Below, one piece after another: positions 1 through 64,000 of a stretch of DNA of 64,000 nucleotides; within the stretch, counting starts at the first letter, position 1; every line of letters starts with the position of its first letter. The position numbers and the translations under genes are program-made. This stretch comes from Escherichia phage vB_ESM-pEJ01. Below the pieces are notes generated by a model. The model saw only the letters and a program-made list of their open reading frames with translations, made no database searches and was not told where the DNA came from. The stretch lies in the sequence record OP114734.1. The stretch is one strand, 5' to 3'.

Positions 1-467
1 TGCACCATTTTAGGCATAGAGTTTTGCACAAATGCCGTAAAGCCATAAGCGCGACCATTGTAATAGTTTACGATTGTAAAGGTGTCAGTGTAGCTATAAG
101 CAGATTTCGCACCTAAACCAAAAGATCCGATATAATCATTAGTCTGGTCTTTGGTTGATTCAAAGTAAACCGTAAACAGTTGTTCTAATTCTTTCTTAGA
201 CGGAATACCAGTACCATAATCACGCACAGAAAAATACGGTTCGATTGCAGTCGGTAAATGAATATCAAACGGACGATCTAAGGTTCCTGCTTCTTTGTGA
301 GTGTCGGTAGCATTACATGAATACTCACGGACGCAAGCACGCTCACAATATTGATAAGTGTTCTTAGAAAGCACCATAAAAGCCTTGCTACTTGCTTTCA
401 GAGAAAAATCAACCGCACCGCTCAAGTCACTGCCAAATACTTCCTCATTATCGATATGCATTTTCAT
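1..467 (-). CDS. rIIA: rIIA protein, N-terminal fragment (gene continues past window start)
   Basis: Minus-strand translation from ATG at 465-467 (MKMHIDNEEVF...) matches remembered T4 rIIA N-terminus incl. GHKL-ATPase-like motifs VRDYGTGIP and GSFGLGAKSAYSYTDTF; SD GAGGA upstream. Confidence 0.8.
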   Translation of the reverse strand, partial: MKMHIDNEEVFGSDLSGAVDFSLKASSKAFMVLSKNTYQYCERACVREYSCNATDTHKEAGTLDRPFDIHLPTAIEPYFSVRDYGTGIPSKKELEQLFTVYFESTKDQTNDYIGSFGLGAKSAYSYTDTFTIVNYYNGRAYGFTAFVQNSMPKMV

Positions 468-481
468 AATATAATCCTCAC

Positions 482-739
482 TTAATTAAAATCTTCTTCG
501 TCCATCTCTGCGTAGATTACATCCCACGCCCATAAATCAATAAACGCATTATATGTCACGGTGCAATCGTTGTCAATCACTTCTTTCGCATATTTCTTGA
601 TGTTTTCGTAGGAAACTTGCGGATCAATTTTGTGTTTACGAAGGTGTGCATATTCATACCTCAAACATTTCATAAACAGGTTCATCGATTTCTTTTCTCG
701 ATGACACTTGGCGATCAGAAAATCAAAACTTCGACTCAT
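482..739 (-). CDS. hypothetical protein (85 aa)
   Basis: ORF track; AAGGAG SD 8 nt upstream of ATG at 739; no recognisable motif. Confidence 0.5.
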   Translation of the reverse strand: MSRSFDFLIAKCHREKKSMNLFMKCLRYEYAHLRKHKIDPQVSYENIKKYAKEVIDNDCTVTYNAFIDLWAWDVIYAEMDEEDFN

Positions 740-749
740 TTTCTACTCC

Positions 750-944
750 TTATACATTTTCAATCACCCATTGCAGATGGGCTTCTGCGTCAACCAGTTC
801 AGCGCGGCTTTTCTCTAAGCACTTGCTGTATTCTTTACGTTCCCAATCAGCAATTTCGTTTTTCAGGACTTCTTCATAGTAAGCAATTACGCCTTTCAGG
901 TCTGAAACTTTACGGCTTGCCAGTTCGATGTAATGGTTACGCAT
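750..944 (-). CDS. hypothetical protein (64 aa)
   Basis: ORF track; AAGGAGAATCAAAATG initiation region; no recognisable motif. Confidence 0.5.
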   Translation of the reverse strand: MRNHYIELASRKVSDLKGVIAYYEEVLKNEIADWERKEYSKCLEKSRAELVDAEAHLQWVIENV

Positions 945-1195
945 TTTGATTCTCCTTTGTTACTAGATAACGAATTTGGTCTTGCATTGCGATCAGTTCC
1001 CAGCGTGCTACTTTCATCATGGAAACCGACTCTTTGAACATAATATTAGCCTTTTCCTTATTCCCTGTCAAGTAGATTTCTGCAATTTTCACAAAATTTT
1101 TGAGTTTCTTCATTCTTAAACGGTTTCATATAAGTCAACCTTTTGTTTTCGATGGGGACATTATGATATATCCCCGATCCAATGTCAACAGATTT

Positions 1196-1495
1196 TTAAT
1201 CTTTTTTCAGTGCATCCATTACTCGCTCTGCGATCAGTTCTCGTAAGCACTGATAACCATGATATTTGATGGCAATGTCACGCAGATCATTAACCAGTTC
1301 CCGTACTTCATGGTCTTTCAGATCGTCTCTGTATTTCGATTTAACCGTGTCTTTAGGTGGATTGTGGATAACCTGAAAACCTTGTTCTGCAATCACTGCG
1401 GCTTCGCGCTGGCGTTCATGTTGTACTGTATTTTTGATCAGGTCTGCTTCCATGAACTTTGCCATACTCATCATCATGTTATTCTTTTTGCTCAT
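1196..1495 (-). CDS. hypothetical protein (about 99 aa)
   Basis: ORF track 1196..1531; start moved to internal ATG at 1495 (MSKKNN...) which has GAGGA SD, whereas the 1531 ATG lies inside promoter hairpin. Confidence 0.5.
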   Translation of the reverse strand: MSKKNNMMMSMAKFMEADLIKNTVQHERQREAAVIAEQGFQVIHNPPKDTVKSKYRDDLKDHEVRELVNDLRDIAIKYHGYQCLRELIAERVMDALKKD

Positions 1496-1518
1496 TATTA
1501 AATCCTCATAAAAGAAAA

Positions 1519-1557
1519 GGGAGACTCCCATTATAGAGAATCTCCCTTGTATGTCAA
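1519..1557 (-). promoter_or_regulatory. sigma70-type early promoter cassette (-35 TTGACA, inverted repeat gggaga/tctccc over -10 region)
   Basis: rc of tgtcaa at 1552-1557; inverted repeat 1519-1546; followed by SD and ATG of downstream gene. Confidence 0.4.
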
Positions 1558-2117
1558 CTAAAATTTAAAGATGCAAACTCCCCGTGATGAATTTTTGCAT
1601 ATTCATCATATGCTCTAGCGGCTTCCTCCTGAGTAGCAAACGATCCTATGTATTTTCTGTATCCGTTTATCCTTATTTGTGCTTGCCACGGTCTTTTGCT
1701 AGATCCTTTGCGATGAGTAACACCATTATATATGCTCGTGCACCCGTCCATTTTCTTTTTATTGTACATGTTTTGTTGTTGTGTTGCCTCCCGTAAATTT
1801 GGTGGATTGTTGTTTTCTGGATTCCCGTCTATGTGGTCTATTACCTTAACCTGTGTTCCATATTCAAGAAACCAGACAATTCTATGTACAAGATATGTAG
1901 ATGTTCTCTTTTTAACCTTATTGTAAACATCTATTGCCAAATGACCGTAATTTAACTTTTTTGTTTTTACTTTATCACCGACTCGGTAGAAATATCCCTC
2001 TGGTAGACCATTAAAAGACGGACTATTTGTTTTGTGATATAGAACACCTTCCGTGTGTTCAAATCTGCGTTTTAATTCCTCTTGAATTTCAGTATTCCAA
2101 AATTTCGCACTTTTCAT
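1554..2117 (-). CDS. HNH homing endonuclease with C-terminal AP2 DNA-binding domain
   Basis: HNH motif LVHRIVWFLEYGTQVKVIDHIDGNPENNNPPNLREATQQQN; AP2-like YNGVTHRKGSSKRPWQAQIRINGYRKYIGSFATQEEAARAYDEYA; start codon directly abuts stop of topoisomerase gene. Confidence 0.8.
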   Translation of the reverse strand: MKSAKFWNTEIQEELKRRFEHTEGVLYHKTNSPSFNGLPEGYFYRVGDKVKTKKLNYGHLAIDVYNKVKKRTSTYLVHRIVWFLEYGTQVKVIDHIDGNPENNNPPNLREATQQQNMYNKKKMDGCTSIYNGVTHRKGSSKRPWQAQIRINGYRKYIGSFATQEEAARAYDEYAKIHHGEFASLNFS

Positions 2118-2118
2118 A

Positions 2119-3942
2119 TTATGACGCCATCCATGCCTTCCTCATGTCTGAATCTTCGCTATAGAGCAAATCGAATAGCTCTTTATAGTTTTCCGGTAAC
2201 GTGATGATCTCCATGACAGGATCGTTGATCACGCGATGATAGTCTGATTCTGTGAGCGATGCTAAACCTTTGATATATCGAATGTTGTAACCTTTGATAT
2301 TATCTCGGTCGTTCTCGAAATCTTCTAGGTCATAATACCATCGAACATCATCACCTTTCTTTGGTTCAGCAATGATAATAGGTGTTTTGATAAACCGGAT
2401 TCGTCCATCTTCGAACAATTCAGGCCAACGTGCAAAGAAAGAGATCAGACTAGGTTTAATAGACCCGATCCCGTCGGTATCAGCGTCTGTCATAATCGCA
2501 ATATTTTTGTATTGCATAACTTCCAATGCATCAACACCAAATTGCAAGCCAGTGATCGCCATGATGTTAAAAATTTCGGCGTTATTAACGATCTTTGCCT
2601 CCGGTTGTTCCCACGTTGTAAGAGTTTTGCCTCGCAACGGGAAACCTCCATGTAAATCTTGATCGCGTACAGAGATCAGATAGTTGATCGCGGAATCACC
2701 TTCCGTCAAAAACAGGGTAGTTTCTGCGTCAGTTCCAATAAGGTTAGCTTTAACGTGTTTTGCCACCTTAGCCCGTTTCGCTGCCTTTGCTGCCTTAGTC
2801 GCTGCCGCTTTATCTGCTGCCTCTTTGCGTGCCAAGACTACAGCAATAATAGGCATGATAATGTTTTCTTTCTTCGCAATGACTTTAGCCAGCTTTTTAA
2901 AATCAAGATCAATATGACGCTTGATATCACCAGTCGGGTTAGTCAAGCGTTCTTTTGTCTGTGAATCAAAACGAAGGTTAGGCAATTCACGAACAATAAG
3001 AATACAGGTCAATCCAGATTTAACCGCAGCTTTAGTAACATCAACCTTATATTCTTTCTTGATTCGTTTTACAATCTCTTCACAAAGATCATCTGTCACA
3101 TAATCAACGTGTGTTCCCCCGTTTTTGGTAAACAGACCGTTAGCAAAGGATACTGATTTAAAACCTTCTCCCTCGACCGCCGGAACTAGGGCAAGTGAAA
3201 AGTTTTTATCTTCAATGACAAACGGATCATCATTGTATAGTTTAGCATAATCCTTGAACTTACTAACAATACGTTTACCATTAAACTTAAACGTGATCTT
3301 AGGAAATATTACGCTCAATGATTGCAGACGATCATGAACAATATCTAAAACAGAGTTGTCCATCATATAACCTTCGAAGTGGTCGAAGTCTGGACAAAAT
3401 GTAACCTTCGTTCCCTTCAATTTTGATGGTTTTGATGACCATGTGACATTTTCAGCACCGTTTGTGCATTGAACGGTCATTTCTGTTTCGCCGTCACAGG
3501 TCACACCAGTAAACCAATCGCTAAAGAAATTTGATAACGACGACCCAACACCGTTCATCCCTTGCGTTAATCGATTGGTATCATCAAAGTTAGACCCTGC
3601 TTTTGTTCGTGTCCATGCGGCTACAGGTTGCGGAATCTGCGTACCCTCTGGGGTAGTAACCATATGTTGAGGAATACCGCGACCATTGTCTGTTACCGTA
3701 ACAATATTGTTTTGGATATCGACGCTAATCACATTGGCAAATTCAAAGTTAGTGCGGATCGCCTCGTCTACAGAGTTGTCGATGATCTCATCAATGATTT
3801 TAACCAGTCCAGGAACGTATGAAATTTTTGTCCATTTACCGAACAGGAAACGTTGATGTTCTTCGTAAGTTGTTGATCCTATATACATTCCTGCACGCTT
3901 AAGGACATGTTCACGATCAGATAAAATGCGAAACTCACTCAT
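2119..3942 (-). CDS. 39: DNA topoisomerase II large subunit, uninterrupted (T4 gp39 plus gp60-equivalent in one 607-aa ORF)
   Basis: N-terminus MSEFRILSDREHVLKRAGMYIGS and GHKL ATPase motifs match T4 gp39; C-terminus NIAIMTDADTDGIGSI...RYIKGLASL matches T4 gp60. Confidence 0.9.
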   Translation of the reverse strand: MSEFRILSDREHVLKRAGMYIGSTTYEEHQRFLFGKWTKISYVPGLVKIIDEIIDNSVDEAIRTNFEFANVISVDIQNNIVTVTDNGRGIPQHMVTTPEGTQIPQPVAAWTRTKAGSNFDDTNRLTQGMNGVGSSLSNFFSDWFTGVTCDGETEMTVQCTNGAENVTWSSKPSKLKGTKVTFCPDFDHFEGYMMDNSVLDIVHDRLQSLSVIFPKITFKFNGKRIVSKFKDYAKLYNDDPFVIEDKNFSLALVPAVEGEGFKSVSFANGLFTKNGGTHVDYVTDDLCEEIVKRIKKEYKVDVTKAAVKSGLTCILIVRELPNLRFDSQTKERLTNPTGDIKRHIDLDFKKLAKVIAKKENIIMPIIAVVLARKEAADKAAATKAAKAAKRAKVAKHVKANLIGTDAETTLFLTEGDSAINYLISVRDQDLHGGFPLRGKTLTTWEQPEAKIVNNAEIFNIMAITGLQFGVDALEVMQYKNIAIMTDADTDGIGSIKPSLISFFARWPELFEDGRIRFIKTPIIIAEPKKGDDVRWYYDLEDFENDRDNIKGYNIRYIKGLASLTESDYHRVINDPVMEIITLPENYKELFDLLYSEDSDMRKAWMAS

Positions 3943-4041
3943 TATTAAACCTCTTCATAACATAACCATAACTTACTGCAACCGCCACAAAGACGGCTGC
4001 AACAATCATATTAAAAATTGAGTGATTGTCAAGTATATGAC

Positions 4042-4215
4042 TCATGACACGCGCACATTTTTATCATAGTACCCGCCATTAATCCCGCGCGGGGCAGTTA
4101 ATCCCTGTTTGCATTCTTTACCACATTCAGGGCATTCTGCCTTTTCACGCTCGGAAATTTTGCGGATTTTCTGAAATTGACCGTGTTCTTCACAAGAATA
4201 ATCATATAATGGCAT
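4042..4215 (-). CDS. small zinc-ribbon protein (FmdB-like CxxC...CxxC)
   Basis: MPLYDYSCEEHGQFQKIRKISEREKAECPECGK; start moved to ATG at 4215 with AAAGGGGA SD (track ORF 4042..4296). Confidence 0.5.
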   Translation of the reverse strand: MPLYDYSCEEHGQFQKIRKISEREKAECPECGKECKQGLTAPRGINGGYYDKNVRVS

Positions 4216-4216
4216 A

Positions 4217-4885
4217 TTATCCCCTTTGTTTCTTAACTGAATTTGGATCTGGATTTTCTGGTAGGTCTTCCAGACCCATAGCATAACGTTGTGCATAGAT
4301 TAGCATAAGAATATCGCGAGCGCAATCATGAATTGCATCATGTGCGATAAAACCATCTAGCGTACCCATTGGTAACGGGCATTCACACATACCACGATGC
4401 ATCAATGTACGCTCAATGGCGGTGCGAACATCTCGGATGTTCCAGAATCGCACAGGTTCAAGATTGAACGTCTCACGGGTATTGTGTGCACGGCGGATCA
4501 TATCAACCAGTAACGGAATATCAAACGCATTACCGCGTGACCACATTACGGATTTAACCGGATCTACTCCTACAGATTCACAGAATGCGTTAAAACGCGC
4601 TAAACCTTCTTTAGTTGATACTTCCGTACCATTTGTGATTAATTGCTTTCTCATGCCTTCTGAGGCGGTATTCTTCCACCATTCAACCACACCATGATCA
4701 AACACCCTTACACCTTTCTGGGAAGGAATATCAAATTTTACCAGAAAGGAATTGTCAACCAGTTCTTTAAATGTAGGTGGGTTGTGCGGATCTTCTTTAA
4801 ATCCGATTGCCGCCATATTGATCACCGCCCCATCAGGCGGATAACCTAAACTTTCAAAGTCAATCATTAAATCCACTGGAAGCAT
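4217..4885 (-). CDS. dexA: DexA-like 3'-5' exonuclease
   Basis: 222-aa ORF in the T4 dexA position between gene 39 and dda; sequence resembles remembered DexA but was not aligned. Confidence 0.65.
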   Translation of the reverse strand: MLPVDLMIDFESLGYPPDGAVINMAAIGFKEDPHNPPTFKELVDNSFLVKFDIPSQKGVRVFDHGVVEWWKNTASEGMRKQLITNGTEVSTKEGLARFNAFCESVGVDPVKSVMWSRGNAFDIPLLVDMIRRAHNTRETFNLEPVRFWNIRDVRTAIERTLMHRGMCECPLPMGTLDGFIAHDAIHDCARDILMLIYAQRYAMGLEDLPENPDPNSVKKQRG

Positions 4886-4886
4886 T

Positions 4887-5192
4887 TTAAATATCCTCCG
4901 CTATATGCCGGAACAACTCCAGATCGTTTTTATCTAGAATGAAACCGCTACAATCAATAATCCCTTTACCGTAATTATCAGTTAACAGTCGGTCCGTTGC
5001 CATGTATGCGCGTACTTTGTTGTTAAAATTAATTACATGTTGTGCATAATCACAATGAATCTTTTGACGGTTCCACGCGACAATTGATTGTAGATGTATT
5101 ACATTAGCCACATTATTAATAACAACCATATCAAAACCCTCGCTTAGTGGAATGTTCTGGCATTTTATTGATACATTCAGCTTGGTAGTCAC
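4887..5192 (-). CDS. hypothetical protein
   Basis: ORF track (GTG start at 5192); alternative ATG at 5129 with GAGGG SD would give about 80 aa. Confidence 0.45.
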   Translation of the reverse strand: MTTKLNVSIKCQNIPLSEGFDMVVINNVANVIHLQSIVAWNRQKIHCDYAQHVINFNNKVRAYMATDRLLTDNYGKGIIDCSGFILDKNDLELFRHIAEDI

Positions 5193-5196
5193 GAGA
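5126..5196 (-). repeat. direct repeat copy 1 (about 70 bp, roughly 80 percent identical to 5302-5372)
   Basis: accatatcaaaaccctcgcttagtggaatgttctggcattttattgatacattcagc... repeated with substitutions at 5302-5372. Confidence 0.6.
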
Positions 5197-5301
5197 TTTT
5201 TTTGACGAATTAAGAGCTACAGCCAAAAATCCTGTAACTGTTCGTTTGTCATTTTTGGCTTACACCGCGTATCTAAACCCTTCGTTCTTCTAGCTTCATT
5301 A

Positions 5302-5372
5302 GCCATATCAAAAACCTCTCTTAGTGAAATGCTCGATCATTTTATTGATACATGCAGCCTCACTATCGCCGG
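5302..5372 (-). repeat. direct repeat copy 2 (partial duplicate of gene start region at 5126-5196)
   Basis: gccatatcaaaaacctctcttagtgaaatgctcgatcattttattgatacatgcagc...; retains SD plus ATG but reading frame closes after 29 codons. Confidence 0.6.
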
Positions 5373-5475
5373 ACACGTTCCAGCCGTATAGACCCCATCT
5401 AAAGCACATGGTAACAGTTCCATTGTGACGGCTTACCGTCACATCATTAAATTCTGGGATACTTCGCATAATCAT
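5308..5475 (-). CDS. small hypothetical protein (55 aa), not in ORF track
   Basis: ATG at 5473-5475 preceded by GAGGAAATTATT SD; MIMRSIPEFNDVTVSRHNGTVTMCFRWGLYGWNVSGDSEAACINKMIEHFTKRGF. Confidence 0.3.
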   Translation of the reverse strand: MIMRSIPEFNDVTVSRHNGTVTMCFRWGLYGWNVSGDSEAACINKMIEHFTKRGF

Positions 5476-5485
5476 AATAATTTCC

Positions 5486-6877
5486 TCAAATATAGTCTAC
5501 TCGATACCTCGCACGGGTAACACCCACATATAATAACTGCATTGCCAATTCAAAGTCAACATTGTCTGTACACATGCAAGGAGTATACAGGAACACGCGG
5601 TCTACGCTGATCCCTTGTGACTTATGAATGGTGCAAGCTGGTAATGCTTTTACATTCAAGAACATACGCTTCATCGTCCAGAATGAATCCCAATCTGGTT
5701 TAAATTTTGGATTCTCTTTCTTCATTTCGCGATATTGTCCGGCGACCGTATTCAGATAGATAGAGAAAATGTTCTTCTGACGTTGTTCTGTCAGAATGTT
5801 GATTTCTACTAAATCTGGTTTATCTGTAGTGATTCCGACTGCATCTAAACCTACTTTCTGATTTAGGATTTCTTTGTCTTCGTCATCATCGACGCTTTCC
5901 ACTTTCAGAGTATATCCTAAAACTGGTTGCGGATCTACCCCCGTGCAACGTAATGTAAATTCACGCGGGATGACCTCTTTAACTCGGATCATCTCACCAT
6001 TGTTAAAAATAACATTGGGAATCTTCTTCCCGCGTTCATCTCGCAGATATTCGATCAATGGTTCCTGAGTAACCAGAATTTCATCTACAATCACTGGTTC
6101 ATCGGTGTTATAAACGCGCTTACGTACAATTTCATTGAGTTTTTCGACGCTCTTGTTAGTGTAGGCCAGAATACGGTTTTCTAGAAGGTCTTCCGGCGTT
6201 TTAACGGTTTCGAAATAATGCTTCATAAACTCCGGCAGAGTTGAGCTATGGAATACACCCTCGTTGCCGCACTGCTTTTCGAATACCCATTTACCATTAC
6301 GGACAGCGGTCGCCACATCAATTATTGGCGCATTAGATCGTTTAATCTCTGTAAGTTCTACATTCTGAAACCTTTCATCGGTGAAGAAAGGAGAGATCGA
6401 CGTTGCACCGCTCGGATCAACTGGTCGTAACTGGTACAGATCACCCACGGCAATAATAACAATTCGACCGTTGATACTCTTCATGAGAATATCAAATAGT
6501 TTCTTATCGACCATACTCGCTTCATCAACAATGATGATCTGAACATCATCTAGCTTAGGAGTATCTTTTTGCTCAAATACTTGAGTATCTTCATAGTTGG
6601 TCGGGTTTAGTCGCAGTAGTGCATGTAAAGTAAATGCTTGACGACCTACCGCTTTACTCAAAACTTTTTTAGCCTGGTGGGTAGGCGTTGCCAAAACCAC
6701 ACCAGTTACACCACGACGGACCATTTCCTGAACAATGAATTTCATCATTGCGGTTTTACCAGTACCCGCCGCACCACGGACAGTTGTATGCTTCTTTTGT
6801 TCAATGCGTTTCATTAGAACATCAAAAGCATGTTTTTGCCCGTCTGTTAACATATCGAAAGTTAATACTCTGCTCAT
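5486..6877 (-). CDS. dda: Dda DNA helicase (SF1)
   Basis: Walker A GAAGTGKT; FTEIKRSNAPIIDVATAVRNGKW and C-terminal LLYVGVTRARYRV match remembered T4 Dda; GAGGA SD. Confidence 0.92.
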   Translation of the reverse strand: MSRVLTFDMLTDGQKHAFDVLMKRIEQKKHTTVRGAAGTGKTAMMKFIVQEMVRRGVTGVVLATPTHQAKKVLSKAVGRQAFTLHALLRLNPTNYEDTQVFEQKDTPKLDDVQIIIVDEASMVDKKLFDILMKSINGRIVIIAVGDLYQLRPVDPSGATSISPFFTDERFQNVELTEIKRSNAPIIDVATAVRNGKWVFEKQCGNEGVFHSSTLPEFMKHYFETVKTPEDLLENRILAYTNKSVEKLNEIVRKRVYNTDEPVIVDEILVTQEPLIEYLRDERGKKIPNVIFNNGEMIRVKEVIPREFTLRCTGVDPQPVLGYTLKVESVDDDEDKEILNQKVGLDAVGITTDKPDLVEINILTEQRQKNIFSIYLNTVAGQYREMKKENPKFKPDWDSFWTMKRMFLNVKALPACTIHKSQGISVDRVFLYTPCMCTDNVDFELAMQLLYVGVTRARYRVDYI

Positions 6878-7191
6878 TATCCTAAAATCCTCACCTTGCG
6901 AACACAGATAGTATTGAGTTCTCGCCGTACCCGTTCTTTTTCATATTCAGGAATTTTATATTCGATACCATCCCGAACAATTTCAGAAGACCGGATTATG
7001 CCAAATTTTCGTTTAGGTACAACCTTGTATTTCGGTTCACCCGCCAATAGACTCTCACAATAATCTATCTGATCACACATTGACGCTAACGCAGCATCAT
7101 GTGTTTCGCAAGTTAGGACGCGACCTTTCGCGTCCACTGAGTATTGAAAGAATCCGTCTTTATCACGATAACATACAGCAAATACATGCAT
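6877..7191 (-). CDS. hypothetical protein (104 aa)
   Basis: ORF track; start overlaps stop of next gene; no recognisable motif. Confidence 0.5.
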   Translation of the reverse strand: MHVFAVCYRDKDGFFQYSVDAKGRVLTCETHDAALASMCDQIDYCESLLAGEPKYKVVPKRKFGIIRSSEIVRDGIEYKIPEYEKERVRRELNTICVRKVRILG

Positions 7192-7946
7192 TATAAACCT
7201 ACCTTCGCTTTCATCAATTCAATCCACGACGCATCAATCGGAAGCCCGTATTTCACGCGTTCTTTTTGTGCTGGCGTTAAGTTCTCATACTTAGAAAGAG
7301 ATTCAATCAAAACGCTGGTATATTTTAGCACGACTTCGGTATTGTTTGCAATAGCCTTAAGTTTTTCTTCTTTCTTGTTGATTTCGCTAAGGGCTTGCTT
7401 GAGATCTGCAATTTTCTGATAACGTTCTTCCATACGGAAGAGAGTATTTTTAATCGCTCGCTCGGCTGCCTCTGCTTTCTCCGGTTCGTTGTGCTTTTTG
7501 TGGCGCTCGATTGCTAACTTCTTTTCTTCGATTGCCATTTCCTGATTTTTGATGCGATTCTCGTTAAGTTCGATCCACTCGATGTACTTCGCACGTAGGG
7601 CAATTTCATCATCAGAAAGTTTACCGTTAGTTCCTAGTTCCTGGATCTCTTTAAGAGATTCGATAGTGTGATTGCCACGGAAAGAATTGTATTTCAGTTT
7701 AACCGGAATTACACTGCCATCAACATATCCTAGATTGCAATCAATGCGCTCTAAGGAGAGTCCATCATCACCTTCACCGAACGCTTCACCGGAATAGGCG
7801 CAATGAGTCTGACGGTAAATGTTGCGCACAGTGACTAAGCTCATAGAGAAGTCTTTGTTGCGACGTGAAGCGCCAGCCATGATAGAGTTCAGACGGAAAA
7901 CAACCAGCGCCAATTCTTCGTTAGATTTAAAAGCAAACAGTTTCAT
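7191..7946 (-). CDS. hypothetical protein with Lys/Glu-rich coiled-coil C-terminal half
   Basis: ORF track 251 aa; AGGAG SD; N-terminal segment HCAYSGEAF...ERIDCNLGYVDGSVIPV weakly HNH-like (uncertain). Confidence 0.5.
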   Translation of the reverse strand: MKLFAFKSNEELALVVFRLNSIMAGASRRNKDFSMSLVTVRNIYRQTHCAYSGEAFGEGDDGLSLERIDCNLGYVDGSVIPVKLKYNSFRGNHTIESLKEIQELGTNGKLSDDEIALRAKYIEWIELNENRIKNQEMAIEEKKLAIERHKKHNEPEKAEAAERAIKNTLFRMEERYQKIADLKQALSEINKKEEKLKAIANNTEVVLKYTSVLIESLSKYENLTPAQKERVKYGLPIDASWIELMKAKVGL

Positions 7947-7975
7947 AATTGATTCTCCTTAGTTGGCATGTGTGT

Positions 7976-8004
7976 ATTATTGTCTATCTGGTTTGTGCTG
8001 TCAA
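7976..8004 (-). promoter_or_regulatory. sigma70-type early promoter (-35 TTGACA at rc 7999-8004)
   Basis: rc of tgtcaa 7999-8004; A/T-rich -10 candidate 17-18 nt downstream; 25 nt before AGGAG SD of gene starting 7946. Confidence 0.35.
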
Positions 8005-8007
8005 CAC

Positions 8008-8511
8008 TTAAATTAAAGAAAATTTGTAAATCTCTATCAGATCGCCATTACACGCGTAAACTTCCTCGATCTCATCAAGGATCATGGTCGTCCCTGTCTT
8101 GTATATGCACTCGCGCTCATCTGCCAACATAGCATACAAAGACAGTCGAGTAGTCGGATTGTCATACTCTTTAGACACCACTCGGTCAATAGCATGTTCG
8201 TAATAATTCATGCAAGGCTTGGTAGGTTTTATTGCAATAATCTTTCCTGTTGCATAAACATCGGTTGCAAAGTCCTCTGCTGTTGATTGCAGTGGCGTAA
8301 AGCTCATAGGACGCTCTACAACGAAAGAATCGCCTACAATTAAGGTATCCAGCTTACGGCCTTCTCTTTTGCTCACACCGCGATACAAGGCTTCATGATG
8401 CACTAACCGCTCAGTCTTTTCAATCAATCCATTAAGGATCGACATATCGATATTTTCTTTAGAGTTCATCACCTCATCAATGATGTTAAGTTCTTCTGGT
8501 GTAAATTGCAT
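8008..8511 (-). CDS. putative mono-ADP-ribosyltransferase (ModA/ModB-like)
   Basis: 167 aa with candidate R-S-E triad: LYRGVS, LQSTAEDF, ADERECIY; syntenic with T4 modA/modB region; start codon uncertain. Confidence 0.4.
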   Translation of the reverse strand: MQFTPEELNIIDEVMNSKENIDMSILNGLIEKTERLVHHEALYRGVSKREGRKLDTLIVGDSFVVERPMSFTPLQSTAEDFATDVYATGKIIAIKPTKPCMNYYEHAIDRVVSKEYDNPTTRLSLYAMLADERECIYKTGTTMILDEIEEVYACNGDLIEIYKFSLI

Positions 8512-8520
8512 AATAAAAAA

Positions 8521-8544
8521 GCCTCCAATCTTTCGACGGGAGGC
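8521..8544 (-). terminator. rho-independent terminator hairpin (gcctcc/gggaggc) followed by U-run on minus transcript
   Basis: rc gives gcctcccgtcgaaagattggaggc then UUUUUUAUUA (8511-8520); lies just 5' of the 8511 start codon. Confidence 0.45.
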
Positions 8545-8574
8545 ATAATAAAACCATGATAGAGTAGTGTCAAC
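8545..8574 (-). promoter_or_regulatory. sigma70-type promoter (-35 TTGACA rc 8569-8574; -10 TATTAT rc 8545-8550)
   Basis: Predicted start falls inside terminator hairpin 8521-8544. Confidence 0.35.
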
Positions 8575-8580
8575 TAATTT

Positions 8581-9105
8581 TTAGTAGCCTCGTTCTTGAC
8601 GGGCGAAGTTTTCAGCATTTTTCAGATAGTACAGAATAAAGAGTTCTTGAGCGTCAATACCCAGCGGGATCATCTTTGACAGAATGAAGTGGATCGCGTC
8701 CACAAATTCAAATTTCACTTCAAGCTGATCTTCCGGTGACAGTTCAGAGAATTTACGCGCTCGCGCTTCTCCGTGGTTCTTTTTCCACATTTTCCAGATT
8801 GCACTTGCATCTTTACCATTGGACATTCCACCCAGCGATGTGTAAAGCTCTCGTGTTTCGTCTGCGATAGCGTCATCCATCCGCTGCATCCAATCCAGCA
8901 TTTCACCGCAAGTCTCTAGCTTAGTTGGATTTGGGACCCAATCAAATTTTTCGGATAATGCAACCTGCAAACCAGTTTGCATTTCGAGCATCACCTGAAA
9001 CGGATCTTTACCTTCTGCAATAGCGTGATGATATGCGGCGATAGCCGCGTTAATATCTTTTTCGTTAACCAGACCAGCACAAGAATTAAATTCTGACATA
9101 TTCAC
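8581..9105 (-). CDS. 56: dCTP pyrophosphatase (dCTPase-dUTPase) gp56
   Basis: DETRELYTSLGGMS, LSPEDQLEVKFE, LYYLKNAENFARQERGY match remembered T4 gp56. Confidence 0.9.
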   Translation of the reverse strand: MNMSEFNSCAGLVNEKDINAAIAAYHHAIAEGKDPFQVMLEMQTGLQVALSEKFDWVPNPTKLETCGEMLDWMQRMDDAIADETRELYTSLGGMSNGKDASAIWKMWKKNHGEARARKFSELSPEDQLEVKFEFVDAIHFILSKMIPLGIDAQELFILYYLKNAENFARQERGY

Positions 9106-9113
9106 CTCATTAA

Positions 9114-10142
9114 TTAAAATTTACAATATTTCATAAACCGCATTTTAGCCATCAGACCTTGTACGGTGTTCTCTTTGATATATTCCATGATCTGGTCGCG
9201 TGTAGCGCCCTCGTCCTGAATCATGGCGTTGACGTCTTTAGAATGCCACGGGCAACGATCCCACAATACAATCTTTTCCCCTGCATTGATAAACTTTTCC
9301 AGTCGGTGCATTGTATCGGCAGACCGTGGTTCCGCATCAAGTACAAACACTCGCTGATCAGGGAAAGGAATTTCATCTAATCCCAAAGTACCGCCAGTAA
9401 TTGCACACCCGTTATCAATAAACAATGAATCGATCGGACCTTCTAAGAAATACACTGGCCTACTCGGATCGGCGCGTTCAAGACCATAGACCTTACTCGC
9501 TAACTCATGAGTTTTAATCGTCATATATTTGGTCTTTCCGTAATCCTTTCTCAATGCTCGCCCCTGAATGGATTCTATCTTGTTCTCGCGGTTAAAGATA
9601 GGAATCACTAAACGCGGTTCAGGTTGTGGATTCTTGAAAGTATCAGCCTTAATGTGATTTGCTACCTTTTGCCATTCTCTCGTGAAATACAGAAGATCCC
9701 ATTTATCGTGGGGAATGCAACGATCACTGACATACTTTATTATAGGATGATTAGCCGGAAGAGTATCTAACCTCTCGCAGAAAGGCAATGTTTGCACTTT
9801 CTTAATCTCCGGCTTTTCTACCTTTTTCAGTGGCTTGAACGTGGTGTTCTTGTGGTCGCCTTGTTCCTTCCGTCGTTCCATAAGCCATTCCCTGAATAGG
9901 TCCGGCTTATATTGTTTAAGAAATTCACCTAACGGCTGATTATAGTTACAGTTGAAGCAACCACAACGCAAACTATCTTTATAGGTATAGATACGGAATC
10001 GCGCTTGAGTATGATTTTTCTTTGAGTCACCGCAGATCGGACAACTACACACCAGCGTAAATGAGCTAGTATGCAACCGTTTAAAATTTCGTTCGCCGTA
10101 TATGGCTTTTTCCGCTATTTCATAATCTGCGTAGTAAATCAT
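9114..10142 (-). CDS. 61: DNA primase gp61
   Basis: 342 aa (same length as T4 gp61); N-terminal zinc-binding cysteines CSCPICGD...CGCFNC; position next to gene 56. Confidence 0.85.
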   Translation of the reverse strand: MIYYADYEIAEKAIYGERNFKRLHTSSFTLVCSCPICGDSKKNHTQARFRIYTYKDSLRCGCFNCNYNQPLGEFLKQYKPDLFREWLMERRKEQGDHKNTTFKPLKKVEKPEIKKVQTLPFCERLDTLPANHPIIKYVSDRCIPHDKWDLLYFTREWQKVANHIKADTFKNPQPEPRLVIPIFNRENKIESIQGRALRKDYGKTKYMTIKTHELASKVYGLERADPSRPVYFLEGPIDSLFIDNGCAITGGTLGLDEIPFPDQRVFVLDAEPRSADTMHRLEKFINAGEKIVLWDRCPWHSKDVNAMIQDEGATRDQIMEYIKENTVQGLMAKMRFMKYCKF

Positions 10143-10151
10143 AATAACCTC

Positions 10152-10355
10152 TTATAGCTCAAATTTCATGAAAGTTCCCACACTTTCATTTTCATTCTCT
10201 CCGTTTTCATCTAAGCCAAATTTGTAGACACTACCATCTGGCGATGTGTAAGAGAATACACGAAAACGGCCTACCGGATCAAGTTCTGTAAATTCATATT
10301 CTTTTCCGGCTTCAAAAAGTGAATATGTGCTTTTAAGACATTTCATCGTGATCAT
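10152..10355 (-). CDS. hypothetical protein (67 aa)
   Basis: ORF track; co-oriented; no motif. Confidence 0.45.
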   Translation of the reverse strand: MITMKCLKSTYSLFEAGKEYEFTELDPVGRFRVFSYTSPDGSVYKFGLDENGENENESVGTFMKFEL

Positions 10356-10618
10356 TTAAGCGCCACCGACAACAGAATGAGAACTACACCAACATACATT
10401 GTGATCTCGGATAACTTTTCTGTTTTTGTTTTGTGTCCAGATAATCCGAAAACAACAACACCGACAATAGCGGACAGCAAGCCAACGATAAACATGATGA
10501 TACTAAGCACCGTCTTTCTCCTTTTTGCGTTTTTCTTTACCCGATATACTAGGTCCACGATTGGTAATAGATCCGCTCGTTTCACCTGCTGCGATCTTCT
10601 CAGGATTGCCGCCAGCAT
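10352..10618 (-). CDS. small membrane protein
   Basis: Two hydrophobic segments (SIIMFIVGLLSAIVGVVVFGL; MYVGVVLILLSVAL); start codon uncertain. Confidence 0.45.
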   Translation of the reverse strand: MLAAILRRSQQVKRADLLPIVDLVYRVKKNAKRRKTVLSIIMFIVGLLSAIVGVVVFGLSGHKTKTEKLSEITMYVGVVLILLSVALK

Positions 10619-10675
10619 CGCCAGCGGTCATATCTTCTTTGAGTTTATTTTCTTCAACAAACTGTTTAAAGCCAA

Positions 10676-11050
10676 TCATAGAATAATCTCTTTCAGTAAG
10701 TCAACAATCTGGTCTTTCGTCAGTTTATCCTGATTCTCTACAATCTTGATAACACAAGCGTTAACATCTTTTCGAGTAACGCGGGAGATCGTTTTAATAC
10801 GATGAAACGGTTCGTAGAAATATACTGCTTCATTATAGAGCGCAGCAATTTTTCGACGCATTTGATCTTTATCAGCCAGAAAAACAATTGCAGTTTTCGG
10901 ATCTACACCAGCCACATCATAAAGTTCGGCGACTCCCCAGCGTCCTTCCGGTTCAACCATCCCAGCGTGTTTACCGTTAATAAAGATAAGAACGTCTCCG
11001 TTATTTGCGGTTTTAAATGCTACATCTTCCGGTGTAATCATATTTTTCAT
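10676..11050 (-). CDS. hypothetical protein (124 aa)
   Basis: ORF track; AGGAG-like SD (aaggagactatattATG). Confidence 0.5.
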   Translation of the reverse strand: MKNMITPEDVAFKTANNGDVLIFINGKHAGMVEPEGRWGVAELYDVAGVDPKTAIVFLADKDQMRRKIAALYNEAVYFYEPFHRIKTISRVTRKDVNACVIKIVENQDKLTKDQIVDLLKEIIL

Positions 11051-11080
11051 AATATAGTCTCCTTAGAGTTTCATTATAGG

Positions 11081-11716
11081 TCAAGCGAACGTAGAAAGCA
11101 AATGTTTTGTTTCTTTCAGTTGTCTTTCAAGATCTTTGCGTTTCTCTTTAAGTTGCATTTTAGCATTATTTCGCTCTCTTGAAACCTCTCTATCAATGCT
11201 CTTAGTCCAATTATCAATATCAGAATAAGTTGGCATACCCAATTCTAAGCCTAATGCGGTTGGATACAGGGTAACAGTCCATAAACCGCTAATCTTCTTA
11301 AATAGGTCGGGGTGTAGTGTACTATCTACATCTTCCGGTGTCAACTCTTTTTCTTCTTTCAGTGGTGGGATCTCGTCATATGGTTCCAGTGCATTTACTT
11401 TAATATCAGATACCTCATCAAAGAATCCGCGTACATCCGCAGGAAATACACAAGCAATTTCCCAACCGTGGTCACGCAGAGAAGTAATATTTTTCACTCC
11501 CCCACCATGTGTGATGATTGATGTGACATTGCCATCAAGGTCCACCGAATTTACGAGAAATGGCTTATCGTCTGTCAGATCATTATAAAACTGTGCTTCG
11601 GCTGTAGTCATCTCCAGAAACAGATCTCGGATCGGACGACCATCAGGTGCGTTACCTTCCTTGAGAGTATAAAAACGACTTACGATCCATTTTGGCGGTA
11701 AAGCATTAGCGATCAT
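11081..11716 (-). CDS. hypothetical protein (211 aa), basic coiled-coil C-terminus
   Basis: ORF track; no confident motif. Confidence 0.5.
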   Translation of the reverse strand: MIANALPPKWIVSRFYTLKEGNAPDGRPIRDLFLEMTTAEAQFYNDLTDDKPFLVNSVDLDGNVTSIITHGGGVKNITSLRDHGWEIACVFPADVRGFFDEVSDIKVNALEPYDEIPPLKEEKELTPEDVDSTLHPDLFKKISGLWTVTLYPTALGLELGMPTYSDIDNWTKSIDREVSRERNNAKMQLKEKRKDLERQLKETKHLLSTFA

Positions 11717-11766
11717 GTTATATCTCCTATCAAATCATTCACCAGCGCCCCGCAGGGCGCATTTTA

Positions 11767-13179
11767 TTAGAAAGTCATGTTATTTGCTAGCTCGTCGAGT
11801 TTTTCTCGTTTCTCGGCTTGCTGTGCGCTTTGTGGTTTAACTTGTGCATTCTCCTGATCTGCGATCTGGTTTGGTACTTCATACCAACGCTGATTGCCTT
11901 TTTTCACACCAACGTTAAACCGTGAATAATAGTTCTTATCACCGTAACGAGACTTGATCTGCTTCATGAGTTGGACGCCCATTTTAGCCAGGTCTTCGGT
12001 TTCGATAACACCCAACATAAAGTCGGCAGTAGCCGGAAGACCTGCCGATTCAGCGGTATCACTCATGTTAAGGTCGGAAGCATCCCAACCCGCGCGGGTA
12101 GTCTGTGCCGCAGTCCAACCAACAACATCCCACTTAACAAAAAATCCTCGCAGTTCTTCCGCAATCGCCTTAACTAGTGTGTAACTATTTTCAGAGTATA
12201 CACGCAAGCGAGACGATGCGCAAATCCCAAGATAGTCAACAATCACAACATCAGGTTTAAACTGTTTCTTGAGTCGCAATTCATTCATTAACGCCTCAAA
12301 GTGATTGGAGTTCGCGCCACCAGTCGGATACTGCTTGATCATCAATTTTCCAACCGGACGATCTCCGATCTTCTTATTCTTAACACGCTTCATACGTGCG
12401 GAATATTCCGCAAAAGAAACATTACCATTATCCAATTCATCTAATGTAATGTCAAGCAAGTTTGCGTCAATACGTTTGGCTACGACATGCTCTGCCATCT
12501 CCATTGAGATATACAATACATCATAACCACATTCCATATAATCCGCAGCAAGAGAACACAGTCCAAGCGATTTGCCAACGTTTACACCAGCAAGCAACAC
12601 GTTTAGCGTTTTTCTTTCCGCCCCTCCTTTCGTGATTTTATTCAACATCGGCAGCTTAAATGGGATCTTATTCGCCTTAGTCTGATATAACAGGAATCGT
12701 TTTTCAAAGTCATTAAACCAGTCATGACCTACATCAGAATCAAACGTAATGGATAGTGCTTCCTGCATAATTTCAGGAATAGCGCCCTCACTAGGCAATT
12801 TCTTATTCTGTTTCTCTTTTGGTAGTTGTGCGTTCGCCTGAATCTCTAGCGCCCGTGACATTGCATTGTACATAGCACGGTCACGAATAAATTTTTCGGT
12901 TTCCTTCATTAACCAATCAAGGTCTTCCGGTGTATTCTCCAGCGAATCGAGAAGAGTTTTAGCCCCTTCATATGTTGTCTGATTGCCTCTCTCCTTGTCT
13001 AAAGCAATCTGTAATGCAGTTGGCGTAGGAATATTGGAATATTCGTCTACGTGCTTTTTAATCAGCTTATAAATCAGTTTTTCTTCGTCTTCGGTGAAGT
13101 AGTCCGCTTTAAGGTGAGGCCATACATTCGTAAAGAATGCGCCATTGTAAATCAACTGTGAAAAGATAGTTTTAATCAT
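11767..13179 (-). CDS. 41: replicative DNA helicase gp41 (DnaB-like)
   Basis: Near-colinear with remembered T4 gp41: LNVLLAGVNVGKSLGLCSLAADY, YISMEMAE, IKSRYGDKN. Confidence 0.93.
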   Translation of the reverse strand: MIKTIFSQLIYNGAFFTNVWPHLKADYFTEDEEKLIYKLIKKHVDEYSNIPTPTALQIALDKERGNQTTYEGAKTLLDSLENTPEDLDWLMKETEKFIRDRAMYNAMSRALEIQANAQLPKEKQNKKLPSEGAIPEIMQEALSITFDSDVGHDWFNDFEKRFLLYQTKANKIPFKLPMLNKITKGGAERKTLNVLLAGVNVGKSLGLCSLAADYMECGYDVLYISMEMAEHVVAKRIDANLLDITLDELDNGNVSFAEYSARMKRVKNKKIGDRPVGKLMIKQYPTGGANSNHFEALMNELRLKKQFKPDVVIVDYLGICASSRLRVYSENSYTLVKAIAEELRGFFVKWDVVGWTAAQTTRAGWDASDLNMSDTAESAGLPATADFMLGVIETEDLAKMGVQLMKQIKSRYGDKNYYSRFNVGVKKGNQRWYEVPNQIADQENAQVKPQSAQQAEKREKLDELANNMTF

Positions 13180-13493
13180 ACGTAGCCCCCAACTACACGC
13201 ATAACAAAGGTCTTGAGTTTATACCAGAAAGTTTCTTTTTTCAACTTTTCTTCTGCTTCTTTGATCTGCGCGGTTAACGCCTTAATGACGTGTGGATATA
13301 CCACATCACGATCTGACGGCGTGGAGTAGTCGACCACAATACCTTTAGTGTCTGGATCGTATTCAACATTATGAATATAGACAATATGATGTTCTCCCTC
13401 TTCATCAACAATTATCAGTTCCTGAATAACTGTCTTCATTGCTTCTTGAATCAAGCTGTGTGCTTCTTCTAAACTTGTTGGTTTCTTATCCAT
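13176..13493 (-). CDS. small acidic protein at the T4 gene-40 position
   Basis: 105-aa ORF between gene 41 and uvsX as in T4; sequence identity not verified. Confidence 0.5.
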   Translation of the reverse strand: MDKKPTSLEEAHSLIQEAMKTVIQELIIVDEEGEHHIVYIHNVEYDPDTKGIVVDYSTPSDRDVVYPHVIKALTAQIKEAEEKLKKETFWYKLKTFVMRVVGGYV

Positions 13494-13534
13494 AATATAA
13501 TCCTCTCAGTCAAAATATCATTTTACTACTTTAA

Positions 13535-14311
13535 TTATTCTATGTCAACAAATTTCCAATTTGGAAAGTCTGGACTCATACAACGACGCCGAACGGTTCC
13601 GCGCTCGTTTCCTAGTACCTTAGATACTTCCGATACAGATTTATAAATCACACCATCAACAAATACAGCCTTTCGGTCTTTCCTGTTTTGGTTTTTGCTC
13701 TTTTCTCTTCTGGCTTCTACGTTATCCGAATCATTCCATTGTCTCTTTGCTGTCTCTCTGGAAGATATTGCCTTTTGTTCTTTAACAATATCTTTAACGA
13801 GTTGTTCTTGTCCTGTTATCTTCGCCCACACATTAACAGACTGGATAGCATTAGCCTCACTCATTCCCCAGCGTTTGCCGGATATATTCTTACGACGCAC
13901 GCGTAGAAATTCGTTAAAGACTTCTTCGCATTGGTGCATATAATCACGAAATCCATATTTCTTAGCCCATGCCTCTTTAATTGCATCAGACATATTTTCG
14001 GCAATACGTCTACGCATCCATGCATACTCCTTATTATTGCGACCGTGACTGGTCATGCACATCATACGCGAAGCCATAATAAGACCCACATGTTTAGGAT
14101 ACATTTTAGCTAAAAGTAGATGTGCTGTAAAGTGTTCCTCTGGAGTCAATGGAACGAGATTTTCGTGGTCATCGGTTCCACCCATACAACGTGGTTTAAC
14201 GTGATGGATCTCTACATATCCGGTCGGCTTCTCGCGGGTTCTTGCTCGTTCAATCAATTTTTTGTAATGTGCTTTGTAGTTCATGTGATCCTCCATATGA
14301 AAAAGGGGCAT
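13535..14311 (-). CDS. HNH homing endonuclease
   Basis: HNH motif GYVEIHHVKPRCMGGTDDHENLVPLTPEEH; basic C-terminal putative DNA-binding region; inserted between gene-40-position ORF and uvsX. Confidence 0.75.
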   Translation of the reverse strand: MPLFHMEDHMNYKAHYKKLIERARTREKPTGYVEIHHVKPRCMGGTDDHENLVPLTPEEHFTAHLLLAKMYPKHVGLIMASRMMCMTSHGRNNKEYAWMRRRIAENMSDAIKEAWAKKYGFRDYMHQCEEVFNEFLRVRRKNISGKRWGMSEANAIQSVNVWAKITGQEQLVKDIVKEQKAISSRETAKRQWNDSDNVEARREKSKNQNRKDRKAVFVDGVIYKSVSEVSKVLGNERGTVRRRCMSPDFPNWKFVDIE

Positions 14312-14335
14312 AACGCCCCTTAACTGTCACTGATA

Positions 14336-15406
14336 TTATGCTAACATATCTTCGATTTCTTTGTCAACTGCTTCGTCGCTGATAATCTGGCCTAACTGAT
14401 AATGATCGTTGATTGCTTTCTGGAAGTGCTCATTGGTCAGTAGAGGTTTCCAGAACTCCACACTGTCAGTGTCTTTTGCACGCACCTTGCGGTCTTCAAC
14501 TTCCATTTCTCCGGTCTCCTCGTTAAGAATAGCGCGAGAATACCAGCCATTTGATGGTTTAACTACCCAACCCAACTCCACCGCAAGATCCAGCAATCCA
14601 GAATAAGGATCGATGCCACCACTAAACGTTACGCTAATCGGGAACTTTGATCCCTCTCTAACCGTTCGTGATTTCTCGGCTTTCAGAATAAAGTCATAAC
14701 CCGTAACCTCGGTTCCTTCTTTCTGCTGGCGACGCCCAATGATGAAAATTTCATTGGAAGAGTAAACGCCACCAGTACCGCCACCCATGATATCTTTCGG
14801 GTAAAGATCCATTGAGCTATAAACGTGGTTAATCGCAATGCACGGAATATCATTCATGGTCAGATACGGCGTAATCATACGGAACAAGCCTTTAAGTGCT
14901 TTAGCTCTCGTCATATCCTGTGCCGATTTCTCATTAATCGCGTCTTCAACTTCTTTTTTACTTGCCAAGTTACCGATTGAGTCAATAAAGATGATCACTT
15001 TATCTTCACGGGTAATTTGCTCAAGCTGGTTCATGATCTCAAATTTAAGTTCTTCGATGTTCTTGATTGGAACGTGCACCACTCGATCAGGATCTACACC
15101 CATAGATGACAGATACGCGGAAGTAATGCCAAATTCTGAATCAAAGAACAAACAAGCCGCATCTGGATTCTGTTTCATGTATGCACTAACACAAGTTAAT
15201 CCCATGTTTGATTTAAAGTGCTTAGACGGACCAGCAAAGAAAATCAGACCAGATTGAAAGCCTTTTTTAAGATCACCAGAAAACGCAATATTCAGCATCG
15301 GGATCTTAGTGCGAGTATTTGTTTTTTCGTTAAAGAAGCTGGATTTAGACAGTACCGCAGTAGTTTTCAGGGTAGAGTTCTTTTTCAGTTTTTCCAGTAC
15401 AGACAT
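14336..15406 (-). CDS. uvsX: UvsX recombinase (RecA-like)
   Basis: KIPMLNIAFSG, GPSKHFKSN (Walker A), FIDSIGNLASKKE match remembered T4 UvsX. Confidence 0.93.
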   Translation of the reverse strand: MSVLEKLKKNSTLKTTAVLSKSSFFNEKTNTRTKIPMLNIAFSGDLKKGFQSGLIFFAGPSKHFKSNMGLTCVSAYMKQNPDAACLFFDSEFGITSAYLSSMGVDPDRVVHVPIKNIEELKFEIMNQLEQITREDKVIIFIDSIGNLASKKEVEDAINEKSAQDMTRAKALKGLFRMITPYLTMNDIPCIAINHVYSSMDLYPKDIMGGGTGGVYSSNEIFIIGRRQQKEGTEVTGYDFILKAEKSRTVREGSKFPISVTFSGGIDPYSGLLDLAVELGWVVKPSNGWYSRAILNEETGEMEVEDRKVRAKDTDSVEFWKPLLTNEHFQKAINDHYQLGQIISDEAVDKEIEDMLA

Positions 15407-15417
15407 TATTAATACCT

Positions 15418-15645
15418 CTATTCAGTTAATCCGTAATACTTTAATTGCTTCATTGTTATTCGATCTTTGTAGTGCTCTTGAATTAACTTTTTCATCACAT
15501 CAACATCGATCGTCACAAATACTTCGTTGCTGTGATTTCCGTGAACTTTCTTGAAATGCTCTATGCCTTCCTCACGTTCACGTTTAATCTTTTCAATGTC
15601 TCTCATAATATATTTCTCACATTGGCGGGTATCGTAACCCAACAC
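15418..15645 (-). CDS. hypothetical protein (75 aa)
   Basis: Only ORF between uvsX and gene 43. Confidence 0.5.
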   Translation of the reverse strand: MLGYDTRQCEKYIMRDIEKIKREREEGIEHFKKVHGNHSNEVFVTIDVDVMKKLIQEHYKDRITMKQLKYYGLTE

Positions 15646-15667
15646 CCGCCATTATACACACTTTATC

Positions 15668-18346
15668 TTAAATGTCAAACAGGTCCGTAAGCGATGCCAC
15701 CTTTTCATATTGCAGCTTTGCAGCCGTGGTAATGTTCTCCAGTGGTTTGACGAAAGTCTTATTAAACAACAAAGGCCAGTCCAACCACTTCAACACCTCT
15801 GATTCAATTTCTGGAGGAATACGAGTACCAGACAACCAACCAAAACAGATTTCTCCAAACGGATTTCGATCTTTAAGCGGTACAATCATAACCTTCTCGC
15901 CTTCACGAATCGGATCTAGTCCGAATTTTCGAGCATTACGATTATAACACAATACACTCTTAACCGCATACGGACAACCCTTAATCGGATACCCGTTTGA
16001 ATCGCTGTATTTCTGTAGGTTGTTTGCAGATGATACCGCAGCAACATCAAGATAGTCAAGTTTTCTAAATTCTTGCTCAAAAATACCGTAGTATTCCTGC
16101 AATGACTCTTCACCTTCCTGCAACATACGGCGAATACATTCTTTCAGTGATTTCTGACATGCTTTAGGGGTGGAGCTACGTTGCGTTTCCAAGCCCATGA
16201 TTTTTAGCTTAGGTTCAGCAAAGCGCGTTCCTTCCATATCCCAAACATTAAGAGCATAACGCTTTTTGCCAGTCCAGAATCCACCGATACCCGCAGATTT
16301 CAACGGAGGACCAGCAATTGCCTCACGGTCCATAAACATCAAGTGCTCATAGTTGTTCATGTACTCGCATAACTCGCGATATCCCTTGTCGATAATAGGT
16401 TCCATTCGATGTTTACCGAAATTATCAAGGAAGTCAACAAGTTTTTCGGTATCGTCGAAACGATCTTCCCCGCCAACCTTATCAACAACATTGTTAACCA
16501 GCACATAAACGGAGTCAGTATCACAATAACGAACATATGCAAAATCGGTTGTTCCGCAAAGCTCGTTTAAGTATTCGTTAATCTTACGCTCAATCCACTG
16601 AATTGCAAGCTGACCGAACAGTGTGATCGCACTAGCGTTACGGAGATCATAAAAACGGAATTTAGGATTCCCCAACGCACCATAAAGTGAGTTGATCAAA
16701 ACTTTTCGAGAAAGCTGGTTTGTATTGCACAAGATCGACTCGTCTTTACATTCTTCCAGCAATTTCTCTAAGGTATCTTTGCTTAATTCAGAAAGCATCG
16801 ATTTAAACGCTTCATCGAAGTCGTGACGCACTTCAACGCTATAGCTAATGGTTCCCCCATAAACATGATTTTCATCGTGTAGAATCGCTTTACATAGTTC
16901 AGCATTGCGATCACATGCCAACATCATGTTTTTGTACTGCTTACGCTGATCGAATACCTTTTTAATCTCAATCGGTACGATACCATGAATATCTTTTCTA
17001 TACATCCATCCGTTAGGCGAGCAAGAATACTCATCACTCGGACGTGGTGCAGTTTTATTGATATACTCGTGCATCGGTGCAGCATCAAAAGATCCAGCGA
17101 TTGTTTCAGGAGAAATATTAACCTGTCGAATAATAGATGGGTACAGACTTGTTAAGTCAAAGCTCATCATCCAACGGTAAGCATTTGGCACAGGTTCTTT
17201 TACAAATGCGCCTGGATACGTCTGCTTAGGCTGTATCTTATTTTCCGGTACTACTTTACCCTCAGCTTTCAGAGATCCGAAGATAATAGCATCCCATACT
17301 TTCATCGGGTTATAAACATGGTTAAATTTAATCTTTGCATAGAAACATAGACTATACACAAGATCGATAAATCCACGCTTTTTATCAATCGCCAGCACAC
17401 GATCAACGTCGCCGATGTTATAATCGATGTAAAGTTGATGGTTGTCATCACGCAATTTCTTTAACGGACCATCATAATCAACCTTACCGATTCCTGTCTC
17501 ATATTCAGCAACATAATCTAACGCATATGTTGGTTGAGTCGTAAAGCTAAATTTCTTGTACAGGTCAATATAATCAAGGCTTTCGATCCCCATGATCGTA
17601 AATGCTTCACGCTCGTTGCCAAAATCATCCTGTGAGATTCTGGATTTAATCTTACCGCACGGGCTTAGACGGTTAGCGGTTCTACTTCCGAACTTATTAC
17701 TGATACGTTTAATGATATATGGAATATCGAATGTTTCTGTGTTCCAGCCAGTGAAACCAACGGGTCGGTTTTCCTCAAAGAATCGGATGTATTCTAACAG
17801 CAATTCATCTTCTGTGTCATAGACGTTATAAACAACGCGCTCTACAATATCAGGTCGAAGAATAGACTTGCTTGCTTCCCAGATTTCACCGTTTTTTCCT
17901 TTCAAATCAAATACAAAGAAACGATCATGTACGGAATCATAATGCGTAATTGCATCGATAGGATATTTCGCTTCTTCTGGTTTAGGAAATTCTGGGGCAG
18001 TGACCTCAATATCAACCCATGCTACACGGATTTTATTTCGGTCATATCGAATCTCGCCTTTATACGTATCAGACAGATAGGAGATGATAAAATCATCCAT
18101 CCCTAGTGCCTCCTGCCCCATTTCTCCCATCTTTTTACGCCATTTGTTGGCCTCGTTCATAGATGGGAATTTTTTAGCAATGCAAGGCTTGCCATAGATA
18201 TCTTTATAATTCGTAACCATACCAGGCGCGGCATGATGAAATAATGTTGGCGTATATTCAACGTAACGCTCTTGTTCTTGTCCAGCATCATCAATATAAC
18301 GCTCGTAGATCTTATCACCTACTCGCTCACATGACAGAAAATACAT
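15668..18346 (-). CDS. 43: DNA polymerase gp43 (family B)
   Basis: Colinear with remembered T4 gp43 (YGKPC, SFDLTSLYPSIIRQVNISPET, YCDTDS); start set to ATG at 18344-18346 with AAGGAG SD (track starts at upstream GTG 18376). Confidence 0.95.
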   Translation of the reverse strand: MYFLSCERVGDKIYERYIDDAGQEQERYVEYTPTLFHHAAPGMVTNYKDIYGKPCIAKKFPSMNEANKWRKKMGEMGQEALGMDDFIISYLSDTYKGEIRYDRNKIRVAWVDIEVTAPEFPKPEEAKYPIDAITHYDSVHDRFFVFDLKGKNGEIWEASKSILRPDIVERVVYNVYDTEDELLLEYIRFFEENRPVGFTGWNTETFDIPYIIKRISNKFGSRTANRLSPCGKIKSRISQDDFGNEREAFTIMGIESLDYIDLYKKFSFTTQPTYALDYVAEYETGIGKVDYDGPLKKLRDDNHQLYIDYNIGDVDRVLAIDKKRGFIDLVYSLCFYAKIKFNHVYNPMKVWDAIIFGSLKAEGKVVPENKIQPKQTYPGAFVKEPVPNAYRWMMSFDLTSLYPSIIRQVNISPETIAGSFDAAPMHEYINKTAPRPSDEYSCSPNGWMYRKDIHGIVPIEIKKVFDQRKQYKNMMLACDRNAELCKAILHDENHVYGGTISYSVEVRHDFDEAFKSMLSELSKDTLEKLLEECKDESILCNTNQLSRKVLINSLYGALGNPKFRFYDLRNASAITLFGQLAIQWIERKINEYLNELCGTTDFAYVRYCDTDSVYVLVNNVVDKVGGEDRFDDTEKLVDFLDNFGKHRMEPIIDKGYRELCEYMNNYEHLMFMDREAIAGPPLKSAGIGGFWTGKKRYALNVWDMEGTRFAEPKLKIMGLETQRSSTPKACQKSLKECIRRMLQEGEESLQEYYGIFEQEFRKLDYLDVAAVSSANNLQKYSDSNGYPIKGCPYAVKSVLCYNRNARKFGLDPIREGEKVMIVPLKDRNPFGEICFGWLSGTRIPPEIESEVLKWLDWPLLFNKTFVKPLENITTAAKLQYEKVASLTDLFDI

Positions 18347-18428
18347 AATATAAACTCCTTCATTTACGAAAGACACTCATTATAGGGGAATCGACCTAGT
18401 TTGTCAATACCCCTATCCCATCAGTATC

Positions 18429-18791
18429 TTAGCGTCCGATCTGATATTTCTCGATCAGCGTCCACTCTTCTTTCTGTTTGAAAGACAGTACACGGAAATT
18501 ATTAACTTCGGTAGTTTCAAAATCACTATCAATCAGGGTACACAGATTCCACTGCGCCAGAAGTTTTGCAATGTTATTACGGCGTAATTCATCTTCCCAC
18601 GTCATTTTAACACTACGACCATCTAATTTCAACAACTCCTTGAAATGAACGATGTAATAGCGCCCCTTCTTCTGGAGAATATGACAAGACTGATACAGTG
18701 TCTTGTCTCGATTGTTGGCAATGCCGCAGCGGGTTAAAGTCTCCTTAATTTTAAGGAAGTTTTCAGGACTAATCAAATTAATTTCAATCAT
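18429..18791 (-). CDS. regA: RegA translational repressor
   Basis: MIEINL...KETLTRCGIANNRDKTLYQSCHILQKKGRYYIVHFKE matches remembered T4 RegA. Confidence 0.9.
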   Translation of the reverse strand: MIEINLISPENFLKIKETLTRCGIANNRDKTLYQSCHILQKKGRYYIVHFKELLKLDGRSVKMTWEDELRRNNIAKLLAQWNLCTLIDSDFETTEVNNFRVLSFKQKEEWTLIEKYQIGR

Positions 18792-18792
18792 T

Positions 18793-19371
18793 TTACCACC
18801 TTTCTATAATCTTTTTAAGTCGTTTCCTTTCTGTCTGATTCTTAGTAACACCCGCCAAAAGTTCATCGGTCGCATACGGTTTAATGTGCTTCAATAACTT
18901 GTCCATATATCCCTTTTCATTAGCCAAATCGAGATAAAACCGGGCGTCATCCATATTTACACAATATGCTTTCGCCACTGCCATTAAAACCAATTTTTGG
19001 TCCAATTCTTCTGTTAGTTTAGCCCATTTACCGTATCGTTTCCCCTTAGAAATACTCTGTAAGAGATAATCAAAATGCATTTGATCTGGGAGGCCATGAC
19101 CGATTAAATTCATCACATACGCGCTATATAGGCAATCTGCGTGCTGGGAAAGAGCGGTGTTAATCCATCTCTGGTTATATGCAGAATTGTTTCCCACATT
19201 AACGCGCTGTTTATCTAAGGTGATATGATCCATCAGAGCAAATAATGCATTGTCGGTTTTCTCGGTGAATGTATCCGCTAATTCAGACACCTTTTCCCAA
19301 TCACGAGAACGCCATGCAATTTCATGCTCGTTTAATTGTGTATCATCTTCACCGAAAAATTGACCTAACAT
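18793..19371 (-). CDS. 62: clamp-loader subunit gp62
   Basis: QLNEHEIAW...RYGKWAKL match remembered T4 gp62; start overlaps gene 44 stop (TAATG). Confidence 0.85.
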   Translation of the reverse strand: MLGQFFGEDDTQLNEHEIAWRSRDWEKVSELADTFTEKTDNALFALMDHITLDKQRVNVGNNSAYNQRWINTALSQHADCLYSAYVMNLIGHGLPDQMHFDYLLQSISKGKRYGKWAKLTEELDQKLVLMAVAKAYCVNMDDARFYLDLANEKGYMDKLLKHIKPYATDELLAGVTKNQTERKRLKKIIERW

Positions 19372-20345
19372 TATACGAACTCCAATTCAACCATTAATTG
19401 CATTAACAAAAAGACAATGTGAATCTCTTTATCAGCCGCGTGCGCAAACATCTGATTATTTTCACCGATAATCTCGGTCAGACGAATAATAGAAGCTGGC
19501 TTAACTTGAGTATACAACTCATTATAAAGTTTCTTGACAAATTGAGCGTATGTATTGGTATAGCGTGGTGCGAGTTTACGCACATTAGCAAACTGTTTAG
19601 TTTTAAGTGCTTCCACCACATCGGTTACTTCGGTATTGCTACTTTCGATAACCATGCTCAATACGCCAGCATCAATTTTACCATGTTTAGCGTAGCGGTC
19701 CAAAAGTTTCATTACGCGTCGGAAGTCTGGGAAGTTCTGCTTAACCAATTCCGCTAATACGCGCATTTCTTCTACTGGCACACCTTCTTTATCAAGAATT
19801 GCTTTACACCGGACGATCATTTCTTTCATCATGCGAAGCTGATCATCTTTAGTCGGAGATCCAAACGTGATGGGGTCAAATCGAGATCGTAACGCTGGGA
19901 TAATACCTTCTAGATCGTTTGCTGTGATAATGAATGTCACGTTGTTTGAGTATGCCTCAGAGAAACTACGCAAGTGTCTTTGAGCATCAGCTAGCCCCGC
20001 TCGGTCATACTCATCGATAATAACAACTTTGCCTTTTTCTCGTTTTTCTTCATCGAGTGATACACTCTGCGCAAAGCGTGTAATCTCATCGCGGATAAAA
20101 TCAATCTTACAATCTGCGCCGTTAACAAACAGATAATCAACACCCACATCTTCGCAAAGCGCCTTAGCAACGGTTGTTTTACCAGTACCCGGCGATGGGC
20201 TATGCAGTATCATAGAAGGGATTCGGCCTTGCTTAACAATCTGCGCGAAGATCTTTTTATCTGCTTCCGGCAGAATACATTCAGAAATTGATTTCGGACG
20301 GTATTTCTGTTCCCACTGAAACTCATTTTCATTAACACTCAGCAT
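19371..20345 (-). CDS. 44: clamp-loader ATPase gp44 (AAA+)
   Basis: LHSPSPGTGKTTVAKAL, IIDEYDR, NFPDFRR match remembered T4 gp44; start set to ATG at 20345 (MLSVNE...), track begins at upstream GTG. Confidence 0.93.
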   Translation of the reverse strand: MLSVNENEFQWEQKYRPKSISECILPEADKKIFAQIVKQGRIPSMILHSPSPGTGKTTVAKALCEDVGVDYLFVNGADCKIDFIRDEITRFAQSVSLDEEKREKGKVVIIDEYDRAGLADAQRHLRSFSEAYSNNVTFIITANDLEGIIPALRSRFDPITFGSPTKDDQLRMMKEMIVRCKAILDKEGVPVEEMRVLAELVKQNFPDFRRVMKLLDRYAKHGKIDAGVLSMVIESSNTEVTDVVEALKTKQFANVRKLAPRYTNTYAQFVKKLYNELYTQVKPASIIRLTEIIGENNQMFAHAADKEIHIVFLLMQLMVELEFV

Positions 20346-20410
20346 ATAATCACCTCTCACAAATTACATCATTAAAACGGGGAGTATTTACACTCCCCAC
20401 AAACATTATA

Positions 20411-21097
20411 TTAGTCGGTGTAGCTGGAGTCAAGGTCACACGCGATCATATAAGATACGGTTTCACTTGCCAGCCATACAGCCTTACGGCGAGTGAAGCT
20501 CAGTTTGTAATCGCCGAAGTCAGTAGCAACCAGTTTCATGTTATCTTTACGAATAAAGAAATGGAAGTCTGCGGTTCCGGTATATTCGCCCATATCAAGA
20601 CAAAACATCTCATTCGGATTATTTTTGTCAATCTCTTCCCAGCCTTTGATCATCAGACGACCATCAATCGGAAGAAATTCAAGGCGATCCACTTTAAGCT
20701 GATTGCTCATTTTCATAAGCTGTTTCAGATCGTCGTTGCTCAGTTCGTAATCTACATCGCTTGCAGGTGGAGTAACTCGGCCTTTCGGTGATACGATAGC
20801 AGCAGCACTAGCACCAGGATAATTAATTTTCAGACGATCATTAGACACACGAATGTTTCCGGTGCGGTCATCAACCGTAATATCTGCTTCATCGCCTACC
20901 AGATTCAGAATACCCAGGAAAGAGTTAAGATCATAGATCCCAATTTCGTGTTCCAGTTCTTGATTCAGAGTCGCTTCACCATATACAACGTTTGTCATGT
21001 TTTTGGTGATCAGGACGTTTCCTTTTTTCAGGATGATACCTGGGTTAATAGCGGAAAAGTTTTTCAGGGTAGCAATGGTTTCTTTAGTCAGTTTCAT
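20411..21097 (-). CDS. 45: sliding clamp gp45
   Basis: MKLTKETIATLKNF...IYDLNSFLGIL resembles T4 gp45 N-terminus; rest divergent; start at ATG 21097 with AAGGTGA SD. Confidence 0.8.
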   Translation of the reverse strand: MKLTKETIATLKNFSAINPGIILKKGNVLITKNMTNVVYGEATLNQELEHEIGIYDLNSFLGILNLVGDEADITVDDRTGNIRVSNDRLKINYPGASAAAIVSPKGRVTPPASDVDYELSNDDLKQLMKMSNQLKVDRLEFLPIDGRLMIKGWEEIDKNNPNEMFCLDMGEYTGTADFHFFIRKDNMKLVATDFGDYKLSFTRRKAVWLASETVSYMIACDLDSSYTD

Positions 21098-21127
21098 CAA
21101 ATCACCTTTATCATGTTAATCAATTAA

Positions 21128-21526
21128 TTACGGGTTTACTGCGTGTTCGTTACGAATCTTGAGCATTTTGTTTTGAAAGTTTTCCGCAGCTTGCTCATCA
21201 ATAGCATGAGTATACTTAAATCCAATGTATGCTGTCAAGTATTGTTGCAGAGCATAGACAGTAACAGGATTCTTTGCGGTCTTCTTGCCTTCGAGATATA
21301 TCAGATCACCACGAACATCAAACGCAAGTTTACGACGAATCACATTATCAACAAACTCATCAACAACAAAATGCCAAATGTTGCTATCGGTTCCAATATC
21401 AAAATTAATCACAAATCCTTGTTTGACATAATCAAACGGTATCGGGAATAGTTTATAGTCAAGTTCGATAAACATTAATTGTTCTTTTAGGCTCATACGT
21501 TTCATTCTATCACTTCCCATCAGCAA
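21128..21526 (-). CDS. hypothetical protein at the T4 rpbA position
   Basis: 132-aa ORF immediately downstream of gene 45 as rpbA in T4; identity not verified. Confidence 0.5.
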   Translation of the reverse strand: MLMGSDRMKRMSLKEQLMFIELDYKLFPIPFDYVKQGFVINFDIGTDSNIWHFVVDEFVDNVIRRKLAFDVRGDLIYLEGKKTAKNPVTVYALQQYLTAYIGFKYTHAIDEQAAENFQNKMLKIRNEHAVNP

Positions 21527-21902
21527 TTGCGATCAGACGAGTTACTACTACGCTAGCGGCTTCAATCAGCAGTTCATCAGTGTCAATCTGATAACCTTTT
21601 TCGAGAATATCTTTACCTCGAATAGTTTTAGCGCCTTTAGCAATTGAATCATCGTAATACTTGCGCATTGCAGCGATCCATTCTTTTTGCACCATATCAT
21701 CAATATGCGCGTACAGTTCAAAGCGTGCTTGCTGCGGGATAACCTTCATTTTAGCTTTCTCGCTTTCTGGCATTTGTAGTACCCACGCTTTACGGATCTT
21801 GTTCATTGCTCGGTCAAATTCGAGGCTGGTTTTCTTGTTCTGAATGTCTGCTACAGTAATTTTAGCCAGGTTTGCGGAAGTAGTCATAATATTAATCTCC
21901 AA
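21510..21902 (-). CDS. hypothetical protein (130 aa)
   Basis: ORF track. Confidence 0.5.
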   Translation of the reverse strand: MEINIMTTSANLAKITVADIQNKKTSLEFDRAMNKIRKAWVLQMPESEKAKMKVIPQQARFELYAHIDDMVQKEWIAAMRKYYDDSIAKGAKTIRGKDILEKGYQIDTDELLIEAASVVVTRLIAIADGK

Positions 21903-21917
21903 AATAAAATCAGTATA

Positions 21918-22148
21918 TCACGTTCTAAAGTTTGTTGCAACCCCAGCATCAGGGTAATCAAGTTTATCAAAGTTGGGGACCAGCATAAACTCATGATGAC
22001 GACAAGACAACATTTTTGTTATGTCTGCATCGCTGTATATGCTGTTTTTCATATCCCCCATACTAACTACATATTCTTCACCGGAATATAGATTGATTAA
22101 GGTATACAATTCTAACTCCGGCTGCGTTACTCTGTCAAATGTTAACAT
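21918..22148 (-). CDS. hypothetical protein (76 aa)
   Basis: ORF track. Confidence 0.45.
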   Translation of the reverse strand: MLTFDRVTQPELELYTLINLYSGEEYVVSMGDMKNSIYSDADITKMLSCRHHEFMLVPNFDKLDYPDAGVATNFRT

Positions 22149-23817
22149 TCATTTCAGTGAATCGCCCACGTTTAACCATCTTGAGATGACGGCTAAAATC
22201 ATCAGGGTTATGGTCACGATGGCTGATAATATACACGTTATCATCTAACTTGTCAATGATGGAATCAAGTGCTTTTACGCCTTGAACGTCCGTAGCCCCA
22301 TCATAAATTTCGTCGAGTACCAACAAAGAAATATTAGTACCAGATACTTTACCAGCAACATCACGCCATGTAAAGAGCATCGCAAGGTCAATACGTGCCT
22401 TTTCGCCTTGACTGAACGATGTATACGAAAACGATTCACGCCCCCGTGATTTGATTGTTTCGTTAAACTCTTCATCTAGCGTAAAGATATAATCCGCTTC
22501 CATGATATCAAGATAATACGCAATCCGATCATTGAAATATGGAATATATTTCTTGACGATAGACGCCTTAACACCGGAATCCTTCAACATTTCTGTTACA
22601 AATCCACGGTGATATTTTTCAAGAACTAGCTTTGATTTTTCATTAGTAATCTCTACCAGTTCGTGTTCCAGTTTAGCAAGTTCTTCGGAATTGTCAACCC
22701 TTTCTTTTTGTAATTCCTGAATTGCTTTCTGGATCTGTTTAGCCCGACCTACAGATGCCGTTAAATTCGCTCTCTGTGACTCTATAGCGCGTTTAATTTC
22801 CAAGACCTTAGTTTGTGCTGTCTGGAAAGAATTGGCTTTCTCTGCGTATTCTACGCGTTTCTCGTCAATCAGAGACAGTTTATGTTCCGCTTGTGCTTTT
22901 TGTTCGCGTACAGCCTGATCATTACCCTGAATGATCGGTTGTGTGCACGTAGGACAGATCCCGCCTTTCTCATGCATATGAATAACACGGTCAAAGTTCT
23001 GGATCTGCGCACCAATCTGTGCGATAGCCGTATTAATTTTAGCCAATGCCGCGCTAGGATCTTCCGGCATAACAACAGCCAATAGCTCATCGGTCAAGCG
23101 CGTTTCTTCGGCTTTAAACGCTTTAGCTGATTCTACTTCTTTCTCGTACATATTCTGCAAACGCTGTAGATTCTCGGCACTCGCCTTGCTAGCGTCTTCT
23201 ATGTACTTTTTATGAGTGTTGATTTGTTGCTGAACGTGATTAGCTTTCATTTCCTGCATTTGGATATTCTGGGTAATCTCGCGCACATACGCTTTATTCA
23301 GTTTATCCATTTCGCCTAGCGTAGCAATATCAAGCAAATCCTCAACCAGTTTACGGCGACCCGCTGCCGGAAGACTCATAAACGGAACATAACCAGCAGT
23401 ACCTAAAACAACGATCTGTTTAAAGCTGGCTAGGTTCATGCCTATGATACCTTCAAAATATTCCTGAAAGTCTTTGGTGCTTGCGCTCTCGTCGATCTTT
23501 TGACCGTCGCGATGCACTTCGAATACTTCCGGTTTTTGACCACGTTTGATATAAAACTCTTTCCCGTCCAGTTCAAACCAGACTTCGACTAACAGTTTCT
23601 TTTTGTTGACGCTGTTAATCAATTGGCCTTTCTTGATACTACGAAACGGTTTACCGAACAACACAAAGCAAAGCGCCTCGATCATTGTTGATTTACCAGC
23701 ACCGTTAACACCAGTGATTAGTGTCTTTTTGAATCCGTCTAGCTGAATCTCAACAGGTTCAGCACCCACGCTCATTATATTTTGATAGCGCAAGGTTTTA
23801 AAATTTAACTTTGCCAT
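22135..23817 (-). CDS. 46: recombination endonuclease subunit gp46 (Rad50/SbcC-like ATPase)
   Basis: KTLITGVNGAGKSTMIEAL, GGICPTC zinc hook, C-terminal LLVLDEIYDG match remembered T4 gp46; start at ATG 23817 with GGAG SD (track starts at TTG 23832). Confidence 0.92.
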   Translation of the reverse strand: MAKLNFKTLRYQNIMSVGAEPVEIQLDGFKKTLITGVNGAGKSTMIEALCFVLFGKPFRSIKKGQLINSVNKKKLLVEVWFELDGKEFYIKRGQKPEVFEVHRDGQKIDESASTKDFQEYFEGIIGMNLASFKQIVVLGTAGYVPFMSLPAAGRRKLVEDLLDIATLGEMDKLNKAYVREITQNIQMQEMKANHVQQQINTHKKYIEDASKASAENLQRLQNMYEKEVESAKAFKAEETRLTDELLAVVMPEDPSAALAKINTAIAQIGAQIQNFDRVIHMHEKGGICPTCTQPIIQGNDQAVREQKAQAEHKLSLIDEKRVEYAEKANSFQTAQTKVLEIKRAIESQRANLTASVGRAKQIQKAIQELQKERVDNSEELAKLEHELVEITNEKSKLVLEKYHRGFVTEMLKDSGVKASIVKKYIPYFNDRIAYYLDIMEADYIFTLDEEFNETIKSRGRESFSYTSFSQGEKARIDLAMLFTWRDVAGKVSGTNISLLVLDEIYDGATDVQGVKALDSIIDKLDDNVYIISHRDHNPDDFSRHLKMVKRGRFTEMNVNI

Positions 23818-24061
23818 TAATCCACTCCGCAATCACACATTCCATAATATTAAATGCTAACACATCTTCATCAATATTGTAAACACTTGCCGCCTTCACT
23901 TTAACTAATGTGTCTCTGCGATCTGGCAACATGATCACATAATCCAGTGTCGCAGGATCATATGTCATAAAGGGATCAACATAAATCCCTTTATTCAATG
24001 CCAGATATTCGCGAAGACCTTCTATAACCCTGTGTCTAAGGTAGGTCATCGATAGAATCAT
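23798..24061 (-). CDS. hypothetical protein (87 aa)
   Basis: ORF track. Confidence 0.45.
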   Translation of the reverse strand: MILSMTYLRHRVIEGLREYLALNKGIYVDPFMTYDPATLDYVIMLPDRRDTLVKVKAASVYNIDEDVLAFNIMECVIAEWINGKVKF

Positions 24062-24654
24062 TTTAGTTTATGTTCCTCTAAAAATTCTTCAATTTCACCT
24101 TGCAGGTCTTCCGCTTGTTGTTCCAGAATATCGCGAAATTCACCTACAGTCAAGCGATAATCACACTTCACCAGTCGATGTGGGAGAATATACCCTTTAT
24201 ACATCGTCTCTGACGCTTCCAGGAATACCCCACTATGCATGACAGAGATCCAACCTGTTAGCGTCAATGGAGTATTCGGAAAATAATACTTGCTGGATTG
24301 TTTCCACTGGACGAAAGCACCATATACAATCGGATTATATTCACCAACCACACTCTTAATAATGGATTCTACTTTGTCTTTTACAAAGTCGCCAATGCCC
24401 ATAGTCACCATCAACTCTTGTGGGTGAATCACTTTAAGGTAACGACGGTAGCCGTCATCATACCACAGCTTAACCACTGGATGGCCCCACATTTTAGCAA
24501 TACGCGCTTTCAGATAACCATAGATCGGATTCTTGTAATATGATTGTTTTATTGTGTATGCGTGCACCAATTCAATAAAATATTCCATTGCTATCGAATC
24601 AGGATCAGCCGCGACCATAGTCGTATTCATAATATGTTCCTCGTTCAATTTCAT
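24058..24654 (-). CDS. hypothetical protein (198 aa or shorter)
   Basis: ORF track; overlaps upstream ORF by 50 nt so true start may be an internal ATG (24630 or 24618). Confidence 0.5.
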   Translation of the reverse strand: MKLNEEHIMNTTMVAADPDSIAMEYFIELVHAYTIKQSYYKNPIYGYLKARIAKMWGHPVVKLWYDDGYRRYLKVIHPQELMVTMGIGDFVKDKVESIIKSVVGEYNPIVYGAFVQWKQSSKYYFPNTPLTLTGWISVMHSGVFLEASETMYKGYILPHRLVKCDYRLTVGEFRDILEQQAEDLQGEIEEFLEEHKLK

Positions 24655-24925
24655 ATTGTTTCAGGTCTTCTAAAAGTTCATCCACTGCTTGTTTCAGCAC
24701 ATGACGCAGCGTAAAGTAATAGCTTTCATCAAATTCTATTTCCGCGCGAGGAATAGAGCGAAACTTACACTTAACAGTAGTATCGGTGAGTCGCTTTTCG
24801 ACCATCATCCGAACTTCTTCATGCTCTTTGGAATACCATACATCAACGGAGATTCCCTTACGGCGAGCGAACATAGGCAACGCTGCATTAAATTCCATTA
24901 CTTTTTGTGTAAGTGTTTTCATCAT
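24605..24925 (-). CDS. hypothetical protein (106 aa)
   Basis: ORF track. Confidence 0.45.
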   Translation of the reverse strand: MMKTLTQKVMEFNAALPMFARRKGISVDVWYSKEHEEVRMMVEKRLTDTTVKCKFRSIPRAEIEFDESYYFTLRHVLKQAVDELLEDLKQYEIERGTYYEYDYGRG

Positions 24926-25182
24926 ACAGACCCCATAGATCCACGCGCAATAACATTCTGGGTAATATCAGCAACCTTACGGGATACGATGTTTGTTAGC
25001 CCCTCTTTGGTGATATTTTCACGATCAAATGGGATTTCGTCATGAGTCCACAAACCATAGTTAGACCGAAATGATAGCATATACTGACCATCTCGCACAA
25101 CCTCAAATACATGGATCTTAGTGAATTTCGATAAACCTTCGTTGATTTCTTTCAGTGCATTAGTAATCATAACAACCTCCAA
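24922..25182 (-). CDS. hypothetical protein (86 aa)
   Basis: ORF track. Confidence 0.45.
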   Translation of the reverse strand: MEVVMITNALKEINEGLSKFTKIHVFEVVRDGQYMLSFRSNYGLWTHDEIPFDRENITKEGLTNIVSRKVADITQNVIARGSMGSV

Positions 25183-25224
25183 TCAATTTTTAGAGAGTAT
25201 AACGGGGATTTCTCCCCGCGTCAA

Positions 25225-26250
25225 CTAACTTTTTGCGTTATTTACTTCGGCTAAAAGTTCATCAGAAATACGCTTGACCGCCGCAAGTTCTTCCGGTTCT
25301 AGGTTTTGTTCTTCCAGATATTCATAGACCATCTGAATAGTGCTTTTAACTTCAATAACACCTGTTTCCTGTGATGCGCTACTCTCCAGTTTATGGACCA
25401 CCTTTAGCTTGTGTACAACGGCCTCTAACGCGCTTTCTAACTTAGTTAACCCATTATCAGCGACCGTTGCGATAAGACGCACACTAAGCCCTTTAAAGCG
25501 TTCGACATCGATTTTATCGTCTGACGGGTAAGTGATACGCACATGATAAGTTTTGTCATTCTGAATAAACTCTTTTTTGTGTGTATCGGTATCGAATACC
25601 CAAAAACCACGCGGATCGTTTTCGTCACCCGCCGTTAGTGTGTATGGTGTACCAATATACGTTACGTTACCGCCATCACTGATAGTATGAAAGTGACCCG
25701 AAAACACTTCACGGTATTTCTTGAGGAAGTCCGCGCTATAACCTTCGGATTTTAGCCCTTTATAGAAATAGTAACCGGACAATTCCCAATGGCCTACACA
25801 ATATTCGCTGAATGAGTTTTGAATAAACTCTAAAATCTCTGATTTATTGTCATCACAAAACCACGGGAACAGATCAAATGATACACCATCAAAGGTAACT
25901 GTTTCCGGTTTATCGATAACCTTAATGCAATCATACTGGCTTAACACTTCACGCGGTGCGTTAGGCTGGATCTTGTTTCGTTTAAACATATCATGATTCC
26001 CGACCGTGGTATAACAAGTAATATCAGCCTCTTCCAGTAACGGGATGACCTTAGTACGGTTAAATTTCATGGTTTCATGGGTAATTGCTTTTCGGCAATC
26101 AAACCAATCCCCTGTTTGAATCCATGTCTTAATATTATGCTCTTTGGAGTATTCAACCGCTTTCTTGATGGTATCAAGAATATACTCATGCACCCACGGA
26201 TCATCGCCACCGATACCAGTATGCAGATCACCTAAAAGCAAAATTTTCAT
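25225..26250 (-). CDS. 47: recombination endonuclease subunit gp47 (Mre11/SbcD-like)
   Basis: MKILLLGDLHTG, GNHDM, GHFH phosphoesterase motifs; GAGGAAG SD. Confidence 0.92.
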   Translation of the reverse strand: MKILLLGDLHTGIGGDDPWVHEYILDTIKKAVEYSKEHNIKTWIQTGDWFDCRKAITHETMKFNRTKVIPLLEEADITCYTTVGNHDMFKRNKIQPNAPREVLSQYDCIKVIDKPETVTFDGVSFDLFPWFCDDNKSEILEFIQNSFSEYCVGHWELSGYYFYKGLKSEGYSADFLKKYREVFSGHFHTISDGGNVTYIGTPYTLTAGDENDPRGFWVFDTDTHKKEFIQNDKTYHVRITYPSDDKIDVERFKGLSVRLIATVADNGLTKLESALEAVVHKLKVVHKLESSASQETGVIEVKSTIQMVYEYLEEQNLEPEELAAVKRISDELLAEVNNAKS

Positions 26251-26302
26251 AGTCTCTTCCTCTCTTCGTTTTCGATGCTCTCACTATATCACAGAAAAAT
26301 AA

Positions 26303-26318
26303 AAAGGGAAACCCCTTT
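26303..26318 (-). terminator. putative rho-independent terminator (aaaggg/cccttt hairpin plus U-run)
   Basis: Hairpin followed on minus transcript by UUAUUUUUC; just 3' of ORF 26341..26628. Confidence 0.35.
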
Positions 26319-26340
26319 CAGAGTCTCCCTTATAAAGCCA

Positions 26341-26628
26341 TTACAGCATACTTAATACCGTTTGCCGTGTACTAATCCACATAGCAGAAAGCAGTTCTGG
26401 CGTGTGTGGCTGTTTGTAGATATCACGTAATTTTCCGATAGCGTAGATATACGCATCACGATTATCATCGATGATAGCTTGTTCAGCCCACCGCTTAAGG
26501 CGTGCAATCTCTCGCGAGTTCTTACGCAAGATCTTTTCCGCTTTCTTAGCGGCTTTAGCCTCTAGTTCTGCTTGTACTTTGTCTACTTCATTCACTGCAA
26601 TCTGGTCATGCTGTTCATCGTAAGTCAT
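26341..26628 (-). CDS. hypothetical protein (95 aa)
   Basis: ORF track. Confidence 0.5.
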   Translation of the reverse strand: MTYDEQHDQIAVNEVDKVQAELEAKAAKKAEKILRKNSREIARLKRWAEQAIIDDNRDAYIYAIGKLRDIYKQPHTPELLSAMWISTRQTVLSML

Positions 26629-26629
26629 G

Positions 26630-26863
26630 TTATTTTCCTTCTGGGATATAGTCGATGATTAAAGAAAATTCATCTTCTGATACATTATAGCTATGTGAGA
26701 TTGTACCCGTAAAGACCTCAAGATCCGGTGATTTGATATTGCACGGATCGATAATCACCGGAACGCCGCAATCTCTCAAAAATAATTTGGCGAAATACGG
26801 CACGAGGTCAGTTTCAAACTCTGCTTCTTCCAGCAAACGGGAAATGTTAATTTTCAATCTCAT
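26630..26863 (-). CDS. hypothetical protein (77 aa)
   Basis: ORF track. Confidence 0.45.
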
Positions 26864-27380
26864 AAAATTGGTCCAGGCTAGGCAATTCCTCGGTCAATAC
26901 ATCTTCAACCTTTGGCGCTTTCGGTTTATTGACCGATTCCTCGTAGTTGTTGATTTTATCGTAAATGTCCTGTATGAATGCCTCATCAGCAATCTGGCAC
27001 ATATCAGCGTCGCGTTCGTCATATACATGATGCACAAAATATTTGTATTTTGCGGCTGTCGCTGTTCTCTCTTTTTTAATGCGCTGTACAAAAGCATTAA
27101 AGCACGCTTGCGTGATGTAAGCATGAGGATTTTTATACTTTGTCTCGTCAAAATTAATCAAACCCTTGACCGCCGCTTCGATTCCGTCGTCGATCATTTC
27201 TTCGCGCCATGTTTGACTATAACCAGAAAAGTTAAAACGACGTGATAGATTTTTAGAGATTTGCATAATTGCTAGGCCGATTTGATCGCTCATTGGAACT
27301 TGCCGACCTTCTGCTGCAATTTGTTGTTTCCAACGGCAAATTTCTTCGTAAAGCTCTTTATTGTTTACATAATCAGACAC
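26847..27380 (-). CDS. 55: late-transcription sigma factor gp55
   Basis: [50 protein letters not shown] match remembered T4 gp55. Confidence 0.9.
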
Positions 27381-27420
27381 TTCGCACCCTCGCTATTATT
27401 TAGGAAATAACCCTTTCGGG

Positions 27421-28890
27421 CTATTCCCCATTGCCATTATACTTTCTTTGCTTAGTTATCCACACTCTAACCATCTCTACTGATTCACCGTCAGACGGAT
27501 CAAGAGTTTTTCCTTTTTTCTTCATGCGGTACTTAAATCCGTTAAATCTTGCATTCTCTTGCTCGTTAAAGTCGAACATCTTTTTAAATGATTTTCGCCC
27601 TTTACGCTCACCACATTCTAGCGGAATCATTCGGTCTGTTATTACATTGGCATTAGGTAGAAACGTTTTTAGATAATCCACCAACGCCCAATCAGGAACA
27701 TATAGATTAACATTCTCCTTGCTCTCGTTGTCTCTCAGGTTACAACGCAAACATAATTGAAATGCTGGTTCCAGATAATCAGACACATGACGCGCTTTCA
27801 AAAACTCATTTGTCGGGAGATCACAACTATTAGCAAGACCTTTTAAAATATCAATCTCCCATCGTTGAGGGTTAAAGCTGAACATCACAGCAACATTTTT
27901 ATGATGAATGTAAGAGTTAAGACCATAAGATCCGTAAGGTATCCGCTCACCAATACCATTTGTACACGCTTCACGGTCCCGATTCACGGTATAAATGAAG
28001 TCATCACCACATTCATTTTTAACCATATCAACAAGACGTTCAAAGGTATTGTTTGTTTCTGACTGGTGACGCGACCATCGTTCGGAGTCCGTCATGAGGA
28101 TGATATTAACTCTATCTGTATTTTTATACTCTTTGAAATATAGTCGGGATTCTAGCGCACTCGGAACAAAATCGCAATTTTCATAGTATCGTAGATACTT
28201 CCCGCTATATGTATCAAAGAGATTTGCACATGCTATCGTAACCTTTTTAAAGTCTCCCCACGTACCGTGTTTGTTATCGTTCAAGAAAACAATTTTCGAC
28301 CCGTTCTTCCGGTGTCCTTCGTTATGTTTTACCATAACGTTGATTTTCTTCTCTAATAACGCCTCATAAAGCCCTCTAAGAGAAGAATCGATCATATCAG
28401 TACCATCCTTTGCACTTTCTATCTTTTCTTTGATAGCGGCCTTCTCAGAGTCTTTTAGAACTAAGTTCTGTAGGCATTCCGATTCGTCGGCGATTGGTTC
28501 GCAATGCTTCGTGATAAGTTCAAGATTAGACTTAAACGGATACTCATTAAATTCAACCAGTTGAGGAACTTCATCAATGTAAAGAGCATATTCACCAAAC
28601 ATTTTTGAACGTTCCATATTAGATAACGCTGTATGTGTAATGAATATCACATCAGCACCATCTTTAACTGATTGCATTATCGACGCTTGCACTGTCTTAA
28701 GGCTTCTTAGTCTTGTGCTATCAATCAAGACAGCACGACCGCCCATTCTTTTAAACTTATTGTAAGATTGTTCACTTAAAACACGAGATGGCGAAGCAAT
28801 AACCGCTTTTTCTTTTGTCTCTAGGACGTGGGAAAGTATAGCATCAGTTTTCCCCGCCGCTGGCAATGCGATTAATGTTTCAATCTTCAT
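27421..28890 (-). CDS. P-loop NTPase of unknown function (489 aa)
   Basis: Walker A LPAAGKT near N-terminus; candidate Walker B ALYIDEV about 95 aa later; large unassigned C-terminal region; sits where T4 carries alpha-gt. Confidence 0.6.
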   Translation of the reverse strand: MKIETLIALPAAGKTDAILSHVLETKEKAVIASPSRVLSEQSYNKFKRMGGRAVLIDSTRLRSLKTVQASIMQSVKDGADVIFITHTALSNMERSKMFGEYALYIDEVPQLVEFNEYPFKSNLELITKHCEPIADESECLQNLVLKDSEKAAIKEKIESAKDGTDMIDSSLRGLYEALLEKKINVMVKHNEGHRKNGSKIVFLNDNKHGTWGDFKKVTIACANLFDTYSGKYLRYYENCDFVPSALESRLYFKEYKNTDRVNIILMTDSERWSRHQSETNNTFERLVDMVKNECGDDFIYTVNRDREACTNGIGERIPYGSYGLNSYIHHKNVAVMFSFNPQRWEIDILKGLANSCDLPTNEFLKARHVSDYLEPAFQLCLRCNLRDNESKENVNLYVPDWALVDYLKTFLPNANVITDRMIPLECGERKGRKSFKKMFDFNEQENARFNGFKYRMKKKGKTLDPSDGESVEMVRVWITKQRKYNGNGE

Positions 28891-29177
28891 TAGAAACCCT
28901 TACGTCGTGCTTTCTGGCATTTCTTGATCATTTTATCAGAAATTTCGCGCTTAGGTGCAATCTCTTTCACACCGAAAGCACTAATGCCAAATTCAGAGAG
29001 AATATATTCAACTAACAATTCACGCACACGCGCTTTACCGATATTCACGCCGTTATTTTTCAGATATGTCTGACCTTCGACTTGCATCAGATCTAAATCT
29101 GCGTCGGTAATATTGATTTCTTCCATGCGCCCAAATCGAGAATAAACCATGTGTGCGATTGCATTGTGTACTAACAT
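28890..29177 (-). CDS. hypothetical protein (about 95 aa)
   Basis: Track ORF 28890..29195 begins at TTG; ATG at 29177 has GAGGA SD. Confidence 0.5.
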   Translation of the reverse strand: MLVHNAIAHMVYSRFGRMEEINITDADLDLMQVEGQTYLKNNGVNIGKARVRELLVEYILSEFGISAFGVKEIAPKREISDKMIKKCQKARRKGF

Positions 29178-29198
29178 AATATATTCCTCACTCAAGAA

Positions 29199-29357
29199 TT
29201 ACTTAATGATACTTACTTTACCAGATCCGTGACAATGAGCGCAACACCCATCACCACGCAATCCTGTTCCGTTACAGTGTTTACACTTCTTCAACGGTAA
29301 AGCCATTATAGCAAATAAAGCAATAATGAATACCGAAACTAAATTCTCAATAATCAT
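29199..29357 (-). CDS. small membrane-anchored protein with DnaJ-type zinc finger (52 aa), not in ORF track
   Basis: MIIENLVSVFIIALFAIMALPLKKCKHCNGTGLRGDGCCAHCHGSGKVSIIK: one hydrophobic helix then two CxxCxGxG repeats; GAGGG SD. Confidence 0.4.
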   Translation of the reverse strand: MIIENLVSVFIIALFAIMALPLKKCKHCNGTGLRGDGCCAHCHGSGKVSIIK

Positions 29358-29616
29358 AAATCGCCCTCAGTTCTTTATAGCCTCCAATGTGCTCGTTGTC
29401 AATGAATATCTGGGGGTATACAAACCGGAGGCTCTTTGAGTTTAGCCTCCCCGCCAGTTCTTCAATCATATCACGGTCGGGAATAATGTCAACCCCGACC
29501 TGCTTGAATACTGGTTTAAGTGTATACGGAATACCCAGATCATCCAGTAGCTTCATTGCACTAATACAACCATAACAATGATAAGCCTCTTTCGGTATAC
29601 CGTATATCTCGATCAT
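29347..29616 (-). CDS. glutaredoxin/NrdH-like redoxin
   Basis: CxxC active site YHCYGC near N-terminus, 89 aa. Confidence 0.7.
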   Translation of the reverse strand: MIEIYGIPKEAYHCYGCISAMKLLDDLGIPYTLKPVFKQVGVDIIPDRDMIEELAGRLNSKSLRFVYPQIFIDNEHIGGYKELRAIYDY

Positions 29617-30089
29617 TTCTCAGCCTTTAATCTTTCTAGTTCTTCTTCCAGTTCCTTGATCCGTTGGTCGCGTTCAAAGTCACGCTGTAACTTAGTGGCG
29701 AATACTCGTTTAAACTGATTGTAATCATCGATTTTAAACACTTCTTCTTCGCCATAGCGACGCACAGAAACTTCGTAGTTATTGAAGAATTGTTGCATCA
29801 TTGCTTCGGATGATAGTTCTGCTGATACTACTTTAAAATATTGATCTTCTGTAGGCGAAAACCAATTACAAGCATAAAGATAAACCTTTTCATTGTCTGG
29901 ACACTGGTAAGCCTTACCATCGATTTCAATCACAGAAACATATTCAGGTATACTAGATGAATCAATAGCTAAGACTTTAAACGCACGGTCCCCGATAAAC
30001 TCGGAGATCACACGATTCGCATCACTGGTTGCAAATGCTTTACGCGCTTGTTCGTTTTTCCACTGATAGGTCATACCAACAACAAACAT
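29613..30089 (-). CDS. modular paralog family member (one N-terminal beta-domain plus conserved C-terminal helical module)
   Basis: VGMTYQWKNEQARKAF...FKVLAID...IEIDGKAY...WF; start set to ATG 30089 (GAGGA SD); paralogous to neighbours. Confidence 0.55.
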   Translation of the reverse strand: MFVVGMTYQWKNEQARKAFATSDANRVISEFIGDRAFKVLAIDSSSIPEYVSVIEIDGKAYQCPDNEKVYLYACNWFSPTEDQYFKVVSAELSSEAMMQQFFNNYEVSVRRYGEEEVFKIDDYNQFKRVFATKLQRDFERDQRIKELEEELERLKAEK

Positions 30090-30090
30090 A

Positions 30091-30915
30091 TTACCATCCT
30101 CGCTCTTTACCAATCAAAAATTCAACTTCACGACGTTTAATGTCTTCTTGAAGGTCTTTAATCTTCTGGCGATCTTGCATGATTTCATCCATCTTGTCAA
30201 GTGCCGCAATGAAATCATCGAAACGTTCAAAGGTTTTACCTTCATTTGCTTCGCCAAATTTAACCATTGTCAGGCCGTAACGACTACTAAACAGACGTTT
30301 CAACTGTCCAACGATTTTAGAATCAGTGGTTATAACTTCCAATTCTTCTACTTCACGAAAGAATTTTCTATCAGAATCAATAAACCAGCTAGTTCCTTTA
30401 TGGTCTCTATCTTCGGTTGCGCTCATTAGAGTATGGTCTTTACCATCAATTTCAATTACATCAATTTGCCCACATGGACTAACATTTTTAACAGTAAAAG
30501 GTCTATAATTTATTGCTCGTGCAATAACATAATTAAGGTTAGATACGTTTTCAGCATAATGGCAGAAGTCGGTCATAGCATTCGCATCTTTCCAAGTATA
30601 AGTTTTACCAACTTCCCATTTCTGGGGAACTTCTTCAACTTCACGAAAGAATTTTCTATCGAATGGACTAAAGAAATATGTTGCCGTCCAAATGTCTTTT
30701 CCTGTAGCAGTTTTCGCCGTATGATAAACACCGTCTAGCTCTATTGCATAAATCCAACCGTTACCATCGATCTCGATGATGGTAAATGGCTTGTCACCAA
30801 TAGCTGCACTAATATCGCTGTTAAGTGGAGAAAGAACACCTTCTCCGTTAGTAATAAACTCAGTTTTAGCGTTTTCGTCTTTCCAGGTGTAAGTTTTACC
30901 AATTTCCCATTTCAT
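30091..30915 (-). CDS. modular paralog family member with two tandem N-terminal domains
   Basis: MKWEIGKTYTWKDENAKTEF... and QKWEVGKTYTWKDANAMTDF..., both ending DRKFFREVEE; DNA repeat cttcacgaaagaattttctatc at 30351 and 30639. Confidence 0.6.
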   Translation of the reverse strand: MKWEIGKTYTWKDENAKTEFITNGEGVLSPLNSDISAAIGDKPFTIIEIDGNGWIYAIELDGVYHTAKTATGKDIWTATYFFSPFDRKFFREVEEVPQKWEVGKTYTWKDANAMTDFCHYAENVSNLNYVIARAINYRPFTVKNVSPCGQIDVIEIDGKDHTLMSATEDRDHKGTSWFIDSDRKFFREVEELEVITTDSKIVGQLKRLFSSRYGLTMVKFGEANEGKTFERFDDFIAALDKMDEIMQDRQKIKDLQEDIKRREVEFLIGKERGW

Positions 30916-30927
30916 AATATATTCCCC

Positions 30928-31395
30928 TTAACCGATTTTATCAAGTTCGTTTAATGCTTTCTCTGCTTCCTGTATAGCTTGCACCCTTTCCGGCATTTTG
31001 TCAAGAAAATCTTTCAACTCTTCAAAACTGGAGATATGACGCAAGGCGTTAGCACCGATAGCCGCATGTGATTTGCATTCAAAGCGGATTTTATAATTAT
31101 CCATCGCCAACTTGAGAAGATCAATTAATTTAGATTCTTCTGGAATAATAATAATTTCTTCAAATCTGCTACGGTCATGATCCAGAAACCAACAAGATAG
31201 ACCTACATCGGTTGAACTCATATAAGTTCCATCATGAAGATAAACAGATCGCACGTATCCTTTTTTCGCATCAACCGACGCAACTTTAAACGGTAATCGC
31301 AGATATTTCAAATAATCAACATCATACCATTTAAAAAATTGGTTTGCATCTTTTACATCTTTCCACGCATAGGTCTTACCAACTTCCCATTTCAT
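30928..31395 (-). CDS. modular paralog family member
   Basis: MKWEVGKTYAWKD...FKVASVD; start set to ATG 31395. Confidence 0.55.
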   Translation of the reverse strand: MKWEVGKTYAWKDVKDANQFFKWYDVDYLKYLRLPFKVASVDAKKGYVRSVYLHDGTYMSSTDVGLSCWFLDHDRSRFEEIIIIPEESKLIDLLKLAMDNYKIRFECKSHAAIGANALRHISSFEELKDFLDKMPERVQAIQEAEKALNELDKIG

Positions 31396-31399
31396 AATA

Positions 31400-31927
31400 T
31401 CATCTCTCATTTTTGATACGTGATTCTAATTGGATCATACGGTCGCGCGTTTGTTTGTATTCTCGGATAGCACCGATCCGGCTAGGCATACCATCCAGTA
31501 CGCTCTTAATACCTTCTAGGGTAGTAATTTTGGCAATGCTATTATGTAACCCCATCTTATCGATCAACTGAATGTCGTAGGCTTCCATAAGCAGACCCAG
31601 ACGTTCTAAAGTTAGGTCTTCTTCTTTTTCTTTCGATTCTGGAATCTTAGGTTCAATAGTAACTTCGGTAAAGAAACGACGCTCACCAGCCCAAAACCAC
31701 ACACCATAACAATTGATAGAAGATTCTTTTAACGTCATCGGCTCGGTATCTTCACCGATAATGGTAATTTCACTAACATCACCATCAGCATCAAGTGCTT
31801 CTACCTTAAACGAACGACCGTTCAACAGGTCAATAATCATACTGTTAATGGATGACGAAAATTTAGTCAGTTCAGCTTTTGATATTTCACACTTAATGTT
31901 GTAGATCTTACCTACTTCCCATTCCAT
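31400..31927 (-). CDS. modular paralog family member
   Basis: MEWEVGKIYNIK...FKVEALD...RRFFTEV; start set to ATG 31927 (GAGGTGA SD). Confidence 0.55.
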   Translation of the reverse strand: MEWEVGKIYNIKCEISKAELTKFSSSINSMIIDLLNGRSFKVEALDADGDVSEITIIGEDTEPMTLKESSINCYGVWFWAGERRFFTEVTIEPKIPESKEKEEDLTLERLGLLMEAYDIQLIDKMGLHNSIAKITTLEGIKSVLDGMPSRIGAIREYKQTRDRMIQLESRIKNER

Positions 31928-31937
31928 AATAATCACC

Positions 31938-32447
31938 TCAAATAATTTTCACTGGAATACTATTAACAATCTTGTATTGTACTTGATTGTCAGACCCCCG
32001 CCACGGCTTCTTCGTTGGCATATCTTTAATATAACGCCCATCGATGAACATGTCAACTGATTCTACAATTTTTCTTTGCTCATCATTCAATTGGTCAAGG
32101 GTATAACCAGACCATAGCCAAATATCTTTATTTGGCATCCATGATTTTACTTCATCGATGATCCGCTGTACACCCTTTAAATTGCGTTTATACAGTGGAT
32201 CGCCACCTAAGAATGTTAGCCCCTGAATAAAATCAGGTCTAAGCAGGTCCAGAATCAATCCCATTGTATCATCGGTGAATGGTTCCCCGTTCTTAGGATT
32301 GAGTAGGCTAGCATTAAAGCAACCATCACATGCGTGTGAACATCCGGTAACGTAAAGGGAGACTCTCACTCCCTCACCGTTAACCATATCACAATCTTTA
32401 ATATCGGCATAGCGTAGTTTGCCGTATGTATCAGAACTCATATTCAA
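31938..32447 (-). CDS. nrdG: anaerobic ribonucleotide reductase activating protein NrdG (radical SAM)
   Basis: CSHACDGC radical-SAM cysteine cluster; about 160 aa. Confidence 0.88.
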   Translation of the reverse strand: MNMSSDTYGKLRYADIKDCDMVNGEGVRVSLYVTGCSHACDGCFNASLLNPKNGEPFTDDTMGLILDLLRPDFIQGLTFLGGDPLYKRNLKGVQRIIDEVKSWMPNKDIWLWSGYTLDQLNDEQRKIVESVDMFIDGRYIKDMPTKKPWRGSDNQVQYKIVNSIPVKII

Positions 32448-32658
32448 TTACCCCGAACTCGTTTACAATCTGCGCTTTATAGTAACCACCGCGAGATGCT
32501 AATAGATAAGCTGGGCTTAGGTATTCGTATTCACGGATTTCTACTTGTGCGTTTTCAGTTTCCCAAATCAGTAAAGTCCACATATTTGATTCTCCTGTAA
32601 AGTTGTATCTCGTCTTGATGAATATAGTATAGGGGATCTCGCGATCCCCGTCAAGCAT
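32431..32658 (-). CDS. hypothetical protein (75 aa)
   Basis: ORF track. Confidence 0.4.
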   Translation of the reverse strand: MLDGDREIPYTIFIKTRYNFTGESNMWTLLIWETENAQVEIREYEYLSPAYLLASRGGYYKAQIVNEFGVIEYEF

Positions 32659-33207
32659 TTATTTTAAATTTTTTCGAATGTATTCAGACCATTCCTTCCC
32701 TGTCATTTCGGACCCGTTCTGGAAACTGAAATATTCATACGGCATCGAGTCAAGATAAAACAGGATCATACATCGCGCCATATAATACCAATCACGATTA
32801 AAGTAAACTACGTTATCACCAGTACCATCAACCCCTTTATCATAACCATCGCGGGTACGGGCGACCCATTGAATAGTATCATTTTTCTCGCGGATCGTAA
32901 CAGGTTCCCAATATCCAGCACATCCAGCATGACCACACGAACAAGTCAGGAAATATTGACCTTTTGCTTTGTTGTCATCCCATTCACGATGGATTGGTTC
33001 GATCTCGTGAAACAGTGCTAAGCAATCATGATTATGCAACACTGGCTTACCATCAATCAATGCATGGAATGTATACAAACGACCAGTAGACAAATAGCTA
33101 TCCTCACGCTCAACCAGTTCAATAGCAATCTTTTTAGCTCGTTCTTTGTGTCGTTGTGCTTTACGCTTACGGTTTAATGATTTCATATTCACCTCACACA
33201 TTATCAA
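32659..33207 (-). CDS. hypothetical protein (182 aa), Cys/His-rich
   Basis: ORF track; LTCSCGHAGCAGYW. Confidence 0.5.
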   Translation of the reverse strand: MIMCEVNMKSLNRKRKAQRHKERAKKIAIELVEREDSYLSTGRLYTFHALIDGKPVLHNHDCLALFHEIEPIHREWDDNKAKGQYFLTCSCGHAGCAGYWEPVTIREKNDTIQWVARTRDGYDKGVDGTGDNVVYFNRDWYYMARCMILFYLDSMPYEYFSFQNGSEMTGKEWSEYIRKNLK

Positions 33208-33614
33208 AGGTCGCGATATAGTACATTATGAAAATGAGAACTTGCATTACCAATATTGTAGATAATAAATTCTTCATCCGGCGCTTGCGCTACAAATTGA
33301 GTATGAGCAACCGCCACAACCTTAAAAATACGATCCGTGATCTTGTGTTTAATTTCGGCTCCTACTTCCATAGGAACATATTCATGTGTTTCTGTTTCAG
33401 TCGCAAAACAGCCATCTTCTTCATAAGCACGAACAAATCGATCGCAATCAGTACGCTTAACAAATTCAAGAGTATACAATTCTCGTGAATTGTCGGTATA
33501 GACTAATACAGAATTATTCTGATAGCGAATCACATACAGGTTATTATCATCGTCAATTACGCAAAAGCTACGGATTTGTGTTCCTTCGCCTTTACTCCAG
33601 CAGATATTAACCAC
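33204..33614 (-). CDS. hypothetical protein (136 aa)
   Basis: ORF track; overlaps 33557..33751 ORF, start uncertain. Confidence 0.45.
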   Translation of the reverse strand: MVNICWSKGEGTQIRSFCVIDDDNNLYVIRYQNNSVLVYTDNSRELYTLEFVKRTDCDRFVRAYEEDGCFATETETHEYVPMEVGAEIKHKITDRIFKVVAVAHTQFVAQAPDEEFIIYNIGNASSHFHNVLYRDL

Positions 33615-33751
33615 AGTTCCTCTAATAAAAAACTTTCCTTTAAATTAAAACTAGCCAATGTGCTAGCGTGCATTTTAACAACAACACCATCGCCAATTTC
33701 CAGTTTACGAAGTTTAACTTCTTTGCTCAGTACACAAAACATCATCATCAT
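33557..33751 (-). CDS. small hypothetical protein (64 aa)
   Basis: ATG run at 33740-33751 with GAGAGGA SD directly downstream of promoter 33781-33808; overlaps next ORF (possible frameshift or alternative start). Confidence 0.35.
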   Translation of the reverse strand: MMMMFCVLSKEVKLRKLEIGDGVVVKMHASTLASFNLKESFLLEELWLISAGVKAKEHKSVAFA

Positions 33752-33780
33752 GTTGTCCTCTCGTTGTTTTCGATGTGAGC

Positions 33781-33808
33781 ATTATACATTAGCTAATCAT
33801 GTTGTCAA
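33781..33808 (-). promoter_or_regulatory. sigma70-type early promoter (-35 TTGACA rc 33803-33808; -10 TATAAT rc 33781-33786; 16-nt spacer)
   Basis: Perfect consensus hexamers on minus strand. Confidence 0.5.
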
Positions 33809-33824
33809 CACCCCAAAACGAAAA

Positions 33825-33846
33825 AGCCGACCCTTTCGGATCGGCT
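33825..33846 (-). terminator. rho-independent terminator 3' of nrdD
   Basis: rc hairpin agccgatccgaaagggtcggct followed by UUUUCGUUUU. Confidence 0.5.
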
Positions 33847-33851
33847 GAAAT

Positions 33852-35714
33852 TTACATGTGCTTAACGCGGTTTACCATCTCGGAGTGTTTCCCGTGGTTA
33901 AATGGACGCAGATCAACAGATCCAAGATATCCACTAACGCGACGGATAACATTCATCTTTTCCAGATTGTCATTGCCGCAATCAGGACAAACAAAACCAG
34001 ACTCGGTTGCTCTCATTTCCTTAGTAGATCCGCATACATGACATACATCAGAAGGAGTATTAACACCGAAGTAGTGCAATTTATCCATTGCATAGTCTAC
34101 TACAGTTTCAAGACCTTTCAGGTTGTTTTTCATGTCTGGGAACTCAACATAAGAGATCATGCCACCGGACGCCAGCCAGTGATAATCTTTCTCAAAGTCG
34201 ATTTTCTCAAATGGAGTGACTTTCCGGTCTACGTCAAGGTGGAATGAGTTGGTGTACCAGTCTTTATCGGTAGCACCCTTAACAATACCAAATTTCTCTC
34301 TGTCCAGTCGATTAAATCGATAGCAAAGACTCTCGGCTGGCGTACCGTAAAGACTAAACCCAAGTCCGGTTTCGTCCTTCCATTTTTCAGTATAATGACG
34401 CAAGATCTTAAGAATATGTTTACCGTATCGCTGCGCATCTTCCGAATCAAACGGATGAACACCAAACAGGACGCTCAATACCTCATGTAAACCAATATAT
34501 CCAAGAGAGATACTAGCGCGACCATCTTTCAACACTTCCAAAATTTCATCGTTTTGATGAATACGGAAAAATGCACCTTCGGTATACAGTACAGGAGCAA
34601 CATTGGCTTTAGCCCCTTTTAAAGCGTCTACGCGACTCATAAGCGCATCAAAACAAATAGGCAGACGATTCGCTAGCTCTTGTTCGAATAGCTCAATTCT
34701 GCGCATTACAGACTCTTTACCAGCACGACGCGCGGCAATAAGGGCAATACGCGGAAGATTCAGAGTCACAACACCTAAGTTATTACGTCCGTCTAATACT
34801 TCTTCGCCTTTCTCATTATGCCACACACCCAGGAAGCTACGACAACCCATCGGGCTAACCGGAACACTAGATCCAGTGATGCTACGGTTATTCTTCGCAG
34901 AGATATAATCAGGGTAAAGACGCTTACTCGAACATTCCAATGCAAGTTGCTTAATGTCGTAGTTCGGATCTTCCGGTTTAAGGTTTAATCCTTCTTCTAA
35001 GAACATCACCAGCTTAGGAAACACCGGAGTTATACCGTCTTTACCTAAACCTTTAGTTCGAACTTTCAGGATCGCTTTCTGAATCAGTTTTTCTTCCCAG
35101 CTAGTACCCATACCAAAGGTTAAAGTCACAAAAGGCGTTTGACCGTTGGTGGAGAACAAAGTGTTGATTTCATATTCCAACGCTTGATACCCGTCTAAAG
35201 TTTCTTTTTCTGTCTTCTCTTGTGCATAGAGAGTATCAGCTTTGATTCCGTAGGTTTCGGCATCAGCAAGGTGTTTATGATATGTTTTCTCAACGTATGG
35301 CGCTAAAACCTGATCGATGTTTGCGATTGTGGTCCCGCCATATTGATGACTTGCCACCTGTGCGATAATTTGAGCGGTTACAGCACAAGCAACGCCGATT
35401 GATTTCGGACTTTCGATTTGTGCGCTACCCAATTTAAAACCATTCTCTAACATGTCTTTGAGATTAACAAGACAGCAGTTAGTAAACGGCATAGCGGGTG
35501 CATAATCCATATCATGATAATGAATGTCACCGTCTACATGCGCTTTATAGATGTGCTCAGGTAACACGGTTTTAGCAATCTGTTTAGACACAGCACCAGC
35601 AATCAGATCTCGACGTGTCGGGAATGTTCGCGCGTCTTTGTTCGCGTTCTCTTTGCTTACTTCGTTTTCTTTACCCGTTGCGATCTCTGTAATGTCTTTG
35701 ATTAGTTTTTCCAT
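33852..35714 (-). CDS. nrdD: anaerobic ribonucleoside-triphosphate reductase NrdD (glycyl radical enzyme), uninterrupted
   Basis: 620 aa; C-terminal glycyl-radical motif RRVSGYLGS and Zn-ribbon CHVCG...CPDCG. Confidence 0.93.
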   Translation of the reverse strand: MEKLIKDITEIATGKENEVSKENANKDARTFPTRRDLIAGAVSKQIAKTVLPEHIYKAHVDGDIHYHDMDYAPAMPFTNCCLVNLKDMLENGFKLGSAQIESPKSIGVACAVTAQIIAQVASHQYGGTTIANIDQVLAPYVEKTYHKHLADAETYGIKADTLYAQEKTEKETLDGYQALEYEINTLFSTNGQTPFVTLTFGMGTSWEEKLIQKAILKVRTKGLGKDGITPVFPKLVMFLEEGLNLKPEDPNYDIKQLALECSSKRLYPDYISAKNNRSITGSSVPVSPMGCRSFLGVWHNEKGEEVLDGRNNLGVVTLNLPRIALIAARRAGKESVMRRIELFEQELANRLPICFDALMSRVDALKGAKANVAPVLYTEGAFFRIHQNDEILEVLKDGRASISLGYIGLHEVLSVLFGVHPFDSEDAQRYGKHILKILRHYTEKWKDETGLGFSLYGTPAESLCYRFNRLDREKFGIVKGATDKDWYTNSFHLDVDRKVTPFEKIDFEKDYHWLASGGMISYVEFPDMKNNLKGLETVVDYAMDKLHYFGVNTPSDVCHVCGSTKEMRATESGFVCPDCGNDNLEKMNVIRRVSGYLGSVDLRPFNHGKHSEMVNRVKHM

Positions 35715-35758
35715 TGTATCACCTATGAAAAAGCGGGATTTCTCCCGCTCGTTGATAG

Positions 35759-36253
35759 TTATTTTACCAGTTCTGCTAATTCTTTTTCTTTAGCTTCTAG
35801 TTCAGCTTTAAGCTGTTTAATCTCTTGTCGCTTCTTATTAGCGGCTTCTTGCTTACTATTTCGGATAACCTGATCTAGATACAACTCCCAATCCTGAATA
35901 TTTTTGATAATGTAACCGTCAACATTAATTGGTCGGAGATTCAGTACAGCTTCCAGTTTAGTTGCAAAAACTTTAATTGCTGGTGTGAAGTATTCATACT
36001 CGTTATCTTCAAACCAATAACCTAGACTTGCATTCTCAATACGAAGATGAAGTTTAAGATCAAGGTCTTTATCTTCGGTGTAAAGATCTTTCACCTGACC
36101 CAGCGAACTAACAACAACTTTAAAACGAATTTTATCTACACCACCAAACACATCAGTAAGTATACCAGCAATTGAGCTATTAGCGCAAGATTGGTCGCTG
36201 AATGCGTCAAGGTTTTCTTTAGTTACAGTATACCAAACATCTTGTACCCACAT
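35759..36253 (-). CDS. hypothetical protein (164 aa), coiled-coil C-terminus
   Basis: ORF track. Confidence 0.5.
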   Translation of the reverse strand: MWVQDVWYTVTKENLDAFSDQSCANSSIAGILTDVFGGVDKIRFKVVVSSLGQVKDLYTEDKDLDLKLHLRIENASLGYWFEDNEYEYFTPAIKVFATKLEAVLNLRPINVDGYIIKNIQDWELYLDQVIRNSKQEAANKKRQEIKQLKAELEAKEKELAELVK

Positions 36254-36307
36254 AATATAATCCTCTCATTGTTAAGTGGGAGTATTATAGCATACTCCCT
36301 TCGCATG

Positions 36308-37486
36308 TCAAGCACTAACTTTTTTCTTTACTGCTTTCACCTTCTGGCGAATTGCTCGAATCTCTTCGATCTCTTTTTCAGTCTCTTTAACAATTTCTTT
36401 GCGATTCTGAATATCTGTATCTAGATTATCATCAAGTTTAGGCAGCATGTCAATCAAGAACTTTTTAAAGTCTTTCAGGTTTCGGATAACAGCACCTTCA
36501 CCCATTACCGCCACGCCTACACCATCCGGCAGATCACCAAACAGCTTAACCAGTTCAGACAGATGATCATGATCTTCTAGTGCTTCTTCCGGTTCAGATG
36601 GCAGTTCAACAAAGTTATAACGTTCATCATTGCTGATCAAGTGATACCAGCAAAGCCCGAAAGATTTCGGTGTATATTCTACACCATCAATTTCAACCGC
36701 GTCAACACTTCCATAATCATCTACTTTAGTTACCTTAAATCCTTGTCCCAGCTTTTGAACAATTTCAACAACATGACTTGATACAGTTTCAGCGGTAAAC
36801 CAATATGGCAAATTATGCTGATTTGGTTTGTAGCGTTCACCTACTTTAAATCTCTGACCATCCGCTTGCATAGAATGAAATTGTTGTTTCGTGATTTCCG
36901 CGAAGTATTCAAATTCGCTACCGTCAAACAAGCAATTCCATTGATCACAAAAACGATCTGCCTTAACAGTTTCACCTTTCGCGGTGATCATGGTAGCTGA
37001 TCCGTGCAATTCTTCTTCAACTAAAAAGCCATATTCGACAAAATCAACAAGTTTCATAGCTTCTTTGTGATCTGGATCATGCTCTCCCCAGAATCGCTTA
37101 AATTCTTGCAAACCTTCTGGGGTAAACGAATAACATTTACCTTTTTCAAAGTAAGTCGGCATTGCATCCTCTTTCTTGTTCATCGCTTCGTATGCCTCTT
37201 TTGAGATACGTTTAAAGAATTTACGCTCATCGTGCATAATCATAGTAGCCCAATAATAAACGATATCCTCAGCGGAATAAACTACATCTCCAGCTTCAAT
37301 AGTAATAACATGACCGTGGTCATCTTTTTCTAATACTTTAAAGCCCTTTTCTACGATTTCAGCAACCCGAATATGACCACGGCGCGAAGCATCGGTCAGA
37401 ATAATTGAATAGCGAGAAAAGTCTAGAAACTCATCTTTACCGCCTTCACGGAATGCATAGTAATGACCTTCAAAGAATTTAGCCAT
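36308..37486 (-). CDS. modular paralog family member with three tandem N-terminal domains
   Basis: Three repeats (...GFKVLEKDDHGHVITIE...; ...GFLVEEELHG...; ...GFKVTKVDDYGSVDAVEIDG...) plus C-terminal LSELVKLFGDLP helical module; GAGGATTATATTATG start. Confidence 0.6.
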   Translation of the reverse strand: MAKFFEGHYYAFREGGKDEFLDFSRYSIILTDASRRGHIRVAEIVEKGFKVLEKDDHGHVITIEAGDVVYSAEDIVYYWATMIMHDERKFFKRISKEAYEAMNKKEDAMPTYFEKGKCYSFTPEGLQEFKRFWGEHDPDHKEAMKLVDFVEYGFLVEEELHGSATMITAKGETVKADRFCDQWNCLFDGSEFEYFAEITKQQFHSMQADGQRFKVGERYKPNQHNLPYWFTAETVSSHVVEIVQKLGQGFKVTKVDDYGSVDAVEIDGVEYTPKSFGLCWYHLISNDERYNFVELPSEPEEALEDHDHLSELVKLFGDLPDGVGVAVMGEGAVIRNLKDFKKFLIDMLPKLDDNLDTDIQNRKEIVKETEKEIEEIRAIRQKVKAVKKKVSA

Positions 37487-37542
37487 AATATAATCCTCTC
37501 GTTGTTTAGACGGGAGTATCTTACTACTCCCGTTTCATCATG

Positions 37543-38109
37543 TCAAGCGTTAAATGACTTTTGGATCTCTTTCAGTTCAGCTACTTTATCGGCGCTGAAT
37601 TTAGCGTAGGTATCATGTCGAATAATTTCACTTTCAAGAAAGGTTTCCAGCCGAGATCTATTTTCAATAAGGAACTCTTTCAGGTCTTCTGCGTTCTTGA
37701 TAAAGATTTTATTGTCGGTAATGTCATCTTCAATCGCAAAGGAGATAGAGCGAACTTTACCAAACAAGTTAATCAAATCTTCCAGTGATTCTTCTTTCTT
37801 AACTGGTTTCATTTCTTCAAACTGCTTTTTAGTGATGCGTTTAAAGTATTTGCGCTCGCTTGCGTCAATCATGATTGACGCGCCCTCATAATCATGAGTT
37901 TCTACCAAATATACTTTACCCATAACATTAACCGTAAGAACTTTAAAGCCCTTGTGAAGCACACCATACAGGAACGTGTTATGTTGTGGATAGCGTTTAA
38001 CAAATTCCTCTGCGGACTCAGCATTACGGAAAGTGTAATAACGACCTCGTTCAAAAACAGCATCATTTGAAGACTTAGCCGGATACAATTTATACGTTTT
38101 CTGTACCAT
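37543..38109 (-). CDS. modular paralog family member
   Basis: MVQKTYKLY...GFKVLTVNVMGKVYLVE...RKYFKRI; C-terminal LEDLINLFGKV module; start at ATG 38109. Confidence 0.55.
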   Translation of the reverse strand: MVQKTYKLYPAKSSNDAVFERGRYYTFRNAESAEEFVKRYPQHNTFLYGVLHKGFKVLTVNVMGKVYLVETHDYEGASIMIDASERKYFKRITKKQFEEMKPVKKEESLEDLINLFGKVRSISFAIEDDITDNKIFIKNAEDLKEFLIENRSRLETFLESEIIRHDTYAKFSADKVAELKEIQKSFNA

Positions 38110-38123
38110 AATATAATCCTCTA

Positions 38124-38396
38124 TCATTTCACTAATTGAACAGCACGGAACAGAATGCGCTCACACGGAAGCAGCATAAATTCCCAACGCGGATCAAAGT
38201 CTTTAGCGGTGTATGTTTTCCCATCAACCGAGATTTCACTTACATAACCAACAGGTGACACTTTAAGAACAGTAAACCCATTCTTGATGACTTCGTAGGT
38301 ATCTTTCACCCCTTCGTATTCATCATCTAAGAAGTCTTTATGTGCTTGCTCAGATTTAAAAACATAGGCAACACCGGATTTAAACATCTTACGCAT
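38124..38396 (-). CDS. modular paralog family member (single N-domain, no C-terminal module)
   Basis: MRKMFKSGVAYVFKSEQAHKDF...GFTVLKVSPVGYVSEISVDGKTY; start at ATG 38396 with AGGAGAATC SD. Confidence 0.5.
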   Translation of the reverse strand: MRKMFKSGVAYVFKSEQAHKDFLDDEYEGVKDTYEVIKNGFTVLKVSPVGYVSEISVDGKTYTAKDFDPRWEFMLLPCERILFRAVQLVK

Positions 38397-38427
38397 TGTT
38401 GATTCTCCTTCTTGATTAGATGGGAGT

Positions 38428-38456
38428 ATTTTACTACTCCCATTTCTTATTGTCAA
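38428..38456 (-). promoter_or_regulatory. sigma70-type early promoter (-35 TTGACA rc 38451-38456; -10 TAAAAT; inverted repeat gggagta/tactccc)
   Basis: 17-nt spacer; IR 38422-38441 overlaps -10. Confidence 0.45.
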
Positions 38457-38459
38457 CTA

Positions 38460-38933
38460 CTATCTTAATCTTTGTATAAATTGTTTCTTATACTTCTTCG
38501 TGATCTCTTCTCTTGTATCAGCGTCACAATAATCGAAACCTTCTGCGTCCATAATAGCAACCATCTCCGCGCGTGTCAAGCGTGAAAATCGTTTTACTTT
38601 ATCAACAGCATATTGAGGATGTAAATGATTGTTGGTGTAGTCTCCTTTGATGTAATTAACATAGTTTGTAGCCCAAACAACGAAATCAGCACCTAAAGCA
38701 CCAACACCAAACCGTTTAAAGTCTCCGGTCAACGATCCTTCTAGGCGGTTGCAACACGAATGAAGCAATCCCCTTACGCGGCCTTGCCCTTTCCCATCTA
38801 GATCGTGGTCGTGGTCAAGATGGTTTTTGCTCATATCCTCAAAAAGTGGCAATTGACAAAGGGGGCAAATGCCCCCCTGTTTTTCGAATAGTTCTTGTTT
38901 GTACTCTTTAGCACTCTTAGCAGTCAGTAACAT
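38460..38933 (-). CDS. 49: endonuclease VII (Holliday junction resolvase) gp49
   Basis: GGICPLCQ...NHLDHDHDLDG...VRGLLHSCCN...NHLHPQY match remembered T4 EndoVII; start at ATG 38933 (GGAGGG SD). Confidence 0.88.
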   Translation of the reverse strand: MLLTAKSAKEYKQELFEKQGGICPLCQLPLFEDMSKNHLDHDHDLDGKGQGRVRGLLHSCCNRLEGSLTGDFKRFGVGALGADFVVWATNYVNYIKGDYTNNHLHPQYAVDKVKRFSRLTRAEMVAIMDAEGFDYCDADTREEITKKYKKQFIQRLR

Positions 38934-38957
38934 AAATTCACCCTCCAAAGAAGGTAT

Positions 38958-39239
38958 TTAACCATTAATCTTGTTTTTGACTACAAAGGATCTGAACTCA
39001 TCAAAACCACCTATATAATCACCATTATAGAAAATCTGCGGCATGGTGGCAATAACTTCTACCCCTGCGCGATCCTGAATGTCGGCAATGATAGAATCAA
39101 TCTTTACCGGACGACCGTTTTCGTCTACACCATCATTAACCGGAATGTAGATGTAAGGGATCTTACGCGATTCACAAAGGCGCTTTGCATTCTGGCAATA
39201 CTTACAGTTGTAACCTTCAAAACCAAAAATTTCTACCAT
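38958..39239 (-). CDS. nrdC: NrdC-like glutaredoxin/thioredoxin
   Basis: CKYCQNAKRL CxxC site and C-terminal TMPQIFYNGDYIGGFDEF resemble T4 NrdC; start at ATG 39239. Confidence 0.8.
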   Translation of the reverse strand: MVEIFGFEGYNCKYCQNAKRLCESRKIPYIYIPVNDGVDENGRPVKIDSIIADIQDRAGVEVIATMPQIFYNGDYIGGFDEFRSFVVKNKING

Positions 39240-39240
39240 G

Positions 39241-39996
39241 TTATACCTCATTCAGTTCTATATCAAGTTCATTTTCAATAATATAGGCATTAACTGCCCG
39301 TGCCGCATCATCTTCTGTGTCAAATCTTCCTATATACACACCGCGAACTTTAGCACCGTAATTACCTTGTTTTGGTACTTTGTAAACGTATCTATGACGG
39401 GAACTTGCTGCTTTTTGGAGCTTCTTGCCATATTCAGACTTTGCATATTCTATATCATCAATCTCGTTTATACAAGACCTATCACCAAAATGTTTCAACG
39501 CTGCAAGATTATATGCATAAGCCGCACCGATCTCGGAGGGAAAATATCCTAAATGTATAGACTTCCCATCCAACATTATTGCACCAGTCCAATAACCTTT
39601 ATTCTTATTAAACGACACACCTTTATACTTCGAATATGTTTTGCATTTGGTCTTGCTCATATTCATATTATTTTGTTTGCTTGTCGTCTCTCTAAGGTTT
39701 TCAATGCGGCTATTATAACGATCTCGGTCTTTATGATCTATATACTTAGGACAATGACCATGAAACATATGATAGATAACACGGTGCATACGTTCGTATC
39801 GCTCGCCAGTCCATACAATACGATACCCATCGGGGGTATCACTTCCAGCTAATCCGTTTATAACACCTTTTCGGTGCGGGTGAATCTTCCACCTAAGAAA
39901 ACCATCATCATAATAAAACCGTGAATGATATAAATCATACAAACGTTTATCTTCTGGAGTCTTGTGTATAACCTCATATTTTAACATTGGTGACAT
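39241..39996 (-). CDS. HNH homing endonuclease with two AP2-type DNA-binding domains
   Basis: HNH HRVIYHMFHGHCPKYIDHKDRDRYNSRIENLRETTSKQN; AP2-like YKGVSFNKNKGYWTGAIM...AAYAYN and YGAKVRGVYIGRFDTEDDAARAVN. Confidence 0.8.
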   Translation of the reverse strand: MSPMLKYEVIHKTPEDKRLYDLYHSRFYYDDGFLRWKIHPHRKGVINGLAGSDTPDGYRIVWTGERYERMHRVIYHMFHGHCPKYIDHKDRDRYNSRIENLRETTSKQNNMNMSKTKCKTYSKYKGVSFNKNKGYWTGAIMLDGKSIHLGYFPSEIGAAYAYNLAALKHFGDRSCINEIDDIEYAKSEYGKKLQKAASSRHRYVYKVPKQGNYGAKVRGVYIGRFDTEDDAARAVNAYIIENELDIELNEV

Positions 39997-40789
39997 AAAC
40001 TTCCTTAGTATCGGATTTTTTACCCCCGCTACGGTCTAAACAATATGTTTTATCCAGTTCAACAACAGAAATATCATTACGTTCGATAAAATCAAGCAAA
40101 TGGTTGTTAACTTTCCCTTTGTGGTGAGTAACATTGCTTAATCCAAACTTAGTACCGCTAGACATTAATGATTCTATCCACATGTAGAATTTAATCTCTT
40201 CTTCTTCACTCCAGAACTTATTATATTCTGCCGACGTGATCCAATATGGCGGATCAAGGAAAACGAAATCACCTGGCAAGATCTCGATCTCATCATAACG
40301 ACCAGACGTAAAACTGATTCGACCGTCTTTGTTTTCTTCCTTAAAATTCAGGACACGCTCTACCGCGTTTTCGTTAAAAGTCCGTCGGCCAAAATTAGCA
40401 TTAAATTCGCCCTTCCGGTTGTGGCGGTTAATGTTGCTAAAACTATGCTGAATCAACACAAACAGCGATAACGGATCTGGATTCTCGTTATACTTCTTAC
40501 GGAATGTCATGTAAGCGTCTTTATCTTCGCGAGACAAACCATTTTCGGCAATAATACGCTTGATCGTAGAAACCGGATCAGGACACTCGTCAATCGCTTT
40601 GTACGCGTCAATTAAGCGGTGATCATAGTCATTAGCCAGCACATCCCCTTCGACGTACAGAGACACGCTCAAGCCGCCACAGAAGGCATCAACAAAGCGG
40701 TTATAGTGCTTAGGGAAATACTTACTAACACTTGGCAATAACTTTTCCTTATTCCCAGTATAGGGAATTAAACCTAATGCTTTCTTCAT
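39974..40789 (-). CDS. dam: DNA adenine methyltransferase (Dam)
   Basis: FVDAFCGGLSVSL (SAM binding) and FVFLDPPYWIT (DPPY catalytic motif); resembles remembered T4 Dam. Confidence 0.88.
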   Translation of the reverse strand: MKKALGLIPYTGNKEKLLPSVSKYFPKHYNRFVDAFCGGLSVSLYVEGDVLANDYDHRLIDAYKAIDECPDPVSTIKRIIAENGLSREDKDAYMTFRKKYNENPDPLSLFVLIQHSFSNINRHNRKGEFNANFGRRTFNENAVERVLNFKEENKDGRISFTSGRYDEIEILPGDFVFLDPPYWITSAEYNKFWSEEEEIKFYMWIESLMSSGTKFGLSNVTHHKGKVNNHLLDFIERNDISVVELDKTYCLDRSGGKKSDTKEVYVTNVKI

Positions 40790-41220
40790 TATCCCTTCCT
40801 CAAATAAGTTCGCTCAATCTCTACCAGTTCGAAAAATTCTTGCCAATCACACGGAAAATTGCAGTTTCCGAAATGATCCTCTTTGTAAAGTTCTTTACCG
40901 GATGGCAGCTTAATATCTGTTACGCTGTAGTATCCACAACAATCGCAATCACCCTCTGTATATTCTGTTTTAGTCGGAATATCCATCATTGCCAGATACA
41001 AAGGTACATCGTCTTGCTCAAAGTTCATGTAACCTTCATGGTCGAATGAAACAAAGTTATCATCACCACCGAAAGGGATATAATGGTCATAATCTGTTAC
41101 AGGTTGACCGTGTAATTCCCATTCTACAATTTTAACATTACCGCTAAACTTGATACCCATAATGTCAACAAGAAAATGAGTATCGTCAATGTAAATCTTA
41201 CTAGGAGTTGGATAAACCAT
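40789..41220 (-). CDS. hypothetical protein (143 aa)
   Basis: ORF track. Confidence 0.5.
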   Translation of the reverse strand: MVYPTPSKIYIDDTHFLVDIMGIKFSGNVKIVEWELHGQPVTDYDHYIPFGGDDNFVSFDHEGYMNFEQDDVPLYLAMMDIPTKTEYTEGDCDCCGYYSVTDIKLPSGKELYKEDHFGNCNFPCDWQEFFELVEIERTYLRKG

Positions 41221-41230
41221 TATATAATCC

Positions 41231-41527
41231 TCATATCTCAGAGAATAGAATCTCTGTTAATCGCACTGACTGCTCTCTGAATGTTAGCGTATACTCGAAA
41301 GGAAAGTCAACACCTAATTTCAAAAGAGAATAGCCTACCGCCTCTTTATGCTTATCAGTTAGGGCGATCCTAACCAATTCCCGTTGAATCTCTTTAGGCG
41401 GTGAATGGATAGTAACACGGGTATCATGTAATGTCCAGTCACCATTTCGAATTAAGATTAACGGTTTATCGTCATTGAAGATCACCGACCCCTTTCCGGT
41501 CGGTGAGTGTTTTATACTAATCATCAA
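41231..41527 (-). CDS. hypothetical protein (98 aa)
   Basis: ORF track. Confidence 0.45.
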   Translation of the reverse strand: MMISIKHSPTGKGSVIFNDDKPLILIRNGDWTLHDTRVTIHSPPKEIQRELVRIALTDKHKEAVGYSLLKLGVDFPFEYTLTFREQSVRLTEILFSEI

Positions 41528-41738
41528 ATTCTAAGAAATATTCTGGAACGATATACCCGTTAAAGTCATTGCACTTATAAAAATGTGGTGCATTTAATGC
41601 TGGATGAGCATTAGTAAAGAGTTTACCCTCTAGAAACAGAATGTAATTAATAGGTCTAATACCTACAGAATCAGGGTCTAAACCTTTTTCTTTCAGTTCA
41701 GCCAGCGTTAAAACTCGTCCAGATCGTAACTTAGCCAT
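41517..41738 (-). CDS. hypothetical protein (73 aa)
   Basis: ORF track. Confidence 0.45.
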   Translation of the reverse strand: MAKLRSGRVLTLAELKEKGLDPDSVGIRPINYILFLEGKLFTNAHPALNAPHFYKCNDFNGYIVPEYFLEFDD

Positions 41739-42024
41739 GATTTACCCCTAATTCATCAAGATTATGTCGCAGCATTTCAGAGTATTTTTCTACTTCCTTG
41801 ATCTTAGTGTGGATCTCCACGATCTCATCTTCACTATCAGATAGTTTAATGGCAATCGCGAGCGTGCTTTTACCAGCTTTCATAGTCTCTTTCCGTTCAA
41901 CCAATAGATCCGCGTGTTTCAATAGCAATTCCTCACGTCGAACATAAGCGACGGTCAAAGCCTCATCAGCGATTTCTAAAGCATTTTCAGCGACACCAAC
42001 AACCATTTTACGAGTAGACAGCAT
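41731..42024 (-). CDS. hypothetical protein (97 aa)
   Basis: ORF track. Confidence 0.45.
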   Translation of the reverse strand: MLSTRKMVVGVAENALEIADEALTVAYVRREELLLKHADLLVERKETMKAGKSTLAIAIKLSDSEDEIVEIHTKIKEVEKYSEMLRHNLDELGVNHG

Positions 42025-42038
42025 AAATTCACCTCACA

Positions 42039-42383
42039 TTATTTCACGTTAACGCCGTTATCAATCCAGCCGACGCTATTTGGTTTAACAGTTTTACCAT
42101 AGGATGCATACTTAATCAAGCATGGTTTAACATTGTTATCAAATCTTCCTAAGCGTACTCCCAAATCAGGAATATCCATGTATGCGGCTTTATATCCCCA
42201 TGTACCGTATTCAGAATCAATCTCAACCGGACGGCCTTTAAAAGCATACACTACACCGTGACGGTCAACGATAACATAGCGATAGCCAGCCGGAAGATAC
42301 ACAGTTTCGCCGTAAACTTTAACTGGAGTAGCAGAAGAGATAAACATAATATAATCCTCACATCGTTCATTTGATGCGGTCAT
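42039..42383 (-). CDS. hypothetical protein (114 aa or shorter)
   Basis: ORF track. Confidence 0.45.
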   Translation of the reverse strand: MTASNERCEDYIMFISSATPVKVYGETVYLPAGYRYVIVDRHGVVYAFKGRPVEIDSEYGTWGYKAAYMDIPDLGVRLGRFDNNVKPCLIKYASYGKTVKPNSVGWIDNGVNVK

Positions 42384-42417
42384 TATATGATAACCGCATT
42401 TTCATGTCAACAGTTTT

Positions 42418-42840
42418 TTAAAAATCTTCTTCCGGTTTATATCGACCGTCATCGACTGGTTTTGGACTGAATCCTTTATGCGTGCGCGGCTTCGCTTCCG
42501 GTTTACCAGCAATCATCAAACCAAAACATTTCATTCCCTTATAACACATAACAATATCAACCACGGTCCACGTTATAGGCCATACGATTGCAGCAATACA
42601 AAATGCTCCTGTATCGACCTCTTTGGTGTCCTTGTCGAATCTGGCGTACAAGCAGAATACTAGATACGAGATCATTGCACCAGTAGTCCAGATATAAAGC
42701 ACATTAACAATATCTTGTGTTGTCACATTATCCTCCTTACATGTCTTGCAGTGCATAAAAGCATTTTTCTTCATAGTCATAGAAAATGTCAAAGTATGCT
42801 TTTTCCACATACTCGCCATTAATCCAAGCGGCAGTAACAA
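42418..42840 (-). CDS. membrane protein (140 aa)
   Basis: Hydrophobic segments (YIWTTGAMISYLVFCLY; FCIAAIVWPITWTVVDIVM); start uncertain. Confidence 0.45.
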   Translation of the reverse strand: MLLPLGLMASMWKKHTLTFSMTMKKNAFMHCKTCKEDNVTTQDIVNVLYIWTTGAMISYLVFCLYARFDKDTKEVDTGAFCIAAIVWPITWTVVDIVMCYKGMKCFGLMIAGKPEAKPRTHKGFSPKPVDDGRYKPEEDF

Positions 42841-43015
42841 TCAGAGTGGTCCAGGTAGATCCGCTCTCAACGGTAAAGGTTTTAATACCCAGCTTCGCTG
42901 CCAAGTCGAACGCAAACCGGACGCAACCACGACAGGAAGTGATGTTGGAAGTTTTGATTTTAAAGCCACCGCGAGTTTTAGAAATTTCTACTTTAGCGAA
43001 AGACAGGTTGCTCAT
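42737..43015 (-). CDS. hypothetical protein (92 aa)
   Basis: ORF track; AGGAGAATCAAAATG initiation region. Confidence 0.5.
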   Translation of the reverse strand: MSNLSFAKVEISKTRGGFKIKTSNITSCRGCVRFAFDLAAKLGIKTFTVESGSTWTTLIVTAAWINGEYVEKAYFDIFYDYEEKCFYALQDM

Positions 43016-43094
43016 TTTGATTCTCCTTAAGAAAGTGTGTTTCGTTTTGATGTGTGTAGTATAGGGGATACGTGATCCCCTGTCAACAATTTTT

Positions 43095-43424
43095 TTATGA
43101 TTTTAGTGAATTAACCACTACATCAAAATGATGTACAGAGCACACCTTACGAAACACATATTCATCATGTTTCGGAATCGCCCCCAACCGCTTTATTTCG
43201 CTCGCTGACACGATAAACCGTTTATCAGGTGCATTTACCTTATATGCTTCAACAACGCACGGAAAACGCGTTTTAGAGAGTTCGGGATAGTTTTCTGACT
43301 CCATCAGGACAATGAATACCCTATTACATTGATTGTAGAATCCGGTTTTTGATTTCATCAAGTTTTCTTCTCTGTGAAATTCGTGCAATCTTCCTTTCAT
43401 GATTTCGTTGGTTCCTGTCTTCAT
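43095..43424 (-). CDS. hypothetical protein (start uncertain)
   Basis: ORF track; overlaps next ORF by about 100 nt so an internal start is likely. Confidence 0.35.
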   Translation of the reverse strand: MKTGTNEIMKGRLHEFHREENLMKSKTGFYNQCNRVFIVLMESENYPELSKTRFPCVVEAYKVNAPDKRFIVSASEIKRLGAIPKHDEYVFRKVCSVHHFDVVVNSLKS

Positions 43425-43665
43425 AGTCTACCCACTCAACAAGATCTTTACCTAACTCGAAAGCCCATTCTCGGTCCTGCTTTACGTTTTGTAGGTATGG
43501 ACTTTCCGACACTCGACGAAGTGATCCTGTCGTAACAAGAATGATCCCAGGAATGTTCGGATGTTCCTTTCCATATACAATGGGACGCGAGTCACTATCA
43601 ATACCCTGTAAGAAGGTGTATCCTGAATCACTTAGGATCATATACATTTTCATTTCATCCATCAC
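43324..43665 (-). CDS. hypothetical protein (113 aa)
   Basis: ORF track. Confidence 0.45.
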   Translation of the reverse strand: MMDEMKMYMILSDSGYTFLQGIDSDSRPIVYGKEHPNIPGIILVTTGSLRRVSESPYLQNVKQDREWAFELGKDLVEWVDYEDRNQRNHERKIARISQRRKLDEIKNRILQSM

Positions 43666-43922
43666 AGTTTCCTCAACCAGTTATTAAAGCGAGTAAACCA
43701 TGATGCTTTTCGTGCTTCTTTTACTTTATATGCACGCAAACCACTGAAACACCATTCATAATCATCACTGAAACATGATTCAACAGGAACACCCGCATTT
43801 CGTAGTTCTCTGGTCTTTATCATAAAAAATCCTTGACATAAGGGGCGACCTTCAACAATGATAGGAAGTTTAACTTTTTCCATGAAAGTATACCCAGCAC
43901 GGTCAATAATTTCAATCTTCAT
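43662..43922 (-). CDS. hypothetical protein (86 aa)
   Basis: ORF track. Confidence 0.45.
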   Translation of the reverse strand: MKIEIIDRAGYTFMEKVKLPIIVEGRPLCQGFFMIKTRELRNAGVPVESCFSDDYEWCFSGLRAYKVKEARKASWFTRFNNWLRKL

Positions 43923-44166
43923 TTACATTATCTCCATAGATCTTTCCAGCAATATCAATTTCACCAGCGCGAACATCTAGGATAAGATGCGGTAGGTGTA
44001 TGCAGTTTTCCCACCCCACTCGCTTCATTTCTGAAACAGTGACGTAAGCCCATCCGTTCGCTGTAATAAAGTCTACTTCAACCTTGAGAGGAAAGCAAGA
44101 CTTTTCTATGTCTTCAAATCCGATAATGTGTTTTGTCGTTGAATATGGAATATATCCGGTGATCAT
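43912..44166 (-). CDS. hypothetical protein (84 aa)
   Basis: ORF track. Confidence 0.45.
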   Translation of the reverse strand: MITGYIPYSTTKHIIGFEDIEKSCFPLKVEVDFITANGWAYVTVSEMKRVGWENCIHLPHLILDVRAGEIDIAGKIYGDNVNED

Positions 44167-44624
44167 TTTGTGATCTCCTTATACTCAACACACCATAAGC
44201 AGGTAGCCCATGATAAACGCTCATAACGCTGGCAGAAATCGGACCATAGATATTGTGCACCGTTCGGCATAGTTGAAATATGCGTTTTCTCTCCAACTTT
44301 CACGAAAGAAGTATTCGATTTTGTGATCTCGACCGGAGTATATCCGAAAGCGGGTTCCAACTCAACATCTGAACTAAATGCCAATTTAACAGAATTTGTT
44401 TTTCTGACCGCTGTCCGGTTTCCTTCTGGGTACAGCACAGCAGGTTTAGCGCCTAAGCGGATAAACTCAGTATTTTTAATGAACAGAATATCATGATAAC
44501 CGTCATATTCCGACACTTCCATAGTAACAGGAAAATCGATATGTGCTAAACCTGGTAGATCTCGCATATCATGAAATGTAGCCATAATCTTTTTCATTCT
44601 ATATTCCTCACTCTTCTGTTTCAT
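44163..44624 (-). CDS. hypothetical protein (153 aa)
   Basis: ORF track. Confidence 0.5.
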   Translation of the reverse strand: MKQKSEEYRMKKIMATFHDMRDLPGLAHIDFPVTMEVSEYDGYHDILFIKNTEFIRLGAKPAVLYPEGNRTAVRKTNSVKLAFSSDVELEPAFGYTPVEITKSNTSFVKVGEKTHISTMPNGAQYLWSDFCQRYERLSWATCLWCVEYKEITK

Positions 44625-44844
44625 TTCTTTTATATGGTACTATAACAGGATTAATACAGCAAGCACCAATTACGTTATGAGCACCACAATTTAAACATTT
44701 ATAGTCATGGAACTTATTAAGGAATCGACCAAACTCATAGCCGACTAACGCCGCATGTACTTGAGTCTCGATCTCATCCATATCAGCCAATGTTTTAACC
44801 TTCATAATATAATCCTCAAATTGTAGTTTTGCGAAGATGGTCAT
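44608..44844 (-). CDS. hypothetical protein (78 aa), Cys-containing
   Basis: ORF track; CLNCGAHNVIGACC. Confidence 0.45.
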   Translation of the reverse strand: MTIFAKLQFEDYIMKVKTLADMDEIETQVHAALVGYEFGRFLNKFHDYKCLNCGAHNVIGACCINPVIVPYKRNETEE

Positions 44845-45106
44845 TACATGCTTTTAATGCATCGGTCGCGGTGTCATAGCGAGTATTATCATAGCACCAA
44901 TAACCATCTGTCAACTGATAAATTAATCCATCCTTTTTAGCTTCGATGAAAGACAATTCTTTGAAAGTTTCTACTTTCTTTGCTGATACTCCACGGTCAC
45001 GGCGCTTATAGAGTTTAGCCAAAATGCGTTCAGCTTGTTCCTCTTTATCGCCAGACAGATCCCAGATGATGTTTCTGATATGCTTGATTAATTGTTCAGT
45101 GGTCAT
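44816..45106 (-). CDS. hypothetical protein (96 aa)
   Basis: ORF track. Confidence 0.45.
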   Translation of the reverse strand: MTTEQLIKHIRNIIWDLSGDKEEQAERILAKLYKRRDRGVSAKKVETFKELSFIEAKKDGLIYQLTDGYWCYDNTRYDTATDALKACNDHLRKTTI

Positions 45107-45135
45107 ATTTGATTATCCTTAGTTGGTATGCGTGC

Positions 45136-45163
45136 ATTATAGCATTGTGATTATCTTTGTCAA
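45136..45163 (-). promoter_or_regulatory. sigma70-type early promoter (-35 TTGACA rc 45158-45163; -10 TATAAT rc 45136-45141)
   Basis: Consensus hexamers, 16-nt spacer, followed by SD and ATG at 45106. Confidence 0.5.
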
Positions 45164-45180
45164 CACCCAAAAACAAAAAA

Positions 45181-45200
45181 GGCTACCCCGAAGGATAGCC
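45181..45200 (-). terminator. rho-independent terminator 3' of glycine-rich gene
   Basis: Hairpin ggctaccccgaaggatagcc followed on minus transcript by UUUUUUGUUUUU. Confidence 0.45.
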
Positions 45201-45207
45201 CATAAAA

Positions 45208-45984
45208 TTACACGCGAGCACCGTAGATCGTGCCTACTTTATCCCAGCGTGGAGCATTACCAGTAACAGCCTTACCAGCAGCACCGCCGTTATATTCTGT
45301 ACCGTTACCTTGAGTATTACATCTTCCTCCAGCAGCACCGACATTACCACCCGAACCGCCTGTATATGCACTAAGAGACCCCTCACCAACAGATCCTTTA
45401 CCAGGAGCGGAAATAGTACCAGCAGTTGCACCGGAACTCATATGAGAGGAAGACCCACCAGCACCGAATGGGCGACCACCGCCGCCGCCAAATACTAGTC
45501 GACCCCTGTTACCGCCGCCACCGCCGCCACCGCCGCCAGCGATAGCACCGTTATTTGTAATTCGTAGACGTGTACCGATAGCGTTATTGATTGCGTTTCC
45601 ACCAGCAGCGCCAGCAGCGTTACTACCACCATTACCCCCACGTCCGTAGACAGTCACATCGGAGTTGATGATCAGTGTTACATACTCGTTTGTTAACGAG
45701 CTAGGGAAGTCAAGACAAGGAACGCCAGTAGATTGGGAAACAATATTACCTGTGATAGTAATTACTACAGGAGTAGATCCTTGTGCTTTCATCCAGTTAA
45801 TAAGAGTGTCTTTATTGTAAGAGTTACTAGCACCAATGCTATAATGAATCTCTTTAGAGCGTCCGACCATTGCCGACATATACGCCGGACGACCTAAGCG
45901 TACAGCTTGCATTGCGGCGCTCATCCACCGTTGACCAGTCTCGGACACAGCAGATGATCCTACCCATCCAGAAGATATTGCCAT
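45208..45984 (-). CDS. glycine-rich protein (258 aa) with poly-Gly tracts
   Basis: C-terminal half about 45 percent Gly incl. GGGGGGGGG and GGGGG runs (ccg/cca triplet repeat 45511-45537); ordered N-terminal domain. Confidence 0.55.
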   Translation of the reverse strand: MAISSGWVGSSAVSETGQRWMSAAMQAVRLGRPAYMSAMVGRSKEIHYSIGASNSYNKDTLINWMKAQGSTPVVITITGNIVSQSTGVPCLDFPSSLTNEYVTLIINSDVTVYGRGGNGGSNAAGAAGGNAINNAIGTRLRITNNGAIAGGGGGGGGGNRGRLVFGGGGGRPFGAGGSSSHMSSGATAGTISAPGKGSVGEGSLSAYTGGSGGNVGAAGGRCNTQGNGTEYNGGAAGKAVTGNAPRWDKVGTIYGARV

Positions 45985-46038
45985 AAAATTTCCTCACAAG
46001 AAAAGCCCCATTTAAGGGGCATTGATTGATAATATTAC

Positions 46039-46260
46039 TTAGATGATCTCTGCTTCACCATTCAGGAAGAAAGACCATGTTTTGTTAGGATAGCGAAGCG
46101 CCCATGATTCAGCGGTTTTAACACCAGCTTCGAACAATTGACGGCTGGTTACTTTCGCCATACCATCTTCAATGTCAACGTTTTCAATAATCATCGGGTA
46201 CTTAGCGCCACGCATGAAACCGAAGCCAGCGGAAGATTTGATAATTTTAACAGTTGCCAT
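46039..46260 (-). CDS. hypothetical protein (about 73 aa)
   Basis: Track ORF 46039..46332; ATG at 46260 (MATVKIIK...) has AGGAGAATCAAAATG initiation region and promoter upstream. Confidence 0.5.
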   Translation of the reverse strand: MATVKIIKSSAGFGFMRGAKYPMIIENVDIEDGMAKVTSRQLFEAGVKTAESWALRYPNKTWSFFLNGEAEII

Positions 46261-46300
46261 TTTGATTCTCCTAGAAAGTGTATCTCGTTTCGATGGGTAT

Positions 46301-46329
46301 ATTATGCAATAACACCGGATCGCTGTCAA
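46301..46329 (-). promoter_or_regulatory. sigma70-type early promoter (-35 TTGACA rc 46324-46329; -10 CATAAT; 17-nt spacer)
   Basis: Part of recurring promoter-leader cassette. Confidence 0.45.
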
Positions 46330-46349
46330 CACTTTCTAAGAAAAAATTT

Positions 46350-46634
46350 TTAAACTAATCGAATATAGCCCAGAATTTCAGCACCTTTAGCCAAACCTAA
46401 AACTTCCCATTCAAGGTCGCCGTATTCGTAATTTGCAACCATCAACTGACCATTTTTCATGCAGCATTCATGAGAGAAAATTTGCCCCGCATAAACCACG
46501 ATAGTAATAAACTTTCCTGATTCTGGAGGTATGGAAGACAAAGCGACCATATGACCATTCAGCTTAGTCACCAGTGATGGAACAATAAAATTCGGGCTTA
46601 CCTGAATACCTTTAAATTCGTTTGTGTCTTTCAT
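46350..46634 (-). CDS. hypothetical protein (94 aa)
   Basis: ORF track. Confidence 0.45.
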   Translation of the reverse strand: MKDTNEFKGIQVSPNFIVPSLVTKLNGHMVALSSIPPESGKFITIVVYAGQIFSHECCMKNGQLMVANYEYGDLEWEVLGLAKGAEILGYIRLV

Positions 46635-46981
46635 GCCAGACCTCGCAAAACACTAATAGCATAATCATGCTGGTTATTCATAATATCAATTGCATTGTGA
46701 TAACGAGCTAAACCATCAAGGATAAATTCTTGTTTATCCTGTTTCAGTTTGGTATCACGCGCAGCCATAAGAGCATCAAGAACAGGTCCAAAGTGATTAT
46801 CTAATTCATCTTCGGTTGCAATGTTTCCTATTGCCTCGTCGATCCGTGATTCTAATGCTTGCTTTTCGTTGATCACTTGCTGGGTATATTCCAACACATC
46901 AAGAATATCGCGGGTAACGTCGCCATGATAAGGTATTCCCGCATGAAGATGATCAATTAATCGCTGAATATCAATGTTCAT
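46631..46981 (-). CDS. hypothetical protein (116 aa)
   Basis: ORF track. Confidence 0.45.
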   Translation of the reverse strand: MNIDIQRLIDHLHAGIPYHGDVTRDILDVLEYTQQVINEKQALESRIDEAIGNIATEDELDNHFGPVLDALMAARDTKLKQDKQEFILDGLARYHNAIDIMNNQHDYAISVLRGLA

Positions 46982-47316
46982 TTGTAACCCTCCTCTGAAA
47001 GCACATCCCAGATCGTTGAGTCAAGGTGCATTAAATTCCACATAATAGAGTCATAACTACCGAAGCCAGAAGTAAAAATTACATCACACTGGCGATAGGT
47101 CTTATGAAAATCGGTGGCTGTCTCTGCATCAATCGGCATATCGTCACCTGAAAGCACCAGACATTTAAGAATCATAACTCTGTTAGCCGTTGGCGCTTGC
47201 TTAGTCTTTTCAGCATATTTTTCGATGATCTGTTTTGCCTTTTCTTCTTTGATACGTCCAGACCAAATCCGGTTTCGGTATTGATTCATAATAATTTCAA
47301 TCACATCATTTTGCAT
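46978..47316 (-). CDS. hypothetical protein (112 aa)
   Basis: ORF track. Confidence 0.45.
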   Translation of the reverse strand: MQNDVIEIIMNQYRNRIWSGRIKEEKAKQIIEKYAEKTKQAPTANRVMILKCLVLSGDDMPIDAETATDFHKTYRQCDVIFTSGFGSYDSIMWNLMHLDSTIWDVLSEEGYK

Positions 47317-47515
47317 TCTTCACGGTCTCCATAATTGTTTTGTAAGCCAGCTTAAGATGATCACCGAAAAACTTTGCAGTGTTACCCTTCGGATCGCGGA
47401 GCATGGTTTCTACGATCTCATCGGCAGTAACAATTTCTCCTTTCTTTGCTGCATGTTCTACCATATACTTCAAAGTTTCTTCGGAGGCAAGTGCTGCGGC
47501 CACTGGATTAATCAT
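47306..47515 (-). CDS. hypothetical protein (69 aa)
   Basis: ORF track; AGGAGAATCAAAATG initiation region. Confidence 0.5.
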   Translation of the reverse strand: MINPVAAALASEETLKYMVEHAAKKGEIVTADEIVETMLRDPKGNTAKFFGDHLKLAYKTIMETVKNAK

Positions 47516-47542
47516 TTTGATTCTCCTTTGTTGTCGATGTGT

Positions 47543-47571
47543 GCATTATGCTATACCCTATTCCGGTTGTC
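47543..47571 (-). promoter_or_regulatory. sigma70-type early promoter (-35 TTGACA rc 47566-47571; -10 CATAAT)
   Basis: 17-nt spacer; recurring cassette. Confidence 0.45.
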
Positions 47572-47588
47572 AACACCTAAAAACGAAA

Positions 47589-47608
47589 AAGCCACCCTTT
47601 CGGATGGC
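47589..47608 (-). terminator. rho-independent terminator
   Basis: rc hairpin agccatccgaaagggtggct followed by UUUUCGUUUU. Confidence 0.5.
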
Positions 47609-47842
47609 TTTTGATTATATTTTATTCACGTCCATTTGTATAGTAGTGTTTGAATCGACCTTTGCTAAACTAGTTAAACATAGTAACCAATTCACCATCC
47701 CTTTCCAATGATAACCCTTCCTCGTCTTAGACGGGTCTTCCGATTCGGCAGTAATTGAACACGCGAAAGTATGAGGAAGCCAAATAGTTGTGTTAATGCT
47801 AGTATTCTTTTACTTCTGGTATGCATCCCACGGTGACTAACA

Positions 47843-48241
47843 TTAAGACAGTCGAGTGAGTTTATAAATTGTTTTAAAACATAGAGCTTTGATATCGTCT
47901 AAAACGCTCTGTAACGAGCTATCAACATCATTATAAATCTCACTAGCCATTTGCGTTAACTCTTGCAAATAGGCAATTTCGCTAATCTCCTTGCGGACGA
48001 CCAACGTTGGCTGATAACGACCAGTGATCCCAATATTGGTTTCAGTGAAATCATCAACCAATTCTTGCATTTCAAGATAGAACTCTTCTAGAGCCTTATG
48101 TTTTGCATAAGATCCAGGACCAGTTACCCCAAAATGCGCAGAATGCATATAAGTAACACTCATCAGACATTCACCGATAAAGCGGTCAACTTTATTATCT
48201 TTTCCCTCTTCGGACGTCTTTCGAAAATCACTGAATTTCAT
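47843..48241 (-). CDS. possible ferritin/Dps-like four-helix-bundle protein (about 132 aa)
   Basis: MSVTYMHSAHFGVTGPGSYAKHKALEEFYLEMQELVDDFTE loosely resembles Dps HWNVxG...HE motif; start at ATG 48241 (track ORF begins 48340). Confidence 0.35.
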   Translation of the reverse strand: MKFSDFRKTSEEGKDNKVDRFIGECLMSVTYMHSAHFGVTGPGSYAKHKALEEFYLEMQELVDDFTETNIGITGRYQPTLVVRKEISEIAYLQELTQMASEIYNDVDSSLQSVLDDIKALCFKTIYKLTRLS

Positions 48242-48530
48242 GTTCTCGATTCTCCATATTATGCAACATAACAAACTGTTGTGCGGCATATTCCCCCATA
48301 ATAAAACACTGCTTAGAATCCATACATTTACTACGAGCATACATCTTCATAATATGGGCATGAAATTTCTGGCTGGTTTCAATGGAAGGAGATATTTTGT
48401 TTACATATACTATCATTGCACCGTCGAAATAATCAGTAAAGTCACCAGTTGGATCATATTGATCAGCACTGACACTTCCGACCGCAGTCAAGCATATTGC
48501 CGCTGTTAGAGTTTTACGAATAAATGACAT
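48228..48530 (-). CDS. secreted/periplasmic protein with signal peptide
   Basis: N-terminal MSFIRKTLTAAICLTAVGSVSA signal-peptide-like; TATAAATA late-promoter-like motif (rc about 48568-48577) 40 nt upstream. Confidence 0.5.
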   Translation of the reverse strand: MSFIRKTLTAAICLTAVGSVSADQYDPTGDFTDYFDGAMIVYVNKISPSIETSQKFHAHIMKMYARSKCMDSKQCFIMGEYAAQQFVMLHNMENREHEIQ

Positions 48531-48598
48531 AAGTCATTCCCCCAGATTAAAAATATTCAGTTATATTTATAATCTGGGGCTTTATTTATGATTAACTC

Positions 48599-49195
48599 TT
48601 ATTTGGTAGTACCGTCAATAAAATGTTTACGGCACACAGAGACATATTTATCCTCTGCACCAACTTCTATTTGAGCACCATCGCGAATAACATTACCCTC
48701 TTTATCTACACGAAGGACCATTGTTGCTTTCTTGCCACAATGACAAATACCCTTCATTTCGACCAGTTTATCAGCAAATGCCATTAATGCCGCAGATCCT
48801 TCAAATAGATTGCCCTGAAAGTCGGTGCGAAGGCCATAGCACAGTACAGGGATATTTGCATCATCGACAAGCGCACACAAGCCTAAAACATGCTCTTTAG
48901 TCATAAATTGGGCTTCATCTACAAATACAGCATCAGGACGCCATCGATCCGGTCTACGCTTACCTAACGATTCACGATAAACCAAATCGAAAAGATCATC
49001 CGATTCAGTGAAGGTGATCGCTGGAGCACTTAGGCCAATTCGGGAAACAACTTCACTTTCTGAATCTCGATTATCAATCGCTGGCTTAAGAATTAATACT
49101 CGCATATCACGTTCGGTATAGTTATAAGCACTTTGTAACAGAGAAGTTGATTTGCCAGCGTTCATAGATGCATAGTAGAAATATAGTTGCGCCAT
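48599..49195 (-). CDS. tk: thymidine kinase
   Basis: Walker A YASMNAGKS, VDEAQF, C-terminal zinc ribbon CHCGKKAT...VCRKH. Confidence 0.9.
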   Translation of the reverse strand: MAQLYFYYASMNAGKSTSLLQSAYNYTERDMRVLILKPAIDNRDSESEVVSRIGLSAPAITFTESDDLFDLVYRESLGKRRPDRWRPDAVFVDEAQFMTKEHVLGLCALVDDANIPVLCYGLRTDFQGNLFEGSAALMAFADKLVEMKGICHCGKKATMVLRVDKEGNVIRDGAQIEVGAEDKYVSVCRKHFIDGTTK

Positions 49196-49488
49196 TAATT
49201 AATCTCCAAAAATCCAGCAAGACCTAAACCGATATAAGTCCAGATACAAAGGAAAAAGAAGCAAACACCCATAGCAAAGATAAATCCGCGTAGTGTCTTT
49301 GGATAACCTACCCAATATTCCCGACCATCTTCTAACCGGATCAGCTTATTTCCTTGAGAGTCCATATCAATTACAACATGTTTATTTCTGGATTGTAACA
49401 GATATTGCTTGACAATCTCAATACCCGCCACAATAACAATAACGAAATTGAAAGTCCACATAACAAGATTAATGATAGTCTCAAGCAT
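49195..49488 (-). CDS. small membrane protein (97 aa)
   Basis: Two hydrophobic helices. Confidence 0.45.
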   Translation of the reverse strand: MLETIINLVMWTFNFVIVIVAGIEIVKQYLLQSRNKHVVIDMDSQGNKLIRLEDGREYWVGYPKTLRGFIFAMGVCFFFLCIWTYIGLGLAGFLEIN

Positions 49489-49723
49489 TTTCTATCACCT
49501 CCACCCAATCAGGTGTTTCCTGAAAGACTCCTTCGCCTTCATGATGGTCGCAACCTTTATTGCTACAATACATCCACCAATCCCACATTCCCCACGGTAA
49601 ACGCTGCATATCGTCGTTACAGCAAGTGAAGATGATAGGCCAACCACATCTAACACATCGGCAGTTTTCTTTCATGTGAGCGGTATTAGGCTTCTTCATA
49701 GATGACTCCAATATAATCGACAT
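49481..49723 (-). CDS. Cys-rich small protein (80 aa)
   Basis: CRCVRCGWPIIFTCCN...CSNKGCDHH. Confidence 0.45.
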   Translation of the reverse strand: MSIILESSMKKPNTAHMKENCRCVRCGWPIIFTCCNDDMQRLPWGMWDWWMYCSNKGCDHHEGEGVFQETPDWVEVIENA

Positions 49724-49926
49724 TTACATTTAGGGCAATGCGGTTCTTTAATATAATACCCGTCTGTCTTTGGAACACTAACAGGAGCGGTTTTTATATT
49801 GTATTCGGTGAAACAACGAAAACAAGTTACGTTTTCTACAGACTGACGTTTCACCCAATAACCGGAATAGAGGTCATTTTTATTTGTCATATTCCACCAC
49901 CACAATGTTAATGTCTGGAGTAGCAA
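49696..49926 (-). CDS. zinc-ribbon small protein (76 aa)
   Basis: CFRCF...CPKCKC. Confidence 0.45.
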   Translation of the reverse strand: MLLQTLTLWWWNMTNKNDLYSGYWVKRQSVENVTCFRCFTEYNIKTAPVSVPKTDGYYIKEPHCPKCKCRLYWSHL

Positions 49927-50335
49927 TATTAATGATTTCTTCTACACATTCCAACTCAAGGCCACCGATACCGCAACCGATTTTAGGGATATAGAAAGGC
50001 TGTATAGCACCTTCAAAAACATCATTGAGAGTCTCAAATCCTTTCAGGATAGCACCATATTCAGCATTTGGACCCGGTCGGAATTGGGTATAGAGATTCA
50101 CCCCGCACCAGTTATAACCATTAACTTGATGCGTCCAGACACTAAACCCACCCAACTTTTCTACCTTACCGCGAGAAGTTTGCTTGTCAATCTCTAACGC
50201 TTGCGGGAACTCTTTCGCGATATCCGCAGCAATACCAGCGCCCATAGTATGAAAACAATTACAACCATGAATTAAATGACCGTTTCCTTGTTTAAACAGG
50301 GCGATGAGATCGCCCTTTACAGTATCAATAATCAT
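49880..50335 (-). CDS. Macro domain protein (ADP-ribose binding / ADP-ribosyl hydrolase-like)
   Basis: IHGCNCFHTMGAGIAADIAKEF and IPKIGCGIGGLELECV match the two conserved glycine-rich macrodomain motifs; 151 aa. Confidence 0.6.
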   Translation of the reverse strand: MIIDTVKGDLIALFKQGNGHLIHGCNCFHTMGAGIAADIAKEFPQALEIDKQTSRGKVEKLGGFSVWTHQVNGYNWCGVNLYTQFRPGPNAEYGAILKGFETLNDVFEGAIQPFYIPKIGCGIGGLELECVEEIINIATPDINIVVVEYDK

Positions 50336-50350
50336 AATATAAACCTCTCA

Positions 50351-50710
50351 TTAGTCACGGGAAGACAACCCAGCCATAAAACGGCTTAACAGTGTGTCGC
50401 GATAAGCAAAGCATAATTGCTTATCAGGGGCAGTATCACACAGGTTACGTTTTGTTTTAGCAAAGCTGGCAATACTCAGATCCCACGCTCGATTTTTTCG
50501 TTTTTCGTCTCGACCTTGTTTGTATGCTTCATCAAGTTCGAGCGCGATAAAATCACTACACATGTTATCATCATCACAGAAAGTTTTAATGATCTTTTTG
50601 TTGATCTCAAATCCTTTGTATTCGAACTTTGGATAAGGGCGCTCATTACTAGCAAGCGAACCAGCAGAGAACATCATAACAATCATAGCAATTATTGTCA
50701 ACTTTTTCAT
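50351..50710 (-). CDS. secreted protein with signal peptide (119 aa)
   Basis: MKKLTIIAMIVMMFSAGSLASN signal-peptide-like; 4 Cys. Confidence 0.5.
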   Translation of the reverse strand: MKKLTIIAMIVMMFSAGSLASNERPYPKFEYKGFEINKKIIKTFCDDDNMCSDFIALELDEAYKQGRDEKRKNRAWDLSIASFAKTKRNLCDTAPDKQLCFAYRDTLLSRFMAGLSSRD

Positions 50711-50717
50711 ATATTCC

Positions 50718-51308
50718 TCAATAGCGTTTAGTCTTAAGAATGCCTTTACTCTTTAGATGGTTAGCCTTTTTTAGTACGTCATCAGCATAACCTAATCCGG
50801 CTTTATAGTTCCATCCAGCATTGTAAGAAGCTAGCGCGAGTCGGATATTACCGTTTCGAACATCCAGCCAGTATGCTAACTCATCCATCGCGTAGAATGC
50901 AGAAACCTCGCGATTCATGATAAAGTTGATAGTCTGGCGATCACTCATTTTAACACCGAGCTTTGCATTTTTCGCTTTCACCGTTTTAAGGTAATTTTGA
51001 AACAATCCATAAGCATGATGATTTTTCTTTGGTGCTAAGTTTGCACCCGCGCTTGATTCTTGCCATGCGATACCCGCCAGGATGTGGCCTAAACCCTTTC
51101 CGTTATAGCGAATATTCGGATGGTCCTTTTTCAACTTACCGCTTTTCTCGAATTGCTCGCCGTATTGATAGGCGAAATGTAAATTATCTAGTTGGTGTGC
51201 TGTAAAGTTGTCTATCGGCGCTTTTTTGATCGGTGCGCTAGTCGATGCGTGTGTAGCACCAACGGCTAGTGACAGACTCAATACTATCGCTTTTAGAACT
51301 TTTAACAT
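50718..51308 (-). CDS. secreted lytic transglycosylase (SLT domain) with signal peptide
   Basis: Signal peptide MLKVLKAIVLSLSLAVGATHA; SLT catalytic region GIAWQESSAG...YGLFQ. Confidence 0.5.
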   Translation of the reverse strand: MLKVLKAIVLSLSLAVGATHASTSAPIKKAPIDNFTAHQLDNLHFAYQYGEQFEKSGKLKKDHPNIRYNGKGLGHILAGIAWQESSAGANLAPKKNHHAYGLFQNYLKTVKAKNAKLGVKMSDRQTINFIMNREVSAFYAMDELAYWLDVRNGNIRLALASYNAGWNYKAGLGYADDVLKKANHLKSKGILKTKRY

Positions 51309-51393
51309 TAATTTCTCCTGTTTGGCTTAACTTTCTGATTCCATAATATAGCCCTATCACCAGAAAGTCAAGCATTAATTTAACCAATTTCCA

Positions 51394-51816
51394 TTATTGG
51401 TCTACCTTCAAAACAACCGCCGACATTTTACCCGCCAGTCGTTTTGGATTCTCTATAATCATTCGGCAGCATAGACCGTGATATGGCTTACCCTCTTCGA
51501 TTAGATCTACTGTCATCCCGATCCACATGTTACCATCAGTAATTTCTAATCGATTAGGTCGGTCTTCCATTTTCAGGAAGTCGAAGATCTCCGGCAAACG
51601 AGTTTCTATCTTATTGAATAGTTCCATTGTCTTATGTTCATCGATATGACGATCGGTTAGACGGTCGATCATATGCGGACTAAAGCGAATGAAAATATAC
51701 TCACCGTAACCATCATTCAAGCACTTTTCTTTGATCTGCGCATTGGTTTTGCGCATTTCGGTTTCGAAGAATCTACGCAGCTTACTACGGCGAACATGTA
51801 CGTTAATTGTTTCCAT
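51394..51816 (-). CDS. regB: RegB endoribonuclease
   Basis: INVHVRRSKLRRFFE...NRLEITDGNMWIGMTV...CRMII resembles remembered T4 RegB; start at ATG 51816 (AAGGA SD). Confidence 0.8.
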   Translation of the reverse strand: METINVHVRRSKLRRFFETEMRKTNAQIKEKCLNDGYGEYIFIRFSPHMIDRLTDRHIDEHKTMELFNKIETRLPEIFDFLKMEDRPNRLEITDGNMWIGMTVDLIEEGKPYHGLCCRMIIENPKRLAGKMSAVVLKVDQ

Positions 51817-51820
51817 TTTA

Positions 51821-52156
51821 TTATCCTTTCTTAAACAAATTGCGAAGCCAGTATACAAACGGGATTTCTTTAAACTTGAATTTCTCTATAGTTAATTCTT
51901 TAGTAGCAAGATGAATACCATAAGCATCATGTGTCACGATATGCCATTTTCTATAGTCCAAATGTGAACAACCGTCTGGATCTAGGTTAATAAGAGTTTC
52001 TCGCTCACTAGGATTATTTTTCCACAATTTTGTAATAGGATCGCACATAATTCGACCTAGCGTACCATGAATAATCTCACAACGGTAAAGTTTTCCAGCA
52101 GTGAGATAGGCGCACCCGTCATAGTCGGTATAAACAAACACTTCTTTAACACTCAT
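51821..52156 (-). CDS. small paralog family protein (member 1 of 3)
   Basis: DPDGCSHLDYRKWHIV motif shared with next two ORFs; start at ATG 52156 (AAGGAG SD, promoter upstream). Confidence 0.5.
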   Translation of the reverse strand: MSVKEVFVYTDYDGCAYLTAGKLYRCEIIHGTLGRIMCDPITKLWKNNPSERETLINLDPDGCSHLDYRKWHIVTHDAYGIHLATKELTIEKFKFKEIPFVYWLRNLFKKG

Positions 52157-52184
52157 TTTAATACTCCTTTGTTTCGATGGGGGT

Positions 52185-52213
52185 ATATTACTACCCCCGT
52201 TTTGTTGTGTCAA
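52185..52213 (-). promoter_or_regulatory. sigma70-type early promoter (-35 TTGACA rc 52208-52213; -10 TAATAT; IR gggggta/taccccc)
   Basis: 17-nt spacer; IR 52180-52199. Confidence 0.45.
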
Positions 52214-52474
52214 CTACTTTTTCAAGATTTTTTTAATTGCGTTCCAAAGACCTTTATTCTCAGGTTGTTTTGGTTCTTCGATTAGTGTCCATGTTCGACC
52301 GTCTAAGTGTGCACAATTTTTAAGACAAATAAAAATCTGGTGTCCCTTATCATCACGGATATAACCACTATTCGCAAATCTTTCATGTGGTGTATATTCA
52401 TACAGTGTATTTGGTGTAATATACTTGCGGTTACTATAAGGTGTCATCACATACATCATGGTACTAACTCCCAT
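52214..52474 (-). CDS. small paralog family protein (member 2 of 3)
   Basis: YEYTPHERFANSGYIRDDKGHQIFICLKNCAHLDGRTWTL; start uncertain. Confidence 0.45.
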   Translation of the reverse strand: MGVSTMMYVMTPYSNRKYITPNTLYEYTPHERFANSGYIRDDKGHQIFICLKNCAHLDGRTWTLIEEPKQPENKGLWNAIKKILKK

Positions 52475-52650
52475 TTATCACCGCGAAGATGAGAACATCC
52501 ACCATCAAGAAGTATCGTAATACGATAACCTATATCATCTTTGATGTAACCGATTGTCGGTGGATTTTCGTCGTCTCGTGTCGGGGTAAAATCATACATC
52601 TTTCCGGGCGTAATATCTTGTCCTTTATTGCTATTGGTATAAACTTTCAT
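52456..52650 (-). CDS. small paralog family protein (member 3 of 3)
   Basis: YDFTPTRDDENPPTIGYIKDDIGYRITILLDGGCSHLRGDKWEL. Confidence 0.45.
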   Translation of the reverse strand: MKVYTNSNKGQDITPGKMYDFTPTRDDENPPTIGYIKDDIGYRITILLDGGCSHLRGDKWELVP

Positions 52651-52671
52651 TTTCTTAATCTCCTATATTAA

Positions 52672-53370
52672 CTAACCACGGGTATAGTGTTCCAGAACAA
52701 CTGTCAGATGAATATATTCTAATAGATCTTTCCAAAAGTCAACATCTGGTTCTTCCGGCATACCGTTTTTCTTTGCCTCTTCACGCGCGAGTTTAACACG
52801 TTCGTAGAGATCTTTCAATTCTTCCCGCACATTATCAAAGGTTCTTTCTCCTAACTTACACGCTAAAATAGAAGAACGTCGCGCGAGCGGGAATTGTAGA
52901 TCACCTGTCTGATAGATTTCAAGTAGCTGATAACCAACACGCAGAGCATGAGAAAGATCTTTCCAGTTACTGAAATACTTTTCAGATTTGGCTACCTGTT
53001 TCTTGAGATAACCAGACAAACCCCACATCCCAACATGATAGAATTTATCGCGATGTGTTCGGATGTATTCCCATTCTCTGGAGGATTCAATCAACATGTT
53101 ACTAGGCGCGTGCACCATGTCAATAGCGCCGATATCACCTTTACATGCCAGATTGATAAACCGTTTTAGACTAAACATATTAACGTCAATATCGTCTTTG
53201 GTGTTCTTGATACCTTGACCGCTAGTGCTTTGGTCATAGTGTTCTTTCATCGATCCTAAGATAATTTCTTTCGCAGTCGGAACAAAGATACCACGATAAT
53301 CTTTATCTGAATTTTCAGTATCAAGGCCGTATAAGTGAGATCCGAAGACCATTTTAACCATTGTATGCAT
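52672..53370 (-). CDS. minimal nucleotidyltransferase (Pol-beta superfamily fold)
   Basis: hG[GS]-x(n)-DhD signature FGSHLYGLDTENSDKDY near N-terminus; 232 aa with helical C-terminal half. Confidence 0.5.
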   Translation of the reverse strand: MHTMVKMVFGSHLYGLDTENSDKDYRGIFVPTAKEIILGSMKEHYDQSTSGQGIKNTKDDIDVNMFSLKRFINLACKGDIGAIDMVHAPSNMLIESSREWEYIRTHRDKFYHVGMWGLSGYLKKQVAKSEKYFSNWKDLSHALRVGYQLLEIYQTGDLQFPLARRSSILACKLGERTFDNVREELKDLYERVKLAREEAKKNGMPEEPDVDFWKDLLEYIHLTVVLEHYTRG

Positions 53371-53388
53371 AATTAAACCCTCAGTTGA

Positions 53389-53982
53389 TTAAACGTATTC
53401 AGCAACAACATTATGTTTAAAATTACCGCTCCTTTTTGGATTTGGATTTTTCAATCGACTATGTATTAAATTTTTGTTGTATCCGGTTGCTTTAGACGCT
53501 TCGCCAATACTTTGATAAACAACACCATTAACACGAATCGGACGAGACTTATTAAACAGTTTATTCAATCCGGCATCATATGCATGGTTTTGGTTTTCTT
53601 GCCTCGTTGCGATCTCAAGATTCCAAACACAATTACAAGATTTTACCCCACTTTTATGATTAATTTCAAGACCTTCACAATCACCTATAAAGTGTTCAGC
53701 AACTAGTCTATGAATATAGCGATATTTCTTACTTTCCCCATCATGCAAGCATACATTATAATAACCATCACCAGCGCGTTTAGGTCGGAGTAGTTTACCT
53801 TTAACACGTTTTATAGTAGGGAACTCACCAAATTGATTTCTCTGGATAAACGGAATCTCGCGGTCTAATGAACGGATTCGACCATAGTTAGACACTTGAT
53901 AAAAACTTTCATATCCTTTAATTGGCTTCCATATCTCAGGGATTTCTACACCATCAATAACAACAAGTTTAAATTCTTCCAT
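53389..53982 (-). CDS. HNH homing endonuclease (NUMOD4-like N-terminus plus HNH)
   Basis: IKGYESFYQVSNYGRIRS (NUMOD4-like); YIHRLVAEHFIG...INHKSGVKSCNCVWNLEIATRQENQNH (HNH). Confidence 0.75.
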   Translation of the reverse strand: MEEFKLVVIDGVEIPEIWKPIKGYESFYQVSNYGRIRSLDREIPFIQRNQFGEFPTIKRVKGKLLRPKRAGDGYYNVCLHDGESKKYRYIHRLVAEHFIGDCEGLEINHKSGVKSCNCVWNLEIATRQENQNHAYDAGLNKLFNKSRPIRVNGVVYQSIGEASKATGYNKNLIHSRLKNPNPKRSGNFKHNVVAEYV

Positions 53983-54001
53983 ATTTCACCTCATAAAAAT
54001 A

Positions 54002-54025
54002 AAGCCAACCCTTTCGGATTGGCTT
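54002..54025 (-). terminator. rho-independent terminator 3' of GrcA-like gene
   Basis: rc hairpin aagccaatccgaaagggttggctt followed by UAUUUUUAU. Confidence 0.45.
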
Positions 54026-54030
54026 GTTGA

Positions 54031-54444
54031 TTACATAGATTCCGTAAAGGTACGGGTGATAATATCAAGTTGTTGTTCGCGTGTCAAGGCGTTGAAGCGG
54101 GTAGCATAACCACTGATTCGAATTGTAAGCTGCGGGTACTTCTCAGGATGTTCAACCGCATCAAGAAGAGTCTCCCGACGCAGTACATTCGCGTTGAGAT
54201 GATGACCCGCGTTACTATTTACCCCGTTATCAATTGCTAAAGGACGGAAGCTAGTTGTGTGCAGTTCCAGCGAATCGACGTCTTCTGCGGTGATCACATG
54301 ATCTTCTGCGAAAGTTTTACTAACAATTACTTTAGCGCCGATCAGTGCTTTCGGTTCGGATACCAGAATCATAGGCGCGAAATGTCCACCGATAATAGTA
54401 CCTTTATGCTCACCTTTCATGATTTGAATTGCTTTAAATTCCAT
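54031..54444 (-). CDS. GrcA/YfiD-like autonomous glycyl radical cofactor protein
   Basis: C-terminal [58 protein letters not shown] closely matches remembered E. coli GrcA incl. glycyl-radical RxSGY motif. Confidence 0.7.
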
Positions 54445-54579
54445 AATTCACCTCTTATAGATCAGGACGTTCGTCATTAATTTTACCAACCAAAACCCCA
54501 TAGAGTTTATCAGGTTGGACTTTACGATTCTTATTGATTGTAGCACGGAATCGACGAGCCACGCTATCTTTATTTTTCA

Positions 54580-55071
54580 TTAGTTGATACCTAAGCCAAT
54601 GAAAATAGGTTGGTCTTCTACATTACCCATCCCAACACTAAGTCGATTCAATTCTAAAAACTGCAATACGCTGTCAGTAAATCCGCGCATGGTAGTATCT
54701 AGGATAAAAATTGTTTTGTCAAGACTACGACCTCGCCATGTGATCGGATTCAGGAAAGTTCGGATAGACGTACAATCTACATTTGAAATATTTACATTTT
54801 CACCGCGACCGCGATCTCGGATCGTTTTGGCATGTTCTCGCGTCGTTGAAACGATAAAGACACTATAGCCCTTTCGCGTATAATGGTCATATAACTTGAT
54901 TGTAGCGTCTGTATGCCCTGTCTGACGGCCTAAATTGATTGAGACAATGGAATCTAGGTCATCAGCAAAATTGCGTCGCTTACGGCGTTCTATGATGCCA
55001 TTTACGGCAGAAATACACGCAGCATAAATCAAATCTTTACTTTCTAATTCTAAATCAATGTCAATATTCAT
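54580..55071 (-). CDS. hypothetical protein (163 aa)
   Basis: ORF track. Confidence 0.5.
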   Translation of the reverse strand: MNIDIDLELESKDLIYAACISAVNGIIERRKRRNFADDLDSIVSINLGRQTGHTDATIKLYDHYTRKGYSVFIVSTTREHAKTIRDRGRGENVNISNVDCTSIRTFLNPITWRGRSLDKTIFILDTTMRGFTDSVLQFLELNRLSVGMGNVEDQPIFIGLGIN

Positions 55072-55133
55072 GGTAAAGTCTCCAGTGAACGGGGAGAGAT
55101 CCTTAGATTGTCTCCCCGTTGATGGTTAATATT

Positions 55134-55708
55134 TTATTTTGGATCTGGGAAATTCAATAGAGCATATTCTCCATAAAATTTCCTAGCTGCATTATCATAA
55201 GCGATTGCAGCTTCGATTTCTGTGTCATATTGTCCAAGAACATGTCTTTGTAGGTTGACCATTATACTAGCTCTCCATTTCTTACGCAAATCCTTCCTGT
55301 TACACTTACTAACACCCTTATACACACTAGAAAACTTTTAGACTTCTTCTTTCTATTATGTTGATTTTGCGCGTCGGTTGCCTCCATAAGATTTGGAGGA
55401 TTGTTATTAGCAGGATTACCGTCAATATGATCAATTAATCTAACTTGCGTCCCATGTTCTAGAAACCAAACAACCCTATGCACGAATAGATGAACTCTAG
55501 GAAGACCGTCATCTCTACTATGCCAAAATCTAAGATGACCATCTTTATTTGTTCTGACTTTAACTAAATCGCCGTGTTTATATCTACTCCCTAATGGTCG
55601 TCCTTTGATAGCTTTACTATCGACTCTATAATATAAGATACCCTCTATATGAGCATATCTAAGTTTTATCTCGTTTTGTAGGGATTCATCCCAATATTTA
55701 AAAGCCAT
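55134..55708 (-). pseudogene. HNH-AP2 homing endonuclease split by a frameshift at an A-run (or sequencing error)
   Basis: 55262..55708 carries HNH (LFVHRVVWFLEHGTQVRLIDHIDGNPANNNPPNL); AP2 domain (YKGVSKCNRKD...AAIAYDNAARKFYGEYA) continues in -1 frame as ORF 55134..55325; shift near aaaag at about 55318-55326. Confidence 0.55.
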
Positions 55709-55753
55709 TTTATAATCCTCACAAAGCCAGCGATTAAGCTGGCTTTATTTTAG

Positions 55754-56143
55754 TTATACCGGGTCTGGATATACCTTTTTATCGAGTTCCATATGCGGTC
55801 CGTCTTTAAAAGTAACCCAATCAACACCGCAGATAACAGGAACACCCAATTCTCGACCAGCTTGTTTAAATGCATCAGCGATCATGCGGTAATATTTCAT
55901 GTTCCATGTATCCTTATCTTTCGGATACGCTACAACGTCAACCGCGAAACCGTGAAGATGACGAGATTTCATAGTCTTAGATTTACCTTCCGCAACATAT
56001 TTCTTTTGCGTTTCTAGACTACGCACACCTTCCGTAATACCAAAATCGACCGGAGTCAGTTCTAATGCACGATGAACGACTTTTACCAGGTCTGGATGTA
56101 CACCAACAAGCCGATCTTTGCTTCTTTGAGATAATTTAAACAT
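55754..56143 (-). CDS. peptidase M15-like cell-wall hydrolase (candidate endolysin)
   Basis: Zn-binding signature SRHLHGFAVDV and later GPHMELD; 129 aa, no signal peptide. Confidence 0.5.
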   Translation of the reverse strand: MFKLSQRSKDRLVGVHPDLVKVVHRALELTPVDFGITEGVRSLETQKKYVAEGKSKTMKSRHLHGFAVDVVAYPKDKDTWNMKYYRMIADAFKQAGRELGVPVICGVDWVTFKDGPHMELDKKVYPDPV

Positions 56144-56171
56144 TATTCACCCCCTTTGTGAGTGATAATAT

Positions 56172-56363
56172 TTAGATTCCTGTGATCCTGCATAGAGTTC
56201 TTGTATTAGCACCAATCAGGATCGCATTAACAGCAACCATTCCCCAATCAACCCACGGATCATTATAAATGCTAAATCCGTTTGCAAGACCAAATACAAG
56301 CATTCCGGTACACATACTCAGAGCAATAATCAACATCACGGTAAAACCAAATGCAAATCTCAT
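56172..56363 (-). CDS. small membrane protein (63 aa)
   Basis: Two hydrophobic helices. Confidence 0.45.
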   Translation of the reverse strand: MRFAFGFTVMLIIALSMCTGMLVFGLANGFSIYNDPWVDWGMVAVNAILIGANTRTLCRITGI

Positions 56364-56364
56364 A

Positions 56365-56631
56365 TTATTTTCCTTTTCTCTGTTTACGTTTATAAAAGTA
56401 ATACATTACCTCATCTCGTCCGGTGACCCAACATGCTAGGGCGGTAAACAGGTTTACAATTCCCAACACACCTACGGATGCGGCGCTATCAACAGACATA
56501 GGAACAGTAAAGGCCATAGCTAACATAGCAACGCCACAAATGACATTAAGCACCATTATAATAAGACCGAAGAAAACCATTGTCAATCCTCCCAAATAAG
56601 AAAACCAACAATCACGCCAGTGATAAGACAT
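56365..56631 (-). CDS. small membrane protein (88 aa)
   Basis: Hydrophobic helices; basic C-terminus. Confidence 0.45.
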   Translation of the reverse strand: MSYHWRDCWFSYLGGLTMVFFGLIIMVLNVICGVAMLAMAFTVPMSVDSAASVGVLGIVNLFTALACWVTGRDEVMYYFYKRKQRKGK

Positions 56632-56774
56632 GATGCGCCGCTAATAAGACAACCCGCGCCAAGTGATTCCCACCAGATCAGAGAAGCGACAATAACACAG
56701 AATCCCCATACTACCGCAATCACAACATAGGCAAGGGTCGCCCAAAACATATATTTGTTCATAATAAATCCCAT
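56583..56774 (-). CDS. small membrane protein (63 aa)
   Basis: Two hydrophobic helices. Confidence 0.45.
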   Translation of the reverse strand: MGFIMNKYMFWATLAYVVIAVVWGFCVIVASLIWWESLGAGCLISGASCLITGVIVGFLIWED

Positions 56775-56947
56775 TCACCAAACAAATAAGAAAAAAGCCA
56801 TATCAACAGAAACGAGGCAATTGATCCGGCAAGCAAAATGATATTAGAGAATCCGCCGTCTATCCAGGCGACAAAACAGAATACGCCAGTATAGAAGCAT
56901 AAACCCAGTACAAAGCATACTATAAGCAACCATAGACAAAACGCCAT
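56759..56947 (-). CDS. small membrane protein (62 aa)
   Basis: Two hydrophobic helices. Confidence 0.45.
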   Translation of the reverse strand: MAFCLWLLIVCFVLGLCFYTGVFCFVAWIDGGFSNIILLAGSIASFLLIWLFSYLFGEWDLL

Positions 56948-57171
56948 AGAAAGCCCTCCAGTGAGCTAATTTAGTGCGGGTAGTACATTACCCTACCCGT
57001 ATTGTTAATCATCGCAGAGCTTCTTCTAGCGCGATCCAAAACCATCCACAAACAACGCCCATACAGACAGCTACAAGAAGATTCATTCTCTCTTTAGGGA
57101 TCATTGCAATCATAACAACAACCATACAGAAAGCCACATTACCATTGAAGTTAACATTTGTTCAACCATTA

Positions 57172-57510
57172 TCACACCTTTAAAGTCATAGACGCATAAA
57201 CATTAATGCCAGGCCAGTTAGGATCGCAATTATACTCAACATCCCACAAATAAAGCGGTTTAGATGTATCAGCCAAGTTTTTAAAATCTTCTACCCACAT
57301 TTCAAGGCTATATGATGGATAAACTAGGCTATCATATCCGCCGTAACGTTGGCCTACTGGTCGGTCAGTAAAAACTACCTCAAGATCCGGTAATTCTTTT
57401 TCAAGGATAACCGCCAGCGCATAAATCAGACGGTCTTCCTTGTTACGCTGCCGAAGGACCGTTGTCAGTTGGTTTTTCTGGTTCACTAGCAAGCACCTCC
57501 ACATTTTCAC
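57172..57510 (-). CDS. hypothetical protein (possibly 3' part of a frameshifted gene)
   Basis: Overlaps upstream ORF by 68 nt; no ATG after the overlap until residue 71. Confidence 0.35.
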   Translation of the reverse strand: MKMWRCLLVNQKNQLTTVLRQRNKEDRLIYALAVILEKELPDLEVVFTDRPVGQRYGGYDSLVYPSYSLEMWVEDFKNLADTSKPLYLWDVEYNCDPNWPGINVYASMTLKV

Positions 57511-57763
57511 AGAATGAAATTTTCACAGACACAATTTTACCATAAGTGAAGAATGAATATACATTATCGAGATATTCAACGTCACCTACAATCACATCAA
57601 ACTGCGGATCAGCAACCGCCGCAACATATTCTACCAGTTCATCAAGAGAATGCAACTTAATTTCATCAATTCGGCTGTATTTGGTTGCATCTTTAATTTT
57701 AAAACCACGTTCTTTCAGTTTGTCAATCAGAATTTCACGCGGAGTTTCAAACAGTTTGCTCAT
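57443..57763 (-). CDS. hypothetical protein (106 aa)
   Basis: GAGGATTATATTATG initiation region. Confidence 0.5.
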   Translation of the reverse strand: MSKLFETPREILIDKLKERGFKIKDATKYSRIDEIKLHSLDELVEYVAAVADPQFDVIVGDVEYLDNVYSFFTYGKIVSVKISFCENVEVLASEPEKPTDNGPSAA

Positions 57764-57784
57764 AATATAATCCTCACATTAAAT

Positions 57785-57985
57785 CTAAAATTTGTTAACG
57801 ACGAATTGCATAATTAGACTAATCACAAACATTGCAAACCAAGTATAAATGCAACAGATAAAAGCTACATACAATTCAATCTGGTCAGAGAATACACCGG
57901 GTAAAAGCATTAGCAAAATAACAACAGTAAAGACGCTAGCGATACCCGCAACAAAACCAATATCATTTTTACTAATCGTCATCAA
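57785..57985 (-). CDS. small membrane protein (66 aa)
   Basis: Two hydrophobic helices. Confidence 0.45.
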   Translation of the reverse strand: MMTISKNDIGFVAGIASVFTVVILLMLLPGVFSDQIELYVAFICCIYTWFAMFVISLIMQFVVNKF

Positions 57986-58191
57986 GTCACCGTTTTGTAA
58001 AGAAACACAATAAAATCCAAGACAAGAAAGACAGTGTAAATGATCATCGTCAAGACAGTAAACACTGTCAAATTTTCATCGTTAGTTAATTCATAGTCGC
58101 CCATCCATACAATCACAAGATATAGCATTGAAAGAATGGAAGCACCTACGAAGTTAAAAAACATATTCTTGAGCGTCATATTAACAACCAT
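57982..58191 (-). CDS. small membrane protein (69 aa)
   Basis: Two hydrophobic helices. Confidence 0.45.
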   Translation of the reverse strand: MVVNMTLKNMFFNFVGASILSMLYLVIVWMGDYELTNDENLTVFTVLTMIIYTVFLVLDFIVFLYKTVT

Positions 58192-58363
58192 CGCGGCTTA
58201 AGTCAACAGCAATTGCATACAGCATAATGAATATGCTAGCAGATCCGAGAATCAATACACCCTCACATTTTGAAACTCGCTCATCAAAATGTAACATTAT
58301 CCATCCGAGGATGTTAAAGGCGCAGACCGCGCCTATGTTCGCTAACCAATTAATCTTTTTCAT
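58181..58363 (-). CDS. small membrane protein (60 aa)
   Basis: Hydrophobic helices. Confidence 0.45.
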   Translation of the reverse strand: MKKINWLANIGAVCAFNILGWIMLHFDERVSKCEGVLILGSASIFIMLYAIAVDLSRDGC

Positions 58364-58371
58364 AATATACC

Positions 58372-58698
58372 TTAGAAAGAAACAGTTTTCAAGAAATCCA
58401 GATTTTCAGTACCGAAAAAGGAAAAGTAGTGTTTTCCTTTTTCGGTTTTAGAGAAAGCGATTGTCTTCTCTACATGGTGACGGAAGCCAGACAGACGATC
58501 ACCCAGGTCAAGGCGGCAAGCGTAAGTAGTGCCGTTTTCGAAAGTAACCTCGATTTGAGTTTTGTCATATTCGCTTTCATAGGCTTTTGCTGCCGCGTCC
58601 TGTGCTTTACGCTCGAAGTCTTCGAAGTGGAATACTTCGTTTGCGTTAGCGAATACAGAAGATTCAGAGAAGATAACTTTAACAGATACTGGTTTCAT
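58372..58698 (-). CDS. hypothetical protein (108 aa)
   Basis: Promoter-leader cassette upstream; AGGAGTATCAAAATG. Confidence 0.5.
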   Translation of the reverse strand: MKPVSVKVIFSESSVFANANEVFHFEDFERKAQDAAAKAYESEYDKTQIEVTFENGTTYACRLDLGDRLSGFRHHVEKTIAFSKTEKGKHYFSFFGTENLDFLKTVSF

Positions 58699-58740
58699 TT
58701 TGATACTCCTTAGTAGTTCGTGTTTCGTTTCGATGGGTGT

Positions 58741-58769
58741 ATTATGCTATACACCCTCTCGCGTGTCAA
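58741..58769 (-). promoter_or_regulatory. sigma70-type early promoter (-35 TTGACA rc 58764-58769; -10 CATAAT; IR gggtgtat/atacaccc)
   Basis: 17-nt spacer; recurring cassette. Confidence 0.5.
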
Positions 58770-58777
58770 CAACTTTT

Positions 58778-58966
58778 TTAGTCTTTTTTCATAATTTCTA
58801 GAGCAGTTTCTACAGCACCTTTCCAACCTTCCCACATAATGGACATAGTAAGGAAGTTAAAGCACCCGCAGGAATCAACCTTTTTAGAGATAAACCATTC
58901 TACAAACGCTTCGCTCATACCATGCTCTTTAGCGGATTCGCGTAATTGTTCAATTTGGTCTTCCAT
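58778..58966 (-). CDS. hypothetical protein (62 aa)
   Basis: ORF track. Confidence 0.45.
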   Translation of the reverse strand: MEDQIEQLRESAKEHGMSEAFVEWFISKKVDSCGCFNFLTMSIMWEGWKGAVETALEIMKKD

Positions 58967-58975
58967 AGTATCACC

Positions 58976-59176
58976 TCAACACTTAACATTATTCAAACGA
59001 TTTTGAAAGTACATATAGCAAGCATAATTTTGTTTTGGCTGTACCGTATCAGATAAGCACGCTTTTACAGCCTCGCGGTCCGATGGATCTACGCCCTCAG
59101 CGTTAAGCAATGCTAAGATCTGATAATAGCGTACTCTCAGTTGCGTTAATGGTTTCTCTCCCATAAAACCCTCCAA
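58976..59176 (-). CDS. hypothetical protein (66 aa)
   Basis: ORF track. Confidence 0.45.
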   Translation of the reverse strand: MEGFMGEKPLTQLRVRYYQILALLNAEGVDPSDREAVKACLSDTVQPKQNYACYMYFQNRLNNVKC

Positions 59177-59404
59177 TTAAAGTTGTTCTGCAATGTATGC
59201 GGTGCATTTACGGAGTTTAGCCATAGCACTACCTTTCATGTCGCTTGCGCCTACAATGTTCATGATCTCTAAGCGATCAGCCGGATTCAGTCTAGTAGCC
59301 CAGATCTGGTTAGCCAGTTCCATTTTACCCATCTGCGGTTCCATCTCAAACATTTCACGCTCAAAGTCGATAATTTCTTTTGCTGCGTCTTTAAAGTTAA
59401 TCAT
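59177..59404 (-). CDS. hypothetical protein (75 aa)
   Basis: ORF track; SD GGGAGGACCAAAATG. Confidence 0.45.
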   Translation of the reverse strand: MINFKDAAKEIIDFEREMFEMEPQMGKMELANQIWATRLNPADRLEIMNIVGASDMKGSAMAKLRKCTAYIAEQL

Positions 59405-59470
59405 TTTGGTCCTCCCGTTTCGTTGATGGTTGTATTGTAGGGGAGTTATCCTCCCCTGTCAACAATTTTA

Positions 59471-59656
59471 TCAGAAATATGCAATATAGTTTGCCAGTCC
59501 TACAGAGTCATCATTCGGCATTGCTTTTACCGCCAGTTCAAACCCTTCTTCAACTTTCTGTTTAGCGGATTCTTCGTTATAACCCCAGATGACCAGAATA
59601 GCTACTACGTTTTCTTTGCTTACTGCTTTCAGTGCTTTAGTGATGCGACGTGCCAT
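59471..59656 (-). CDS. hypothetical protein (61 aa)
   Basis: Promoter-leader cassette upstream. Confidence 0.45.
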   Translation of the reverse strand: MARRITKALKAVSKENVVAILVIWGYNEESAKQKVEEGFELAVKAMPNDDSVGLANYIAYF

Positions 59657-59702
59657 AATTTGATTCTCCGTTTAAGAAAGTGTGTTTCGTTTCGATGGGT
59701 GT

Positions 59703-59731
59703 ATTATGCTATAGGCGTGATCTGGTGTCAA
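59703..59731 (-). promoter_or_regulatory. sigma70-type early promoter (-35 TTGACA rc 59726-59731; -10 CATAAT)
   Basis: 17-nt spacer; recurring cassette. Confidence 0.5.
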
Positions 59732-59763
59732 CAACTTTTTTAAAAAATTTTAGGCAATAAAAA

Positions 59764-59785
59764 AGCCACTCCGAAGAGTGGCTTA
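59764..59785 (-). terminator. rho-independent terminator
   Basis: Hairpin agccactc-cgaa-gagtggct followed on minus transcript by UUUUUUAUU. Confidence 0.5.
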
Positions 59786-59786
59786 T

Positions 59787-59932
59787 AGGGAAGGTAGCGA
59801 ATCTTCCTTGTCTCCAACCTGCTAGCGGCCTAGCAAGTGAATGCTTTAGCGTACCGGATCACCCCATACGCTGTAATAAATGCGGCTAGGTGACGTCCAA
59901 ATCATTCTAACCGCGCTGTCTTTAGTTCACTA
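59787..59932 (-). ncRNA. candidate structured non-coding RNA / long 3' UTR (about 145 nt between stop codon and terminator)
   Basis: Several short hairpins (ggaag/cttcc, gctag/ctagc, gcgta/tacgc, gcggctag/ctaaccgc); no ORF; no tRNA cloverleaf found. Confidence 0.25.
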
Positions 59933-60151
59933 TTATTTATATCGCTTTCTCTCGCGACGTTTTTGATCTTCTTCCTTGATAGAGTTAAACGCATCAAAAA
60001 GACACATGACACTGATAATGAACATAACCGTATTTTCTACGATATCCCACGGCTTCGCATCAGTACAGATCCCCCAAACGGTAAGAAATGCAAATAGTGC
60101 AGAAGAGATCACAAGCATGATACTTGCTAAGATATAAAAAGTCATTTTCAT
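59933..60151 (-). CDS. small membrane protein (72 aa)
   Basis: Hydrophobic helices; basic C-terminus. Confidence 0.45.
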   Translation of the reverse strand: MKMTFYILASIMLVISSALFAFLTVWGICTDAKPWDIVENTVMFIISVMCLFDAFNSIKEEDQKRRERKRYK

Positions 60152-60342
60152 GGTTTTACCTCAATTCTTCGATATTCATCACACATCCACGCAGTAAGCA
60201 AGAATCCCAGCACATAAGCAACAAAATACGTTAATGCTTCTTCTGGTTTCGTGCTATGTATCATCAGTAAACCAGCGAGAACGGTCTTAACAATTACATT
60301 TAAAATAACTAGCCACGCAAATAATTTCATCGTTTGCCCCAT
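60148..60342 (-). CDS. small membrane protein (64 aa)
   Basis: Hydrophobic helices. Confidence 0.45.
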   Translation of the reverse strand: MGQTMKLFAWLVILNVIVKTVLAGLLMIHSTKPEEALTYFVAYVLGFLLTAWMCDEYRRIEVKP

Positions 60343-60566
60343 TTCGGTCGAGTCTTTTCAAACTTATACATTCCGTAACAATCTCGAATCATCCACGTAA
60401 CAAGAGCACCAGTCAACACAGACAATACACAGAAGAAGTAAAACGGTCCGGTTGCATTATCAACATGAGCAAGCCATGTAAAGAAAACACATGCAAGGAA
60501 CGTGAAGAACATCATAAAGCACAAGAAAGCAAAATATTTTATACTACTCATAGCGCCACCATACAA
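60327..60566 (-). CDS. small membrane protein (79 aa)
   Basis: Hydrophobic helices. Confidence 0.45.
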   Translation of the reverse strand: MYGGAMSSIKYFAFLCFMMFFTFLACVFFTWLAHVDNATGPFYFFCVLSVLTGALVTWMIRDCYGMYKFEKTRPKWGKR

Positions 60567-60654
60567 CAGATCATAAGAAACCCCAACGCAATAAGAATTG
60601 CGTCAAATTTAGTGAACTCAGGTCCACCTATCAACATCATTCGTTCTATTTCGT

Positions 60655-60897
60655 TCATAGCGTACAAAGCCATTTAAAAGCACCACATAAAGCGAGCAGA
60701 ATACTAGGTATAAACGAGATCATAACAAGTTTGCAAAAATCATCTAAGGTAACGCCGGAATAGCTACCTACTGTAACAACACCGATCATCAGACACAGAA
60801 AGAAAACAAATGCAACCAGAAACAAAGTATTGCTAAACAGTTTAGTGATCATTAGACACCCCACGACGATCAATTTCAAAAACTTTTTTACCATCAA
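60655..60897 (-). CDS. small membrane protein (start uncertain)
   Basis: Hydrophobic helices; overlaps upstream ORF by 56 nt. Confidence 0.4.
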   Translation of the reverse strand: MMVKKFLKLIVVGCLMITKLFSNTLFLVAFVFFLCLMIGVVTVGSYSGVTLDDFCKLVMISFIPSILLALCGAFKWLCTL

Positions 60898-61045
60898 CGA
60901 AGCATGTCACAACTGCCTCGTTGACTTCCGCAAATTGTTGTGTTACCCACTTAAGGTCAGAGCGAAACAATGTTCTATTAATAACAAATGTTTTACCGCT
61001 CTTATCCTTACCCATAAATTTTGCTTTAACCATATCCAATTCCAT
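60842..61045 (-). CDS. possible Dmd-like antitoxin (67 aa)
   Basis: MELDMVKAKFMG...QQFAEVNEAVVTCFVDGKKVFEIDRRG resembles my recollection of T4 Dmd (not verifiable here); not in the T4 dmd position. Confidence 0.35.
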   Translation of the reverse strand: MELDMVKAKFMGKDKSGKTFVINRTLFRSDLKWVTQQFAEVNEAVVTCFVDGKKVFEIDRRGVSNDH

Positions 61046-61054
61046 ATTATCACC

Positions 61055-61213
61055 TTATTTGCTAATCGCTAAACCCAATCCGAAGAGAGCACCCGATGCT
61101 ACAGTATACCCGAAAGTTTCAAATGCAGTAAAGATATCTAAGCCACCAGCTAACAGAGTTGCAGTAAACAGAGTACCAGCTACGAACATAAAAGTTTTAC
61201 CGATGAATTTCAT
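61055..61213 (-). CDS. small membrane protein (52 aa), not in ORF track
   Basis: MKFIGKTFMFVAGTLFTATLLAGGLDIFTAFETFGYTVASGALFGLGLAISK; AGGAGAATCAAAATG initiation region and promoter directly upstream. Confidence 0.5.
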   Translation of the reverse strand: MKFIGKTFMFVAGTLFTATLLAGGLDIFTAFETFGYTVASGALFGLGLAISK

Positions 61214-61244
61214 TTTGATTCTCCTTTCGTTTGTTTGTGGGGGT

Positions 61245-61273
61245 ATCTTACTACCCCCGTTTCATGTTGTCAA
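61245..61273 (-). promoter_or_regulatory. sigma70-type early promoter (-35 TTGACA rc 61268-61273; -10 TAAGAT; IR gggggta/taccccc)
   Basis: 17-nt spacer; IR 61240-61259. Confidence 0.45.
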
Positions 61274-61279
61274 CTATTT

Positions 61280-61654
61280 TTAAGAATATTTTACTTCGTC
61301 TACAATGTCTTTCATGACATTGATTTCCATTCCGGTCAGAACACGTTGGAACATGTGCTGCACATACGCTTTCAGGTATTCATTTGATGGCTTACTATCG
61401 AAAGTCTTTTTAGTGTAGTAGTCATCACCGAAAGCTACTGTAATTACATTTTCGTCGTCGCTCCAAGCGATATAAGCAAATTTGCCGTTATCCCAGAAGC
61501 GAGCACTAATTGCTACTTTTGTTGAATCGAATCCTACTTCGCTGTGAGATTCAAGAACTACTTGTGTGCCAGTTTCTTTATGAATGTAGTAGCGGGATAC
61601 TAAGTCAAAGTTACGGGTGTAGTGACATTCGAATTTATCTTTAAACATCATCAT
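61280..61654 (-). CDS. hypothetical protein (124 aa)
   Basis: Promoter-leader cassette upstream. Confidence 0.5.
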   Translation of the reverse strand: MMMFKDKFECHYTRNFDLVSRYYIHKETGTQVVLESHSEVGFDSTKVAISARFWDNGKFAYIAWSDDENVITVAFGDDYYTKKTFDSKPSNEYLKAYVQHMFQRVLTGMEINVMKDIVDEVKYS

Positions 61655-61692
61655 TTTTGATTCTCCTAAGTGTGTTTCGTTTCGATGTGTGC

Positions 61693-61721
61693 ATTATGCT
61701 ATAGTCGTTTATGGTTGTCAA
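61693..61721 (-). promoter_or_regulatory. sigma70-type early promoter (-35 TTGACA rc 61716-61721; -10 CATAAT)
   Basis: 17-nt spacer; recurring cassette. Confidence 0.5.
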
Positions 61722-61738
61722 CACATAAAAACAAAAAA

Positions 61739-61757
61739 CCCCGAAAAATTTTCGGGG
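61739..61757 (-). terminator. rho-independent terminator 3' of the 2H phosphoesterase gene
   Basis: Hairpin ccccgaaaa/ttttcgggg followed on minus transcript by UUUUUUGUUUUU. Confidence 0.5.
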
Positions 61758-61764
61758 TATAAAA

Positions 61765-62235
61765 TTACAGTTTGGACGTCCACTCCAGGTCTAGATCTTC
61801 GACATACTCATGAGATCGGACAATCTCTAAATCGAACTCTAGGTCAGTGCCAAATTTACGCGCACCAACATCATAAGAAAGCGTGATATGCGGTACATAT
61901 TCAGGATAATCCCACGTCGCGCCTAAAGCAGTGCCTATATCGTGTCTGAATTGCATGTAGTCGCTTTCAAATGCCAACACAAGCGCATTAGTACCGGATT
62001 GAGTTTCAAACACTTTAAGATGGCATAGAGAGCCTAAGAACTTTTCACCCTCTTCTGGTATAAACGGAACATAGACACGAGAATATAAGATAGTGCTATG
62101 CAGTTTATCACGAGGAACGGCATTAGGCAGATCGTAGAACTCCTGCAATTTTTCAATGCGGTCTAGTGTATCCTCAGTGAATTTAACCGCCGCATATGTA
62201 CCTTTAACGGATTCTCTAAACGGGGTCATAATCAA
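61765..62235 (-). CDS. 2H phosphoesterase, Acb1-like (T4 57B position; candidate anti-CBASS cyclic-nucleotide phosphodiesterase)
   Basis: Two H-x-T/S motifs (HSTILYS and HITLSYD) about 90 aa apart; about 155 aa; adjacent to 57A-like gene. Confidence 0.55.
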   Translation of the reverse strand: MIMTPFRESVKGTYAAVKFTEDTLDRIEKLQEFYDLPNAVPRDKLHSTILYSRVYVPFIPEEGEKFLGSLCHLKVFETQSGTNALVLAFESDYMQFRHDIGTALGATWDYPEYVPHITLSYDVGARKFGTDLEFDLEIVRSHEYVEDLDLEWTSKL

Positions 62236-62558
62236 GCCTCCGTGATCAGTTCTACTTCCTCTTCTGCGTCTTCCTCTTCTGCGTCTTCCTCTTCTGCGTC
62301 TTCCTCTTCTGCGTCTTCCTCTTCTGCGTCTTCCGCTGCTTCGTCTTTAGGGAGAAGTGCTTTCACTTCTTCGACAATAGCATCAAGGGAAACAGTGCCG
62401 TTTTCGTCTGGCTGAATACCAAGAATGCGTACCAGTTCCATCAATACACGCTCACGATCTTTCAGTTGGCCTTCTAAGAATGCGGCCTTTTCTTGAGTGT
62501 CAAACAGACGTACTTTCAGGACATTAATCATTTGTTCATGCTGATTGGACATATTCAC
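62232..62558 (-). CDS. 57A: gp57A-like tail-fibre assembly chaperone with acidic repeat tail
   Basis: N-terminal coiled-coil; position upstream of gene 1 as in T4; C-terminal (DAEEE)n encoded by 15-nt tandem repeat. Confidence 0.55.
   Translation of the reverse strand: MNMSNQHEQMINVLKVRLFDTQEKAAFLEGQLKDRERVLMELVRILGIQPDENGTVSLDAIVEEVKALLPKDEAAEDAEEEDAEEEDAEEEDAEEEDAEEEVELITEA
62261..62335 (-). repeat. 15-nt tandem repeat cttctgcgtcttcct x about 5 (codes EDAEE repeats)
   Basis: Direct tandem copies at 62261, 62276, 62291, 62306, 62321. Confidence 0.85.
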
Positions 62559-62584
62559 ATCTCCTACTTGTTGATAACTTTTTA

Positions 62585-63241
62585 TTAAATGTTCGCGAGA
62601 ATCGCGCTTTCAAATTCTTCTAATGTACCATTATTTATGATGATGGTTTCACCGTCAATAGGCAAAATTCCTTTTTCGGTGGAGTGAGTCGATACAATAC
62701 CAGTATCACGCTGAATATGCAACACCTTAGCACCCATAGCACGCATGAGAGCAATTTCAATAGGCTGACGCACATCAACCACTACAAAATACCCTTCTTC
62801 ATTTTTGCGCTTCATAAACTCATCCACAAAGAGATTACACCAATAAAGCGGATTGATCAAGTTAACCATTATATCAGTACCGAGAGTGGTTAACATGAGA
62901 CGAATAGACCAGACGTTATTATGTTTTTCGCCGATCTCATTAACGACCTTGTAAATCTCAGCCAGACGATCACAAGTAAAGGAACTACCGCCATACTTCG
63001 AATCTAGCATAAGCAGACACTGAATAAACCACTTATGCGCGGTATAGGTATCAATACCTAGATCGGCTTCTCTGTCACGCCCTAACCCGTCAAAGTCAAG
63101 ATAAGTCAGACCTAAGTCTGGTTGACATTCGCATAAGATTTCTTTGATCGGTGCTGCCAGTTGATAACTATGTCCATCAATGATTAACGCGGCAGTGTCT
63201 TTTCCTACTCGCTTTTTACCACAAAGTGCAATCAATTTCAT
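62585..63241 (-). CDS. 1: deoxynucleoside monophosphate kinase gp1
   Basis: MKLIALCGKKRVGKDT P-loop; YQLAAPIK, TTLGTDIMVN, VVVDVRQ resemble remembered T4 gp1. Confidence 0.88.
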   Translation of the reverse strand: MKLIALCGKKRVGKDTAALIIDGHSYQLAAPIKEILCECQPDLGLTYLDFDGLGRDREADLGIDTYTAHKWFIQCLLMLDSKYGGSSFTCDRLAEIYKVVNEIGEKHNNVWSIRLMLTTLGTDIMVNLINPLYWCNLFVDEFMKRKNEEGYFVVVDVRQPIEIALMRAMGAKVLHIQRDTGIVSTHSTEKGILPIDGETIIINNGTLEEFESAILANI

Positions 63242-63256
63242 TATATAAGCCTCTTA

Positions 63257-63847
63257 TTACTTTCTAAAAGCAGGGTGCATAGCTTTAATACCTTCCACCC
63301 GCTGACGATCCGCCGCCTGAATTGCTGGGCGAGGAACGATCAGTTGACCATCACGTTCAATGCTCATTGTTTTAAAGGGAAGAATTGCAGTACACACCAG
63401 AGATTCATGCATATCATCGGTGTATGTTAACTCAAGTTCCCCCAATTGTGAACACCAACAACCATAAAAGTTAAAAGTGCACACAATGTTACGTCGTTCG
63501 TTGTCCATCATGTGAACTTGAACGGCTTCCGGCATTGAATCCTTCCACGCAGTGGAGTTACCGTTATTGTAGTCTACTATAGAAAGCATCCATGTGTAAA
63601 GGTTTAGATAGCTTTCCAAATGCTCATCGACAATAAACCGGACTACCAACGGGTCAAACTCCACATGACTAGACGGATAATCAGCGACCGCCAAACCATA
63701 TTGACCAGCAACTTGCTTAGTCGGTGGAATGGTTATAGCAGGAAGTGTAACACCTTGAGCATTTAAAGTAAAGCCTTTTGTTAGTTGTCCATCTGGAATA
63801 TTGATCTGCCAGTTGCTAGGGTTAGCATAGTTAAAGAGATTAGACAT
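63257..63847 (-). CDS. 3: probable tail completion/sheath stabiliser protein (T4 gp3 position)
   Basis: 196-aa ORF immediately upstream of gene 1 as gene 3 in T4; sequence not verified. Confidence 0.5.
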   Translation of the reverse strand: MSNLFNYANPSNWQINIPDGQLTKGFTLNAQGVTLPAITIPPTKQVAGQYGLAVADYPSSHVEFDPLVVRFIVDEHLESYLNLYTWMLSIVDYNNGNSTAWKDSMPEAVQVHMMDNERRNIVCTFNFYGCWCSQLGELELTYTDDMHESLVCTAILPFKTMSIERDGQLIVPRPAIQAADRQRVEGIKAMHPAFRK

Positions 63848-64000
63848 TACTGATTCCTCAAATGAAAATATTTATTAACAATTGTCGCTTTGCGACGTGC
63901 CTACGGCACTGACTACTTTTTAACCGAAACAAATTTTTATTATTCTAAAGATCTTTCTTCGTTTTGGTTATGTTTTAACCAATAACTATATTTTTATACA

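Follow-up and report, generated by a model that had tools for sequence, protein, structure and literature searches.

The textbook picture of replication and recombination in T4-type phages rests on three helicases, gp41, Dda and UvsW, of which the SF2 protein UvsW and the SF1 protein Dda are non-replicative early helicases that process R-loops, D-loops and forks. Among the SF2 families, XPD and DinG proteins carry an FeS or pseudo-FeS domain that forms part of the DNA pore and of the strand-separation wedge, and to our knowledge no helicase of this type acts as a replicative or initiator helicase. In mobile elements, primases are normally paired with hexameric SF3, SF4 or MCM helicases, and the replication genes of integrative elements are usually found just downstream of the integrase and AlpA genes. 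The IS-excision enhancer (IEE) of E. coli O157 is, as far as we know, the only fusion of AEP and SF2 domains that has been studied biochemically.

DinG-like proteins have recently been reviewed for bacteria only, with neither phage nor primase-associated forms among those treated, and the ‘short-type DinG’ (sDinG) of some cyanobacteria was described as composed of MD1, Arch and MD2, with no FeS domain and a degenerate ATP site (PMC11981726). In a single sentence, Kazlauskas 2018 predicted a novel virus/plasmid helicase family, pVOG1685/9714, in which the pVOG1685 group comprises uncharacterised proteins of ‘some T4-like phages’ that show only remote SF2 similarity and are akin to the helicase domains of AEP-primase fusions; that sentence gave no fold assignment and no experiments, and pVOG9714 was likened to herpesvirus UL9 (PMC5862659). 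It was also reported that some primase-linked helicase-like domains, that of IEE among them, hydrolyse ATP but do not unwind (PMC9943667).

The window analysed here is a stretch of 64,000 nucleotides from a Krischvirus, an RB49-like T4-type phage (Escherichia phage vB_ESM-pEJ01, OP114734.1). One of its genes encodes a protein that, according to predicted structures, would be a complete though highly divergent motor of DNA-helicase type, whose shape comes nearest to that of the XPD/DinG repair helicases.

A gene between 55.2 and 55

The complete ORF reported in the first-pass annotation was recovered with exactly the same ends and length, on the minus strand (Table 1). Its product shares 99.8% identity with RB49 ORF044c (AAQ15319.1), for which the only annotation is that of a hypothetical protein. 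By means of tblastn, homologues were retrieved from 243 phage records, with nearly complete coverage of the protein in 237, and because of this wide and mostly near full-length conservation the ORF is a genuine gene and no chance ORF. Identity between genera was 34–42% (tblastn), and the hosts included Escherichia/Shigella (Krischvirus), Aeromonas, Cronobacter, Citrobacter and Enterobacter (Pseudotevenvirus type), Proteus, Morganella, Providencia, Serratia, Erwinia and others. PHROGs placed the protein in phrog_2467, of unknown function; the NCBIfam search returned no family, PDB sequence searches with the single sequence and with a profile yielded chance matches only, and nothing was found in the literature on RB49 ORF044c or on an XPD-like helicase in T4-like phages.

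Table 1. Position of the helicase-fold gene, of its motifs and domain parts, and of neighbouring features in the window (residues in true numbering)
Feature	Position	Strand	Basis or remark
Helicase-fold gene, complete ORF, 489 aa + stop	27421..28890	(-)	Predicted divergent SF2 helicase-fold ATPase of XPD/DinG-like architecture; equivalent of RB49 ORF044c
Motif I / Walker A, LPAAGKT, residues 9-15 (K14, T15)	28846..28866	(-)	P, G, K, T invariant in 25/25 homologues; K/T in 19/19 long relatives
Motif Ia-like block IASPSRVLSEQS, residues 31-42	28765..28800	(-)	A, S, L, Q, S invariant
Motif II / Walker B, ALYIDEVP, residues 102-109 (D106, E107)	28564..28587	(-)	L, D, E, P invariant in A1; D/E in A2
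107-residue alpha/beta insertion in RecA domain 1, residues 110-216, between motifs II and III	28243..28563	(-)	
Motif III-like strand VTIACANL, residues 217-224	28219..28242	(-)	T invariant, N nearly so; strand in model
RecA domain 2, ~residues 252-421	27628..28137	(-)	
V-like block PYGSYGLNSY...VAVMFSFNP in RecA domain 2	27868-27939	(-)	
Motif VI EPAFQLCLRCNLRD in RecA domain 2 (Q378, R382, R386)	27730-27771	(-)	All three invariant in A1
C-terminal tail, residues 422-489	27424..27627	(-)	Predicted model and composition
55.2 homologue, upstream gene	28890..29195	(-)	42% identity to T4 gp55.2, E=9e-20; Pfam DUF7570, E=1e-28
Gene 55, late sigma factor, downstream	26847..27380	(-)	RB49 annotation and tblastn; 40 nt past the helicase stop codon
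Sigma-70-type promoter-like site (TTGACA, 16 nt spacer, TG, TATGAT; 11/12 matches)	29465..29492	(-)	Inside nrdH; consensus scan only
Intrinsic-terminator-like hairpin (12 pairs) and T-run	26304..26331	(-)	After a-gt.4; consensus scan
a-gt.4	26341-26628		
Gene 47	25225-26250		

In the T4 annotation, the genes of this region follow one another in the direction of transcription as nrdD-mobC-nrdG-55.8-nrdH-55.6...55.3-55.2-55.1-55-a-gt.5-a-gt.4-a-gt.3-a-gt.2-mobB-a-gt-47.1-47. The helicase gene fills the slot of 55.1 in this order, between 55.2 and 55. T4 55.1 itself encodes an unrelated protein of 87 aa, and its reading as a remnant of the helicase gene was rejected at an hhalign probability of 0.4%. 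The ORF had been placed at the T4 alpha-glucosyltransferase locus in the first-pass annotation, which proved mistaken: T4 a-gt is located between 47/47.1 and mobB/a-gt.2-5/55, across gene 55, and the equivalent position in the window is an intergenic gap of ~90 bp, between a-gt.4 and gene 47, with a strong terminator-like hairpin. Moreover, Erwinia phage Cronus carries a homologue of the helicase gene upstream of gene 55 together with a bona fide alpha-glucosyltransferase gene adjoining gene 47, at the T4 position. Since Cronus carries both, the two genes are independent of each other, and a reading of the gene as part of an alpha-gt or DNA-modification locus is ruled out by T4 gene order and by Cronus. 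This removes a false lead, the helicase gene being unconnected to the hydroxymethylcytosine glucosylation locus.

The DNA-modification, anti-restriction or defence-related function that had been suggested for the ORF loses its premise with this locus. In a broader form, the protein would be a defence, superinfection-exclusion or anti-defence NTPase, comparable to CasDinG, Hna or restriction-type motors. Its coexistence with alpha-gt in Cronus argues against such a role, as do the database searches, in which PADLOC gave one non-significant match to an unrelated model (E=0.009 over 60 residues) and Pfam detected no methylase, nuclease or glycosyltransferase domain in the ORF. In addition, the fixed position across genera at the between-genus identities given above suggests long vertical inheritance and not the turnover typical of conflict genes, and in the islands described below the helicase belongs to the conserved integrase-side module and not to the variable cargo. 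A conflict function is thus considered very unlikely.

The conservation of the position was assessed in 29 T4-like viral loci from IMG/VR. In 20 of them, ~100 nt at most separate the end of a 55.2 homologue from the start of the helicase gene, in seven others the distance is up to ~1.4 kb, and in the remaining two no 55.2 homologue was detected; gene 55 came directly after the helicase gene in 21. In Aeromonas phages of the 25/44RR type, a ‘DprA-like’ gene is directly upstream of the helicase gene and 0.4–1.4 kb of other genes lie between 55.2 and the helicase gene, while the Pseudotevenvirus group keeps nrdH-55.2-helicase, with the tail-fibre gene 34 downstream.

In the window, the start codon of the helicase gene lies on the stop codon of the 55.2 homologue in a TAATG overlap, as read from the sequence, by which the two genes are translationally coupled. 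The promoter-like site inside nrdH is a candidate early promoter of ORF046-55.2-helicase-55, no T4 late-promoter motif (TATAAATA) was found nearby or upstream, and transcription of the unit probably ends at the hairpin after a-gt.4. On consensus scans only, these elements suggest a predicted early unit ORF046-55.2-helicase-55-a-gt.5-a-gt.4. In T4, gp55.2 is expressed early and inhibits topoisomerase I of the host, and R-loop-dependent plasmids reach a higher copy number under its action (PMC4396842).

Conserved motifs and predicted fold

Conservation was evaluated in an alignment of 25 phage homologues down to 32% identity (A1) and in another of 19 long relatives (A2); alignment and model numbering equals the true numbering minus one, the initial Met being absent. 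Both Walker motifs recognised in the first-pass annotation held: the N-terminal Walker A is followed by Walker B at a K14–D106 spacing of 92 residues, close to the ~95 estimated, and G13, K14, T15, D106 and E107 are invariant across the 25 homologues. Motif II reads DEVP, neither DEAD nor DEAH, and the Ia-like block occupies the SF2 motif Ia position, forming a strand and then a helix in the predicted model. The conserved blocks of A1 follow the canonical SF2 motif order, with the consensus IASxSRxLSxQS for Ia, VIFITHxAL for an Ib-like strand, YIDEVP for II, VTIAxAN for III, PYxxxGLNxY...NVxVxFSxNP for the V-like block and EPAFQLCxRxNxR for VI, a IV-like block also being present. The catalytic motifs are intact, and the residues equivalent to the invariant ones of motifs I, II and VI are also invariant in A2.

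The C-terminal ~330 residues, which had been described as free of recognisable motifs, were found to hold SF2 motif III (VTIACAN), IV-like and V-like blocks and motif VI. In the model, this part consists of the end of RecA domain 1, a second RecA domain and a helical tail, and neither the glycosyltransferase nor the nuclease fold looked for there was present. The tail is basic (17 K+R vs 10 D+E), with three predicted helices and no family match; it is peculiar to the phage clade and lies outside the region common to the long relatives, the hhalign alignment with which ends at alignment residue 418, that is, true residue 419. As in SF2 proteins, two tandem RecA-like domains were observed, with motif I (GKT) followed by motif II (DExx) and then by motif VI (Q/R...R). 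A helicase or translocase, as guessed earlier, is supported, and more precisely a full SF2 two-RecA core which, on predicted structures, has an XPD/DinG-like architecture.

In two independent models, XPD/Rad3/DinG proteins were the nearest structural neighbours among SF2 families, with matches of ~320–354 residues, which are ~100 residues longer than the alignments with generic SF2 cores. The 107-residue insertion is located exactly where XPD/DinG carry the Arch domain, and its position and the alignment length suggest that it may be Arch-like. The FeS (four Cys) or pseudo-FeS domain is absent: strands 3 and 4 of domain 1 are separated by only ~24 residues with one helix, and this interval holds no conserved cysteines. 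The first cysteine of the protein is C130, which, together with C380, is all that is invariant among the cysteines of the family. Pfam DEAD_2 and Helicase_C_2 gave no match to the protein at E<=1, and hhalign against E. coli DinG was non-significant (probability 0.6–2.8%). Membership of the XPD/DinG family would thus follow from the predicted structures only, one of its defining features, the FeS domain, being absent. Similarly, the clear homology to a characterised replication ATPase that the first-pass annotation had held to speak against its own proposal is seen in the predicted structure and not at the sequence level. The fold and the ATPase part of the explanation are regarded as very likely.

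A DEAD-box-type RNA helicase acting on phage or host transcripts is the reading to which the only Pfam match points, a marginal one to the N-terminal DEAD/DEAH domain (27.4 bits vs a cut-off of 26). However, the Q-motif, DEAD, SAT and HRIGRxGR are all missing, motif II being DEVP, motif III (T)IAxAN and motif VI QLCxRxNxR; the structural matches to DEAD-box proteins extend over ~135–165 residues of one domain only, in contrast to those with XPD/DinG, and the fusion partners and contexts of the family are DNA-related, which makes an RNA helicase very improbable. A UL9-like origin-binding helicase was also rejected, since no Herpes_ori_bp (PF02399) match was obtained at E<=1 and the top 50 matches in the viral-structure library did not include UL9, and so was kinship with the helicase domain of IEE (hhalign 1.5% with the phage profile and 26% with the long-form profile, motifs I–II only).

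Since the FeS or pseudo-FeS domain, and with it the wedge, is missing, the protein could be a translocase or remodeller that does not unwind, which would displace RNA polymerase, nucleoid proteins or defence complexes or stabilise DNA synapsis, and ATP hydrolysis without unwinding by primase-associated helicase-like domains such as that of IEE is in line with this. Nevertheless, true helicases with the accessory insertion rank first among the structural matches, IEE is no detectable relative, and the ATPase residues are all intact, unlike those of sDinG, so that we regard a non-unwinding motor as quite unlikely.

Long relatives and the fused C-terminal module

An exhaustive profile search over 1.84 billion representative proteins revealed a family of 1,347 clusters (50% identity) at E<=1e-3, and of 777 at E<=1e-10. 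Among the 146 closest clusters, 78 are core-only like the phage protein, 67 (~46%) carry one shared C-terminal module of ~310 residues, and the remaining one, P0128, has a long N-terminal extension only; no other long C-terminal extension was found in this set. Phage and long-form cores aligned with an hhalign probability of 100% (E 9e-49, residues 1–418 in alignment numbering) and a tblastn E of about 1e-16. Judged from these alignments, the two are unambiguously homologous, which makes the phage core a homologue of integrative-element proteins whose additional module is weakly similar to PriCT-1.

The similarity of the module to PriCT-1 is indicated by a match to Pfam PriCT_1 (primase C-terminal 1) in one of 12 sequences (E=1.2e-3) and by the UniRef label of one module fragment, ‘Primase C-terminal 1 domain-containing protein’; its conserved GxGNxxFFxxAxxL block presumably also fits PriCT-1. 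These points weakly suggest a PriCT-1-like module. In its alpha/beta part, upstream of this block, an invariant D and a conserved acidic residue (D-x-[ED]) are accompanied by an R and a second D that are likewise invariant; in the long relative P0043, whose module spans about residues 490-799, the two invariant D are D579 and D661 and the acidic residue is at 581. An AEP active site (D-x-E / H / D) was considered unsupported, and the presumed histidine is not conserved. Searches with the module profile against PDB sequences and with the module against plasmids (tblastn) gave nothing, hhalign of the module against the AEP-like N-terminus of P0128 was negative, and a profile search of a large protein database returned mostly fragments from the same family. 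When the full-length model of a long relative was submitted to Foldseek, the helicase part dominated the matches.

P0128 presents a 370-residue N-terminal extension in which AEP-like motifs (IIVFDFDED, GSGHVYVKV, LFDMSVF) were identified by eye, followed by the helicase core, and Pfam found no AEP domain in it. Its sole phage relatives are the T4-like helicase-family proteins. Because this AEP-first fusion has only these phage relatives, the family described here is very probably the T4-like phage group of Kazlauskas 2018 (pVOG1685), matched by description.

The long forms occur in the contexts of mobile elements. In two independent islands, a P4-type integrase is followed by AlpA/HTH_17, the helicase (fused or split) and variable cargo; in other cases resolvases, transposases or a DNA ligase are found nearby, and the contexts are heterogeneous. 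Split pairs also exist, in which core and module are adjacent separate genes, and jumbo phage Atu_ph07 encodes a full-length long form.

With these relatives in mind, the phage protein might be a priming-coupled initiator helicase, the stand-alone half of a mobile-element helicase-primase, which would open origins or R-loops and recruit a primase (gp61 or that of the host), providing an alternative route of replication initiation that is maybe tied to the R-loop-favouring gp55.2. The fusions in almost half of the closest clusters, the split pairs, the integrase-AlpA-helicase layout of the two islands and the AEP-like motifs of P0128, together with the link to AEP primases predicted in the literature, are in agreement with this, although the primase identity of the fused module is weakly supported, its alpha/beta part matching no primase fold, and the window holds neither a second helicase copy nor a PriCT-1-like or primase-like partner. 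The translational coupling to 55.2, its place directly upstream in most of the 29 loci and the effect of T4 gp55.2 on R-loop-dependent plasmid replication could also be accommodated, but T4-type gene order alone can explain this adjacency, and in the 25/44RR-type Aeromonas phages other genes intervene. Taking into account that XPD/DinG-type helicases are not known in replicative or initiator roles, a priming-coupled initiator is considered unlikely.

Proposed function and comparison with known systems

The explanation favoured here, which we hold to be probable, is that of an ATP-driven XPD/DinG-like DNA helicase or translocase, made early, that serves as a fourth, accessory helicase on replication and recombination intermediates. 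The product would be an SF2 motor composed of RecA domain 1 with an Arch-like insertion, RecA domain 2 and a short basic tail, with no FeS domain, and its gene would be co-transcribed early with gene 55 and with 55.2, the homologue of a topoisomerase I inhibitor. The motor would translocate on ssDNA and remodel R-loops, D-loops or forks on phage DNA. RB49 has dda, 41, 61 and uvsW; it retains gp41, gp61, Dda and UvsW, and therefore the protein replaces none of them, so that its reading as a stand-in for a lost T4 helicase was rejected and it would act in addition to gp41, Dda and UvsW. We infer a DNA and not an RNA substrate, unwinding, early timing and a role in replication or recombination, and a 5′–3′ direction would be expected only by analogy with XPD/DinG.

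A more far-reaching idea, put forward tentatively and likewise unlikely, is that the family constitutes an unclassified, FeS-less, minimal XPD/DinG-like clade of phages and integrative elements, which together with the PriCT-1-type module would form a new SF2-based primosome, and whose stand-alone form would manage R-loops with gp55.2. The latter would promote R-loop formation, and the helicase would convert or clear the R-loops. If true, this primosome would be unlike the pairings with hexameric SF3, SF4 or MCM helicases, and an origin- or R-loop-processing pathway absent from T4 would exist in these phages.

What was already known is the SF2 helicase fold as such, and the family had very probably received a single one-sentence mention as a putative new helicase family. 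The FeS-less XPD/DinG-like assignment, based on predicted models, is new, as are the two architectures and the size of the family, its integrase-proximal setting and the corrected locus. A conserved and unannotated fourth motor of helicase type is present in a large subset of T4-like phages, comprising Krischvirus, most Aeromonas T4-like phages, Pseudotevenvirus and the Proteus, Morganella, Serratia and Erwinia groups. The class assignment leads to the predictions of an ssDNA-stimulated ATPase, of 5′–3′ polarity and of action on R-loops or D-loops. Moreover, the core is widespread and often fused to the module in integrative elements, which points to an unstudied helicase-primase pairing in mobile-element replication, and the DinG-like superfamily would extend from bacteria into phages and islands.

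In the dominant fusion observed here, the order is the reverse of that in the group described by Kazlauskas 2018, the PriCT-1-like module coming after the helicase, and the likeness to UL9 proposed for pVOG9714 was not seen in this family. IEE offers a similar pairing of an SF2 motor, its helicase-like domain, with a primase-type module, an AEP primase-polymerase, and in its integrative element it is found a few genes past the integrase, as in the long-form islands. Its domain order is reversed with respect to the present family, and the comparison of profiles indicates that it is an analogue and not a relative.

XPD/Rad3/DinG proteins likewise have two RecA motor domains and an accessory domain placed in domain 1 between motifs II and III, and the layout of their motif V/VI region is similar by eye on the alignment. 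In contrast to XPD/DinG, the phage protein has no FeS or pseudo-FeS domain and no detectable sequence similarity, its motif II is DEVP instead of DEAH and its Arch-like insertion is much smaller; moreover, its family resides in phages and mobile elements, often fused to the module with weak PriCT-1 similarity. The closest forms are those DinG proteins that lack the FeS cluster, namely CasDinG, the exonuclease-DinG of Gram-positive bacteria and sDinG. The latter is the nearest architectural analogue in the literature, with the difference that its ATPase residues are degenerate and those of the phage protein intact. The functional niche proposed for this motor would be the same as that of UvsW and Dda.

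Gene neighbourhood of the helicase

The 40-nt gap that separates the helicase gene from gene 55 presented, in order, a small CCC-GAAA-GGG hairpin, the sequence TTATTT and a Shine-Dalgarno-like GAGGGTG. The arrangement may serve RNA stability or attenuation, or may have arisen by chance. Beyond 55.2, the homologue of the T4 Topo I inhibitor gene directly upstream of the helicase, a 52-aa ORF was found to start with a hydrophobic helix and to continue with a DnaJ-type zinc-finger motif (CxxCxGxG...CxxCxGxG), and DnaJ central-domain models matched it only weakly.

The equivalents of RB49 ORF048c-051c, coding for 166, 274, 160 and 178 aa, respectively, are a local paralogous expansion. All four shared an N-terminal module of ~90 aa with the pattern WE[VI]GKTYxWKD ... 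F[KT]V ... IEIDG ... WF ... DRxFFxEV, which was present in two copies in the 274-aa product, and each ended in a charged C-terminal tail that is probably a coiled-coil. None of them matched a Pfam family.

The window had only ~90 bp between a-gt.4 and gene 47, including a strong terminator-like hairpin, where RB49 harbors ORF040c. Therefore, the window phage is a Krischvirus without that putative homing endonuclease.

Coordinates of the features in the window and in the comparison loci
Feature	Locus	Coordinates	Strand	Remarks
a-gt.4 to gene 47 interval	Window	26250-26341
Terminator-like hairpin	Window	26304-26331
HNH/AP2 endonuclease gene ORF040c	L001 (RB49)	8641-9195		Between a-gt.4 and gene 47
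40-nt gap	Window	27381-27420	Minus	Helicase stop codon to GTG start of gene 55
52-aa ORF (RB49 ORF046c)	Window	29199-29357	Minus	Between nrdH and 55.2
Four tandem ORFs (RB49 ORF048c-051c)	Window	29613-31936	Minus	Between nrdG and nrdH
"DprA-like DNA recombination-mediator protein" gene	L002 (Aeromonas phage Aes012)	4429-5004		Also in L027-L029 and L045
Metagenomic integrative island	L048	2401-11408
Metagenomic integrative island	L009	8168-12445
Long-form gene	L011 (Agrobacterium jumbo phage Atu_ph07)	5995-8283		Annotated hypothetical

Helicase relatives in other phages and in integrative islands

Among Aeromonas phages, those of the 25/44RR/Aes012 type had the "DprA-like" gene directly upstream of the helicase homologue and overlapping it. 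This gene holds the slot that 55.2 occupies in other genera and may be a further hint at a recombination link.

Relatives were also found in two metagenomic islands sharing the gene order P4-type integrase, AlpA/HTH_17, XPD/DinG-like helicase and variable cargo, the PriCT-1-like module of this island type being either fused to the helicase or separate. The cargo included DUF927 putative helicase genes in L048, and Metallophos, PLDc_2, phosphatase/ADP-ribosylglycohydrolase and Mrr_cat genes in L009. Such islands appear to form a satellite or island family that has not been described before.

The 490-kb genome of Atu_ph07 encoded a full-length long form, comprising helicase core and C-terminal module (99% coverage of the long-form protein P0043, E 6e-40), indicating that the fused form is not confined to bacterial islands.

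Follow-up and report, generated by a model that had tools for sequence, protein, structure and literature searches.

In the genome of Escherichia phage vB_ESM-pEJ01, a short open reading frame (ORF) between nrdH and 55.2 encodes a protein with one hydrophobic helix and two CxxCxGxG repeats of the kind found in the zinc-finger domain of DnaJ, which raises the question of whether this protein is a miniature chaperone, a redox factor or a module of a different type. A sequence-only reading of the window, i.e., the whole stretch of 64,000 nt analysed here (sequence record OP114734.1), had described the ORF as unannotated and its product as a possible membrane-tethered mini-chaperone or redox-active factor.

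The ORF, here called ZnF, lies on the minus strand (the earlier reading stated none) at 29199..29357 and is complete. It spans 159 nt, with 52 codons and a stop, from an ATG at 29357-29355 to a TAA at 29201-29199, and encodes MIIENLVSVFIIALFAIMALPLKKCKHCNGTGLRGDGCCAHCHGSGKVSIIK. The ATG is located within the final codons of nrdH, the two genes overlapping by 11 nt, and a Shine-Dalgarno (SD) sequence, GAGGG, was found as claimed within the nrdH 3' end on the same strand (29364..29368), 6 nt 5' of the start codon. The single hydrophobic helix and both repeats proposed earlier were likewise recovered. Residues 6-22 (LVSVFIIALFAIMALPL; 29292..29342, minus strand) form the top 17-residue hydrophobic window of the protein, with a mean Kyte-Doolittle value of 2.8, and AF2 models (pLDDT 71 with 5 sequences and 75.5 with 19 sequences) consist of an N-terminal helix at residues 2-19 and a small beta knuckle. 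This predicted membrane-anchor helix, which also carries an E-x-x-x-S motif shared with relatives (see below), is preceded by MIIEN, an acidic N-terminal tail, and followed by KKCKH. The motifs CKHCNGTG (residues 25-32) and CAHCHGSG (residues 39-46) make up the putative zinc knuckle CKHCNGTG-LRGDGC-CAHCHGSG (codons 25-46; 29220..29285, minus strand), which was assigned from its invariant Cys and Gly residues, its spacing and its fold match. Across the six frames of the window, CxxCxGxG was matched four times; two matches contain stops and the other two are both in the ZnF ORF, while a stop-free pair was obtained in none of 200 shuffled windows. As judged from sequence and model, C25, C28, C39 and C42 are the predicted ligands of one Zn(Cys)4 site, since the presence of only two repeats implies one zinc centre. 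An architecture of a membrane anchor plus a single C-terminal zinc knuckle, in a bitopic membrane protein, can be regarded as highly probable.

The description of the ORF as unannotated was wrong, as both the exact protein and its ortholog are present in public records. The window phage is an RB49-like T-even phage of the genus Krischvirus (Straboviridae); over the 1 kb around the ZnF gene, it shares 98.7-99.5% identity with the listed RB49-like phages and at least 95% with all 58 matching records. The RB49 ortholog, RB49p046 (NP_891617.1; UniProt Q7Y3T0), is a “hypothetical protein” encoded between nrdH and 55.2 and has a model in BFVD. Annotations of the ORF exist for RB49, Phi1, JSE and kvi and for most, but not all, of the 58 Krischvirus records; 290 public contigs, among them Phi1 and JSE, carry the exact protein. 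The W115 and Makalu phages label the product “putative membrane protein,” and “DnaJ-class molecular chaperone” is the name given by one source to a near-identical member. The gene has accordingly been known as a hypothetical protein since deposition of the RB49 genome, and the DnaJ-like motif and the membrane helix have each already been flagged by automated annotation. Literature searches retrieved no study of the family and no expression, zinc, topology or partner data for any member.

Conservation in relatives, which had been named as a check on the ORF, was examined by tblastn. The ORF is intact over residues 1-52 in 58/58 Krischvirus records at 96-100% identity. RB49-type alleles from metagenomes are 44-87% identical to the window protein and 41-87% identical to each other in mafft codon alignments; in these more divergent relatives, the nrdH-ZnF-55.2 order, the overlapping start and the SD sequence (GAGGG, or AAGGAG in contig L014) are all kept. 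Nei-Gojobori pairwise dN/dS values among the RB49-type alleles range from 0.13 to 0.63, and omega per region is 0.22 for the finger, 0.51 for the anchor and 0.31 for the tail. The ZnF gene is real, conserved and under purifying selection. A spurious or non-functional ORF might be suspected from its short length, its omission from the annotation of some records and the rare frameshifted copies in Felix-type phages. Against this stand its presence in every Krischvirus genome, dN/dS values below 1, the retained SD sequence and start codon, and the invariance of Cys and Gly residues among family members that are 27-65% identical; in addition, an Rfam scan of positions 28700-29900 returned no RNA family match that would give the region an alternative reading. 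The chance that the ORF is spurious is negligible, and the conservation data effectively refute it.

The genomic context bears on when the gene might be used. All genes around it are located on the minus strand in the order nrdG, four paralogous ORFs, nrdH, ZnF, 55.2, a helicase-like gene and gene 55, which constitutes an early-type accessory region. The upstream neighbor nrdH (29347..29616, minus strand) encodes a glutaredoxin of 89 aa that matches PF00462 with 23.4 bits (cutoff 22.9) and is annotated as nrdH in RB49; the overlap of its stop with the ZnF start and the surrounding synteny are kept in all RB49-type relatives. The downstream neighbor 55.2 (28890..29177, minus strand) matches PF24454 (DUF7570) with E = 1.4e-28 and is annotated as gp55.2 in RB49. 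In T4, 55.2 is an early ORFan whose product acts as an inhibitor of host topoisomerase I and increases the fitness of the phage (PMC4396842). A mechanical ORF call places the start of 55.2 at a TTG at 29195 (101 aa) and public annotations use the ATG at 29177 (95 aa); the conserved N-terminus MLVHNAIAHM supports the latter, which leaves a spacer of 21 nt to the ZnF stop. No ZnF ortholog was found in the nrdH to 55.2 interval of T4, where 55.3-55.6 and 55.8 lack the motif and the architecture. ZnF is an accessory gene that is absent from T4.

A sigma-70-type promoter-like sequence, TTGACA-16-TATGAT with an extended -10 TG (11/12 consensus matches), is located at 29465..29492 on the minus strand, inside nrdH and about 108 nt upstream of the ZnF ATG. 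Equivalent sites are found in contigs L014 (TTGACA-17-TATAAT, 12/12, positions 243-271) and L015 (TTGACT-16-TACAAT with TG, positions 385-412). Persistence of the site at places where the NrdH protein has diverged suggests that the DNA signal itself is under selection. As a match to the consensus, it suggests a candidate embedded early promoter for ZnF and 55.2.

The relationship to DnaJ was evaluated at the level of the finger and of the whole protein. The Cys-rich (CR) domain of DnaJ contains four repeats that form two interleaved zinc centres and is flanked by the J domain, the G/F region and the client-binding domains. A profile of the ZnF family matched the CR domain of E. coli DnaJ (1exk) with E = 8e-12 over both repeat pairs, human DNAJA3 with 1.6e-7 and Anti-TRAP of Bacillus licheniformis (3lcz) with 1.4e-6. 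An exhaustive search of 1.8 billion representatives gave 348 matches, many of them full-length DnaJ proteins matched in the CR domain. The earlier claim of a DnaJ-type zinc-finger module thus holds, with bona fide DnaJ among the matches. The best PDB match of the AF2 model was Anti-TRAP 3ld0 (rmsd 0.7 A over 24 residues, 38% identity, probability 0.96), followed by 2bx9, DnaJ 1exk and lambda Q. The finger aligns without gaps and with identical spacing to both Anti-TRAP 3lcz and repeats 3-4 of DnaJ 1exk, and thus appears, from sequence and model, to be a single-zinc, two-repeat module of the DnaJ-CR/Anti-TRAP type.

The likeness to DnaJ ends with this module. Motif sequence and spacing resemble an adjacent pair of DnaJ repeats, and the CxxCxGxG motif is common to both proteins, but ZnF has two repeats and one centre instead of four repeats and two centres, and it carries a membrane anchor. 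A J domain with an HPD motif is lacking: Pfam finds none, and residues 1-24 form a hydrophobic helix. The curated DnaJ models remain far below their cutoffs (PF00684, 14.6 bits vs 32.7; TIGR02349, 18.8 vs 377). An identity as a DnaJ/Hsp40 chaperone was rejected on these grounds, as a protein with no J domain and half a Cys-rich domain cannot act as an Hsp40.

Anti-TRAP (AT, RtpA) of Bacillus (PDB 2bx9, 3lcz/3ld0; Pfam PF15777; NCBIfam NF058604) provides the closest solved structures. It is a protein of 53 aa in which two CXXCXGXG motifs bind one zinc that is needed for assembly and function, and it acts through binding TRAP (PMC2896485). Anti-TRAP and ZnF correspond in size (53 vs 52 aa), in having exactly two CxxCxGxG motifs with a 14-residue spacing from Cys1 to Cys3, and in the knuckle fold. 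However, the C-terminal helix of Anti-TRAP builds soluble trimers and dodecamers, whereas ZnF ends 6 residues past the finger and is modelled by AF2 without a C-terminal helix; its sole helix is N-terminal and hydrophobic, in keeping with a membrane anchor. The gene also differs in having no trp or T-box context and a host other than Bacillus. The score against NF058604 is 12.8 bits (cutoff 65), and PF15777 is reached at E < 0.01 by only 1/19 family members. Identity as Anti-TRAP was rejected on the basis of the NF058604 score and the missing trimer helix.

A third point of comparison is FIP (FtsH5-interacting protein, At5g02160) of Arabidopsis, which combines a transmembrane helix with two CXXCXGXG repeats on the stromal side and was found to bind FtsH5 in yeast two-hybrid and pull-down experiments (PMC5915565). 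The mature plant protein consists of one membrane helix followed by the two repeats on the stromal, i.e., cytoplasm-equivalent, side. The same succession of helix and repeats is seen in ZnF, with an orientation predicted from charge bias only, and the resemblance is architectural only; FIP differs in being eukaryotic and in having a transit peptide, and FtsH binding was shown for FIP alone. Weak likeness was also detected to the finger of lambda Q-type antiterminators (4mo1, 7ubj; profile E of about 2e-4, fold ranks 4-6), and two-repeat DnaJ-like knuckles are often reused by phages, as in an insert of the HMO-2011-type DNA polymerase (PMC9038755; PMC5313236). Those modules reside inside large soluble proteins, while ZnF consists of knuckle and anchor only. 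Pfam matches to Gad1, zf-AtTam37, GRXCR1-2_C and DUF5351 were all sub-threshold and limited to the Cys motif, and were consequently left out of the classification. No PADLOC or NCBIfam model reached its cutoff. An accurate label for the product would be membrane-anchored zinc-knuckle protein of the Anti-TRAP/DnaJ type, in place of DnaJ chaperone or heat-shock protein.

The protein belongs to a wider phage family. It matches the HMM of PHROG 3931 (function unknown) with E = 4.3e-10, residues 7-48 aligning to profile positions 15-56 of 59, which amounts to a significant match across most of its length. Relatives with the same plan occur in Felixounavirus (e.g., wV8 gp138, 58 aa), in Kolesnikvirus (e.g., gp087 of Erwinia phage M7, 54 aa), in other Ounavirinae-like contigs and in scattered metagenomic sequences. 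In an alignment of 19 short members, which are 27-65% identical to the query except for one close allele (P0003) at 87%, C25, C28, G30, G32, C39, C42, G44 and G46 are invariant (19/19), and the spacing from Cys1 to Cys3 equals 14 in 17/19. The anchor is variable, yet the RB49-type and Felix-type proteins share E-x-x-x-S, an acidic residue followed by Ser four positions on, at its N-terminal edge; from this shared motif, the helix may be more than a passive anchor.

Some members depart from this plan. Four rare Felixounavirus variants of 63 aa (P0007, P0009, P0010 and P0011) are frameshifted and have lost the zinc knuckle; the frameshifts occurred at different points and all lead into the same alternative frame. 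They represent either independent inactivations, in which case the gene is dispensable at least sometimes, or sequencing errors. Several large proteins (P0012, P0014-P0016, P0029 and P0087) contain 3-7 tandem copies of the two-repeat knuckle unit, in some cases preceded at the N-terminus by a signal-peptide-like or HNH-like segment. Evidently, the half-DnaJ unit serves widely as a building block in proteins other than chaperones.

The orientation in the membrane determines the compartment in which the knuckle would reside. In the window protein, no positive and one negative charge precede the helix, three positive and no negative charges follow it, and the C-terminal domain is net basic; according to the positive-inside rule, this pattern points to an N-out/C-in orientation in the inner membrane, and the zinc site would then be exposed to the reducing environment of the cytoplasm. 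The same bias is seen in all RB49-type alleles, with 0 positive and 1 acidic residue in the N-terminal flank and 1-3 positive and at most 1 acidic residue right after the helix. Some Felix-type post-helix linkers are acidic and a few distant members appear N-in or signal-peptide-like, so that the predicted topology is firm for the Krischvirus clade only and may not be uniform across the family. The opposite arrangement would have the Cys-rich domain exported and disulfide-bonded in the periplasm, where, in the manner of T4 Imm or Sp, it could contribute to superinfection exclusion or protect the envelope. Such a role would suit a small early membrane protein within an accessory region, and three members (P0099, P0141 and P0108) indeed carry N-terminal positive charges or signal-peptide-like leaders. 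The charge bias of the window protein and of all RB49-type alleles speaks against this arrangement, as does the invariant CxxCxGxG geometry, which corresponds to zinc sites of the cytoplasm; an exported domain is very unlikely.

The chaperone and redox roles of the earlier reading were weighed next. ZnF would in this case be a membrane-tethered holdase or a thiol-disulfide oxidoreductase that uses its CxxC pairs, zinc-bound or not, on client proteins at the membrane that are unfolded or oxidised, possibly together with the co-transcribed NrdH glutaredoxin. Several observations are compatible with this: the sequence similarity to the DnaJ CR domain, the overlap of the ZnF start with nrdH in all RB49-type relatives, the sub-threshold match to GRXCR1/2_C (the Cys-rich tail of glutaredoxin-domain proteins), an extra cysteine, Cys38, next to Cys39 that is conserved in the RB49 and Felix types, and the description of J-less DnaJ-like zinc-finger proteins of plastids as Hsp70-independent chaperones (PMC5915565). 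However, half a CR domain is combined here with neither a J domain nor client-binding C-terminal domains, every DnaJ model stays far below its cutoff, and the closest solved structure belongs to Anti-TRAP, which is no chaperone but an antagonist that binds a protein. Conservation of Cys38 does not extend to the whole family. The adjacency to a glutaredoxin gene is lost in the Felix O1-like relatives: in Felixounavirus, Kolesnikvirus and other Ounavirinae-like lineages, the upstream neighbor of ZnF is not a glutaredoxin and shows no thioredoxin-fold match, and a functional tie to glutaredoxin as a general feature was rejected for this reason. The proposal of a mini-chaperone or redox-active factor found no positive support, and a holdase or oxidoreductase is doubtful.

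The Ounavirinae-like genomes point to a different neighborhood. In four divergent lineages, the ZnF homolog immediately precedes rIIA-rIIB; in one case, an HNH endonuclease has been inserted in between. On this basis, ZnF might be an accessory factor of the rII, lysis-timing or membrane-integrity system that works with rIIA and rIIB and not on a host target. In Krischvirus, however, the ZnF gene is about 28 kb from rIIA and other small ORFs precede rIIA; these small RB49 ORFs were considered as counterparts of ZnF and dismissed as different genes. No rII-linked phenotype is known, and linkage within one subfamily may be inherited gene order, which renders an rII-specific role decidedly improbable. 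As a separate observation from the same region, gp085 of Erwinia phage M7, located two genes upstream of the Kolesnikvirus ZnF homolog (positions 2170-2631 of contig L006), contains an RNA-chaperone domain of the ProQ/FinO family (PF04352, E = 7.7e-19).

The ZnF gene diverges much faster than its neighbors. Relative to contig L013, protein identity is 50% for ZnF, 94% for NrdH, 99% for 55.2 and 100% for the helicase-like protein; dN is 0.375 for ZnF vs 0.001-0.029 for the flanking genes, and dS is 0.92 vs 0.05-0.47. The hairpin tip (residues 33-37) is found as LRGDG, LRGNG, VTYNG, INNTG and VSHNG. A 100-nt scan of nucleotide identity revealed ZnF as one among several short pockets of divergence in a mosaic locus. 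The notion of a unique “hypervariable island” was therefore downgraded, as the several pockets and the elevated dS indicate that mosaic recombination explains much of the pattern. It fits recombinational allele replacement in combination with a pressure that is relaxed or diversifying at the anchor and at the hairpin tip. Fast divergence of this kind is typical of host-interaction genes and is not proof of an arms race; the high divergence reflects, in part, mosaic recombination.

Mosaicism is apparent elsewhere in the locus. The helicase gene (27421-28890, minus strand), which encodes a DEAD-like protein of 489 aa (PHROG 2467), occurs as two alleles, one found also in L013 (about 100% identity) and the other in contigs L008 and L011 (68-70% identity, dS > 1.8), where the flanking genes are 93-99% identical; it is clearly a recombination cassette. 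The four paralogous ORFs between nrdG and nrdH (29613-31936, minus strand; 29613-30113, 30091-30915, 30928-31410 and 31400-31936) have a common N-terminal W(E/K)(V/I)GKTYxWKD module, which occurs twice in the ORF of 274 aa. The paralog of 166 aa (29613-30113), the sole one scanned, matched PHROG 5347 (function unknown) and, weakly, goF-like modulators of mRNA metabolism. Two of the strongest divergence pockets relative to other phages of this type (about 30.4-30.6 kb and 31.8-31.9 kb, about 50% nucleotide identity) are situated inside this paralog array.

Among the roles considered, we favor an early, inner-membrane-tethered zinc module that binds a host or phage protein, to which we assign a probability of roughly 45%. 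According to this model, a small bitopic inner-membrane protein would be made early in infection, with its 5-residue acidic N-terminus in the periplasm and residues of about 6-22 spanning the membrane. The basic C-terminal 30 residues would be cytoplasmic, and the four cysteines would bind one zinc and fold into a beta-hairpin knuckle of the DnaJ-CR/Anti-TRAP type. The knuckle would then serve as a membrane-held protein-binding surface that sequesters, inhibits or recruits its partner, with a target specificity that would depend on the variable parts, i.e., hairpin tip and anchor. An early, host-directed role is in agreement with the conserved sigma-70-like site upstream, the neighboring 55.2 and the accessory nature of the gene. 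We infer zinc binding, topology, early expression and protein binding alike. The binding role in particular is drawn by analogy from two precedents, the block of TRAP by Anti-TRAP, to whose family ZnF does not belong, and the binding of FtsH5 by plant FIP, which ZnF resembles in architecture.

Two narrower forms of the binding model name what the partner could be. The first, a sub-case in which ZnF is a specific modulator of FtsH, is suggested by the architecture and predicted topology that it has in common with FIP. This likeness is architectural, FIP homologs have been reported in land plants only (PMC5915565), and nothing in the phage context points to FtsH; a specific FtsH modulator is accordingly highly improbable. 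According to the second, bolder form, which is clearly unlikely as it stands, ZnF would be a membrane-tethered antagonist of a specific host inner-membrane protein, engaged in an arms race in which allele exchange diversifies its tip and anchor. Examples of targets would be an FtsH-like protease or an abortive-infection or defence effector of the kind that rII genes counteract. If true, Krischvirus and Felix O1-like phages would share a new class of anti-host factors that depend on zinc and are of minimal size (about 50 aa).

Should the favored model of a membrane-held binding module be right, ZnF would be among the smallest modular host-interaction proteins, in which a helix places the protein and a zinc knuckle grips the target. 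The gene is present in every sequenced Krischvirus and across the Felix O1-like phages, a group in wide use for phage therapy and biocontrol. Its rapid allelic turnover makes it a candidate determinant of host range or anti-defence, and its linkage to rIIA and rIIB in Ounavirinae could give a handle on the poorly understood function of the rII genes.

What the first reader, a model, noticed from the sequence alone, without database searches (positions are those of the whole stretch)
29613..38396. Expanded modular paralog family in two clusters flanking nrdG/nrdD
At least seven consecutive or near-consecutive genes (29613-31927 and 36308-38396) share a roughly 95-aa N-terminal domain (consensus about GKxYxxKxxxxxxxF...GFKVxxVD...IExDG...W...ERKFFxxV) present in 1, 2 or 3 tandem copies per protein, fused in most members to a conserved helical C-terminal module (L..L..LFG.......F..FL..M). 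Domain copy number varies and shared nucleotide stretches indicate recent duplication. I cannot assign the domain to any family I know. This pattern is typical of fast-evolving host-interaction or counter-defence proteins and is my best candidate for an undescribed system here.
Basis: seen in the sequence. Interest (0 to 1): 0.75.

Follow-up and report, generated by a model that had tools for sequence, protein, structure and literature searches.

The report
Expanded GoF-family early phage proteins
The repeated domain is real, but it is the small beta-barrel of the phage T4 GoF/Frd.2/MotB.1 early-protein family described in 2025, here expanded to nine genes and twelve barrels in an RB49-like coliphage, and its biochemical function is still unknown.

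Summary
The window is a Krischvirus (RB49-like T-even phage). Together they hold twelve copies of a ~90-aa domain in one, two or three copies per protein. Eight of the nine proteins also share a C-terminal module. Leave-one-out profiles recover every copy at 16-62 bits, against 7.3 bits or less for shuffles.

The interpretation needs correcting. The domain is not unassigned. Profiles place it in the T4 GoF/Frd.2/MotB.1 family (Kim et al. 2025), and RefSeq already labels two of the genes goF. The AlphaFold2 model (pLDDT 94) is an SH3-like barrel whose nearest solved fold is FeoA, as that paper reported.

The duplications are old (14-49% identity). Within the genus, divergence sits in the barrel (42-77% identity) on a nearly constant C-terminal module (85-100%). 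dS is raised too and dN/dS stays below 1, so diverged alleles are being exchanged.

Three genes sit behind known PeSL early promoter/stem-loop cassettes. The proteins are most likely non-enzymatic binders acting on mRNA metabolism. This is a new member of a known kind, of moderate interest.

The parts
29613..30089 (-). Gene A, 158 aa: one GoF-type barrel plus the C-terminal module (RB49p048 ortholog)
   Evidence: 46 bits leave-one-out; PHROG 5347 E 1e-60
30091..30915 (-). Gene B, 274 aa: two tandem barrels (49% identical to each other) plus the C-terminal module (RB49p049). One-barrel alleles exist in other Krischvirus genomes.
   Evidence: The one-barrel form is P0035, 182 aa, and is seen in AV108/ELT4.
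30928..31395 (-). Gene C, 155 aa: one barrel plus the C-terminal module (RB49p050)
   Evidence: Barrel 46% versus C-terminal module 93% identical to the Makalu allele.
31400..31927 (-). Gene D, 175 aa: one barrel plus the C-terminal module (RB49p051). This is the protein modelled full length.
   Evidence: Barrel 74-77% versus C-terminal module 98-99% identical across the genus.
35759..36253 (-). Gene E, 164 aa: the most divergent barrel plus a shortened C-terminal module that lacks the hairpin (RB49p057).
   Evidence: 16.4 bits, E 3e-4 leave-one-out; PHROG 15067 and 3710
36308..37486 (-). Gene F, 392 aa: three tandem barrels plus the C-terminal module (RB49 'frd.2', RefSeq 'goF mRNA metabolism modulator')
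   Evidence: (PHROG 8944 E 7e-214). T4 Frd.2 aligns to barrel 3 and the linker.
37543..38109 (-). Gene G, 188 aa: one barrel, the only clearly basic one (net +4), plus the C-terminal module (RB49p059, 'goF mRNA metabolism modulator')
38124..38396 (-). Gene H, 90 aa: a barrel alone with no C-terminal module (RB49p060). This is the protein used for the high-confidence model.
   Evidence: (pLDDT 94.3)
11081..11716 (-). Gene I, 211 aa: the ninth family member, one barrel plus the C-terminal module, immediately downstream of the DnaB-type helicase gene 41 (11767-13179)
   Evidence: (E 6e-8, not in the training set)
36278..36311 (-). PeSL cassette upstream of E: TTGACA, 16 nt, TATAAT, with the -10 box inside a GGGAGTA...TACTCCC stem-loop
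   Evidence: element class described in PMC2839356
37512..37546 (-). PeSL cassette upstream of F: TTGACA, 17 nt, TAAGAT, with the same stem-loop over the -10 box
   Evidence: (repeat D2)
38422..38456 (-). PeSL cassette upstream of H: TTGACA, 17 nt, TAAAAT, with the same stem-loop over the -10 box

Best explanation
These genes are an anciently diversified paralog array of the GoF/Frd.2/MotB.1 family of T4-like phage early proteins.

Shown here:
- Each protein carries one to three copies of a ~90-aa SH3-like beta-barrel. Its layout is b1, two helices, b2-b3-b4, a loop, a short helix, then b5. FeoA is its nearest solved fold.
- In eight of the nine proteins a disordered linker follows, then a shared module of helix, hairpin, helix and a long amphipathic terminal helix.
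- Invariant residues are hydrophobic core positions, and no conserved polar constellation is present. This points to binding modules rather than enzymes.
- Across the genus the barrel is the variable part and the C-terminal module is nearly constant.

Inferred:
- Cluster 2 genes are transcribed early from their own PeSL promoter cassettes. Cluster 1 is co-transcribed with nrdG and nrdH.
- The terminal helix dimerises the protein. The barrel binds a macromolecule of the mRNA-metabolism or transcription-termination machinery, or the mRNA itself, as the genetics of T4 goF suggest. Each paralog or allele would have a different specificity.
- Several paralogs natively carry an aromatic residue at the position where the T4 GoF D25Y gain-of-function change lies, and a K or R at the G84R position. 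They may therefore have the RNA-stabilising activity that wild-type T4 GoF lacks.

My confidence in family membership is about 0.9. My confidence in the mRNA-metabolism mechanism is about 0.35-0.4.
For: Family membership:
- PHROG families annotated goF match A, B, F, G and H.
- RefSeq names F and G goF.
- The window-only profile hits T4 GoF residues 4-90 at 34.3-40.7 bits and Frd.2 residues 2-85 at 15.2-15.5 bits.
- The representative search returns the GoF ortholog P0071.
- The BFVD fold search returns 54 hits at E<=1e-3, all of the 50 hits listed being phage proteins and most from T4-like phages, including 'GoF putative mRNA metabolism modulator' of VR7 at TM 0.75.

Fold:
- The AlphaFold2 model has pLDDT 94.3.

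Binding module rather than enzyme: the invariant columns are Y, F and F, and the near-invariant ones are F, V and G.

Barrel as the variable part: barrel identity is 42-77% against 85-100% for the C-terminal module in diverged alleles.

Early expression: consensus sigma-70 promoters with a stem-loop lie upstream of E, F and H. These match the published PeSL early cassettes.

Link to mRNA:
- GoF(D25Y) stabilises gene 41 leader mRNA post-transcriptionally.
- At the D25 column the paralogs carry Y (B2), W (C) and F (D, F1, F2). At the G84 column they carry K (B1, B2, F1, G) and R (D).
- T4 frd.2 was the only 'Fit' gene of unknown function in a T4 knock-down screen.
Against: - Wild-type GoF and MotB.1 had little effect in the reporter assay, and wild-type function is unknown.
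- Most of these proteins and barrels are acidic, with pI 4.8-5.8 and net charge -3 to -9. That is unusual for direct RNA binders.
- The closest solved folds (FeoA, DtxR/IdeR SH3-like domains, MIB repeat, Tudor domains of PcrA/UvrD, CarD) are mainly protein-binding modules.
- The aromatic residue at the D25 column could be a structural packing residue.
- Promoter activity and expression timing were not measured here.
- The C-terminal module is modelled only at pLDDT 58-83, and dimerisation is inferred from helix pattern and from SDS-PAGE dimers of T4 GoF and MotB.1.
Confidence: 0.5

Rival explanations
1. The barrels are a panel of protein-binding inhibitors or adaptors aimed at host proteins unrelated to RNA metabolism, for example anti-phage defence components or other takeover targets. 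The constant C-terminal module would supply oligomerisation or a common effector contact. Barrel allele diversity would reflect an arms race with variable host targets.
For: - Barrel-specific allele divergence sits on a constant C-terminal module.
- There are twelve barrels per genome, against three in T4.
- The genes lie in a hyperplastic region with PeSL shuffling cassettes.
- The nearest folds are protein-interaction modules (SH3-like, Tudor, FeoA).
- The proteins are acidic.
- Domain copy number is polymorphic: B occurs with one or two barrels.
Against: - No match to any PADLOC model, though that library holds defence rather than anti-defence proteins.
- dN/dS is below 1 everywhere and dS is raised in parallel, so positive selection is not shown.
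- All eight genes are syntenic in the five Krischvirus genomes compared, and 55 of 58 phage records cover at least 80% of the interval. The array is therefore not gained and lost like typical anti-defence islands.
- The only functional data in the family point to mRNA.
Confidence: 0.3
2. The barrels are true LSm/Hfq-type RNA chaperones that assemble into rings and bind RNA directly on conserved faces. Tandem-barrel proteins would build pseudo-oligomeric rings.
For: - Kim et al. describe the fold as LSm-like and list Hfq among structural relatives.
- The barrel has five antiparallel strands.
- Tandem fusion of Sm-like domains is known elsewhere (my own background knowledge, not tested here).
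Against: - No Pfam LSM or Hfq match even at E<=1.
- Two helices are inserted between b1 and b2, and there is no N-terminal helix.
- The barrels are acidic.
- AlphaFold3 gave no confident dimers or hexamers for the T4 proteins.
- Wild-type GoF was inactive on RNA.
Confidence: 0.07
3. The proteins are FeoA-like or DtxR-SH3-like domains with a role in metal or iron handling.
Against: - There is no Pfam FeoA match.
- No conserved His or Cys ligands are present.
- Kim et al. note that GoF lacks the histidine residues that the related metal-dependent regulators use to coordinate metal.
- No feoB-like partner is present in the phage.
Confidence: 0.02
4. The similarity is compositional or a chance artefact of AT-rich phage ORFs.
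For: Pairwise identities are low (14-33% for most pairs).
Against: - Leave-one-protein-out profiles score 16-62 bits against 7.3 bits or less for 200 shuffles.
- The profile recovers a member not used for training, and also T4 GoF.
- A confident common fold is predicted for two paralogs.
Confidence: 0.01

Closest known systems
T4 GoF (ComC-alpha), the founding member of the GoF/Frd.2/MotB.1 'LSm-like fold' family (Kim et al. 2025, PMC12152347)
   Same: - A ~90-aa N-terminal barrel with the same conserved core pattern (Y in b1, F after helix 1, FKV in b2, G turn, FF-EV at the end), scoring 34-41 bits with a window-only profile.
- The same nearest PDB fold, FeoA.
- A linker followed by a separate C-terminal domain.
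- An acidic protein.
- Encoded by a T4-like phage.
   Different: - The T4 GoF C-terminal domain is different and short.
- T4 has single-barrel proteins only.
- The window proteins share their own helix, hairpin, helix and long-helix module.
- Several carry an aromatic residue and a K or R where GoF has D25 and G84.
- No clear one-to-one ortholog exists: best BLAST E-values are 2e-5 to 7e-3 against G, A, D and I.
T4 Frd.2 and T4 MotB.1
   Same: - Frd.2 aligns to barrel 3 plus the linker of F (BLAST E 2e-5) and to the profile at about 15 bits (window-only) or 36 bits (broad profile).
- RB49's annotators named F 'frd.2'.
- MotB.1 matches over the whole barrel, but weakly (11-13.6 bits).
   Different: - F has three barrels and 392 aa, against 128 aa for Frd.2.
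- Its genomic position differs: next to nrdD and gene 49 here, next to frd and gene 32 in T4.
- The MotB.1 relationship is only marginal by sequence here.
FeoA and the C-terminal SH3-like domain of DtxR/IdeR/SloR (CATH 2.30.30.90)
   Different: There is no sequence-profile match, there are no metal ligands, and the biological context differs. The resemblance is at fold level only.
Hfq / LSm proteins
   Same: It is a small five-stranded bent antiparallel barrel, and there is a literature link to mRNA stability through GoF(D25Y).
   Different: - No Sm motifs and no Pfam hit.
- The helices lie between b1 and b2 rather than at the N terminus.
- No evidence of ring assembly.
- The barrels are acidic.
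PeSL (promoter-early stem-loop) cassettes of RB49/phi1 (Arbiol et al. 2010, PMC2839356; Comeau et al. 2014, PMC4122927)
   Same: The elements upstream of E, F and H have a strong sigma-70-like -35/-10 pair, a stem-loop overlapping the -10 box, a Shine-Dalgarno sequence and a start codon. They lie in intergenic positions of a hyperplastic region.
   Different: Nothing differs in kind. The stems here read GGGAGTA/TACTCCC rather than the 'generally GGGG...CCCC' form mentioned in the paper.

Membership tests
GoF/Frd.2/MotB.1 family (Kim et al. 2025) | N-terminal domain of about 82-91 aa predicted as a bent five-stranded antiparallel beta-sheet or barrel (SH3-like/'LSm-like') | tested here: met
GoF/Frd.2/MotB.1 family (Kim et al. 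2025) | [quoted passage not shown] | tested here: met
   With the window-only profile, GoF scores 34.3-40.7 bits over residues 4-90, Frd.2 scores 15.2-15.5 bits, and MotB.1 scores only 11.1 bits. With the broad profile, MotB.1 scores 13.6 bits, E 0.007. PHROG goF families match. The GoF ortholog P0071 is retrieved at E 4e-6 from 1.84e9 proteins. The feature is met for GoF and Frd.2 and is marginal for MotB.1.
GoF/Frd.2/MotB.1 family (Kim et al. 2025) | The barrel is joined by a flexible linker to a separate, family-variable C-terminal domain | tested here: met
   In the D model, residues 93-103 have pLDDT below 50, followed by a separate C-terminal module. H is an exception, being a barrel only.
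GoF/Frd.2/MotB.1 family (Kim et al. 2025) | Early-expressed, non-essential gene of a T4-like phage | tested here: inconclusive
   The T4-like phage context is shown. Consensus early-type promoters in PeSL cassettes lie upstream of E, F and H. Expression timing and dispensability cannot be measured with these tools.
GoF/Frd.2/MotB.1 family (Kim et al. 2025) | Effect on mRNA level or stability (shown only for the GoF D25Y mutant) | not testable with these tools
   There is only the alignment observation that B2, C, D, F1 and F2 carry Y, W or F at the D25 column.
Hfq / LSm | Sm1/Sm2 sequence motifs recognised by Pfam LSM or Hfq models | tested here: not met
   No such Pfam hit even at E<=1.
Hfq / LSm | An N-terminal helix followed by five strands, with closest structural neighbours among Sm or Hfq proteins | tested here: not met
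Hfq / LSm | Hexameric or heptameric ring assembly | not testable with these tools
   No multimer prediction is available here. The paper reports no confident AlphaFold3 multimers for the T4 proteins.
FeoA (PF04023) | Sequence match to the FeoA model, and an feoB partner | tested here: not met
PeSL regulatory cassette | An intergenic sigma-70-like -35/-10 pair with an adjacent or overlapping stem-loop, followed by a Shine-Dalgarno sequence and a start codon, in a hyperplastic region of an RB49-type genome | tested here: met
   Three sites score 10-12 of 12 promoter matches, with a 7-bp stem spanning the -10 box. The stem pattern occurs 3 times against 0.00 expected.

The most novel reading that the evidence does not exclude
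The twelve barrels are a diversifying recognition repertoire. Each barrel would bind a different host or phage target. Old, highly diverged barrel alleles (42-77% identity) are exchanged by recombination onto an almost invariant C-terminal scaffold. That pattern resembles receptor-binding tips or anti-defence panels and has not been described for the GoF family. Some paralogs natively carry the 'gain-of-function' residues of T4 GoF(D25Y/G84R), so this array could reveal the long-sought wild-type activity of GoF, and its targets could include host defence or RNA-decay factors.
Probability: 0.25. Interest if true: 0.7.

Novelty: new member of a known kind. Interest (0 to 1): 0.4.

Why it matters

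The Krischvirus array offers natural material for that question:
- nine paralogs and twelve barrels, some with the residues that make T4 GoF active on mRNA;
- one-, two- and three-barrel architectures;
- circulating barrel alleles on a constant C-terminal module.

This gives a ready set of constructs for the existing reporter assay and for partner screens. It also shows which half of the protein is likely to determine specificity.

It does not reveal a new kind of system. The family, its fold and the flanking PeSL cassettes are all already published.

Tried and rejected
- Pfam, NCBIfam, PADLOC and PDB sequence searches gave nothing significant for any of the nine proteins. The weak RecT, KIB1-4 and CARF_PIN hits are below cut-offs and inconsistent between paralogs, so I rejected them.
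- The word-indexed homolog search returned only close Krischvirus relatives, which made it of little use for depth.
- The long proteins among the representative hits (for example P0037 with 5094 aa and 14 stretches) looked like possible cellular relatives. Four of the six I tested carry confident SpaA, cadherin-like/Big_9 or fn3 repeat domains; the other two gave only weak or unrelated Pfam hits. All of these long hits match only a 20-60-residue part of the profile, so I rejected them.
- The afdb50 fold library was unavailable.
- tblastn with B against the phage collection reached almost only Krischvirus, so it could not map copy number in other genera.
- I tested gene conversion between paralogs as the source of the diverged barrel alleles and rejected it. 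The alleles stay closest to the same-position paralog, except for one chimera, P0029.
- No further members were found in the rest of the RB49 genome.
- The supplementary files of Kim et al. were not held, so I could not check whether RB49 proteins appear in their tree.

Full report
**Context.** The interval is 95-98% identical at DNA level to RB49, kaaroe, Phi1 and more than 50 other Krischvirus genomes (Straboviridae, T4-like coliphages). It matches 58 phage records, and 55 of them cover at least 80% of it. All genes concerned are on the minus strand. In transcription order they read gene 49, H, G, F, E, nrdD, two ORFs, one small ORF, nrdG, D, C, B, A, nrdH.

**The observation.** Six-frame ORF listing, all-against-all BLASTP and a profile built from the putative domains confirm the repeated ~90-aa domain.
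- It occurs in A (29613-30089), B (30091-30915, two copies), C (30928-31395) and D (31400-31927).
- It also occurs in F (36308-37486, three copies), G (37543-38109) and H (38124-38396, the domain alone).
- The profile also found a ninth gene, I (11081-11716), next to the DnaB-type helicase gene 41. It scored E 6e-8 although it was not used for training.
- The rest of the RB49 genome holds no further copy. A Krischvirus genome therefore carries nine genes and twelve barrels, against three single-barrel genes in T4.

The similarity is not compositional. When a whole protein is left out, the profile of the others recovers each of its domains at 16.4-62.2 bits, while 200 shuffles of the same domain never exceed 7.3 bits.

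**The C-terminal module.** Eight proteins share it.
- BLAST alignments run through it, and PHROG 5347 matches A-D end to end.
- Profiles of this part alone are significant only for A, B, C and F.
- E lacks the hairpin segment.

**Duplication age.** The claim of recent duplication does not hold. Barrel identities are 14-33% for most pairs, 38% for F1/G and 49% for B1/B2. DNA repeats are confined to short conserved motifs: 69 nt at 65-75%, and 30 nt at 97% within B.

**What the domain is.**
- Pfam, NCBIfam, PADLOC and PDB sequences give nothing.
- PHROGs links the proteins to families annotated 'goF mRNA metabolism modulator' (8944, 13003, 2980) and to several unnamed families (5347, 622, 3710).
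- RefSeq already names F ('frd.2') and G this way.
[quoted passage not shown] The window-only profile matches the GoF N-terminal domain end to end (34.3-40.7 bits) and Frd.2 at 15.2-15.5 bits. MotB.1 reaches only 11 bits, or 13.6 bits with a broader profile.
- Against 1.84 billion representative proteins the profile finds only 86 hits at E<=1e-3.
- The hits of 400 aa or fewer are small phage-type proteins, including a GoF ortholog, P0071.
- The hits above 400 aa match only 20-60 residues of the profile; of six tested, four are SpaA, cadherin-like/Ig or fn3 repeat proteins and two gave no informative Pfam hit.
- Pooling the small hits have one barrel, 11 have two and 2 have three. Tandem architectures therefore exist in other lineages as well.

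Kim et al. 2025 (PMC12152347) describe exactly this family. [quoted passage not shown] Wild-type function is unknown. The D25Y mutant stabilises the gene 41 leader mRNA post-transcriptionally, and mutants of all three genes plate normally. The main text of that paper contains no mention of RB49, paralogs or duplication, and 'tandem' appears only for its reporter assay. Its supplements were not available.

**Structure.**
- AlphaFold2 on H with the twelve-barrel alignment gives pLDDT 94.3 and the order b1, two helices, b2-b3-b4, loop, short helix, b5.
- The D model also shows a disordered linker (93-103), then helix 102-116, a hairpin at 121-134, helix 137-145 and a long helix 147-174. Nothing in the PDB matches that module.
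- Against predicted viral structures, H matches 54 proteins at E<=1e-3. The 50 listed come from phages of Escherichia, Proteus, Aeromonas, Edwardsiella, Morganella, Citrobacter, Pectobacterium, Klebsiella and Acinetobacter. They include a VR7 protein named GoF (TM 0.75) and several hits per genome in some phages.
- I therefore regard 'SH3-like/FeoA-like small barrel' as established at prediction level. 'LSm' is a looser label that my searches do not specifically support.

**Evolution within the genus.** I compared the window with RB49, Delraymugoa, Ec_Makalu_001, SFHK24 and Brandy.
- All eight genes are syntenic in every genome.
- Whole-gene dN/dS is 0.06-0.45, against 0.02-0.09 for nrdD and nrdG and about 0-0.03 for gene 49. 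The family genes are less constrained than core genes but still under purifying selection.
- Splitting each gene shows that divergence sits in the barrel:

| Gene | Barrel identity | C-terminal module identity |
|---|---|---|
| A | 57-59% | 85-87% |
| C | 46% | 93% |
| D | 74-77% | 98-99% |
| E | 50% | 82-83% |
| G | 83-84% | 95-99% |

- dS is raised in the same barrels (0.43-1.5). The pattern therefore reflects old alleles recombined onto a conserved 3' half, not a burst of positive selection.
- Diverged barrels remain closest to the same-position paralog, so inter-paralog conversion is not the source.
- Other variants in the databases fit the same picture: a one-barrel B (P0035; AV108 and ELT4), a D-type C-terminal module with a 45% barrel (P0041), and a chimera of a D-like barrel with the B C-terminal module (P0029).

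**Regulation.**
- E, F and H are each preceded by TTGACA, 16-17 nt, then TATAAT, TAAGAT or TAAAAT. The -10 box lies inside a GGGAGTA...TACTCCC stem-loop. There are three such stems in the window against 0.00 expected.
- These are the PeSL (promoter-early stem-loop) cassettes described for RB49 and phi1. They act as strong early promoters, as terminators, and as recombination sites that shuffle ORFs in hyperplastic regions (also PMC4122927).
- Cluster 1 has no such intergenic elements. Its genes abut or overlap, which suggests co-transcription from nrdG to nrdH. Expression timing is inferred, not measured.

**Mechanism.**
- The invariant and near-invariant columns are hydrophobic core or turn residues: Y, F, F, F, V and G. 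I therefore read the barrel as a binding module, not an enzyme.
- Most proteins and barrels are acidic. Only the G barrel is clearly basic. This fits poorly with generic RNA binding, and it agrees with wild-type GoF being inactive in the reporter assay.
- Aligning T4 GoF to the paralogs shows something useful. At the column of the gain-of-function change D25Y, five window barrels carry Y, W or F (B2, C, D, F1, F2). At the G84R column, five carry K or R (B1, B2, D, F1, G). Both T4 suppressor changes thus move GoF towards residues common in this array. Some paralogs may therefore have natively the activity that only the T4 mutant shows. This is an inference from alignment, and a purely structural role for those residues is not excluded.
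- A knock-down screen found T4 frd.2 to be the only fitness-relevant T4 gene of unknown function. By contrast, amber mutants plate normally.

Weighing this, I favour barrel-mediated binding to mRNA or to the RNA decay or termination machinery, with dimerisation through the C-terminal helix (about 0.35-0.4). The main rival is a repertoire of binders against other host proteins, including defence factors (about 0.3). A true Hfq-like ring chaperone, a FeoA-like metal role and an artefact are all unlikely.

**Verdict.** The sequence pattern is real and somewhat larger than reported. It is not an undescribed system. It is an expanded, multi-barrel branch of the GoF/Frd.2/MotB.1 family, set in a known PeSL-rich hyperplastic region. 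Several features appear to be new relative to the literature I could read:
- the copy number, nine genes and twelve barrels;
- the two- and three-barrel fusions;
- the shared C-terminal module;
- barrel-specific allele exchange;
- the match between T4 suppressor residues and native residues in the paralogs.

These features make the family's unknown function more tractable experimentally. Interest is moderate.

Noticed in passing
window 36278-36311, 37512-37546, 38422-38456 (minus strand): Three near-identical promoter and stem-loop cassettes (TTGACA, N16-17, -10 box, with GGGAGTA...TACTCCC spanning the -10). They match the published PeSL elements of RB49/phi1, which act as early promoters, terminators and recombination sites.
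   Followed up: yes
window 11081-11716 (-): A ninth family member (211 aa, one barrel plus the C-terminal module) lies immediately downstream of the DnaB-type helicase gene 41 (11767-13179). T4 GoF(D25Y) acts on gene 41 mRNA, so the adjacency may or may not be meaningful.
   Followed up: partly
alignment columns of T4 GoF D25 and G84; window barrels B2, C, D, F1, F2 and B1, B2, D, F1, G: Both T4 goF suppressor substitutions (D25Y, G84R) change GoF to residue classes that are native in several Krischvirus paralogs: aromatic at the D25 column and K or R at the G84 column.
   Followed up: partly
window 39241-39996 (-): A 251-aa ORF with HNH_3 and AP2 domains (homing-endonuclease type) is inserted between nrdC and dam. 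In RB49, nrdC is followed directly by dam, so this looks like a mobile insertion.
   Followed up: partly
window 13535-14311 (-): A 258-aa ORF with an I-TevI-type DNA-binding domain at its C terminus and an HNH-like motif near its N terminus. It is probably another free-standing homing endonuclease close to gene 41.
   Followed up: no
window 32659-33207 (-), between nrdG and nrdD: An ORF that is not in the family and has no Pfam match shows the same allele-replacement behaviour. It is 97-100% identical to RB49, Delraymugoa and Brandy but only 51% identical (dS about 1.5) to Ec_Makalu_001 and SFHK24.
   Followed up: partly
database proteins P0029, P0035, P0041 (Krischvirus-like contigs): Natural architectural variants occur: a truncated D-like barrel fused to the B-type C-terminal module (P0029), a one-barrel version of B (P0035; also in phages AV108 and ELT4), and a 45%-identical barrel on a 96%-identical D-type C-terminal module (P0041).
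   Followed up: partly
window 27421-28890 (-): A 489-aa ORF with a weak DEAD/DEAH helicase N-terminal match lies between gene 55 and the nrdH cluster. It is annotated as hypothetical in RB49.
   Followed up: no
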